Program-made: the position numbers and the translations under genes | Shown here: positions 1 to 39,496 of the stretch, one piece after another | Layout of the letters: each line of letters starts with the position of its first letter | Position numbering within the stretch: the first letter of the stretch is position 1 | Sequence record: SRR31156797_1248 | Reading direction: 5' to 3' (one strand) | DNA length: 39,496 nt | The notes under the pieces: generated by a model | What the model was told of the DNA's origin: nothing | The model's input: only the letters and a program-made list of their open reading frames with translations | Database searches by the model: none

Positions 1-2
1 TG

Positions 3-221
3 ACTGCATGGGCTGATATTCGAAACTTCATTGGATTAAAAGCTGTTCCATCTGTAAGTGAACAGCCACAGACTGAGGAAACAACTACTACATCTAAAGA
101 CAGTGTAGCAGAAACAAAAGATTCATCAGAAGCAATATCAGAAACTAGTCCAAGTATCTCTGAAGAATCTAGTATGATGGATTCGAGTAGTATAGTCTTT
201 TCTTCGGAGGATAAAGAATAA
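3..221 (+). CDS. 3' end of an upstream CDS with a Ser/Thr/Glu-rich low-complexity C-terminal tail (partial, function unknown)
   Basis: Frame +3 is open from the window edge: TAWADIRNFIGLKAVPSVSEQPQTEETTTTSKDS...SSEDKE, TAA at 219-221. Confidence 0.7.
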   Translation, partial: TAWADIRNFIGLKAVPSVSEQPQTEETTTTSKDSVAETKDSSEAISETSPSISEESSMMDSSSIVFSSEDKE

Positions 222-460
222 GTTTTACTAGCTTTAGAACGAACAATCGTAATTGTTGCTTTCTTGAATAAAAATAGAACATAAGATGGAGACAACGCTT
301 TTGGTTCATATAACATTTAAAAAATGTGTTTAATTACAAAGTTTCATGGTGATTTGAGTGAAATAATAAATTTGAAAAGGTATTAATGATGAAACGCAAA
401 TAGGAATAAGTTGTTTATCGAAAAGAGATTCAGTGATATCGTAAAGTTTATTAAATCCAA

Positions 461-535
461 TGGTAAAATTGATTCCACTCCTCCTAACTTTCGTGTATAA
501 TGGTACAAGCCAGTATTACGAAAGTTAGGAGGAGT
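461..535 (+). promoter_or_regulatory. mltG 5' region: extended -10 (TGgTAAAAT, 461-469), second -10 (TATAAT, 496-501), and a perfect 18-bp inverted repeat covering the SD
   Basis: ACTCCTCCTAACTTTCGT (477-494) is the exact reverse complement of ACGAAAGTTAGGAGGAGT (518-535); SD AGGAGG at 527-532. Confidence 0.75.
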
Positions 536-539
536 TGTT

Positions 540-1883
540 TTGAGTAAACAACATCCAGAGGATAAATCCTTTAAAGACGAAGTATTAGGAGCTTTAAAGC
601 AACCTCAATCAGATCAAACCCATGAAGACCAAGGTTTGAACGAGCGTCCTATTCAACAACCTCAAGAAGAGGTGGGTTCGCGAACTGCAAGTGGAAAGAC
701 CAAAAATAAACAAGCAAAGCAAGCTGCTACAAGTCGTAGGGCAGCAGCGGAAGAAGTGCCCATAGCTGAAGGTGGGGAAACGCAATTGCGCAAGCAGCAA
801 CGCAAAAAAGAAGATCGGATTGTCAATCGGATCGTTTTGATCGTAGTCCTTGCTCTGCTCGTCATCGGTGGTGTTTTAGGATTTTCAATGTATCGTTATG
901 TAACATCAGGATTGCAGCCGTTGAATCCAGAAGATACAGAAACGGTGGCAGTTGAGATTCCTAGTGGATCGTCCAACAAAGCAATTGGAGAAATATTGGA
1001 AGAAGACAATATCATTAAAAGTGGTATGATCTTTAACTATTATACGAAATTCAATAATTTAACTGGATTTCAAGCAGGAAATTATCATTTTTCTCCTAGT
1101 ATGACATTGGATCAAATCTCAAAGATGCTGCAAAATGGCGAAGGTTCGGTCACCTCTGATGCAAAAGTGACGATTCCAGAAGGATTTGATGTGGATCAAA
1201 TCGGTGATGCTCTAGCGGAAGCAACAAATATCTCGAAAGACGATTTCTTAGCTTTGATGGAAAGCGATGAGTTCTTTGAAAAAATGAAAGAGACCTATCC
1301 TGAGCTTTTAGCAAGTGCCGGCGATGCGCAAGGCGTGCGTTACCGACTAGAAGGATACTTGTTCCCAGCGACGTATGACTACTATACAGGGAATACCCTA
1401 GAAGAAGTCGTTACCCAAATGGTGGATAAATCAAATTCAGTCTTGTCCAAATATTTCGATCAAATTGCTCAAAAAGAAATGACGGTTCAAGAAGTCCTTA
1501 CATTGGCTTCACTTGTTGAAAAAGAGGGTAGTAAGCTAGAAGATCGTAAAAATATCGCACAGGTATTCTTCAATCGTTTAGCGATTGATATGCCGCTGCA
1601 ATCGGATATTTCGATTCTATACGCGTTAGGTGAGCACAAAGAGCTAGTCACTTATGAGGACACTCAAGTTGACTCTCCTTATAATCTCTATGTGCATACT
1701 GGCTACGGACCTGGACCATTCAACAATCCAAGCGAAGCAGCGATCCAAGCGGTCTTAGATCCAACACCGAACAACTACTATTATTTCGTTGCTGAAATTC
1801 AAACCCAAGAAGTTTACTTTGCGGAAACCTATGAACAGCATATGCAATTAGTGGAACAATATGTAAACAATACCTCAAATTAA
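540..1883 (+). CDS. mltG: Endolytic peptidoglycan transglycosylase MltG (YceG family)
   Basis: Charged cytoplasmic N-terminus, one TM helix, motifs TIPEG, LEGYLFPATY, ASLVEKE, DSPYNLY..GYGPGPFNNP; TTG start 7 nt after AGGAGG; upstream of greA. Confidence 0.95.
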   Translation: MSKQHPEDKSFKDEVLGALKQPQSDQTHEDQGLNERPIQQPQEEVGSRTASGKTKNKQAKQAATSRRAAAEEVPIAEGGETQLRKQQRKKEDRIVNRIVLIVVLALLVIGGVLGFSMYRYVTSGLQPLNPEDTETVAVEIPSGSSNKAIGEILEEDNIIKSGMIFNYYTKFNNLTGFQAGNYHFSPSMTLDQISKMLQNGEGSVTSDAKVTIPEGFDVDQIGDALAEATNISKDDFLALMESDEFFEKMKETYPELLASAGDAQGVRYRLEGYLFPATYDYYTGNTLEEVVTQMVDKSNSVLSKYFDQIAQKEMTVQEVLTLASLVEKEGSKLEDRKNIAQVFFNRLAIDMPLQSDISILYALGEHKELVTYEDTQVDSPYNLYVHTGYGPGPFNNPSEAAIQAVLDPTPNNYYYFVAEIQTQEVYFAETYEQHMQLVEQYVNNTSN

Positions 1884-1901
1884 ATTTTCATAGGTTTATA
1901 G

Positions 1902-1970
1902 TTTACATTTAAAAAAAAGCATGGTAATCTTTTGTGGACTCATCGCAAAAGATTACCTTTTGCGATTTAT
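1902..1970 (+). promoter_or_regulatory. greA promoter (TTTACA-17-TAATCT with TG extension) overlapping two alternative hairpins
   Basis: -35 at 1902-1907, -10 at 1925-1930; inverted repeats 1923-1936/1944-1957 and 1942-1951/1957-1966. Confidence 0.6.
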
Positions 1971-1998
1971 TAGAAGTTACTAAAAGGAGAAAAGAACT

Positions 1999-2478
1999 AT
2001 GGTAGAAAAAGTTTACCCAATGACACTTGAAGGAAAAGAAAAGCTAGAACAAGAATTAGAAGAATTGAAAACGGTAAAACGCGGGGAAATCATTGAACGT
2101 ATCAAGGTAGCCCGCAGTTTTGGCGATTTATCCGAAAACTCCGAGTATGAGTCTGCAAAAGATGAACAAGCGTTTGTCGAAGGCCGAATCACTACTTTAG
2201 AAAATATGATTCGTTTTGCAGAGATCATTGATAATGAGGGTGTAGACTCTGATGAAGTTTCCATCGGAAAAACTGTGATTTTTGTTGAGTTGCCTGATGG
2301 TGACGAAGAAGAGTACATGATCGTTGGTAGTGCTGAAGCAGATCCGTTTTCTGGTAAAATTTCCAATGATTCACCAATCGCTCGTGCCTTGATTGGGAAA
2401 AAAGTCAATGATGAAGTGACGATCTCAACGCCAGGCGGAGATATGCAAGTAAGAATCACAGAAGTAAAGAAAAGCTAA
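1999..2478 (+). CDS. greA: Transcription elongation factor GreA
   Basis: GDLSENSEY motif, C-terminal [21 protein letters not shown]. Confidence 0.98.
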
Positions 2479-2505
2479 TTGCTTGATCACTCGATCAAAC
2501 TAGTT

Positions 2506-2557
2506 GACCCTGTTGTTCATTCTCCTTAAGGGAATTTGATCAAACAGGGTCTTTTTT
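2506..2557 (+). terminator. Intrinsic terminator after greA
   Basis: GACCCTGTT...AACAGGGTC stem followed by T6. Confidence 0.75.
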
Positions 2558-2600
2558 CGGACCAGCGACGGATGGACAAACCATTTTTTTCGGGTATGAT
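2557..2600 (+). promoter_or_regulatory. Putative LiaR box (2557-2572) abutting the liaF promoter (TGGACA-16-TATGAT)
   Basis: TCGGACCAGCGACGGA fits the T(N4)C(N4)G(N4)A LiaR consensus; -35 at 2573-2578, -10 at 2595-2600. Confidence 0.6.
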
Positions 2601-2630
2601 AAAGTAGAATTACTAGGAGGAGGAGCTTGA

Positions 2631-3362
2631 ATGAAAAGTCCTTGGCGTTTTTTCTTTATTGTTGAAGCGCTCTTACTGCTTTTTGCGGTATGGCAAATTT
2701 TATCTAATCCGCCATTATTATTTTTATTAATACTTGGTGTGACGTGCTTGGTCCTTGTGAACCGAAGTGAGCGCAAGAGCAATTTTAAAAATTTCTTGAT
2801 GGTCTCAAGTTCCATTGCTATTTTGATCAGTTTGTTAAATAGTCCAGCACTGTGGCTGATGCTGATTTTTGCGATTTTATTTATTGGTTTAAAAGGAGTC
2901 GAGATTACCGGAATCGACTTAACTAAAAATTCATTCTGGCGCAAAAAACAAATGATTATCGTTGAAACTGAAGAACCCAAAGCTGATCATCCGCTGAAAC
3001 AAAAGCAGCAATGGTTAGGCAATGAACGGATCGGCAGTCAAGTCTATGAATGGGACGATATCAATTTAGATATCTTGACGGGAGACACTTTCATCGATCT
3101 AGGCAACACTTTATTGCCTAAGAAAGAAAACGTCGTGATCGTACGAAAAGGCTTTGGTAGAACTCGTATTTTAGTGCCTGCTGGCATAGCGATCAAATTA
3201 GAGCACAGTACTTTTATTGGCTCTGTTATCTTTGAAGGCGAAGAAACGAGCTTGAAAAATGAAAAAGTGACGATTTACAGCCCGGATTATGGCGAAAATA
3301 GTCGGCGTTTGAAAATCTTAACGAATACCCTTGTTGGTGATGTTGAGGTGATTCGGGTATGA
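2631..3362 (+). CDS. liaF: Cell-wall stress response membrane protein LiaF
   Basis: N-terminal TM helices, C-terminal YEWDDINL/IDLGNT/GDVEV domain; overlaps the kinase start; greA-liaFSR synteny. Confidence 0.93.
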   Translation: MKSPWRFFFIVEALLLLFAVWQILSNPPLLFLLILGVTCLVLVNRSERKSNFKNFLMVSSSIAILISLLNSPALWLMLIFAILFIGLKGVEITGIDLTKNSFWRKKQMIIVETEEPKADHPLKQKQQWLGNERIGSQVYEWDDINLDILTGDTFIDLGNTLLPKKENVVIVRKGFGRTRILVPAGIAIKLEHSTFIGSVIFEGEETSLKNEKVTIYSPDYGENSRRLKILTNTLVGDVEVIRV

Positions 3363-4426
3363 TTGGGAAATTTTCAAGAGGCATGATCGCTTTTTACGCA
3401 GGATTAGCAAGTTTTTTCACCATGATATTGATGCTGTTTTCCTATTTGTATGCCAGTGGGAAAAATAATTGGCTGATAGAAGTCTTTCAAATCAAACTCT
3501 TTTTTATCCCAATTATCTTTCACTTACTTGTAATATCTGCATTGATTGCTTTAGCTGTCTTTTTACTGATTTCTTTTTTTCGCAACCGTCAATACGGTCC
3601 GGTGGAAGAAAAGCTAAGACTGTTAGCCAGCGGCTATATCGATAGCCCTTTATTGGAAACAAAGATCCCACATGCGTCTGAAAACCATTTGATTGCGAAT
3701 GTGGATCGTGATATTGCCAGTATCCAATCGAAGATGAAACAGATGTCGATGGAATTACAGCAATTGAATGCGAAACCGCAGTTTGTTGATGGTCAGACGA
3801 AAGAAGAGATTTTAGAAGCAGAAAGGCAGCGTCTGGCTCGTGAACTGCACGACTCTGTTTCTCAACAGCTGTTTGCCGCCATGATGATGATGTCTGCACT
3901 GAATGAGCAAGCGATTCGAACAGATGCTCCAGAAAGCCAAAAGAAACAGTTAGCGATGGTCACAGACATTATCAATGCTTCGCAATCTGAAATGCGGGCG
4001 CTCTTGCTTCATCTACGACCTGTAACTTTGGAAGGGAAGAGTCTAAAGCAAGGAATCGAGCAATTGTTAAAGGAATTAGAGACCAAAATCAAAATTCTAT
4101 TGACTTGGGATATTGAAGACTTTACGATGCCTAGTTCGATTGAAGATCAACTCTTTCGTGTGATCCAAGAACTCTTGTCTAATACACTGCGTCACGCGAA
4201 AGCTGATGAGTTAGAAGTATACTTGCATCGCATCGATAATAACGTGTTATTGCGGGTGATCGATGACGGAGTTGGCTTTGATCCCCAAGATCAAAAGGCC
4301 GGCAGCTATGGCTTGATGAATATCCGAGAACGGGTAAGTGCTGTTGGCGGAACGTTGAAAATTATTAGTTTTAAAAATCAAGGAACCAGTATTGAAATCA
4401 AAGTTCCACTGTTGAAGGAGGCATAA
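3359..4426 (+). CDS. liaS: Sensor histidine kinase LiaS (HisKA_3)
   Basis: Two TM helices, ERQRLARELHDSVSQQLF H-box, ELLSNTLRHA N-box, DDGVGF G-box. Confidence 0.95.
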   Translation: MIGKFSRGMIAFYAGLASFFTMILMLFSYLYASGKNNWLIEVFQIKLFFIPIIFHLLVISALIALAVFLLISFFRNRQYGPVEEKLRLLASGYIDSPLLETKIPHASENHLIANVDRDIASIQSKMKQMSMELQQLNAKPQFVDGQTKEEILEAERQRLARELHDSVSQQLFAAMMMMSALNEQAIRTDAPESQKKQLAMVTDIINASQSEMRALLLHLRPVTLEGKSLKQGIEQLLKELETKIKILLTWDIEDFTMPSSIEDQLFRVIQELLSNTLRHAKADELEVYLHRIDNNVLLRVIDDGVGFDPQDQKAGSYGLMNIRERVSAVGGTLKIISFKNQGTSIEIKVPLLKEA

Positions 4427-4429
4427 CGT

Positions 4430-5059
4430 ATGATTAAAGTGTTGTTAGTTGATGACCATGAAATGGTTCGTCTGGGGGTCTCTTCTTATCTATCAATTCA
4501 AGACGATATAGAAGTAATTGGGGAAGCGGAAAATGGTCGAGTCGGGTATGAAAAGGCATTGGAATTACGTCCAGATGTGATTTTGATGGATTTGGTGATG
4601 GATGAAATGGATGGGATCGAATCTACGAAATTGATTTTAAATGATTGGCCAGAAGCAAAAATCATCATTGTCACTAGTTTTATTGATGACGAGAAAGTCT
4701 ATCCTGCAATTGAAGCGGGTGCGGCCGGTTACCTGTTAAAGACGTCTACTGCTCATGAGATTGCGGAAGCCATTCGTGCAACCCAGCGAGGAGAGCGGGT
4801 CTTAGAACCCGAAGTCACCACGAAAATGATGGATCGTTTGACGAATCGGACACCAATCCTACATGAAGATTTGACCAATCGGGAACAAGAAGTGTTACTG
4901 TTGATCGCTGAAGGAAAGAGCAACCAAGAGATTGCGGATTCACTCTTCATTACGCTGAAAACAGTGAAGACACATGTGTCAAATATCTTATCAAAATTAG
5001 AAGTAGAAGATCGTACACAAGCTACGATATATGCTTTTAAACATGGCTTGATAAAATAA
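4430..5059 (+). CDS. liaR: NarL/LuxR-family response regulator LiaR
   Basis: Receiver domain (DD 8-9, D54) and LuxR HTH (LTNREQEVL...[11 protein letters not shown]). Confidence 0.96.
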
Positions 5060-5074
5060 AATCTTAATAATCAT

Positions 5075-5112
5075 ACCTCCTCATGGCAAGCAGGGGAGGT
5101 TTTTGTTATACT
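5075..5112 (+). terminator. liaFSR terminator overlapping the next promoter (TGGCAA-17-TATACT, TG-extended)
   Basis: ACCTCC...GGAGGT stem plus T-run; -10 at 5107-5112. Confidence 0.6.
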
Positions 5113-5143
5113 AAATAATGATCTGGCAAACAAAGGAGCGTTT

Positions 5144-5812
5144 GTGGTGAAGCAAAATTATGCAATTATTGGATTAGGTCGTTTCGGTGGAAGTATTTGT
5201 CGTACGTTGATTGAATCAGGTCAAGAAGTGTTGGCAATCGATAGCAACGAAGATCGTGTCAATGAGTACATGAATATCGCCACCCATGCGGTGGTCGGCA
5301 ACGCACAAGATGAGATGACGTTACGCTCATTGGGTATCCGTAACTTTGACCATGTCATTGTTGCGATTGGTGAGGATATTCAAGCTAGTATTTTGGTGAC
5401 CTTGATGGTCAAAGAAATGGGTGTTCCTAATATCTTAGCGAAAGCCCAAAACGAATACCATGCCCGTGTACTGGAAAAACTCGGCGCAGACCGTGTCGTT
5501 CATCCCGAACGTGACATGGGGATTCGCATCGCCCATAATCTTGTTTCCAAAAATATTTTAGATTATATTGAACTATCTGACGAATTTTCTCTAGCAGAGA
5601 TTCGCGTGTCCAATCCACGCTTTTTCAATAAATCCCTGATTGAGCTGAATTTTCGACAAAAGTATGGTCTGACAGTCGTTGCGATTCGTCGGGGACCAGG
5701 ACAAGTGATCGTTTCGCCTGATGCAGAGGCGATCGTGCGTGAAAATGACAATTTACTCGTGATCGGCAATACAGATGATGTAGATATACTTGATGAACAT
5801 ATGAATGATTAG
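5144..5812 (+). CDS. ktrA: Ktr/Trk potassium uptake regulatory subunit (RCK_N + RCK_C)
   Basis: GLGRFG Rossmann motif, VVHPERDMG, C-terminal RCK_C; no membrane subunit gene in this window. Confidence 0.88.
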   Translation: MVKQNYAIIGLGRFGGSICRTLIESGQEVLAIDSNEDRVNEYMNIATHAVVGNAQDEMTLRSLGIRNFDHVIVAIGEDIQASILVTLMVKEMGVPNILAKAQNEYHARVLEKLGADRVVHPERDMGIRIAHNLVSKNILDYIELSDEFSLAEIRVSNPRFFNKSLIELNFRQKYGLTVVAIRRGPGQVIVSPDAEAIVRENDNLLVIGNTDDVDILDEHMND

Positions 5813-5814
5813 GA

Positions 5815-6123
5815 GTGAAGAAAATGAACTTAACAATAAGTCCTGAAGCAATGCAATGGTTCAAAAAAGAATTGGTGGTAGACCAAGGAAGCGGAATTCG
5901 TTTTTTTGGAAAAATTTATGGAAAGACACAAGTGCATGACGGATTTTCCGTGGGGATGTCAGTAGACAAACCAGAACGTCCGATCGTTGAACAAACCATT
6001 GACGGATTGCTTTTTTTTATTGATGAAGCGGATGAGTGGTTTTTCAAAGGCTATAATCTGACAGTTGATTATGATCAAACGTTGGATGAACCGAAGTACG
6101 ATTTTAGTGAAGATAAAAAATAA
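5815..6123 (+). CDS. HesB/YadR/YfhF (YneR-like) family protein
   Basis: A.QWF, IRFFGK.YG, GFSVG, FFIDEADEWFF; no Cys; SD AGGAG fits ATG 5824 as an alternative start. Confidence 0.8.
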   Translation: MKKMNLTISPEAMQWFKKELVVDQGSGIRFFGKIYGKTQVHDGFSVGMSVDKPERPIVEQTIDGLLFFIDEADEWFFKGYNLTVDYDQTLDEPKYDFSEDKK

Positions 6124-6171
6124 TGTGGATTCGGTCATAGCTGACCGGCTTTCCACGATTGGCTCTAGGAG

Positions 6172-7125
6172 ATGAAACCGATGTTATCAATTGTTGTACC
6201 TTGTTTTAATGAAGAGGCGAGCTTGCCGATATTCTTTGAGGAAACAGAAAAGGTGAAGAAGCATTTAAACATGCCTTTTGAATATATTTTTGTTAATGAC
6301 GGCTCTTCAGATCAAACACTACCTGTTTTAAAAGCGTTATATCGTGCCCATCCTGAAAGTGTTCGCTATTTATCTTTTTCGAGAAACTTTGGCAAAGAAG
6401 CTGCACTTTATGCAGGTTTACAAGCGGCGAAAGGCGATTTTGTCACTGTGATGGACGCAGATCTACAAGACCCGCCGACATTACTGCCAGAAATGTTTGC
6501 GATGCTGGAAGCAAAACCAGACCTTGATTGTGTGGGGACCAGACGAGCAGATCGCAAAGGAGAACCGAAAATTCGTAGTTTTTTCTCAGATGCCTTCTAT
6601 AATATTATCAACAAGATTGCCGATACCGAAATGGTAAATGGTGCCCGAGATTTTCGCTTGATGCGTCGTAATATGGTGGATGCCGTTTTACAACTGTCAG
6701 AGTACAATCGCTTTTCAAAAGGGATCTTCAGCTGGGTCGGCTTTGATACAGAATACATCGCCTATGAGAACCGGGAACGAGTCGCTGGCGAAACTTCGTG
6801 GTCATTTTGGAAACTGTTTCAATATTCGATCGACGGGATTGTTAACTTTTCAGATACGCCTTTGAATATTGCTTCGTTTATTGGGGCGCTTTCCTGTTTT
6901 GGCTCTCTGATTGCTTTGGTATTTATTGTGATAAGAACTTTTATTTTTGGAGATCCGACATCAGGATGGCCTTCGATGGTCAGCATCTTCTTATTTGTTG
7001 GTGGACTACAATTGCTTTGTTTAGGAATCATCGGCAAGTATATCGGAAAAATTTTCTTAGAGACTAAAAATAGACCCTTGTATTTTTTGAAAGAAACCGA
7101 AAAAGATCAAGAAAAACAAAAATAA
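6172..7125 (+). CDS. GT2 undecaprenyl-phosphate glycosyltransferase (GtrB/CsbB-like)
   Basis: SIVVPCFNEE, VNDGSSD, SRNFGKEAAL, MDADLQDPP, two C-terminal TM helices. Confidence 0.93.
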   Translation: MKPMLSIVVPCFNEEASLPIFFEETEKVKKHLNMPFEYIFVNDGSSDQTLPVLKALYRAHPESVRYLSFSRNFGKEAALYAGLQAAKGDFVTVMDADLQDPPTLLPEMFAMLEAKPDLDCVGTRRADRKGEPKIRSFFSDAFYNIINKIADTEMVNGARDFRLMRRNMVDAVLQLSEYNRFSKGIFSWVGFDTEYIAYENRERVAGETSWSFWKLFQYSIDGIVNFSDTPLNIASFIGALSCFGSLIALVFIVIRTFIFGDPTSGWPSMVSIFLFVGGLQLLCLGIIGKYIGKIFLETKNRPLYFLKETEKDQEKQK

Positions 7126-7173
7126 AAAAAGTGTACAAGTTGAAGGGTTTGCCTCCGACTGTACACTTTTTTT
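7124..7173. terminator. Bidirectional terminator between convergent genes
   Basis: A7-GTGTACA...TGTACAC-T7. Confidence 0.85.
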
Positions 7174-7187
7174 GCGGAAAGAATATG

Positions 7188-8132
7188 TTAGTAGCCTTTA
7201 TCCAAGTTTATCTCATTTTTTACAAGTTCTTGTTTTGCCAAAAAATGTTGGAAGTTCGCTAAGAAAATGGCCATAAATGCCTTTTGAAAATGGGGCGTAT
7301 GCCCTGAGATATGGGGGGTTATCAAAAGGTTTTCGATGTGCCATAACGGATCATTTTCGGGCAATGGCTCTTCTTCAAAAACATCCAGTGCGGCAAATGC
7401 TATCTGCTTTTTTTCTAGGGCTTTTGCTAATGCAGTGGTATCCACACTAGGCCCACGGCCGACATTATAAAAAGAAGCAGAAGGTTTCAATTGTGCAAAA
7501 AAGTCTTCGTCATACAAATGTGTGGTTTCTTCTGTCAGGGGAAGAATATTGATGACGCAATCAGCGGTTTTTGCGCAAGCGTGTAAGTCAGATAACGCAA
7601 ACGTTTTTTCAAAACCTGTCACGTCATGCCCGCTAGTATTGATACCAATAGGACTTACACCAAAAAAGGTCAATGCTTGAGCTAACTTTTGGCCAATTTG
7701 TCCTGTACCAACGATCAAAATCTCTTGGTCCGACAATTTTGTATAGTGAATTGTATTCGGTGACCATTGCTGTTTTCTCTGTTGCTGAATTGCTTGGAAA
7801 ATCCCGCGGTTTTCCATAAATAGTAGAGCCAACAAATGGTCTGTGATCGATTCGGCATGGATGCCGCTGCCATTAGATAAGCGAATATTGTATTTCGCAA
7901 ACTCTTTTAATGGTAAGGTGTCTACGCCAGCTGAAATCGCTTGGACCCATTTCAAATTTGTTTTCTCCGTTAGCAGGTAGTCCTTCCATTCCGACTTCCA
8001 ACCAATGGTGATTTCTACTTGTGACCAATCAATTGCTTGGTCCTTTGTGTACACAAGAAATTGATAGTCTTTTTCGATTTGTTTCACATATATGTCGCGA
8101 AACTCTCGAGTAGCTAAGATTATTTTTTTCAT
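7188..8132 (-). CDS. D-isomer-specific 2-hydroxyacid dehydrogenase family protein
   Basis: SAGVD, GTGQIG, NVGRG, ALDVFEEEPL, ITPHISG. Confidence 0.92.
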   Translation of the reverse strand: MKKIILATREFRDIYVKQIEKDYQFLVYTKDQAIDWSQVEITIGWKSEWKDYLLTEKTNLKWVQAISAGVDTLPLKEFAKYNIRLSNGSGIHAESITDHLLALLFMENRGIFQAIQQQRKQQWSPNTIHYTKLSDQEILIVGTGQIGQKLAQALTFFGVSPIGINTSGHDVTGFEKTFALSDLHACAKTADCVINILPLTEETTHLYDEDFFAQLKPSASFYNVGRGPSVDTTALAKALEKKQIAFAALDVFEEEPLPENDPLWHIENLLITPHISGHTPHFQKAFMAIFLANFQHFLAKQELVKNEINLDKGY

Positions 8133-8172
8133 TGCCTAGCCTCCTTTTAACATAAGTGTAGCAAAGAATGAG

Positions 8173-8203
8173 AAAAAAACCATGTTCAAGGAATTGAACA
8201 TGG
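8173..8203 (-). terminator. Terminator after the DUF1189-like gene
   Basis: CCATGTTCAA-GGAA-TTGAACATGG, with an A-run on the left that is the U-tail on the minus strand. Confidence 0.7.
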
Positions 8204-8209
8204 CTTAGA

Positions 8210-9019
8210 TCAGGTTTTAAACTGAATTTTTGGAGAATGTTTGACCCCTTGTGTGAATAAGAATAAAGAACCAAACAAAATAAAGGTGGTTGCATCGAAG
8301 GAAGGCAATAGTAGTTGTACGATTACACTAATAAGCGTAGGCAATGCAGCACTTACGATTAGAATCTTTAAATTTTCAAAGAAGGTATAGGAGAATCGTT
8401 TTAATCTTGTATAGATCGTTGCAATAAAGGTCCCCATCACTAAGGTGATCAGCAAGCTGACAAATGATGGATACAATGCAACAAAAAAGACAATGAGTTT
8501 GATTAGCCAGGGGATCGCTTGGTTTGATAGCGCTTCTCGAATCGCCTGACCGTTAAGATTGCGCAGCGCAGGCTCACTGTAATCAAATTCTAATTGATTA
8601 GAATCTAACATTGACGTCGATAAGCCAGAAGAGGGGATACGGATGACCAGCTGATCTTTTAACAAGCCAACAGCGATGACAGAGCCAGTGACATCAGATG
8701 CAATATCTGCTGGCGTACGGTTGCCATCTGGATCGAAAGTAAAGATGATCGAATCGGTTTGATAAATGAAACCTTGCGTATCCGACGCTGCAGCAAGCTG
8801 CCCATTTGCAATCGTAAAATCTGGGATCGATTCGCCTATTTTTTGTCCGTCTGCTTGCACATCGCGAAAGACACCTAATACATTGATGGTCATCGGTACC
8901 GCGATAAGCACGGAGGCGCTTAATAGAAAAACGATTACTTTGGAAAATTCTGCTTTTTTGACAAATTTTAAATCAGGTATTCGGAAAAAAGCAATTTTAA
9001 ATAGTTGGACGATAGTCAT
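8210..9019 (-). CDS. DUF1189-like membrane protein
   Basis: N-terminal TM, IPDFTI.NGQL and IFTFDPDG motifs, several C-terminal TM helices. Confidence 0.75.
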   Translation of the reverse strand: MTIVQLFKIAFFRIPDLKFVKKAEFSKVIVFLLSASVLIAVPMTINVLGVFRDVQADGQKIGESIPDFTIANGQLAAASDTQGFIYQTDSIIFTFDPDGNRTPADIASDVTGSVIAVGLLKDQLVIRIPSSGLSTSMLDSNQLEFDYSEPALRNLNGQAIREALSNQAIPWLIKLIVFFVALYPSFVSLLITLVMGTFIATIYTRLKRFSYTFFENLKILIVSAALPTLISVIVQLLLPSFDATTFILFGSLFLFTQGVKHSPKIQFKT

Positions 9020-9151
9020 TTGCTGATGAACTCCTTTGTGGTATAACTAGAGTAATTGTAACGAAGGGTTCTTTGAATTACAAGGAATTCACAAAAAAAG
9101 AACCAATTATCGTAGGAATGAATAAATAAAGAAATGAAAGTAGGCAAAAGA

Positions 9152-9343
9152 ATGCAAAAGTACAACGAATACAAACAGTTCTTGCAGCAAAAAAAGTTGT
9201 GGGAGCCGATTACGTATTTATTTTTTGGTGGATTAACGACTGTAGTCAACATTGTCGTCTATCTCATTTTTCGTGAATGCTTGAAATTCTACTATGATAT
9301 ATCAAATATTAATTTTAGTCTTCTTTTATGTGATGAATATTGA
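9152..9343 (+). pseudogene. Truncated GtrA-family (GtcA-like) gene, N-terminal third only
   Basis: KKLWEPITYLFFGGLTTVVNIVVY aligns with RKLWSLFIYLFFGGLATIVNIVTY of the downstream GtrA; similarity is lost after ~9295 and TGA follows at 9341-9343; start could be 9134. Confidence 0.75.
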
Positions 9344-9683
9344 GGTTACTTGAATTTTAATTGGACGTGTAAAAGCATGGATGAAGCTATTATAACAACA
9401 ATTTTCCAAAATGTTACCTCACTGACTTGACTGAGTTTGACAAATTTATATAAGGCACTTTTTAGCTTTGCTATCAAAATCATTTCAACTCTTTCTCTAC
9501 TGTTTTAACAAAAATGATTGTATGGAAGTTGAGAAAATAGTATAAGAAGCTCTCCAAGGTATTTATGAATGAGTGTAAAAAGAAGTGAGAAAAAGATAAA
9601 CTTATGAAAAAATTCGTATATTAATTACTTATAGGATATAATGTGATATAGAAAAAAGCGTTAATATAATAGGAGTGTTCTTT

Positions 9684-10145
9684 TTGAAATTTTATTTAAG
9701 GTTTAAAGAGACATTAGAAGAAAGAAAATTGTGGAGCCTTTTTATTTATCTTTTTTTTGGTGGCCTTGCAACGATTGTTAATATTGTGACGTATTTTATT
9801 TGTATAGAATGGCTCTTTCTGCACTACTTATTGGCAAATGGAATCTCTTGGGTAGCTTCCGTTTTATTTGCATTTGTAACAAATAAATTATGGGTGTTCC
9901 ATTCAAAGACAGAAGGCAAGTTAGATCTTTTAGTTGAATTTGCTAAGTTTATTTTTTATCGTGTCCTTTCCCTAGGGATGGATATGGGGGTGATGTATGT
10001 CATGATCGATTTAATGGATACAACGAATTTAACGGCAAAAATTATTACTCAAATCATTGTTGTCCTCGCTAATTATTTATTTAGTAAATTCCTGATATTT
10101 AATCAGGTGAAAATAAAAAATTTTGAAGCAAATGATGAAAGATAG
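9684..10145 (+). CDS. GtrA-family flippase (GtcA-like)
   Basis: Four TM helices, YLFFGGLAT.VN, FAFVTNKLWVF, ANYLFSKFLIF; TTG at 9684 fits SD AGGAG (9671-9675) better than GTG 9675. Confidence 0.9.
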   Translation: MKFYLRFKETLEERKLWSLFIYLFFGGLATIVNIVTYFICIEWLFLHYLLANGISWVASVLFAFVTNKLWVFHSKTEGKLDLLVEFAKFIFYRVLSLGMDMGVMYVMIDLMDTTNLTAKIITQIIVVLANYLFSKFLIFNQVKIKNFEANDER

Positions 10146-10224
10146 TAAGCATATTTTTTGAACAAAGTCTGATAGTCTGATAATGTTACTTATGTAAACA
10201 TTATCATTGAGGAGGAATTTTTTT

Positions 10225-10830
10225 ATGACTTACACATTACCAGATTTACCTTACGCATACGATGCATTAGAACCATACATTGACGAAGAAACGATGCATT
10301 TGCATCATGATAAACACCATAACACTTATGTAACAAACTTAAACGCAGCGATTGAAAAACACCCTGAATTAGGTGAAAAAACAGTTGAAGAATTATTAGC
10401 TGACTTTTCTTCTGTGCCAGAAGATATTCAAACAGCGGTTCGTAACAATGGCGGCGGCCATGCTAACCACACGTTCTTCTGGGAAATCTTAGGCCCAAAT
10501 GCTGGCGGTGAACCTACTGGAGCTATCAAAGAGGCAATTGACGAAGCTTTCGGCAGCTTTGAAGACTTCAAAGAAGAATTCAAAACGGCTGCAACCGGAC
10601 GTTTTGGTTCAGGTTGGGCATGGTTAGTCGTTAAAGATGGCAAATTAGCAATCACCTCAACAGCGAATCAAGATTCACCATTGATGGATGGCCAAACACC
10701 TGTTTTAGGTTTAGATGTTTGGGAACATGCGTATTACTTGAAATACAAAAATGTTCGTCCAGATTACATCAATGCTTTCTGGAGTGTTGTTAACTGGGAC
10801 AAAGTAAACGAATATTTCGCAAAAGCTTAA
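10225..10830 (+). CDS. sodA: Mn/Fe superoxide dismutase (Mn-type)
   Basis: [26 protein letters not shown] 10225 after AGGAGG. Confidence 0.98.
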
Positions 10831-10842
10831 ACAATTTACTAG

Positions 10843-10872
10843 AAAGAAGCCTGCTAAAAGGCTTCTTTTTTT
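10843..10872 (+). terminator. sodA terminator
   Basis: AGAAGCCT-GCTAAA-AGGCTTCT plus T-run. Confidence 0.85.
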
Positions 10873-10897
10873 GTGGATAGAAAGAATCGTTTTGATA

Positions 10898-10926
10898 TTG
10901 CTAACGCTTACATAATCCGCTATAAT
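10898..10926 (+). promoter_or_regulatory. csp promoter (TTGCTA-17-TATAAT) overlapped by a cre-like site
   Basis: TTGCTAACGCTTACAT (10898-10913) matches WTGNNARCGNWWWCAW. Confidence 0.65.
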
Positions 10927-10974
10927 AAAGGCGACGGAATCGTCGGATTATAATTATTGGAGGCTTTACACACT

Positions 10975-11175
10975 ATGGAACATGGGAAAGTAAAATGGTT
11001 CAACAACGAAAAAGGGTTTGGTTTTATCACAGTTGACGGTGGCGATGATGTATTTGTTCACTTTTCTGCCATTCAAGGAGACGGTTTTAAGTCACTTGAA
11101 GAAGGTCAAGAAGTTGAATTTACGATCGTTGAAGGTGCCCGCGGACCTCAAGCAGCAGAAGTGACCAAAGTCTAA
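10975..11175 (+). CDS. Cold-shock domain protein (66 aa)
   Basis: [15 protein letters not shown] (RNP1), DVFVHFSAI (RNP2); ATG after GGAGG. Confidence 0.97.
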
Positions 11176-11185
11176 ATCAGAACGG

Positions 11186-11213
11186 AAAAGCTGAGTAAGC
11201 CCTCAGCTTTTTT
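11186..11213 (+). terminator. csp terminator
   Basis: AAAAGCTGAG...CTCAGCTTTTTT. Confidence 0.85.
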
Positions 11214-11284
11214 AATTTGCTATTTCTCGCCATATTTGGTATCTTCAATACATTAGTAAGACTAGGAAGCGAAGAGGGATAAGC

Positions 11285-11686
11285 ATGAAACGAGTAATTA
11301 CTTACGGAACATTTGATTTATTGCATTATGGACATATCAATCTTTTGCGTCGTGCAAAAGAGCAAGGCGATTATTTGATCGTGGCACTATCAACGGATGA
11401 ATTTAATTGGAACGAAAAACAAAAAAAATGCTACTTTTCTTATGAGAAAAGAAAGCAATTGTTAGAAGCGATTCGGTATGTGGATCTAGTGATTCCTGAA
11501 GAAGGGTGGGCACAAAAAGTTTCCGATGTCAAAGAATATCATGTGGATACCTTTGTTATGGGAGACGATTGGGCTGGCAAATTTGATTTTATTCAAGAAG
11601 AAACCGATGCTGAAGTGATCTATCTAGCACGGACCCCGGAAATATCAACTACTCAAATCAAAAAAGATTTGAAACTTAACAATTAA
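11285..11686 (+). CDS. tagD: Glycerol-3-phosphate cytidylyltransferase
   Basis: TYGTFDLLHYGH (HxGH), MGDDW, RTPEISTT. Confidence 0.95.
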   Translation: MKRVITYGTFDLLHYGHINLLRRAKEQGDYLIVALSTDEFNWNEKQKKCYFSYEKRKQLLEAIRYVDLVIPEEGWAQKVSDVKEYHVDTFVMGDDWAGKFDFIQEETDAEVIYLARTPEISTTQIKKDLKLNN

Positions 11687-11854
11687 AAGGACTATTATAA
11701 AAAAGCATCTTTTACAGATGTTTTTTTTATTGAGCCCAACTTCAAGAAATTAAGATTTTATTACTAGTTTTTCATTGATTATTTGTTCAGAACACAAAAT
11801 ATGGTATGATGTTTTGTGAGTTGACTCGATCAATTAGAAATTCTATGAGAATGG

Positions 11855-12910
11855 ATGAAGAAAGTGGAAAAAGAAATCAAAGTCCGTGCAACTTTAGTGA
11901 CGAAAGAATACGACTTATATAAAAAGAAAGCGGATAAAGTAAAAGCGCTATTCAAGTTCTATCATCGCAATGTTCCTCGATTTTGGGCCTTAAAAGGGAT
12001 CAGCTTCGATGTGAAAGCCGGCGAATCAGTAGGGATCATTGGAATCAATGGTTCTGGGAAATCAACTTTATCCAACGTGATCAGTGGGATTATCCCACCG
12101 ACATCTGGTACGATGGAAGTAAATGGTGACACCTCGATTATCGCAATCGGTGCGGGGTTAAAATATCAGCTGACTGGGTTAGAAAATATTCGGCTCAAAG
12201 CATTGATGTCTGGAATGACTAATAAAGAAATTGATGAAAAAATGCCTGAGATCGTGGCCTTTGCTGATTTGGGTGACTTTATCAATCAACCAGTTAAAAG
12301 CTATTCCAGTGGGATGAAATCACGGTTAGGCTTTGCTATTGCTGTTCATAATGATCCAGATATTTTAGTTATTGATGAAGCTTTGTCTGTCGGTGATGAA
12401 ACTTTTTATCAAAAATGTGTGGATAAAATCATGGAATTTAAAGCAGCCGGAAAAACCATCTTTTTTGTCAGTCATGCTTTAGGACAGGTAGAAAAACTGT
12501 GCGACCGAACGATTTGGATGCACTATGGTGATTTACGGATGTTTGGTCCTACTGAAGAAGTAATGGCTGAATATCGCAAATTCATTGATTGGTTCAAAAA
12601 GCAGCCAAAGAAAGAGCAAAAAGCGTATCAAGACAATTATAAAGAAGACCAGAAAGCCTTTAATTTGGAGAAATTAGCAGAAAAAAGCCGTGAAGATCAC
12701 TTCTTGCAACAACAAAATCTTTCGGACCAAATGATCCAAAAAAACTTGAAACGTACACCTTTAGGGGAAAAAATGAGCTGGCCAACCAAAGGGATCCTAG
12801 GTTTGGTAGTAGCCGCAACGATATTTTGTTCGCTGGTTTCTTTTAGTGGGCGTTCGATTACTTACGCAATTAAGAATCCTATTGAAACGATTAGTCAAGT
12901 TTTCAAATAA
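11855..12910 (+). CDS. tagH: Teichoic acid ABC exporter ATP-binding subunit
   Basis: [39 protein letters not shown]-terminal TM helix. Confidence 0.92.
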
Positions 12911-12955
12911 AGAAGATGTTTCTTTGTTTAGTTCATATAGAAAAGGAAGAAGTTT

Positions 12956-13765
12956 GTGAAAGAGATTGCTGCAGTTATAAAAGAACAATTTAAAAATGCG
13001 GGGATTATTTTTCGGATGTCCCGTTATGAAGATAAAGCAACCTATCAAAGTCACTATCTAGGTTTAGCTTGGCAGATTTTAAATCCCGCTATTCAAGTAG
13101 GAATCTATTACTTGGTTTTTGGTCTAGGCGTTAATCAAAACGGAAATGTTGACGGCGTACCATTTATTATCTGGATGTTGATTGGGATCACGGCATGGTT
13201 TTATATTAGTGCGTCAATCTTAGGAGCCTCGAATAGTATTCACCGACAAGTAGGAATGGTAGCGAAAATGAAGTTTCCAGTCAGTATTCTACCATCGATC
13301 AATATTATAAGTAATTTATCATCCTACATCCCTATGGTGGCAATCGTGGTAGGTTCGTTATTCATAGCTGGTGTGACGCCAAGTATCTATTGGTTACAAT
13401 TTATTTATTACTTTCTTGCGATGATTGTTTTCTTATTTGCATTTGGTCTATTGAACGCCACAATAACAGTACTAGTTCGAGATTATCATATTTTCTTACA
13501 ATCAGTACTTCGTTTATTATTCTATGTTTCAGGACCTATTTGGAATATCAATAATCGTAATTTACCAGATTGGCTAATTAAAGTGTTACATTTAAATCCA
13601 ATTTACTATTTAATCGAAGGATTTCGTGATGCTTTCCTTTCTCGTGCATGGGTTTGGGAAAAAACAACTTATACACTTATCTTCTGGTGTCTAACTTTGA
13701 TGCTTCTTATTTTAGGAAGCCATCTGCATATGAAGTTTCGTGCTCGTTTTGTGGATTATATTTAA
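12956..13765 (+). CDS. tagG: Teichoic acid ABC exporter permease (ABC-2)
   Basis: LGLAWQILNP, LNPIYYLIEGFRDAFL, six TM helices; adjacent to tagH. Confidence 0.9.
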   Translation: MKEIAAVIKEQFKNAGIIFRMSRYEDKATYQSHYLGLAWQILNPAIQVGIYYLVFGLGVNQNGNVDGVPFIIWMLIGITAWFYISASILGASNSIHRQVGMVAKMKFPVSILPSINIISNLSSYIPMVAIVVGSLFIAGVTPSIYWLQFIYYFLAMIVFLFAFGLLNATITVLVRDYHIFLQSVLRLLFYVSGPIWNINNRNLPDWLIKVLHLNPIYYLIEGFRDAFLSRAWVWEKTTYTLIFWCLTLMLLILGSHLHMKFRARFVDYI

Positions 13766-13783
13766 AAAAGTGACTATTTGTGC

Positions 13784-13818
13784 TGCACTCTCTAACTTAG
13801 AGGGTGCACTTTATTTTT
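13784..13818 (+). terminator. Terminator after tagG
   Basis: TGCACTCTCTAA/TTAGAGGGTGCA plus T-rich tail. Confidence 0.7.
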
Positions 13819-13951
13819 GTTTTATTTTTGTTTATTTCAAAGAAGTTACGGAAGGATTAAATATGAAGTTGATGCATGATAGCGATTGCTGAAAGATGCG
13901 TTTTGTGGGAAAATTTATTTGATGAGTGAATTTTTACTGGTGAGGTGTAAG

Positions 13952-14980
13952 ATGCGGAGATATCAAAAGGTAATTTTAGGTATTTTAGTCGTGTTAGTGG
14001 TTGGAATCATTGGAGTAACGATCTACGGGATGCAGGTTTATCAAGAGACGAATGCCACTTTTAATCAAATCTCTCACGCTGTTGATCGGAAAACAGACAA
14101 ACGAGAGGAAGCGATCAGCATTGAAGATCGAGATCCGTTTTCCATTTTGCTAATGGGAATCGACACTGGGGCTTTAGGGCGAACCGAACAAGGTCGTTCG
14201 GATAGTATGATGGTGGTGACGGTCAATCCAGAAAAAAAACAGTCAACGATCATTAGCCTTGACCGTGATATTTATACACAAATCGTTGGGTACAATACGA
14301 TCGATAAGCTGAATCATGCTTATGCTTTTGGTGGGGAGGCCATGGCCATGGATTCTGTTGAAAATCTTTTGGACATTCCTATCGACCATTATGTGACGAT
14401 CAATATGCAGGGTATGCGGGATCTGATTGATGCAGTTGGGGGCATCGAGGTGACAAATGCTATCGATTTTACTTTAGAAGGTGTTCATGTCCCTGAAGGG
14501 CAAATTACTTTAGATGGTAAGACAGGTTTGGCTTATGCAAGAATGCGAAAACAAGATCCGGAAGGGGATATCGGTCGCCAAATACGGCAAAGAGAAGTGG
14601 TTACGAAAATTCTTCAAAAAGTTATGAGTCTGGATGGTATCAGTAATTACCAAAAGATTCTTAAGGCGGTTGAAAAGAATTCGAAGACGGATCTTACGTG
14701 GGATGATATGATGGACATCGGTACCAATTATATCCCTGCTTTTACGACCATCAAACAAGAGCAACTCCAAGGAGAAGGGCAACTGATTGGTGGAGTGTAT
14801 TATCAGTTATTGGGGACGAATCAGTTGTTGCATACGCAAAATTTATTAAAGGAGCAGTTGCAGCTTCCGACGAACGATGGTTTGACCCAAGGCGACGAAT
14901 TTACTAACGGATCGCCTAATTATCAGTTATACGACGACAGCCTGACCTTTTCAGAAGAAAACTCAACAACTGGAGAGTAG
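13952..14980 (+). CDS. LytR-CpsA-Psr (LCP) family glycopolymer-peptidoglycan ligase
   Basis: N-terminal TM, ILLMGID, GRSDSMM, KLNHAYAFGG, YARMR, GDIGRQIRQ; ATG 13952 after GAGGTG. Confidence 0.93.
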   Translation: MRRYQKVILGILVVLVVGIIGVTIYGMQVYQETNATFNQISHAVDRKTDKREEAISIEDRDPFSILLMGIDTGALGRTEQGRSDSMMVVTVNPEKKQSTIISLDRDIYTQIVGYNTIDKLNHAYAFGGEAMAMDSVENLLDIPIDHYVTINMQGMRDLIDAVGGIEVTNAIDFTLEGVHVPEGQITLDGKTGLAYARMRKQDPEGDIGRQIRQREVVTKILQKVMSLDGISNYQKILKAVEKNSKTDLTWDDMMDIGTNYIPAFTTIKQEQLQGEGQLIGGVYYQLLGTNQLLHTQNLLKEQLQLPTNDGLTQGDEFTNGSPNYQLYDDSLTFSEENSTTGE

Positions 14981-14997
14981 CTAGTTTCTTTAGAAGC

Positions 14998-15036
14998 CTA
15001 AAAAGTAGGATGACCGAAAGTCCTCCTGCTTTTTAG
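14998..15036 (+). terminator. Terminator after the LCP gene
   Basis: AAAAGTAGGA..GAC-CGAAA-GTC..TCCTGCTTTT. Confidence 0.7.
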
Positions 15037-15291
15037 TTTTCCACAAAAGCACCAACGAAAATCTTGTTTCACGAAACCATCAAATGAAAAAACATAAGAA
15101 AGCTTAAAAAAACAATTTTTTCATGAAAGAATGAAAATGAAACAATCAAACTGTGAAACATTTACTCGGATTCACGCCAATTTTTATAGTTTTTTCTAAG
15201 GATTAATGGATATTTTTTGTTTTTTCTGTTTCGAATCGAATTTTTTGGTAAAATAGGACAGTAGTCATTATAGATTGGAAGGATAGATGAG

Positions 15292-17412
15292 ATGAAGAAT
15301 TTGAAAGATAAAGTTGTCCAAGGGATACGCAAGGGGCCAGAAGAACCAAAGGCTAAATCGTATCGCAAATCTCATGTTCCATTTCGATTGAACTTTTTGT
15401 TTTTTATTATTTTTGCTTTGTTTGTGTCCTTGATCGTTCAATTAGGCTATCTACAGATCGTCAATGGCGACAATATTGAGCAGCAGTTGAAAGCTTCATC
15501 TGTAGTGGAAGTCAAAGGAAGCGCCCCTCGGGGAATGATCTATGACGCTTCTGGAAAAGCGCTGGTGGAAAATCAAGCCAATGCAGCAATCACATTTACC
15601 CGCGGAAACAAAATGACCGCTCAAGATTTATTAGAAACGGCCAAAAAATTGAGCGAGTTGATCGAAGTACCTGTGGACAAAAACTTGTCTGATCGTGATC
15701 TTAAGGACTTTTGGCTGGCCGATGAAGAAAATTTTGAAGCAGCAACTGACCGATTGAGTGATGAAGAGCGTTCTTTAGGTACTTCTGAACAATATGCGGC
15801 AACCGTTGATAAAGTGACAGAAGATGAAATCAATTTCTCTGATGCAGAATTAGAAGCAGCCACGATTTTTAAGCGGATGAATAGCGCCCAATCTTTGAGT
15901 ACGGTCTTTATTAAGACGTCGGATGTGTCTGACCGTGAATTAGCTGTTGTCGCTGAAAATATGGTTGATTTACCGGGAATCTCCACGGGGACTGATTGGA
16001 CGAGAAACATCGTTGAAGGAAGTTCTCTGGCTAGTTTGATCGGAACGGTGACTAGTGAAGAACAAGGAATTCCGGAAGAAGTTTTGGATGAATTTTTAGA
16101 AAAAGGCTATGCTCGTAATGATCGCGTTGGACGTAGTTATTTAGAGCAGCAGTATGAAGAAGTCTTACAAGGCACAAAATCCATTTCCGAGATTTCCCTT
16201 GATAACAATAATAATATTGAAAGTCAAAAAGAAACCTTTGCTGGGGCAAAAGGGGATAACCTTGTATTAACATTAGATGCTGAGTTTCAAGCGAGAGTTG
16301 ATAAAATCTTGCAAGACAATTTCCAAAAACTGATTGATTCTGGGGCAGCAGAATATTCTCCAGGGGTTTACGCAGTGGCGTTAAATCCAAAAACCGGCGG
16401 CGTTTTGTCAATGTCCGGCTATCATCATGATACAGGTTCAAATGAATTGCAGGAAAATGCCATTGGTACCTTCATTAATTCCTTTGTACCAGGGTCCGTT
16501 GTCAAAGCAGGGACTTTGGCTGCCGGCTGGGAAAATGGGGTCTTAAACGGCAATGAAGTGTTATTGGATCAACCAATCAGAATTGGCTCCGATGTAAAAG
16601 CCTCAATTTTCAACCCAACTGGGGCAAATAATCGTAACCTTTCTGCGGAGCAGGCGTTGGAAGTTTCTTCTAACTCCTATATGATGCAAGTCGCTTTACG
16701 TTTGATGGGCATCAATTATCAGTCAGGTATCTCGATTCCAACAGTGGATCGTCAAGGGGATGTCTATGAAAAACTACGTTCGTCTTTTGCCTCTTTTGGT
16801 ATGGGAACTGAAACTGGGATCGATTTACCAGGAGAAGCGACTGGTATCAGCACATCGATCGATAACATGGACCCGGTCAGTGATGGTGGGAAGATCCTTG
16901 ACTTGGCTTTTGGTCAGTTTGATACCTATACCACGTTGCAACTGGCACAATATGCAGCAACTGTTGCTAATGGTGGCAAAAGATTGCAGCCTCATATCGT
17001 CGACGGTATTTACGGCAATGATGAAACTGGCGGTCTTGGCTCACTGATTGAAGAGATCGAACCAACGGTATTGAATGAAGTTGGTTTAACAGATGCTCAA
17101 ATGCAAATTGTTCAAAATGGATTTTATGATGCAGTCCATGGAACGGATGCTTGGGCAACTGCCAAAGGCTTGGCTTCTGCGAAAATGGAGGTCTCTGCCA
17201 AAACAGGTACTGCCGAAACACCAATTGTGGATAGTAATGGCAATACCATCAGCTTAGTTAACCTAAACATCGTTGCCTACGGGCCAAGCAGTGATGCGGA
17301 TATTGCGATTGCGATCGTAATGCCTCAATTAAAAGGCGACACAGATACCCATCCAAATATTCAAATCGCCAAAGAGATCATGGATGCTTACTACGACTTA
17401 TATATGAAATAA
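15292..17412 (+). CDS. Class B penicillin-binding protein (PBP2b/PbpA-like transpeptidase)
   Basis: One TM, PRGMIYD dimerisation motif, GSVVK (SxxK), SSN, KTGT. Confidence 0.93.
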   Translation: MKNLKDKVVQGIRKGPEEPKAKSYRKSHVPFRLNFLFFIIFALFVSLIVQLGYLQIVNGDNIEQQLKASSVVEVKGSAPRGMIYDASGKALVENQANAAITFTRGNKMTAQDLLETAKKLSELIEVPVDKNLSDRDLKDFWLADEENFEAATDRLSDEERSLGTSEQYAATVDKVTEDEINFSDAELEAATIFKRMNSAQSLSTVFIKTSDVSDRELAVVAENMVDLPGISTGTDWTRNIVEGSSLASLIGTVTSEEQGIPEEVLDEFLEKGYARNDRVGRSYLEQQYEEVLQGTKSISEISLDNNNNIESQKETFAGAKGDNLVLTLDAEFQARVDKILQDNFQKLIDSGAAEYSPGVYAVALNPKTGGVLSMSGYHHDTGSNELQENAIGTFINSFVPGSVVKAGTLAAGWENGVLNGNEVLLDQPIRIGSDVKASIFNPTGANNRNLSAEQALEVSSNSYMMQVALRLMGINYQSGISIPTVDRQGDVYEKLRSSFASFGMGTETGIDLPGEATGISTSIDNMDPVSDGGKILDLAFGQFDTYTTLQLAQYAATVANGGKRLQPHIVDGIYGNDETGGLGSLIEEIEPTVLNEVGLTDAQMQIVQNGFYDAVHGTDAWATAKGLASAKMEVSAKTGTAETPIVDSNGNTISLVNLNIVAYGPSSDADIAIAIVMPQLKGDTDTHPNIQIAKEIMDAYYDLYMK

Positions 17413-17416
17413 GCAT

Positions 17417-17447
17417 AAAAAATCGCAGTGAAGACTGCGGTTTTTTT
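17417..17447 (+). terminator. Terminator after pbp
   Basis: AAAAATCGCAGT-GAAG-ACTGCGGTTTTTTT. Confidence 0.85.
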
Positions 17448-17493
17448 GTTTTATAAGAAAACTGATAGAAAACCAACATTTAGTGAGAAAGAC

Positions 17494-17522
17494 TTGCTAT
17501 TTTTGAATGATTGGCTTAGAAT
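17494..17522 (+). promoter_or_regulatory. Sigma-A promoter of the small protein/antiporter operon
   Basis: TTGCTA (17494-17499)-17-TAGAAT (17517-17522). Confidence 0.6.
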
Positions 17523-17602
17523 ACTAGCGGTCAAGAGATAATTTTGATTTGCACGTTAAATAAAAAGATAAACTGATGATAAAAGGGGTAAAAAACGTAA
17601 TT

Positions 17603-17884
17603 ATGAACAAGGAATGTTTAAGTAAGCAAGAACTAATGAAGCAGTTGGGACAATTTACACCAGCTGAAAAAAAGGAGATTCGGGATTATTTGCAACGGAA
17701 AAATCCATTGCTTTTCCGAAAATTTGAACGAATGAAACACGATTTATATCGCTTGGAATCACGGCGTGTCCAATGCGAGATTGAAAATAACGAAAAGGAG
17801 TTAGGTCTTCTAAACGACAAGATCCTTTTAAAAAAAGAAGATTTTCTTGAGCTGTTATTAGCCATTCGAAAGAAAAGAGGGTAA
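17603..17884 (+). CDS. Small charged, probably coiled-coil hypothetical protein (93 aa; 102 aa from 17576)
   Basis: ORF with purine-rich upstream region; stops 3 nt before the antiporter start. Confidence 0.7.
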   Translation: MNKECLSKQELMKQLGQFTPAEKKEIRDYLQRKNPLLFRKFERMKHDLYRLESRRVQCEIENNEKELGLLNDKILLKKEDFLELLLAIRKKRG

Positions 17885-17887
17885 TGG

Positions 17888-19924
17888 ATGGAATTTATTG
17901 AACTCGTCATTATCATTGCAATTCTTGTCACATTATCAAATGTGGCGAGCAAAATATTGCCCTCAGTACCGATCTTTTTTATTCAAATCATCTTAGGAAT
18001 TTTATTAGGTCTTACAGAAATGGGTCAAGAGATCGCCTTTGAACCGGAAATGTTTTTAGTAATGATCATTGGTCCATTGCTATTTCGAGAAGGGGAACGA
18101 GCAGATGTACCTGAGATCCTAAAAAACAGCAAGATCGTGCTGTTTTTGGCTTTTGGTGGCGTTTTAATGACGCTGTTTGCGGTCGGCGGAACCCTCCATT
18201 GGTTGATGCCGACGATACCTCTGGCTGCTTGCTTCGCTTTCGGGGCTGCGTTAGGACCAACTGATGCGGTGGCAGTCTCCTCATTAGCAAAGCGTTTGAA
18301 AATTTCCAAAAACATTATGCATATTCTTGAAGGCGAGGGCTTACTGAACGATGCTTCGGGGGTTACCGCATTACAGTTTGCTATCGTGGCTTTGACTACC
18401 GGGAGTTTTTCAGCAGCCAACGCAGGCTTCCAACTTCTTTTCTCTAGTATCGGTGGCGGGCTTGTCGGTTACTTGATCGTGTGGCTGAAACGCCGGATTT
18501 TACGTTTTATTGAAAAAATCTCGGCACAAGATGTCACAGTATACTTATTGATTGAACTGCTCTTGCCATTTGCTGCCTATTTGCTGGCAGAAATGATTGG
18601 CGTCTCAGGGATTATCGCAGCAGTTGTGGCAGGTGTAGCCCAAGCCCAAAGAAAACGCCGGATCTCGTTGTTTGATGCAGAATTAGCGAACATTTCGGAA
18701 AGCACGTGGTCGACCATTGTCTTTACATTGAACGCACTAGTGTTTCTCTTTCTAGGGATCGAGTTGTCACAAGTCTTTTCACCGATCTGGGAAAGCAAAA
18801 ACTATGCAAACTGGCATCTAGTCATCACGATTTTAGTCGTCACAGCGGTGATTTTCCTCGTACGTTTTATCTTTTTGCTATTTTATTATTGGTTCTTACA
18901 GTCAAAAAAACAAGTATCCATGAATCAAGTCGCCTTGTTGACCTTTGGTGGCGTCAAGGGAACAGTCAGTTTGGCAGCCATCTTCATTTTACCGGTGATG
19001 GTGCATGATACACCGTTTCAGGAACGGAGCTTGCTCCTGTTTTTGACCGCCTGTGTAATTTTGCTGACATTGATCATCAGCGTGATGGTCTTACCTTATT
19101 TGGCAGATGGTGAAGCTGCCGAAAGTGTCGACTTCAATCACTTGCTGATCTTAGAAGACGTCATCGAACAATTGGAAGCAGAAGAAAAACAAGAGCTTTC
19201 TGATAAAGGTCGCTTAGCGATCGATGCTGTCATCAATTCCTATGAAAATCGTCGTTGGGAATTGTATCGCAATAGTTTGACTGATTCAGAAAAACAAGAA
19301 ATCCAAGAAATTCAAGGATTGATCTTATCGATCGAACAAGACGGCTTGGATGAAGCTTATCGAAATGGGAAAGTCAGCCTAAATGGCTATCGTTTTTATT
19401 CACGCTTTATTTCTCAGCAGCAGCATTCCCTCGCAAAACAAATTCTCTCATTCTTTAGTTTTTGGCTCTTCTTTATTCAGCGTTTTATTCGTGTACTGAT
19501 CCATCCACGTTTGTTTTTACAGCGGCAGCAGCAACTGAAAGATGCCTTGAAACAACGAGACATTTCTGAAGTACAAAAAATCTACTTAAAAAACAGCGAA
19601 TACATTTTTCACAGTTTGAGCAATTTAGAAGATGTTTATGATTCCTCGCTGATCAATTTCTTTATTCGTCAACGAGAAATGAGCATCAAACGGTTTGAAC
19701 ATAGCAATTTCATTGAAACGATCATGATTGAGCAAGACCCGATTTTTGTTAAGAAAGTCCTTTGGGGCTATTATCTTGAGCGCAAGACGATCGATGAATA
19801 TGAAGTGGCAGAGAAGATTTCAACGATTTCTGCAAATGAGTACCGACGCAATGTCAATCTGTTAGAATCGTATGCGATGTCTCGAGCGGAAGAACAACCG
19901 AAACAGCGGATGTTCCGCCGATAA
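17888..19924 (+). CDS. CPA1-family Na+(K+)/H+ antiporter (NhaK/YvgP-like) with a long cytoplasmic C-terminus
   Basis: About 12 TM helices, GPTDAVAV, EGEGLLNDASG, GGVKGTVSLA. Confidence 0.92.
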   Translation: MEFIELVIIIAILVTLSNVASKILPSVPIFFIQIILGILLGLTEMGQEIAFEPEMFLVMIIGPLLFREGERADVPEILKNSKIVLFLAFGGVLMTLFAVGGTLHWLMPTIPLAACFAFGAALGPTDAVAVSSLAKRLKISKNIMHILEGEGLLNDASGVTALQFAIVALTTGSFSAANAGFQLLFSSIGGGLVGYLIVWLKRRILRFIEKISAQDVTVYLLIELLLPFAAYLLAEMIGVSGIIAAVVAGVAQAQRKRRISLFDAELANISESTWSTIVFTLNALVFLFLGIELSQVFSPIWESKNYANWHLVITILVVTAVIFLVRFIFLLFYYWFLQSKKQVSMNQVALLTFGGVKGTVSLAAIFILPVMVHDTPFQERSLLLFLTACVILLTLIISVMVLPYLADGEAAESVDFNHLLILEDVIEQLEAEEKQELSDKGRLAIDAVINSYENRRWELYRNSLTDSEKQEIQEIQGLILSIEQDGLDEAYRNGKVSLNGYRFYSRFISQQQHSLAKQILSFFSFWLFFIQRFIRVLIHPRLFLQRQQQLKDALKQRDISEVQKIYLKNSEYIFHSLSNLEDVYDSSLINFFIRQREMSIKRFEHSNFIETIMIEQDPIFVKKVLWGYYLERKTIDEYEVAEKISTISANEYRRNVNLLESYAMSRAEEQPKQRMFRR

Positions 19925-19963
19925 TATGTCTCAAAAGGCGCGCAACTTGATGCACGTTTTATG

Positions 19964-20044
19964 GAGTGTCTCCGTCAGGTTATTCCTAAAAGATGATCAA
20001 CATCGATGATCAGAGGGAATAAACTGACGAAGGCATTCTTTTTT
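19964..20044 (+). terminator. Long imperfect stem-loop with U-tail after the antiporter
   Basis: GAGTGTCTCCGTCAGGTTATTCC pairs with GGAATAAACTGACGAAGGCATTC; T6 follows. Confidence 0.7.
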
Positions 20045-20128
20045 ATTGCAAAAACTGCTCCTTTCTCTCATCGTTTCCTCGGATGAAATGTGGTACAATG
20101 AGCGAAGAAAAAACTCAGGAGGGATTCT

Positions 20129-22036
20129 GTGAAAGAATTAAAAGTAAGTGAATTAACCAAAACTTACGGTGAAAAAACACTGTTTGATCAGCTTTCTTTT
20201 CTGATACATGAAAAAGATCGGATCGGTTTGATCGGTGTCAATGGCACGGGGAAATCAAGTTTGCTGCGAATCTTAGCAGGTTTGGATCGTGGAGATGGTG
20301 ATCGCCAAACTGTTTTTGCTAGTCAAGATTATCGAATTGGCTTTTTAGCGCAAGACAATCAGCTACAAGAAGAATTATCCGTTGTAGATGCTGTTTTTCA
20401 AGGGACCAGTCCGCTGATCCGCGTTGTTCGCGACTATGAAAAAGCGCTGATTGCTTTAGAAAATAATGGTATGGATCAACAAACGCAGCGCAATTATCAA
20501 TTGGCAGAAGAAGCGATGAATAAAGCGGATGCTTGGAACACAGATACAACAGCCAAAATTATCCTCCAAAAACTTGGGATCAGTGATTTAAAGAAAAAGG
20601 TCAGTGAGTTATCTGGAGGTCAAAAGAAACGAGTGGCTATGGCTCAAGTATTGATCGATGAGCCAGACCTGTTGTTATTGGATGAACCGACTAACCACTT
20701 AGATTATGATGCGATCCAATGGTTGGAAGGCTATCTAAAAAATTATCGGGGTGCGTTATTGATGGTGACCCACGATCGCTACTTTTTGGATCGAGTCGTT
20801 AACCGGATCTTTGAATTGTCCTTTGGCAAGCTGCATGAATATCAAGGCAATTACGAGACGTATCTTCATGCTCGAGCAGAACGAGAACGAGTGGAGGAGA
20901 CGCAAGAAGACAAGCGCAAGCAGTTATACAAACATGAGTTGGCTTGGATTCGCACCGGAGCGAAGGCCCGTACAACGAAACAACAGGCACGGATCGATCG
21001 TTTCGATGATTTAAAAGAAAACCTACATCAAGTAAAACGGAACGGCGAAGTGGCCATTGATGTTGCTACGACACGCTTAGGCAAACAAGTCTTAGCGCTA
21101 AAAGATGCGAGTTTCCAGATTGAAAACAAAACGATTTTGTCTCACTTTGATCTGTTGATTCAATCAAGAGAACGCTTAGGGATCACAGGAGAAAACGGTG
21201 CGGGCAAATCTACGTTGCTCAATATTTTAGCTGGTCGCCTGCCTTTAGAAGAAGGGGAGCGGACGATTGGCGTGACTGTGAAAATGGCTTATTATACGCA
21301 AACGATTGAAGCGATGAACCCTGATCAGCGAATGATTGCTTATTTGCAAGAAGCAGCCGAGGAAGTGCAAAAAGTGGATGGCTCACAAGTCAGTGTCGCA
21401 GAAATGCTGGAACAGTTTTTGTTTCCGCGATCCATGCACGGCACTAAGATCGGCAAGCTGTCTGGCGGGGAAAAACGACGCCTATTTTTGCTCAAGCTAT
21501 TGATTGGGCAGCCAAATGTTCTCTTGTTAGATGAACCGACCAACGATTTGGATATTGATACCCTGACGATTTTGGAAAATTATTTGGAAACATTCCCAGG
21601 TGCAGTAATCACTGTTTCCCATGACCGCTACTTTTTAGATAAAGTTGCCCAAAAATTGCTGATCTTCGAAGGAGACGGCAGGATTAAGTCCTACTTTGGT
21701 TCCATTAATGAGTACCTAGCAGCCAATACCAATAAAGCTAGTTCAAGTGTACTAGAGCCAAAAGAATCAAAAAACGATTCACTTTCTCCTGATAGTGAGG
21801 AGTCTGCTGCAGCGCCTGTCAAAAAGAAACTGAGTTATATGGAACAAAAAGAGTGGGCGACAATTGAAGATGATATCGCGGCGTTAGAAGAAAAAGCTGC
21901 CGCTTTGACTGAAGAGATGAATCATCAAGGAGCTGACTTTACCAAGCTCCAAAAATTACAGCAAGAAATCAGCGAGGTTGAAACGCAACTTGCAGAAAAA
22001 ATGGATCGTTGGGAATATTTGAGCGAGTTTGTGTAG
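20129..22036 (+). CDS. ABC-F family ATPase (YfmR/Uup-like)
   Basis: Two NBDs ([42 protein letters not shown]), [10 protein letters not shown] linker, C-terminal coiled coil, no TM. Confidence 0.93.
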
Positions 22037-22052
22037 AGTAAAGGAGAGAACG

Positions 22053-23000
22053 ATGGAACAAGCATATTTAGATCTAGGAAGAAAAATATTAGCAGAAGGC
22101 AATGATAAAAGTGATCGTACAGGAACGGGAACACGCAGTGTCTTTGGTCACCAAATGCGTTTTGATCTGTCCCAAGGCTTTCCATTGTTGACAACCAAGA
22201 GAGTTCCTTTTGGCTTGATCAAAAGCGAATTATTGTGGTTTCTAAAAGGAGATACCAACATTCGTTATCTCCTAGAACATAATAACCACATTTGGGATGA
22301 ATGGGCGTTTGAGCGCTATATTAAAAGTGATGCTTACACAGGTCCTGACATGACGGACTTTGGCCGTCGTTCCCTAGTGGATGAAGCTTTCAACGAACAG
22401 TACCAACACGAGTTGAAACAGTTTTGTGAAAAAATCTTATCTGATGATACTTTCGCTGAAGCCTTCGGCGATTTGGGACACGTTTATGGGTACCAATGGC
22501 GCCATTGGGAAAAAAGTACGGGCGGGTTTATCGATCAAATCAAAGAAGTGATCGACATGATCAAGACGACGCCAGATTCTCGTCGTTTGATCGTCTCTGC
22601 TTGGAATCCAGAAGATGTACCGACGATGGCGTTGCCCCCTTGTCACACGATGTTTCAATTTTATGTTCATGATGGTCGCTTAAGCTGTCAGTTATATCAA
22701 CGCAGTGCCGATGTCTTTTTAGGCGTTCCCTTTAATATTGCTAGTTATGCGCTATTAACGCACCTGATTGCTCATGAAACTGGACTAGAAGTCGGAGATT
22801 TTATCCATACATTAGGTGATGCTCATCTGTACAGTAATCATATAGAACAGATGAAGGAACAGTTGACTCGTTCAGTACGTCCGGCGCCAAGCTTACAGTT
22901 AAATCCTGAAAAACAGTCAATCTTTGATTTTGAAATGGAAGATATTACCCTGGCAGGGTATGATCCGCATCCAACAATCAAAGCACCGATCGCAGTTTAA
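22053..23000 (+). CDS. thyA: Thymidylate synthase
   Basis: [37 protein letters not shown] after AAGGAG. Confidence 0.98.
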
Positions 23001-23043
23001 GTGGTTGTTTGGTTTCATTTCATAAAGAAAGGAATGAGGCGTA

Positions 23044-23790
23044 ATGGAAAATACCCACAAACGAGGCTTTGCGGCGACCTTTCATCAGAGACATGCTGGA
23101 TCGATTCATGCATTGCTCATTGATCAATGCATTGATTTCTTGCATCAGCACTATGATACAGTTTGGCTATCCGTATCCGAGGAAACTGTGCCGGAGCTAA
23201 AAGAAGCCATTCGATCAAATCAGCAGTGCACTGCCCTTTTTATACCAGCTAAAGGGGCGGCGGATGCCCGCAGAAGGCTTATTTTTGCGGCACAGCATAC
23301 TTTACCAATGCTGGATTCATTGCATATTTGTGATTTTGATCGCGTAGTGACTTGGATCGAGACGTATCCAGAAGAACTTGTGGCAATAAGCAAACAGCCG
23401 TTACCAGAGAATACGTATTGTATCCTAGGGCGAACTGCAAGGGCGTTTGCGAGTCATCCGCAAACGTGGCAAAGAACGGAGCGCTTGATCAACGAGATCG
23501 CAGCTGACTTTTTTCAAATACAAGAAATTGATGTCGCAGCTGGTAGTGCTCTCTTTCCTATCTCCCTGATACCGACCTTACTGAAAAACAACAACGCGCG
23601 TTTAAACGATGGGGAATGGCCGAGAAATGTCCAAAGAAGCGGCGGCACAATTGTTTACCAAGCCTGTGATGGCTTGCGCTTTGATGAACGCAACAAAGAT
23701 CCATTTGAGCATGAATCAGCTTTTCAGCTGATGCAGCGGCTGCAGGTTGCTGCTACTATTTCTGAATCATTTTATACAGAAGGGATGTAA
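23044..23790 (+). CDS. Hypothetical protein, possibly a divergent GT-A-fold glycosyltransferase
   Basis: 248-aa ORF with SD (GAGG); KGAADARR...LHICDFDR resembles GT2 G..ARN...hhhDxD; no TM helix. Confidence 0.75.
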   Translation: MENTHKRGFAATFHQRHAGSIHALLIDQCIDFLHQHYDTVWLSVSEETVPELKEAIRSNQQCTALFIPAKGAADARRRLIFAAQHTLPMLDSLHICDFDRVVTWIETYPEELVAISKQPLPENTYCILGRTARAFASHPQTWQRTERLINEIAADFFQIQEIDVAAGSALFPISLIPTLLKNNNARLNDGEWPRNVQRSGGTIVYQACDGLRFDERNKDPFEHESAFQLMQRLQVAATISESFYTEGM

Positions 23791-23795
23791 TTTTT

Positions 23796-24284
23796 ATGTT
23801 GATCGCACTTTGGGCACAAGATCAAAAGGGTTTGATCGGAGCGGATGGCACGTTGCCGTGGCATTTGCCAAATGATTTGAAATTTTTTAAAGAGCAAACC
23901 ATCAATAATACGATTATAATGGGGCGCAAAACCTTTGAAGGAATGGGAAAAAGATTACTGCCGCAGCGTACGACGATCGTTTTGACAAGTGATCCACACT
24001 ATCAAGCCAACGGCGCGTTAGTGATGCATGACCGAGAGGAAATCTTAGCGTATGTGAAGCAACAAGAGCATCCCGTTTTTTTAACTGGTGGAGCGGGTGT
24101 TTTTGAAGCGATGATTGACGATTGCGATCAATTGTACCGTACAGTGATCGATGCGGAATTTAACGGAGATGTGTATTTCCCAGAGATTGATTGGACGCAA
24201 TGGAAACTTGATCATGTGATCGATGGGATCGTCGATGAAAAGAACCGTTACCCCCATCAATTTGAATTTTATCATAGAAAATAA
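23796..24284 (+). CDS. folA: Dihydrofolate reductase
   Basis: LIG...LPWHLPNDLKFFK, IMGRKTF, LP.R, GG, GDVYFP. Confidence 0.96.
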   Translation: MLIALWAQDQKGLIGADGTLPWHLPNDLKFFKEQTINNTIIMGRKTFEGMGKRLLPQRTTIVLTSDPHYQANGALVMHDREEILAYVKQQEHPVFLTGGAGVFEAMIDDCDQLYRTVIDAEFNGDVYFPEIDWTQWKLDHVIDGIVDEKNRYPHQFEFYHRK

Positions 24285-24329
24285 AAGAACAGGAAGCTTT
24301 CTGCAGCGAAAGTTTCCTGTTCTTTGTTT
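24284..24329. terminator. Bidirectional terminator between folA and hlyIII
   Basis: AAAGAACAGGAAGCTTTC...GAAAGTTTCCTGTTCTTT. Confidence 0.8.
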
Positions 24330-24347
24330 GTAAGCAATGCTTCATTT

Positions 24348-25001
24348 TTAGGTATACAACAAGACGGAGAAGTACATCAGTCCAGCACCTAACATAACGA
24401 ATAAGTGCCAAACCACATGCATGAATCGAACGGATTTTAAACTATAGAATAGCGCACCTACAGTATAAGAAACACCACCGCTTGCTAGTAAAAATGTTCC
24501 CCAGTAGCCTAAATGTTCGATCAGAGGTTTGAAGGCGACGACACATAGCCAGCCCATGATGATGTAGATCAGGGTGGAGATTTTTGAGACAGTCTCTTTT
24601 TTATGAAGAGTCAGTGACTTATAAACGATGCCGCTAATTGCTAGTAGCCAAATCAAGACAAAGAGTGACCAGCCAAGCCAGCCTTGGATACTAAGCAAGC
24701 AAAAAGGTGTATAGCTTCCGGCGATCAGCAAGAAAATGGAGGCATGATCAAAGACTTGGAAGACCTTTTTTGCTTTGGTAAAAATCAAACTGTGAAATAA
24801 GGTAGAAAAGAGGAAGAGCAAAATCATCATCGACCCATAAATGGCATAGGAAACGATGTGGATAGGTGACCCTAGATTTGCCCCCTTGATTAAGAGGATG
24901 ACCAGTCCTGCGATACTCAGTCCTAATCCGATCCCGTGGGTTACTGCATTTAATACTTCATTGACGATCAAATATCTGCGACTAAACTTCATGTGCTGCA
25001 T
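24348..25001 (-). CDS. Hemolysin III / PAQR family membrane protein
   Basis: NAVTHG, STLFH, DHASIFLLIAGSYTPF, HVVWHLFV. Confidence 0.93.
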   Translation of the reverse strand: MQHMKFSRRYLIVNEVLNAVTHGIGLGLSIAGLVILLIKGANLGSPIHIVSYAIYGSMMILLFLFSTLFHSLIFTKAKKVFQVFDHASIFLLIAGSYTPFCLLSIQGWLGWSLFVLIWLLAISGIVYKSLTLHKKETVSKISTLIYIIMGWLCVVAFKPLIEHLGYWGTFLLASGGVSYTVGALFYSLKSVRFMHVVWHLFVMLGAGLMYFSVLLYT

Positions 25002-25124
25002 TCGGCACCGTCCTTTCGAATCGAAATTAGATGAAAAAAAATTTTCTCTCTGTTATACTTAGTATAAATGGTCTGTGGTTATTTTACCACGAAAAAAGAC
25101 TTGATTTAAAGAGAGAGTGAATAT

Positions 25125-25970
25125 ATGATGGCAAATCTTAAAATTGTGACAGATTCTTCCAGTACGATGGAACCAAGTGTCCGTGATGCTTTGGCTATCC
25201 ATGTCGTGCCTTTATCTGTAATGATCGATGGTGTCGTTTATCCAGATGATGAAACGCTGCCGGGAGAAAAATTTATGCAAATGATGGCGCAAGCCAAAGA
25301 ATTACCTAAAACTAGCCAGCCGCCGATCGGTCATTTTGTAGAACTATATGATGAATTAGGCAAAGATGGCAGTGAAATACTATCGATTCATATGACCAAA
25401 GGGCTTAGCGGAACCGTGGAAGCGGCTCGTCAAGCCAGTCATCTATCAAAAGCCAAAGTCACTGTGATCGATAGTGACACGACAGACCAAGCGTTGGCTT
25501 TTCAAGTGATTCGGGCAGCAGAATTGGCTAAAGCCGGTAAGACACTAGAAGAAGTTTTACCAGAGGTGGATTTGGTGCGGGAGCATACGAAATTATTTAT
25601 CGGCGTTTCAACGTTAGAAAACTTAGTAAAAGGCGGTCGTATCAGTCGTGCCAAAGGTCTTTTATCGAGTTTGCTGAACATGAAAGTGATTATGGATTTT
25701 GATCATTCAGAACTGATTCCAGTCGTCAAAGGACGTGGTGTCAAGACCTTCAATAAATGGTTTGAAGAGTTAAAAGCTGAACTGAAGAGTATGCCTAAAG
25801 TGACGAAAATTGGTATTTCTCATGCTGAAGGGTTAGAAATCACAGAACGTTTCCAAAAGGAATTAGCGGAACTATTCCCCGAGTTGGATATCCCCTTGTT
25901 GCACACGACACCGATCATCGCCACTCACACAGGTAAAGGTGCCTTTGCGATTACTTATAGTACGGAATAA
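25125..25970 (+). CDS. DegV family fatty-acid-binding protein (FakB-like)
   Basis: IVTDSS, PKTSQP, LSGT, LVKGGRI, HTG. Confidence 0.94.
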   Translation: MMANLKIVTDSSSTMEPSVRDALAIHVVPLSVMIDGVVYPDDETLPGEKFMQMMAQAKELPKTSQPPIGHFVELYDELGKDGSEILSIHMTKGLSGTVEAARQASHLSKAKVTVIDSDTTDQALAFQVIRAAELAKAGKTLEEVLPEVDLVREHTKLFIGVSTLENLVKGGRISRAKGLLSSLLNMKVIMDFDHSELIPVVKGRGVKTFNKWFEELKAELKSMPKVTKIGISHAEGLEITERFQKELAELFPELDIPLLHTTPIIATHTGKGAFAITYSTE

Positions 25971-25988
25971 AAAAGCATGTTTTCTTTC

Positions 25989-26018
25989 AGCGATTCGTTT
26001 AATGACGAATCGCTTTTT
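25989..26018 (+). terminator. Terminator after degV
   Basis: AGCGATTCGT-TTAATG-ACGAATCGCT-TTTT. Confidence 0.75.
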
Positions 26019-26184
26019 GGCGTATGACAAGCTGTCAGGAAGAAAAAACAAAAAAAGAAGCTGCTGTTGCTTGTCGACTCTTTGGCAGGTAGCTGTTTTC
26101 TTTCTTAAGTTTGAAGGATTGCGACTAGGAATTTTATGAGAATTTTGTTAAAATAGCAAAGATTACAAAGGAGTTTGAATACCT

Positions 26185-27171
26185 GTGAAATGGAAGAAAT
26201 TAGTAACTTATCTACTCGTTGTGGGATTGATAGCTATTGGAACTGGCTTACTGTTTCATTTTACTGTTCCCAAAGCCCAACCATTGCTGACCCCTGTGGA
26301 CAAGCTAGCAGCCAATGATTCAAAAAAATCCGCCATTGAATATCTCGCTCTTGGGGATTCCTTGACAGAAGGGGTTGGTGATGAAACAGCTCGTGGTGGC
26401 TTTGTGCCCATTTTGGCTGGGGATCTAGAGGATCGCTATGATTTGAGCAATTTGGTAACTAAAAATTATGGGGTCGCTGGTGAAAGAAGCGATCAGATTT
26501 TAAAGCGAGTGAAAAACGATGAAGACTTACGCCAAGATCTTAGTCAAGCGGATTTGATTACCTTGACTGTCGGCGGTAACGACGTACTAAAAGTGATTCA
26601 GAGCAATTTCTTCGGCTTGAGCATTGAGACGTTTACGGAACCGATGGAAGATTACCAGGAACGTTTAAAAGACTTGTTTGCTCAAATCCGCGATTTGAAT
26701 AGTGATGCACCAATCTATGTCTTGGGCATCTACAATCCATTTTATCTGAATTTCCCAGAAATCACGGATATGCAGACGATCATTGATAACTGGAATAAAC
26801 AAACGGAAACGTTCGTCAATCAGCAAGACAATGCCTTTTTTATTCCTATCAACGATTTGCTCTATAAAGGGTTAAGTGATGAGGTCGGTATTGCTGATAC
26901 AGAAGAAGGAGAATCAGAGAAAACTGCCGAATCATCGGACACAGAACGCTTATCTGATTCATCGACGACAGCTTCGGACGAATCACAAAGCAGTACTTCA
27001 ACGACAACTGACTCATCGCAAACTGTCGGGAATAATATCACAAACAATGTTTTGTATGAAGGCGATCGCTTCCATCCCAATAATCTTGGGTATCAACTGA
27101 TGGCGAATGCCGTTCGCGATGAAGTGATCAAAACGCAAAATTATTGGTTGCTAGAGGAGGAAGCAAAATGA
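26185..27171 (+). CDS. SGNH/GDSL hydrolase (YpmR-like), membrane-anchored
   Basis: GDSLT, GVAG, GGND, DRFHPN blocks; N-terminal TM. Confidence 0.92.
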   Translation: MKWKKLVTYLLVVGLIAIGTGLLFHFTVPKAQPLLTPVDKLAANDSKKSAIEYLALGDSLTEGVGDETARGGFVPILAGDLEDRYDLSNLVTKNYGVAGERSDQILKRVKNDEDLRQDLSQADLITLTVGGNDVLKVIQSNFFGLSIETFTEPMEDYQERLKDLFAQIRDLNSDAPIYVLGIYNPFYLNFPEITDMQTIIDNWNKQTETFVNQQDNAFFIPINDLLYKGLSDEVGIADTEEGESEKTAESSDTERLSDSSTTASDESQSSTSTTTDSSQTVGNNITNNVLYEGDRFHPNNLGYQLMANAVRDEVIKTQNYWLLEEEAK

Positions 27172-27818
27172 AACCAAGCGAATCAACGAAGCAGCCGGAA
27201 AAAACAGCTGCAACGAAAAAAAAATCGATCAACTACTGGAAAATTGCTTTTCTAGTGTTGGTCGGTATCCTTTTAGGCACAACGGTTTTCTTTGCTTCAA
27301 GAATTTTTCAACAGCGAGAAACCGGCTTAAATGAAAGTGCTGAACTTGTTCAACGGGAGGGCAGTCCTGTTCTGACCGTTAACAGCAACAAGAGCCAGGT
27401 CAACCAATTGATTGATTTTTATCTGTCAGATTTTCAAAAAGATCAAGAGGTCAAGTATAATTTTGAGCTAAGAAATGAGGCATTGTTGACGGGAGAGTTT
27501 CAAGTATTAGGATTTCCTATCACCTTCTATCTCTATTTTGATCCTTACGTGACCGAAGAAGGTAACGTTCAATTGAAAGCCAAAAGCTTATCAATCGGCA
27601 CCTTGGATCTGCCCACCAGTGAAGTAATGAAAATGATCAAACGTAGTTTTAAATTTCCTGACTGGATCGATGTCAATGCCGATGAACAAATCATTTTGAT
27701 ACGTTTGGATCAATTCCGTATGCAAAATGGCTTGTTTATCAAAGCCAACAAAATCAATCTTGTGGATGATGAAATTCAAATGAGTTTATATTTACCAGCT
27801 GAAACGGAGGATGAATAA
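27168..27818 (+). CDS. YpmS (DUF2140) family protein
   Basis: [12 protein letters not shown] start, [15 protein letters not shown]; overlaps the SGNH stop (ATGA); SD AGGAGG. Confidence 0.85.
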
Positions 27819-28339
27819 TGGAACGAGCAATTTTTGCCGGTGGGTGCTTTTGGTGTATGATCCAACCCTTTGATGAATTAGAAGGGGTGCATTCAATTTT
27901 TTCCGGCTATACCGCAGGACATACCGAAAATCCAACCTATGAAGAAGTCAAAAGCCATCAAACAGGGCATACTGAAGCAGTGGAAATCATTTTTGATCCT
28001 GAAAAAATCAGTTATGAAGACCTTTTGACGATCTATTGGCAGCAAACGGATCCGACAGATGCTTTTGGTCAATTTGAAGATCGCGGCGACAATTATCGTC
28101 CGGCTATCTTCTATTTTAATGAAGAGCAGCGGAAAAAAGCCGAAGCCAGCAAAGAGGCGCTTCAGGCTTCCGGTCGATTTACCGATCCGATCGTGACCAC
28201 GATCGAACCAGCCCAACCTTTTTATTTAGCGGAAGAAGAGCACCAAGAGTATTACAAAAAGAATCCTGAGAATTTTGCTCGCAATCATGCCCGTAGAGCA
28301 GCCTTTTTAGAAAATCATTGGGAGCAAGAACATGCGTAA
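27818..28339 (+). CDS. msrA: Peptide-methionine (S)-S-oxide reductase
   Basis: [22 protein letters not shown]. Confidence 0.96.
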
Positions 28340-28553
28340 AAGTTTTTATACCTATTTAATGGCAGTCAAAGGACCGAGTCATACAGATGAGGCCCAGATC
28401 TTTGCTACTCATGCAAGTCATGATATCCAGTTTCCGAAGCACAGCGATGACTATGATGAAGTCTCTTCTTATCTGGAACTAAATGTTGATTATTTGCCAT
28501 CCATGGATATTTTTGATCGTATCTGGGCAGAGTATCTCGAAAATAACAAATAA
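28332..28553 (+). CDS. YozE family protein
   Basis: SFYTYLM, FPKHS, SYLE, FDRIW.EY; follows msrA. Confidence 0.88.
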
Positions 28554-28629
28554 AAAAACTATCCTTCGTTTTGTATGGTTGCATAAAATCCGCAGAACGG
28601 AGCTGTTTTTTCTCAGAGAGGTGTTGTGA

Positions 28630-30060
28630 ATGAAAGGTTTAACGACGAGCCGATATATCGTTTCTCTCGTTTGTGTCGCAATTTTGTCAGGAGGCGGTGT
28701 CTATTTATGGCAAACGGCTCAGCAAAATCAGCAGACGGCGCAACCGGTGACAGAAACGACCACAGAAGCCAGCGGAATGGAGAAAATCCAGTCGCTATAT
28801 GACCAGATCCTTGCGAATTATTACCAAGAAGTGGATGAGGATGCCTTGATAGAAGGTGCCCTTCAAGGGATGACTGATGCGCTAGATGATCCTTATACGA
28901 CGTATTTGAACCAATCAGATGCGGATAGCTTAGAACAATCACTTTCTGGAAGTTTTGAAGGGATTGGTGCTACCTTGTCGATCGTTGAAGACTATCCAGA
29001 AGTCGCACAAGCGCCGATAAAAAATACGCCTGCTGAAAAAAGTGGTCTGCGGATCAATGACCGAATCGTTAAGGTAGACGGTGAAGATACGCAGGGACAG
29101 GAATTATCTGAAGTTGTGGGTAAGATTCGTGGTGAAAAAGGGACGAAAGTCACCTTAACGATTCAACGTGATCAGGACACCTTTGATGTGGAGATCACTC
29201 GTGATGTGATCCCAATCGAAACGGTCCATGGAGAAATTGCTGAAAATAATGACACAATCGGTCGTATCGATATTACTTCCTTTGGTGAAAACACAGCAGC
29301 TGAGTTGAAAGAAACCATCACCGAACTGCGAGAAGCCGGCGCAAAGTCGTTTGTCTTGGATTTAAGACAAAATCCTGGCGGACTGCTGGACCAAGTACAG
29401 ATCATGGCAAGTATGTTTTTAGAAAACGGCCAAACGATCGTGAAGTTTGCCAACAATCAAGGGGTGGTCAGTGAGACCAAAGCGAGCGAAGCATTGGATG
29501 AAGGATTCAAAGTCACAGAGCCGGTCGTTGTTTTAGTCGACGGCGGCAGTGCCTCTGCATCGGAGATTTTTGCCGCAGCCTTGCAAGAATCAGCGGATAT
29601 CCCAGTTGTTGGTACAGAAACCTTCGGCAAGGGAACCGTTCAGAACGTGAAAGATCTGGGGGATAATAGTGAATTAAAAATGACGGTCATGAAATGGCTG
29701 ACACCGGATGAAAATTGGGTCAATGATCAAGGTGTGATGCCGGATTATGAAGAGGACTATCCAGAGTATGCGTATTTCCCGCCATTACCACGGGACAATG
29801 CCTTAAAAGCTGGACAATCATCAACGGCAGTCAATAACCTAAATCAATTTCTTAAAGCGTTAGGGTATGCCACTAGTGGTGATACCTTCAATGATGAGAC
29901 GACAGCAGCAGTGAAGACTTTACAAGAGGCTCATGATTTAAAAGTGACTGGGGAAGTCGATGCAGACACTGCCCAAGCGATCGAAAAAGAAGTAACGGAG
30001 AAACTCAAAGCAGAGGACCCAGCATATTTAAAAGCACTGTCCTTGCTTTCTGAAGAATAA
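28630..30060 (+). CDS. ctpA: S41 C-terminal processing protease with PDZ and C-terminal peptidoglycan-binding domains
   Basis: DDPYTTY, FEGIG, DLRQNPGG, SASASE, TFGKGTVQ, C-terminal TAAVKTLQ...L.VTG.VD. Confidence 0.92.
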   Translation: MKGLTTSRYIVSLVCVAILSGGGVYLWQTAQQNQQTAQPVTETTTEASGMEKIQSLYDQILANYYQEVDEDALIEGALQGMTDALDDPYTTYLNQSDADSLEQSLSGSFEGIGATLSIVEDYPEVAQAPIKNTPAEKSGLRINDRIVKVDGEDTQGQELSEVVGKIRGEKGTKVTLTIQRDQDTFDVEITRDVIPIETVHGEIAENNDTIGRIDITSFGENTAAELKETITELREAGAKSFVLDLRQNPGGLLDQVQIMASMFLENGQTIVKFANNQGVVSETKASEALDEGFKVTEPVVVLVDGGSASASEIFAAALQESADIPVVGTETFGKGTVQNVKDLGDNSELKMTVMKWLTPDENWVNDQGVMPDYEEDYPEYAYFPPLPRDNALKAGQSSTAVNNLNQFLKALGYATSGDTFNDETTAAVKTLQEAHDLKVTGEVDADTAQAIEKEVTEKLKAEDPAYLKALSLLSEE

Positions 30061-30092
30061 ACTAAGTGAAAAATTGGAGAGGAGGCAGACGT

Positions 30093-30641
30093 GTGGAGGC
30101 GAAAAAATTCTGGGTTGATCGTTTTTGGCTAGTAGTGAAATATGCGTTGATCGCTTTTGCAACAGCATTCTTGATTCGGGCATTCTTGTTGATCCCAGTT
30201 CCTGTTGAAGGAAATTCGATGGAAGGAACCTTAAAACAAGGAGACATGGTGGTCATTGAGAAGATTTCGCCAATCCAACGTTTTGATGTCGTTGTTTTCC
30301 AGTTGCCGGATGGTTCGACCTATATCAAGCGGGTGATTGGCTTACCGGGTGAGTCAGTGAAATATGTCAATGATCAGCTTTACATTGATGATGAACCGGT
30401 AGATGAAGATTTTCTAGTGAAGAACCGCAGCAATGATCACGAGTCTGTCTCTTACACCAATGACTTTGATTTGGAATCTTTATTAGGTGTTGAGAAATTA
30501 GGGAAAGATAGTTACTTTGTCATTGGAGACAATCGACGTGCCTCCAAAGATAGCCGTTCCTTTGGACCAATATCAGGAGAGGCCATTTTAGGCAATGCTC
30601 GTTTTGTTTATTATCCATTGACTCATATTCGATTGATTTAG
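30093..30641 (+). CDS. lepB: Signal peptidase I
   Basis: One TM, GNSM (Ser), YIKRVIGLPG (Lys), GDNR..SKDSR; GTG 30093 after GGAGG. Confidence 0.93.
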   Translation: MEAKKFWVDRFWLVVKYALIAFATAFLIRAFLLIPVPVEGNSMEGTLKQGDMVVIEKISPIQRFDVVVFQLPDGSTYIKRVIGLPGESVKYVNDQLYIDDEPVDEDFLVKNRSNDHESVSYTNDFDLESLLGVEKLGKDSYFVIGDNRRASKDSRSFGPISGEAILGNARFVYYPLTHIRLI

Positions 30642-30673
30642 TCTGTGTAAAATCAATAAATAATTAAATAATG

Positions 30674-30716
30674 AATCCCCCCTTGGAATCATCCGTTGAT
30701 TCCAAGGGGGGATTTT
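30674..30716. terminator. Perfect 18-bp hairpin between convergent lepB and the regulator
   Basis: AATCCCCCCTTGGAATCA-TCCGT-TGATTCCAAGGGGGGATT, then TT. Confidence 0.85.
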
Positions 30717-30774
30717 GTCTAGCTTTTTATTCTTTTTCCAAAGGGAAATGGTTAGCATCGAAAAAAGCGTTTGT

Positions 30775-32268
30775 TTAGTCACTAATTGCTGTTAATTTTT
30801 TTATTTTTTCATTAAAAGCATTCGATAGTTTCTGACATAAATTCGTTTCAAAATCACGATAGCGACAAAAATCAATGATCGCCGAGTTTTCTTCGGTTGT
30901 AAAAGGGGGTAAAAGCTGTGGTGAGCTCAAAATATAAAAGTCAAAAGGTTCTTCAGTTGGCAGCGTGATCCGTTCAATTTCAACGTAGGGCAACCGTTCA
31001 CATATATTAAAAACTTCCATGGAAACCAAGTAGTTAGATACATAGACAAAAGCAACTTTAAGTTTATATTTTTGTTCCTTTTCAATGTAAATGGGATAAA
31101 GCAAACAGGCTTGATAAAAAGCAAGATCGGTATAACAGGTTTTTAACCACTCATAACCTTTACGATTTGCTATTTTACGCCAAAAACTTTGAATGGTATT
31201 TGTCAAAATCGTATGTAATGGGTATTTATCCTTAATGACATTTGCTTCGAAAAAATTTGAAAGGGGGACTTTTTGCTTAAATATACAGAACTTCAGCAAC
31301 GTAAGATATGTATTCATATAAAGGAACGACTGATGGTCGAAGTCAAAATCACAGAGAAATTTTTGGCAATGTTCTTCAAACTCAGTCATCAGCTCTTTTA
31401 ATTCTAGCTTTTCGTGATTGTAACAATCCGCTACAATCGGAAGACGCACATCTTTGGCAGAAGTCAGCATCGGCCAGTAATAAAAAAGAAAGAACAAAGA
31501 ATTGATCTCAAGAATGTCTATTGCAGAATCAATGATCATAAAGAAAGCAGAGAAGAAATCAAGCTTTTCACCACTGGGGATAAATGATCGGTTCGTTAAC
31601 TGATAAAGATTTGTCTTGTGACCATCCTTTAAACGAAACAGACAAATCTTGCAATGAAGTAAGGCTTCTTTTTTGCCAATTTCATACTTGCTTTTGTATT
31701 TCGTTCCTTCATAGGTAACAAAAAGCTCTTCGATCTCTTGGTCAAAGGCCTTCACCAAACTATCCCCTAAAGAAATGTGCCAGATAAAATTAAACAATAA
31801 GATGCGAATCACCATCTCTGAACCGATAAGCGTCATGGCGGATTGATTTAAGGTTACGTTGAATTCCTTTAAATGATCCTGAAGCTTTTTAGTTTGTCGG
31901 AAACAAGTCGAACGACTGATATAGTTTCTTTGGCAAAATGCCAGCAAACTTTCATCTTGATTGGTCAAGATACTTAACAACATTTTATAAGAAATACTTT
32001 CTTGGGCTAAAAACTGCTGATATTGATTGTATTCAATCAAATTTTTAGGGAGACTAAGGGTGTTTTTATGTAATGAAAGATTTACTGGGGAGAGGTTTTG
32101 CAGGTCCTCTTGGATCGAGGAAAGTAAACTTTTCAATCTCGTTGCACTTAAATGGGTCAGATTTTTCACGAACTCTATGTTGTATTCACCCGGAGCAATT
32201 GATAGTAGTTTTCCGTAGAGTCCGATTTTGTCTAATGCTCGGGTATCTAAGAGTATTTTTTCAATCAA
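30775..32268 (-). CDS. Mga/AtxA-like HTH transcriptional regulator (EbpR-like)
   Basis: 497 aa, Mga-HTH pattern (FCQRNYISRSTCFR, LIGSEMVIR); divergent from the pilin operon. Confidence 0.8.
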   Translation of the reverse strand: MIEKILLDTRALDKIGLYGKLLSIAPGEYNIEFVKNLTHLSATRLKSLLSSIQEDLQNLSPVNLSLHKNTLSLPKNLIEYNQYQQFLAQESISYKMLLSILTNQDESLLAFCQRNYISRSTCFRQTKKLQDHLKEFNVTLNQSAMTLIGSEMVIRILLFNFIWHISLGDSLVKAFDQEIEELFVTYEGTKYKSKYEIGKKEALLHCKICLFRLKDGHKTNLYQLTNRSFIPSGEKLDFFSAFFMIIDSAIDILEINSLFFLFYYWPMLTSAKDVRLPIVADCYNHEKLELKELMTEFEEHCQKFLCDFDFDHQSFLYMNTYLTLLKFCIFKQKVPLSNFFEANVIKDKYPLHTILTNTIQSFWRKIANRKGYEWLKTCYTDLAFYQACLLYPIYIEKEQKYKLKVAFVYVSNYLVSMEVFNICERLPYVEIERITLPTEEPFDFYILSSPQLLPPFTTEENSAIIDFCRYRDFETNLCQKLSNAFNEKIKKLTAISD

Positions 32269-32322
32269 ATGATCACCTTCTTATTTTATTAATAACTTAT
32301 TTATATTACTGTGTAAAGACAC

Positions 32323-32383
32323 GTCTCAAAACTTTTGCTTTTTTTTAGAAAAACTGAGACAAATTTTTGCCAGAGCTGTCTCA
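32323..32383. promoter_or_regulatory. Three TGAGAC/GTCTCA half-sites in the divergent promoter region
   Basis: GTCTCA 32323-32328, TGAGACA 32355-32361, TGTCTCA 32377-32383. Confidence 0.45.
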
Positions 32384-32611
32384 TAAAGAACAAAAATAGA
32401 AATCGCATGTGAAAAACGCTAGTTTTTTTTAGTTATTAAATAACGTTGGTTAATTGGTTCCGCTTTGAAATAAAAAAACTTTTTTATTTATGAATAACTA
32501 CAGATGCGTAAATTTTTCCTGTTTTTCAGAAAATAAAAAAAAGAGGTGTCTTTCGCTTCTTTCTTGTATCATCAGCTTGTAATTTTTGATTCTTTGAAAG
32601 GAGGTCTTTTT

Positions 32612-35600
32612 ATGTTTTTGACAAAGAGACACCACTGGTTCTCTTTCATTTTCTGTATGTTAGGGGGGATATTATTTTTCATTTATTCGAGTTTGCAAAC
32701 AAATGGGATAGCAAGTGCACAAGAAGAAAATACGATCGCTATTACCGAAACGGAGCAGATCAAGTTGACAGGTCAACGGGAGGGCAATCAATTTACTTTA
32801 CGATATCAGCTATCACAAAAAAACAAACAGCAACGCATCTGGCTGCAATTATATGCACTTGATGAAACAAAAGAACAACCGCTAACGAAAACGAACAACA
32901 AAGAGGTGGTTTTTATTGAGGATGAATCCGCGCAGTCTTGGCTAACAACACAAGACTTCTTGAAAACACCCTGTGAACAAGAAGTAACGTTTCAACTACC
33001 TAATGAAACAAAAAAACTGAAGTTGGCGATTCAGATTGAAGAATATGATCACGAAAATCAAGAATCGCACAAATTGGCGTCTTTGGATGAATTGATAGTT
33101 GACATTCCGCTTGCGACAGAATCTGCTTCCTCAGATAGGGTGGAAGTCAGCTCAACTGATTCACAAGCTGCAGAAACCGGCACGGAGTCAACTTCGGAAC
33201 AAGTGTCGAATGAAGACTCAAAAGGTGTTTCGAATGAAGAAACGCAGGAAGAGACAAAGGAAACAGGAACAACGACAAGTTCTTCTGAAGACGAAACACT
33301 CATTGAACCGTTTAAACAAGAACGTCTTTATCAAAAAACGACCGTTTCACAGGCTTTTGCTTCGATTGAACCAGATTATACGACAGACCAAAGCGGGACG
33401 TATCCTTCGGCTAATTGGACAATTGATGAAAAGAGCAATGTCTTAAATCATCAGGGGAACAAAGATGCAGGCGAAACCTGGGATGGCGTAACTACATGGA
33501 ATGGTGATCCAGAAAATTTGACCAACTCGTATATTGAGTATGGTGGTGTGGGAGATGAAGCGGATTTTGCTTTACGGAAATTTGCAAAAGAGACGAATAC
33601 TCCAGGACTGTTTGATGTCTACCTAAATGTACGAGGGAATGTTCAACGCCAAATTGATCCGATCGATGTTGTGTTGGTAGTGGATTGGTCAGGGAGTATG
33701 AATGAGATGGGACGCATCACTGAGGTAAAAAAAGGTGTGGATCGCTTTTTGAATCAAATTGAAGGAAGCGGCATTCAAGACAGTGTCTACATGGGCTATG
33801 TCGGTTATTCCAGTGATGGTAACAATTACCAAAACAAAACCTGCCAGTTAGGAAAATTTTCTGAAGTCAAAGAGACGATCCGAACGATGACGCCAGAAAC
33901 AGCAGCTGGGGGGACCTTTACCCAAAGAGGGCTTCGCCAAGCTGGGGATATGCTATCAACGCAAAATGGACATAAGAAAGTCATCGTTTTGCTAACAGAT
34001 GGCGTGCCGACCTACAGTTATCATGTGTCCAAAGTGCATACACAAGCAGATGGTAGTTATTATGGAACCGCCTTTTCTCTTTCTCAAGACCAGCCGATGA
34101 ATACTTCACATCTCTACAACGGGTATTTTGCATCTGATCAGTACGGTAACTCTAAATGGATCAACAATACGTTTGTCGCCACGATCGGTGAGGCGATGGC
34201 GTTAAAAGAGCGCGGGATTGAGATTCACGGATTGGGGATTCAACTGCAAGGGGATCAAACAGCTGGGTATACAAAGGCCGATGTTGAGAACAAAATGAGA
34301 CAGATGGTTTCTGCTGATGAAGAGGGGCATCTTTATTATGAGTCAGCCAATGAAGCAGCGGATATTGCCGACTATCTCGAGAAAAAAGCCCTTCATATTT
34401 CGGCGACAGTCACTGATGGAGAGATTACTGACCCCATTTCGCAGCCATTTTTATACGAAGAAAATAGCTTGTCCATCAAAAGTGTCGGTTCTGCTGCTCT
34501 AACGGTGCAGCCTGAGGTCACGATATCTGACAATACACTCAATGCTTCTGGTCTTTATTTAGGCGAAGGACAGGAACTGCAAATTCATTATCAAGTGCGG
34601 ATTCAAACGGAAGCAGCGGATTTTAAACCAGATACTTGGTATCAAATGAATGGAGAAACGGTGTTTTATCCGAATCATCAGTCCGATCAAAAGGCATTGT
34701 TTGGTGTGCCTTCTGCCAAAGCACCTGGGAAAGAGTTGACGATCAAAAAAGTCTGGGAGGAATACGATGGCGATACGTCAAGTCGCCCAGAATCTGTCTA
34801 TTTTGAAATAAGCAGAAGCCCAGTTACTAGCAAGGAGAGCTGGCAAACAGGATATCTCAAACTTACTGAGACCGATGCACAAGATCAGACAAGTTGGGAA
34901 CGAAGCAAGGTTTCCGCGGTTTCTGAAAAGGATGGAACGGATTACGAAGAAACCCGGCTACTGCCGCTTTATAACAATCAAGGAGAAACGTTTAATTATC
35001 AAGTCACAAATGAACTGGCAGTATCAGGCTACGAATCGACAAGAGTGGACGTTTCTACATGGAAAAACACAAAGACATTTGTGCCCCTCGCATTAAATCT
35101 GATCAAAAAATCCGCTGTAGGAGAGGTGAAGCTGACAGGTGCTGTTTTTGAATTGACGGGCGCTGGAAAGACAGTAACCCTTGTGGATCAAGGGGATGGA
35201 ACGTACGGGATGCCAGCAGATACTACGTTGCAAAAAAGTCAGACGTATCGTTTAAAGGAAGTCACTGCACCGGCGGGACATCATTTGGCTAAGCAAACAG
35301 AGTGGCTGATCCATATTGATGAGCAAGGGCATGCGACGATTGATGGACAACCTGTCACACTGGTCGAGCATACGATTATCCTGGAGATTACCAATCCGTT
35401 TACAGAAATTCCAGTCGCTATTCGAAAATATTCGTTGCAAAATGAGCAGCAAGTATTGTTAGCAGGCGCTGTCTTTTCTCTTCAACAAAAAACAGCAGGA
35501 GGGGATTATCAAGAAATCGCCTCAGAAACGTCGGATGATGTTGGGATGGCTGAATTTACGATCCTTGAGCCTGGCGCTTATCGTATCTCAGAAACAGCCG

Positions 35601-36187
35601 GTCCGCTCGGATATGATACGGTTGCCGGTGACTATGAATTTGTCGTTGGTACAGACGGAAAAATCCAGTATCAAGGGGAAAATGTCGACGGGGATGCCAA
35701 CTGTTGGACCCTTACCCATGGCAATCAGTTAAAACCTTTTGATTTGGTGGTCAATAAACAGGATGAACTGGGACAAGCACTTGAGGGGGCAAAATTCCGG
35801 CTAAGTGGAAACGGACGGACTGTCGAACTGCCTGAAAACGGAGAAGCACTAGCGGTATTTCACTTCCAAGATCTCACACCCGGCAGCTATACCTTGGAAG
35901 AAACTGGTACACCCGCAGGCTATGCAGGTTTAACAGCACCTGTCCAAATCAAGATTGAAGAGGATGGTCAGGTCTTTATCGATGAAGAACGACTACCGAA
36001 TCTTCTTGTTTCTGGAGAAAAGAACAATCAAATAGAATTGATCGTAACCAATCAAGTGAAAGTGTCTCTTCCTGAAACCGGAGGGAATTGGCATGGATGG
36101 ATGGTCATTCTTTCAGCAAGTCTGCTAGTCCTTTTAGCTGGTAGCTATTTGCACGTTAAGCGCAAAGATAAGCCTTCATTAAAGTAA
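32612..36187 (+). CDS. ebpA: Pilus tip adhesin with vWA domain (EbpA-like)
   Basis: Signal peptide, MIDAS DWSGS...GGTFT...LLTDG, CnaB/SpaA-like repeats, LPETG + TM + basic tail; ATG after AAGGAGG. Confidence 0.88.
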   Translation: MFLTKRHHWFSFIFCMLGGILFFIYSSLQTNGIASAQEENTIAITETEQIKLTGQREGNQFTLRYQLSQKNKQQRIWLQLYALDETKEQPLTKTNNKEVVFIEDESAQSWLTTQDFLKTPCEQEVTFQLPNETKKLKLAIQIEEYDHENQESHKLASLDELIVDIPLATESASSDRVEVSSTDSQAAETGTESTSEQVSNEDSKGVSNEETQEETKETGTTTSSSEDETLIEPFKQERLYQKTTVSQAFASIEPDYTTDQSGTYPSANWTIDEKSNVLNHQGNKDAGETWDGVTTWNGDPENLTNSYIEYGGVGDEADFALRKFAKETNTPGLFDVYLNVRGNVQRQIDPIDVVLVVDWSGSMNEMGRITEVKKGVDRFLNQIEGSGIQDSVYMGYVGYSSDGNNYQNKTCQLGKFSEVKETIRTMTPETAAGGTFTQRGLRQAGDMLSTQNGHKKVIVLLTDGVPTYSYHVSKVHTQADGSYYGTAFSLSQDQPMNTSHLYNGYFASDQYGNSKWINNTFVATIGEAMALKERGIEIHGLGIQLQGDQTAGYTKADVENKMRQMVSADEEGHLYYESANEAADIADYLEKKALHISATVTDGEITDPISQPFLYEENSLSIKSVGSAALTVQPEVTISDNTLNASGLYLGEGQELQIHYQVRIQTEAADFKPDTWYQMNGETVFYPNHQSDQKALFGVPSAKAPGKELTIKKVWEEYDGDTSSRPESVYFEISRSPVTSKESWQTGYLKLTETDAQDQTSWERSKVSAVSEKDGTDYEETRLLPLYNNQGETFNYQVTNELAVSGYESTRVDVSTWKNTKTFVPLALNLIKKSAVGEVKLTGAVFELTGAGKTVTLVDQGDGTYGMPADTTLQKSQTYRLKEVTAPAGHHLAKQTEWLIHIDEQGHATIDGQPVTLVEHTIILEITNPFTEIPVAIRKYSLQNEQQVLLAGAVFSLQQKTAGGDYQEIASETSDDVGMAEFTILEPGAYRISETAGPLGYDTVAGDYEFVVGTDGKIQYQGENVDGDANCWTLTHGNQLKPFDLVVNKQDELGQALEGAKFRLSGNGRTVELPENGEALAVFHFQDLTPGSYTLEETGTPAGYAGLTAPVQIKIEEDGQVFIDEERLPNLLVSGEKNNQIELIVTNQVKVSLPETGGNWHGWMVILSASLLVLLAGSYLHVKRKDKPSLK

Positions 36188-36241
36188 TTTTTCCATTAGC
36201 GAATGAAAAACGAAAAAAAATTTAGAAGAGAGGAAAGAACA

Positions 36242-38113
36242 ATGAAAAAGATTTTTAATCATACGAAAATGGTTTGTCTCCTATTTTTACTTTTGCCATT
36301 TGTCTTTTTTGGAACAAAAAATCAGCAAGTGTCTGCAGAGAGCAATTTGGCACAGATCCATCTCCATAAAAAGAAAATGGTCAATCTGCCAGGTTCATTG
36401 ATTCAAAATAGTGGGACTGAGATGGAAGAGTTTGATCAATACCAAGGCTTAGCCGATGTCACTTTTTCTGTCTATGATGTGACAGCAGCATTTTATGAAA
36501 AACGATCTGCAGGGGCATCCGTTGAAGAAGCCAAGCGTCAAGTTCAAACCTTGACGTCTGGTTCCCCTATAGCTAGCGGGAAAACAGATGCAGCCGGTGA
36601 TTTGGTTTTTGAATTGCCGAAAAAACAAGCCGATCGGGATGCAGTTTACACCATTGTAGAAGCCCCTAAAGACGGCGTTACAACTGCTGAGAATATGGTG
36701 ATCGCCTTTCCCGTATATGAAATGATCCAACAAGCTGATGGCTCATATGTTTATGGAGAAGAAGAGCTAGACACGATCCATCTTTATCCGAAGAATATCG
36801 TCACAAATGAAGGAACGCTCCTTGTGAATAAGCGAGGAACGGGGGAAAACGAACCACTGAATGATGCGGAATTTGTTGTTTCAAAGCAAGAAGGACGCGA
36901 AAATACCAAGAAATACATTTTAAGTGCAGCCGATGGACTTTATACATGGACAACTGACAAACAGGCAGCGTACCGTTTTTTGACAGGCAAACAATATGCT
37001 GCTGGAGACGCTGGTATCGATGTGAGTGAGAACCAAAAAGGACAGCTAAAGATTGCGCAACTAGAAACAGGCGCCTATCAATTAGAGGAAACGAAAGCCC
37101 CAAGTCAAGCCGCCTTAATCGAGGAAGAAAGAATCAAGGATTTCTCGATTGATTCAGGAAGTAACGTTACTGTTGAGCTAACAATCAAGAATGACACAAC
37201 AAATGTTACAAAAACAACACCACAATTAGACGGCAAAGACGTGGAGATCGGCGAAAGAATCCAATATCACCTAACGGTCAATATCCCATCAGGTATTCAA
37301 GATAAAGTAGGATCAGAAAACAAATACAAACATTTTCAATTGATCGATGCCCATGATCCAGCATTAACTTTTGAAAATACAGCTGAAGGAGAAACGGGCT
37401 ATGCATTGTATGATGGAGAGCAGAAAATCGATGCGACGAATTACCAAGTAACGGAAAAAGAGCATGGCTTTACGGTAACTATCAATCCAGAATTCGTGCC
37501 GCAATTAACGCCGGGAAATCAATTGCGCTTTGTGTATTATATGTATTTAAATGAACAAGCTATGCCTATCAATGGCTTTACGAATAAAGCAAATGTAGAA
37601 ACGGATTTCATGACGGATCAAACGCCTCCAAGCGTGGAAGTTTTGACAGGGGGCAAACGGTTCTTAAAAGTCGATGGGGCTGTGACCGCTACCGAAGCAT
37701 TGGCAGATGCAGTTTTTGTTGTACGGGATCAAGACCGTGATGATGCCAACTACCTGAAAATCGAAGAAGGAACCAAACAGGTATCTTGGGTGCAAACAGC
37801 GGATGAAGCGACGAAATTTACCACAGGGACAGATGGATTAGTTGATATCATCGGGTTAAAATTTGGCACCTACTATTTGGAAGAAGTAAAAGCACCAAAA
37901 AATTATGTACTGCTAACAAATCGCATCGCTTTTGAAGTACATGAAACGTCTTATGGAACGAAAGAGCAATTGGGAGATCCAGAAAAAGTCCCTAACCGCC
38001 GCAAAGGAACCTTACCGGCAACTGGTGGTGCCGGCACGTATTTAATGGGCGCCATCGGAGTGGTGATCGTTGGTTTAGCTGGGTGTTATTTTGTTAAACG
38101 GAAAAAAGGGTAA
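36242..38113 (+). CDS. ebpC: Major (shaft) pilin, EbpC-like
   Basis: Signal peptide, HLYPKN pilin motif, E-box YYLEEVKAPKNY, LPATG + TM + KRKK. Confidence 0.88.
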   Translation: MKKIFNHTKMVCLLFLLLPFVFFGTKNQQVSAESNLAQIHLHKKKMVNLPGSLIQNSGTEMEEFDQYQGLADVTFSVYDVTAAFYEKRSAGASVEEAKRQVQTLTSGSPIASGKTDAAGDLVFELPKKQADRDAVYTIVEAPKDGVTTAENMVIAFPVYEMIQQADGSYVYGEEELDTIHLYPKNIVTNEGTLLVNKRGTGENEPLNDAEFVVSKQEGRENTKKYILSAADGLYTWTTDKQAAYRFLTGKQYAAGDAGIDVSENQKGQLKIAQLETGAYQLEETKAPSQAALIEEERIKDFSIDSGSNVTVELTIKNDTTNVTKTTPQLDGKDVEIGERIQYHLTVNIPSGIQDKVGSENKYKHFQLIDAHDPALTFENTAEGETGYALYDGEQKIDATNYQVTEKEHGFTVTINPEFVPQLTPGNQLRFVYYMYLNEQAMPINGFTNKANVETDFMTDQTPPSVEVLTGGKRFLKVDGAVTATEALADAVFVVRDQDRDDANYLKIEEGTKQVSWVQTADEATKFTTGTDGLVDIIGLKFGTYYLEEVKAPKNYVLLTNRIAFEVHETSYGTKEQLGDPEKVPNRRKGTLPATGGAGTYLMGAIGVVIVGLAGCYFVKRKKG

Positions 38114-38135
38114 GTAAATGAGATGAAAATGCACG

Positions 38136-39041
38136 ATGACAATCAAAAGGAAAAGAAATGGCACGAAAGTACCTACTCAAAAAGTGACTTTGTTGGATGT
38201 TCTAATGGGTATTCTGCTGCTGCTAGGTGTTCTGATCATCAGTTATCCTTTTGTAAGTAATCAGCTCAACACCTTTTTGGATCAACAGTTGATCAGCTAC
38301 TACCAAAGCCAAGCTAAAAAAATGAGTGAAATAGAAAAACAACAAAAAAGGAACCAGTTGGAACGAGTAAATCAAGAGCTGGCACAGCATCCCAGCAATC
38401 CTGGAATCAAAGAAACGCAAGATTTATCAGAAACAAGGGACTCAGAATCAGGCGATACACCTGATTACTATGAACGACATACGATCGGCGTTTTAAAGAT
38501 CCCCGTGATTGGTGTCGCTCTCCCGATTTTTGATCAAACCACCGATACGTTGTTAAAAAGAGGAGCAACATTATTGGAGGGCGCTTCGTATCCAATAGGT
38601 GGTGAAGATACCCATGCAGTTCTGTGCGGACACCGTGGGTTAACGAGTGCAACCCTCTTTACGGATCTGCCTAAGCTGCAGATCGGCGATGAGTTTTATA
38701 TCGAAACGTTTGATGATACGTTGGCGTATCAAATAGATCAGATTAAAACGGTCGCCCCTGATGATACCGAAGCACTAAAAATTGTCAAAGGCAGTGATTA
38801 TGTCACCTTACTAACCTGCACACCCTATATGGTCAATAGCCATCGTTTATTGGTTCGCGGCAAAAGGGTTTCTTACAATGAAGAAAATGAAACAAGTGCC
38901 GCAAAAAAAGCAAACCAGCAGGATTTGTGGGTGCTGCTAGTTGTAAGCACCATACTATTACTACTCCTGCTGGTGATTAGCAGAATCAAAAGAAAAAAAC
39001 AGCATGATTTGATCACTCCCAGTGATAAGAAGAAAAGATAG
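38136..39041 (+). CDS. srtC: Class C (pilin-specific) sortase
   Basis: N- and C-terminal TM helices, GHRG, TLLTCTPY, HRLLVRG. Confidence 0.93.
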   Translation: MTIKRKRNGTKVPTQKVTLLDVLMGILLLLGVLIISYPFVSNQLNTFLDQQLISYYQSQAKKMSEIEKQQKRNQLERVNQELAQHPSNPGIKETQDLSETRDSESGDTPDYYERHTIGVLKIPVIGVALPIFDQTTDTLLKRGATLLEGASYPIGGEDTHAVLCGHRGLTSATLFTDLPKLQIGDEFYIETFDDTLAYQIDQIKTVAPDDTEALKIVKGSDYVTLLTCTPYMVNSHRLLVRGKRVSYNEENETSAAKKANQQDLWVLLVVSTILLLLLLVISRIKRKKQHDLITPSDKKKR

Positions 39042-39113
39042 CAGGTTTTCCTCTAGATCCACTAGAAAATGACTTGTTAACCTTACTCAGAACGAAACAT
39101 GTCGTGTGAAATA

Positions 39114-39122
39114 TGGTACAAT
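39114..39122 (+). promoter_or_regulatory. Extended -10 promoter element upstream of the rbgA leader
   Basis: TGgTACAAT. Confidence 0.6.
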
Positions 39123-39139
39123 AACGAAGATAAAAGGTA

Positions 39140-39429
39140 GTAAAAAGCAGTCGGTCTAATGGTAAAGGTGTCAGAAAAAAGGAAGAATGAGTGGATAGAC
39201 AAGCTTTTTCCAACCACTTCCCCAAAATTAAAAAGCGAGAAAGCGCGTATGACGCATGAGAATCGCGCTGAAAGCTTTACCTATGCACGAGGTTGGAACA
39301 AGAACATTGTCCTAAAGCAATTTTAGCAAAATGCCCAGTGTGACTAGTTTCTCTGATGGTTTTAGAGCAAATAGTCCTCGTTCTTGTCAGATATATACTG
39401 CATGGATTTAGACACTACTGTCTTTTTAC
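39140..39429 (+). ncRNA. Candidate highly structured RNA (leader of rbgA or stand-alone ncRNA); family not recognised
   Basis: End-to-end closing helix plus several nested helices (see findings); no long ORF on this strand. Confidence 0.5.
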
Positions 39430-39464
39430 CAATTCGAAGAAGTACCAAGGAGGAAAACGTTCAA

Positions 39465-39496
39465 ATGACCATTCAATGGTTTCCAGGCCATATGGC
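39465..39496 (+). CDS. rbgA: Ribosome biogenesis GTPase RbgA/YlqF (5' fragment)
   Basis: MTIQWFPGHMA is the characteristic RbgA N-terminus; SD AAGGAGG at 39447-39453. Confidence 0.92.
   Translation, partial: MTIQWFPGHM

Follow-up and report, generated by a model that had tools for sequence, protein, structure and literature searches.

The DNA between an extended −10 element and the ribosome-binding site of rbgA is probably the body of a lineage-specific 5′ untranslated leader of about 335 nt for rbgA-rnhB, lying in the DNA at the right-hand junction of a pilus islet, and it is most likely an ordinary long leader rather than a new ornate regulatory RNA. This reading draws on the gene order around the locus, the restriction of the leader to three species, the pattern of conservation and the statistics of folding. 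The same stretch had been described in an earlier note, made from the letters of the DNA, as an undescribed cis-regulatory leader or processed RNA built of two abutting domains inside an outer stem and linked to 50S assembly. The observation behind that proposal is real; the proposal of an undescribed ornate regulatory or processed RNA tied to 50S assembly is only partly supported. What is kept in the sister clade is the promoter block with its extended −10, the outer stem P1 and a central hairpin, and of these the stem and the hairpin may be under selection.

All positions are those of the window, the whole 39,496-nt stretch of SRR31156797_1248 that was analysed. Since the window ends 32 nt into rbgA, the gene was read in G001, the nearest genome, whose corresponding locus (L001) matches the window at 100% over 39040–39496.

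Gene order and the pilus islet

The gene downstream of the leader is rbgA/ylqF (YlqF/RbgA, TIGR03596, E 5.9e-109, read in L001) and is followed by rnhB, with a spacer of 424 nt separating the sortase gene from the rbgA ATG at 39465 (Table 1). Upstream of the islet lie an S41 peptidase gene and then lepB (30066–30641), after which come genes for an Mga-domain regulator on the minus strand (30775–32268), a VWA tip pilin (32546–36187), a pilin (36203–38113) and the sortase, the islet as a whole measuring about 8.4 kb. An 18-bp GC-rich hairpin is located 3′ of lepB at 30674–30714.

Outside the genus of the window, 80 RbgA loci were collected from a scan of genome contigs of other Bacillota, and in these lepB lies directly 5′ of rbgA in 53 with a sortase gene occupying that place in none. 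Likewise, two islet-free species of the same genus have the order peptidase, lepB, a spacer of approximately 350–380 nt and rbgA, and their lepB-rbgA spacers have no likeness to the leader except at the start of rbgA. Among the best 30 sortase loci of the family, rbgA was found downstream of the sortase in three, which are the three genomes that carry the leader. Together these comparisons of gene order indicate that the pilus islet of about 8.4 kb separates an ancestral lepB-rbgA pair and that the leader is the DNA of its right-hand junction.

Table 1. Features of the sortase-rbgA spacer, with the number of pairs that individual helices keep in the sister clade
Feature	Position	Strand	Remarks
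Class C-type sortase gene, last of the pilus islet	38136–39041	+	Pfam Sortase PF04203, E 4.9e-25
Conserved promoter block, putative	39069–39140	+	about −60 to +10 relative to a start near 39129
Extended −10 TGGTACAAT	39114–39122	+	preceded by TA, giving TATGGTACAAT; invariant in 9/9 aligned sequences
Outer long-range stem P1, 5′ arm	39140–39159	+	pair probability 0.94–0.99 in the window
Outer stem P1, 3′ arm	39408–39429	+	pair probability 0.94–0.99 in the window
Central imperfect hairpin	39204–39302	+	shape predicted in both clades; conserved arms; variable apex
55-codon ORF, judged not to be a gene	39159–39326	+	frame broken in relatives; no Pfam family above cut-off
Shine-Dalgarno GGAGG (39449–53) and rbgA start codon (39465–67)	39449–39467	+	outside the folded interval
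Helix GGTAAAG/CTTTACC			4/7 pairs kept
Helix GGAAG/CTTCC			2/5 pairs kept
Helix TATGCA/TGCATG			4/6 pairs kept
Helix CTAAA/TTTAG	39312–16/39322–26		3/5 pairs kept
Helix GACTA/TAGTC			3/5 pairs kept
Helix GTCTAA/TTAGAC			0/6 pairs kept
Helix ACAAGAAC/GTTCTTGT			7/8 pairs kept
Helix TTCCAACC/GGTTGGAA			7/8 pairs kept
Helix ACGAGG/CCTCGT			5/6 pairs kept

Putative promoter and transcription

In sliding windows the block 39069–39140 has 18–20 of 20 positions identical to the sister clade, against 6–11 of 20 just outside it. Within these 72 nt lies the TGnTAnAAT-type element TGGTACAAT, placed 343 nt before the rbgA ATG, which bears out the extended −10 that the earlier note had located about 340 nt upstream of the gene. 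Because this element sits in a block far better conserved than its surroundings, a leader of about 335 nt is plausible, and the sharpness of the conservation footprint suggests that the extended −10 at 39114–39122 is used as the rbgA promoter and that the leader is transcribed. A consensus scan for two-hexamer promoters, which does not score extended −10 sites, found none in 38900–39496. The same interval contains no terminator-like site on either strand, and as no terminator follows the sortase gene, rbgA is probably also transcribed by read-through from the pilus operon.

Among 22 sequencing runs considered for the locus, 18 are on record as RNA, although these are represented by contigs only and may contain DNA. 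The four runs that were examined span the whole 3.4-kb locus, with similarly even cover of the pilus genes and rbgA, and one of them, X5, has a 62-kb contig at depth 432, such that X5 resembles genomic DNA. Being contigs with even cover of the pilus genes and rbgA, one of them DNA-like, the RNA-library runs are uninformative on expression. A single contig of run X10 links 39235 with 39423; the part on one side of the junction is only 25 letters long, and the contig was judged unreliable.

Distribution of the leader

The leader occupies a single place in G001 (457-nt BLAST query) and is present as one copy each in G001, G002 and G004. Across the eight genomes of the genus it is full-length in three (G001, 100%; G004, 98%; G002, 77%), the remaining five matching only the first 30 nt or so of rbgA, and across the 134 genomes of the family it is again found in three, the four further matches being fragments of 20–37 nt with E values of 0.003–0.006. 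A profile of the leader, searched with nhmmer against 90 other loci that include 85 with rbgA together with upstream DNA, matched nothing 5′ of rbgA, and its sole match below E 0.1 was to 24 nt of the promoter, in an unrelated contig. One metagenome scan added five usable leaders, a truncated leader and an unrelated contig. Three of the usable leaders (L016, L017 and L021) belong to the clade of the window and two (L019 and L022) to the sister clade represented by G002. The carriers found therefore fall into two clades, on which all comparisons rest.

No known RNA family was recognised in the leader. At the gathering score Rfam 15 gave no match there, the one match in the window being cspA at 10843–11215, and a permissive search of 38950–39496 returned two matches up to E 10, neither of them inside the leader, an outcome that agrees with the lack of familiar signatures in the earlier note. 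The sister-clade leader likewise gave three matches at chance level only (E 2.7–8.7). Among the titles and abstract openings listed by a full-text literature search, none describes an rbgA leader RNA.

Folding of the leader

The minimum free energy (MFE) structure predicted by RNAfold for the window matches most of the fold drawn in the earlier note, and every pairing that it named is present where it was placed. These comprise GTAAAAAG/CTTTTTAC, CAGT/ACTG and GTCTAA/TTAGAC in the outer stem, GGTAAAG/CTTTACC and GGAAG/CTTCC, as well as AGCGCG/CGCGCT, TATGCA/TGCATG (with one G-U pair), ACAAGAAC/GTTCTTGT, GACTA/TAGTC, TTCCAACC/GGTTGGAA and ACGAGG/CCTCGT, to which the CTAAA/TTTAG hairpin, originally listed without coordinates, can be added (Table 1). 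The Shine-Dalgarno sequence falls outside the structure, as had been proposed, and is unpaired in the MFE fold.

How far this fold exceeds expectation depends on where the interval is cut. Cut exactly at the outer stem, 39140–39429 has a z-score of −3.00 with 0/200 shuffles as stable, and −2.54 (3/150) with an independent set of shuffles. Flanks of 10–40 nt reduce the excess to about −1.5, with 39130–39470 giving −1.50 (7/100 shuffles as stable), and removal of the outer stem (39160–39407) gives −1.40 (14/150). Taken with its flanks the fold is unexceptional, and the G002 counterpart with flanks reaches only −0.63. Compared with 24 arbitrary 290-nt pieces of the window (mean z −0.24, s.d. 1.07, minimum −2.24), 39140–39429 lies at or beyond the edge of the background, a comparison that favours the structured-RNA finding since none of the background pieces was bounded by a helix. 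In 7/7 sequences from both clades the P1-bounded interval folds more stably than its shuffles, with z-scores from −1.78 to −3.35.

In 39130–39440 there are nine perfect inverted repeats of 7 nt or more, against 2.76 ± 1.67 after shuffling (5/1000 shuffles reach nine), and three of 8 nt or more, against 0.66 (24/1000). In the near-identical sequence of G004, matches between the A5 and T5 runs make up 5/9 of the repeats of at least 7 nt. The region is thus somewhat richer than average in self-complementarity, with the outer stem and homopolymer runs contributing much of the signal, and the statistical excess is modest and boundary-dependent. Within the clade of the window, a few substitutions suffice to switch the predicted fold from one architecture to another, with domain A, the first of the two domains in the earlier note, predicted for the window, G004 and L017 and the central hairpin for L016.

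Divergence from the sister clade

Over 39140–39429 the window and G002 are identical at 181 of 290 positions (62%), while differences at four-fold degenerate sites amount to 27.4% in rbgA (31/113), 25.5% in srtC (26/102) and 37.0% in rnhB (30/81). Identity of 62% is close to the four-fold-site divergence and indicates that the interior drifts at about the neutral rate, and it is probable that most of the interior carries no function. Beyond the promoter block, sliding windows show conserved blocks at 39209–38, 39259–39308 and 39369–98, with 4–11 of 20 positions identical between them, and from 39419 onward all nine aligned sequences are near-identical. The 98% identity of the G004 leader was considered as a sign of purifying selection and rejected, as the low divergence is regional, identities staying at 97–100% across the 3′ half of srtC and on through the first third of rbgA.

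The two-domain architecture is not supported by this comparison. Conservation is no higher at positions paired in the earlier note than at unpaired ones (80/120 and 101/170, p 0.22), and only 4/7, 2/5, 4/6, 3/5 and 3/5 of the pairs in the domain-closing and inner helices persist in the sister clade (Table 1). Pairing does hold across the clades in the outer stem and in TTCCAACC/GGTTGGAA, a helix that had been put forward as part of an alternative fold, but most of the listed helices lose two or three pairs. When the nested structure was laid on the nine-sequence alignment, 84.0% of cells could pair, which for the clade of the window is so by construction, and 27/60 pairs departed only by unpaired cells, 11 of these 27 belonging to the outer stem, where MAFFT places the sister-clade 5′ arm one column out of register. 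Covariation, which the earlier note had named as a check, is not in evidence, with 2/60 pairs changed on both sides and 220/500 shuffles equalling that figure; with only two clades this test of compensatory change has low power. The consensus computed by RNAalifold lacks the two-domain architecture, and its energy relative to column shuffles is unexceptional both for the leader (z −0.93, SCI 0.30) and for the interval of the earlier note (z −1.18, SCI 0.23).

The outer stem and the central hairpin

P1 is an interrupted helix of 12–18 bp formed between sequences about 270 nt apart, such that it encloses the whole interior, and its 3′ arm ends approximately 20 nt before the ribosome-binding site. 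In both clades an A-run followed by CAGT(C) pairs with (G)ACTG and a T-run, at a predicted probability of 0.66–1.0. In the sister clade AAAAAAGCAGUC pairs with GACUG-U-CUUUUUU to give 12 pairs, the innermost GTCTAA/TTAGAC not being kept there. The runs are A5/T5 in the clade of the window and A6/T6 in the sister clade, and one X5 contig carries G39147A together with a TT insertion in the T-run of P1. The arm lengths have changed jointly in two separate lineages, a pattern that would fit selection for pairing.

The central hairpin is composed of CTT plus TTCCAACC paired with GGTTGGAA plus AAG, followed by AAAGC/GCTTT and then AGCGCG/CGCGCT. Folded alone, the piece has the same predicted shape in both clades, with z-scores of −2.70 and −2.62 in the clade of the window and −1.63 and −0.64 in the sister clade. 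Its arms coincide with the blocks 39209–38 and 39259–39308, the best conserved parts of the interior, and its internal-loop sequences are 100% and 11/12 conserved against about 50% in neighbouring sequence. The apex has lost 9 nt in the sister clade, where a six-pair helix re-forms one step outward. Most of the changes in the arms still allow G-U pairing on the plus strand, for example U-G at 39214, and at 39210/39296 a C-G pair passes through U-G to U-A in a two-step compensatory change on that strand. These changes may reflect selection for pairing. The consensus energy of the hairpin stands out from column shuffles (z −3.64, 0/200; SCI 0.56) for a segment that was chosen after the data had been viewed. 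A covariance model of the hairpin matches only its three source genomes among the 134.

The retained elements raise the question of whether the leader is a young, clade-specific structured RNA whose core consists of P1 and the hairpin of about 100 nt, with P1 acting to insulate or process the transcript (as an RNase III-type stalk through which the long leader is trimmed, or as a clamp preventing the interior from pairing with the ribosome-binding site) and the hairpin binding a factor, either of which would set the output of rbgA-rnhB. The excess stability of the P1-bounded interval in every sequence of both clades, the pairing probability of P1 and the joint change of its arms, and the common shape, plus-strand substitutions and conserved internal loops of the hairpin all speak for such a core. 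Set against this, there are effectively two lineages, and covariation in the hairpin amounts to one pair, equalled by 246/500 shuffles and hence not significant; the hairpin segment was picked after the data were seen, and the isolated hairpin weakens in the sister clade. Moreover, the competing fold dominates in the window, G004 and L017, the excess shrinks once flanks are included in the window and in G002, the overall divergence is neutral, and the leader has neither a conserved core of the ligand-binding type nor a relative in Rfam. A structured leader of this kind is possible but on balance doubtful. A more elaborate form of it, in which a newborn regulatory leader of a small Enterococcus lineage would use the P1 stalk to trim or clamp the interior of about 270 nt, the hairpin of about 100 nt to bind a factor and an anti-Shine-Dalgarno word of 9 nt shortly downstream of the sortase stop (39045–53) to silence translation of rbgA on read-through transcripts of the pilus operon only, is unlikely.

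Other possible origins of the self-complementary stretch

In principle the arms of P1 could be inverted repeats bounding a miniature transposable element, or the end of the islet, that lodged between the promoter and the ribosome-binding site, with the rest as decaying cargo. The arm GTAAAAAG-CAGTCG-GTCTAA and the other arm, which in reverse complement reads GTAAAAAGACAGTAGTGTCTAA, are alike at about 18 of 22 positions, the promoter and ribosome-binding site that flank the stretch are much better conserved than its interior, the excess of inverted repeats belongs to the DNA, with the minus strand folding at least as well, and the stretch lies at an islet junction. Yet it is present as a single copy in G001, and a 20-nt arm searched with up to three mismatches occurs only at the locus in G001 and G004; G002 has one three-mismatch match elsewhere, which is what a control with the pattern reversed gives per genome (one match). 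The 131 other genomes of the family hold no copies, no target-site duplication was seen beside the arms (an old element could have lost one), and there is no transposase remnant, the only ORF having neither a Pfam family nor longer relatives. Such an element is improbable as the source of the stretch.

It is very improbable that function lies in the minus strand, as an RNA antisense to the rbgA leader, or in the DNA as such. For 39130–39470 the minus strand does fold better than its complement (z −2.53, 1/100 shuffles as stable). However, the scan of 38900–39496 gave no promoter-like or terminator-like site on either strand, the substitutions in the kept helices are G-U on the plus strand and would be A-C mismatches on the minus, and on the minus strand the isolated central hairpin of G002 has a z-score of −0.56.

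The 55-codon ORF within the leader begins with ATG and can be dismissed almost entirely as a small protein or leader peptide, since loss of 1 nt shifts its frame in L016 and L021, all sister-clade sequences (G002, L019 and L022) carry ATT for ATG and in-frame stops, its best Pfam match is at E 0.074 (below the cut-off), and none of five longer candidate relatives scored. The stretch is non-coding, as the earlier note had assumed. A pseudogene relic was also considered and rejected, the 55-aa ORF having no Pfam family or longer relatives.

Comparison with known systems

Ordinary long leaders that arise when an islet splits an operon and the gene downstream acquires a promoter of its own offer the closest likeness, with the same promoter footprint, long non-coding stretch and unpaired ribosome-binding site, a leader likewise limited to the lineage of the islet and an interior evolving at the neutral rate. 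The rbgA leader differs in that P1 and the hairpin are kept and the P1-bounded interval beats its shuffles in both clades, features not required of a purely neutral spacer.

In Bacillota, autoregulatory leaders of ribosomal proteins and translation factors, such as those of L19, L20 and L10, are represented in Rfam, are conserved across orders and typically mimic a site in rRNA. The rbgA leader resembles them as a predicted structured 5′ leader before a ribosome-related gene, but it has no Rfam match and no sequence likeness to 23S rRNA beyond that of shuffled controls, it occurs in 3/134 family genomes and no such leader was found 5′ of rbgA in the 90 other loci. An rRNA mimic was rejected on primary sequence, the best match between leader and 23S rRNA being 10 nt and 20.3 bits, whereas the ten best-scoring of 50 shuffled leaders reach 22.3–26.3 bits. 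What ties the leader to 50S assembly, as proposed in the earlier note, is its adjacency to rbgA. Compared with riboswitches and other cis-regulatory leaders, there is no expression platform, with 0 terminator-like sites and an unpaired Shine-Dalgarno sequence.

Long-range processing stalks for RNase III are formed by the stems flanking 16S and 23S rRNA and occur in some mRNA leaders. P1 is likewise predicted to be a long-range helix that closes its whole interior, and in the sister clade it is limited to 12 pairs. OLE, GOLLD, ROOL and raiA are widespread families rich in covariation, with which the leader shares a size class (about 300 nt), many predicted helices and a Bacillota genome; it differs from them in being found in three species without significant covariation and in giving no match to them even at E 10. 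Lactobacillales also harbour miniature inverted-repeat elements, for example RUP and BOX of pneumococci. The rbgA leader is likewise a non-coding, intergenic stretch of a few hundred base pairs with imperfect inverted-repeat ends, but it is single copy, with no relatives of its arms or body elsewhere.

Proposed history of the locus and its implications

On the favoured reading as an ordinary long leader, lepB and rbgA would originally have been neighbours and probably co-transcribed, until the islet of about 8.4 kb, with its Mga-like regulator, tip pilin, major pilin and sortase C, arrived in the ancestor of the three species. The lepB transcript would now end at the strong hairpin 3′ of the gene, and rbgA would be read from the conserved extended −10 promoter at 39114–39122, probably with additional read-through from the pilus operon. 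The stretch of about 290 nt between the promoter and the ribosome-binding site would then have drifted at about the neutral rate, its RNA folding as many AT-rich sequences with A and T runs do, with most of the helices that can be drawn being particular to one lineage. The kept outer stem would close the insert and leave the ribosome-binding site free, and the central hairpin of about 100 nt would also have been kept.

If the ordinary reading holds, its value is corrective, in that an ornate fold in one sequence is not the same as a conserved RNA and the locus need not be chased as a new riboswitch-like class. Were the reading as a newborn regulatory leader true instead, an essential ribosome-assembly GTPase would have been uncoupled from pilus regulation. 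The locus would offer a case in which an essential gene, rbgA, normally co-transcribed with lepB, has been re-wired after insertion of a pilus islet and provided with a new promoter and a long leader, and the two retained helices may serve as a small test case for selection on structure in very young non-coding DNA.

Genomic setting of the rbgA locus

The rbgA gene lies beyond a pilus islet carrying, in addition to a minus-strand gene for an Mga-like regulator, genes for a VWA tip pilin, a major pilin and a class C sortase (see table). Of 80 other Bacillota loci compared, 53 have lepB and rbgA side by side, as do two species of the genus that lack the islet. The hairpin between lepB and the convergent regulator gene was scored as a minus-strand terminator by the terminator scan and is probably a bidirectional terminator.

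Features of the window and their coordinates
Feature	Window position	Location or strand	Details
cspA thermoregulator (Rfam match)	10843-11215	+ strand	87.8 bits (gathering score 78), E 5.4e-21
Pilus islet	30642-39100	between lepB and rbgA	~8.4 kb
Hairpin	30674-30714	between lepB and convergent Mga-like regulator gene	18 bp, 9 G-C pairs
Anti-Shine-Dalgarno word	39045-39053	just past sortase stop	GTTTTCCTC
Two-hexamer site	39384-39412	~55 nt before rbgA	sister clade: TTGTCA, 17 nt, TATAAA
rbgA Shine-Dalgarno region	39450-39458		GAGGAAAAC

Predicted promoters and leaders of rbgA

In the sister clade (G002, L019 and L022) the site about 55 nt before rbgA is, as judged from its sequence, a good two-hexamer promoter. 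At the same position in the clade of the window the second hexamer is TTTAGA, a poor match, and the first hexamer reads TTGTTA in all four RNA-library runs compared, the contigs of which may stem from DNA. In run X10 one contig joins window position 39235 to 39423 (1696 to 1884 of L001, the identical locus of the nearest genome), omitting 187 nt of the leader. This junction may be an artefact or the sequence of another organism, as the contig has just 25 letters on one side and a depth of 4.6.

Three islet-free species of the genus (L004, L007 and L008) have a common conserved block about 60-130 nt upstream of rbgA, containing TATAAT about 100 nt 5′ of the gene and shared despite differing upstream genes; this block is a different, shorter rbgA leader. 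L018, an unrelated metagenome contig that is rich in AT and lacks long ORFs, has 24 nt (500-523) in common with the predicted rbgA promoter (GCGTGTGAAATATGGTACAATAAC) and nothing else, and was treated as a chance match.

Complementarity between the islet end and the rbgA Shine-Dalgarno region

The word past the sortase stop is perfectly complementary over 9 nt to the rbgA Shine-Dalgarno region, a match of at least this length having a chance of 0.017 (51/3000 shuffles). The sister clade retains the complementarity with one G-U pair, although conservation is poor in the 30 nt around the word. Since the word is located upstream of the predicted promoter, it could affect only transcripts reading through from the pilus operon.
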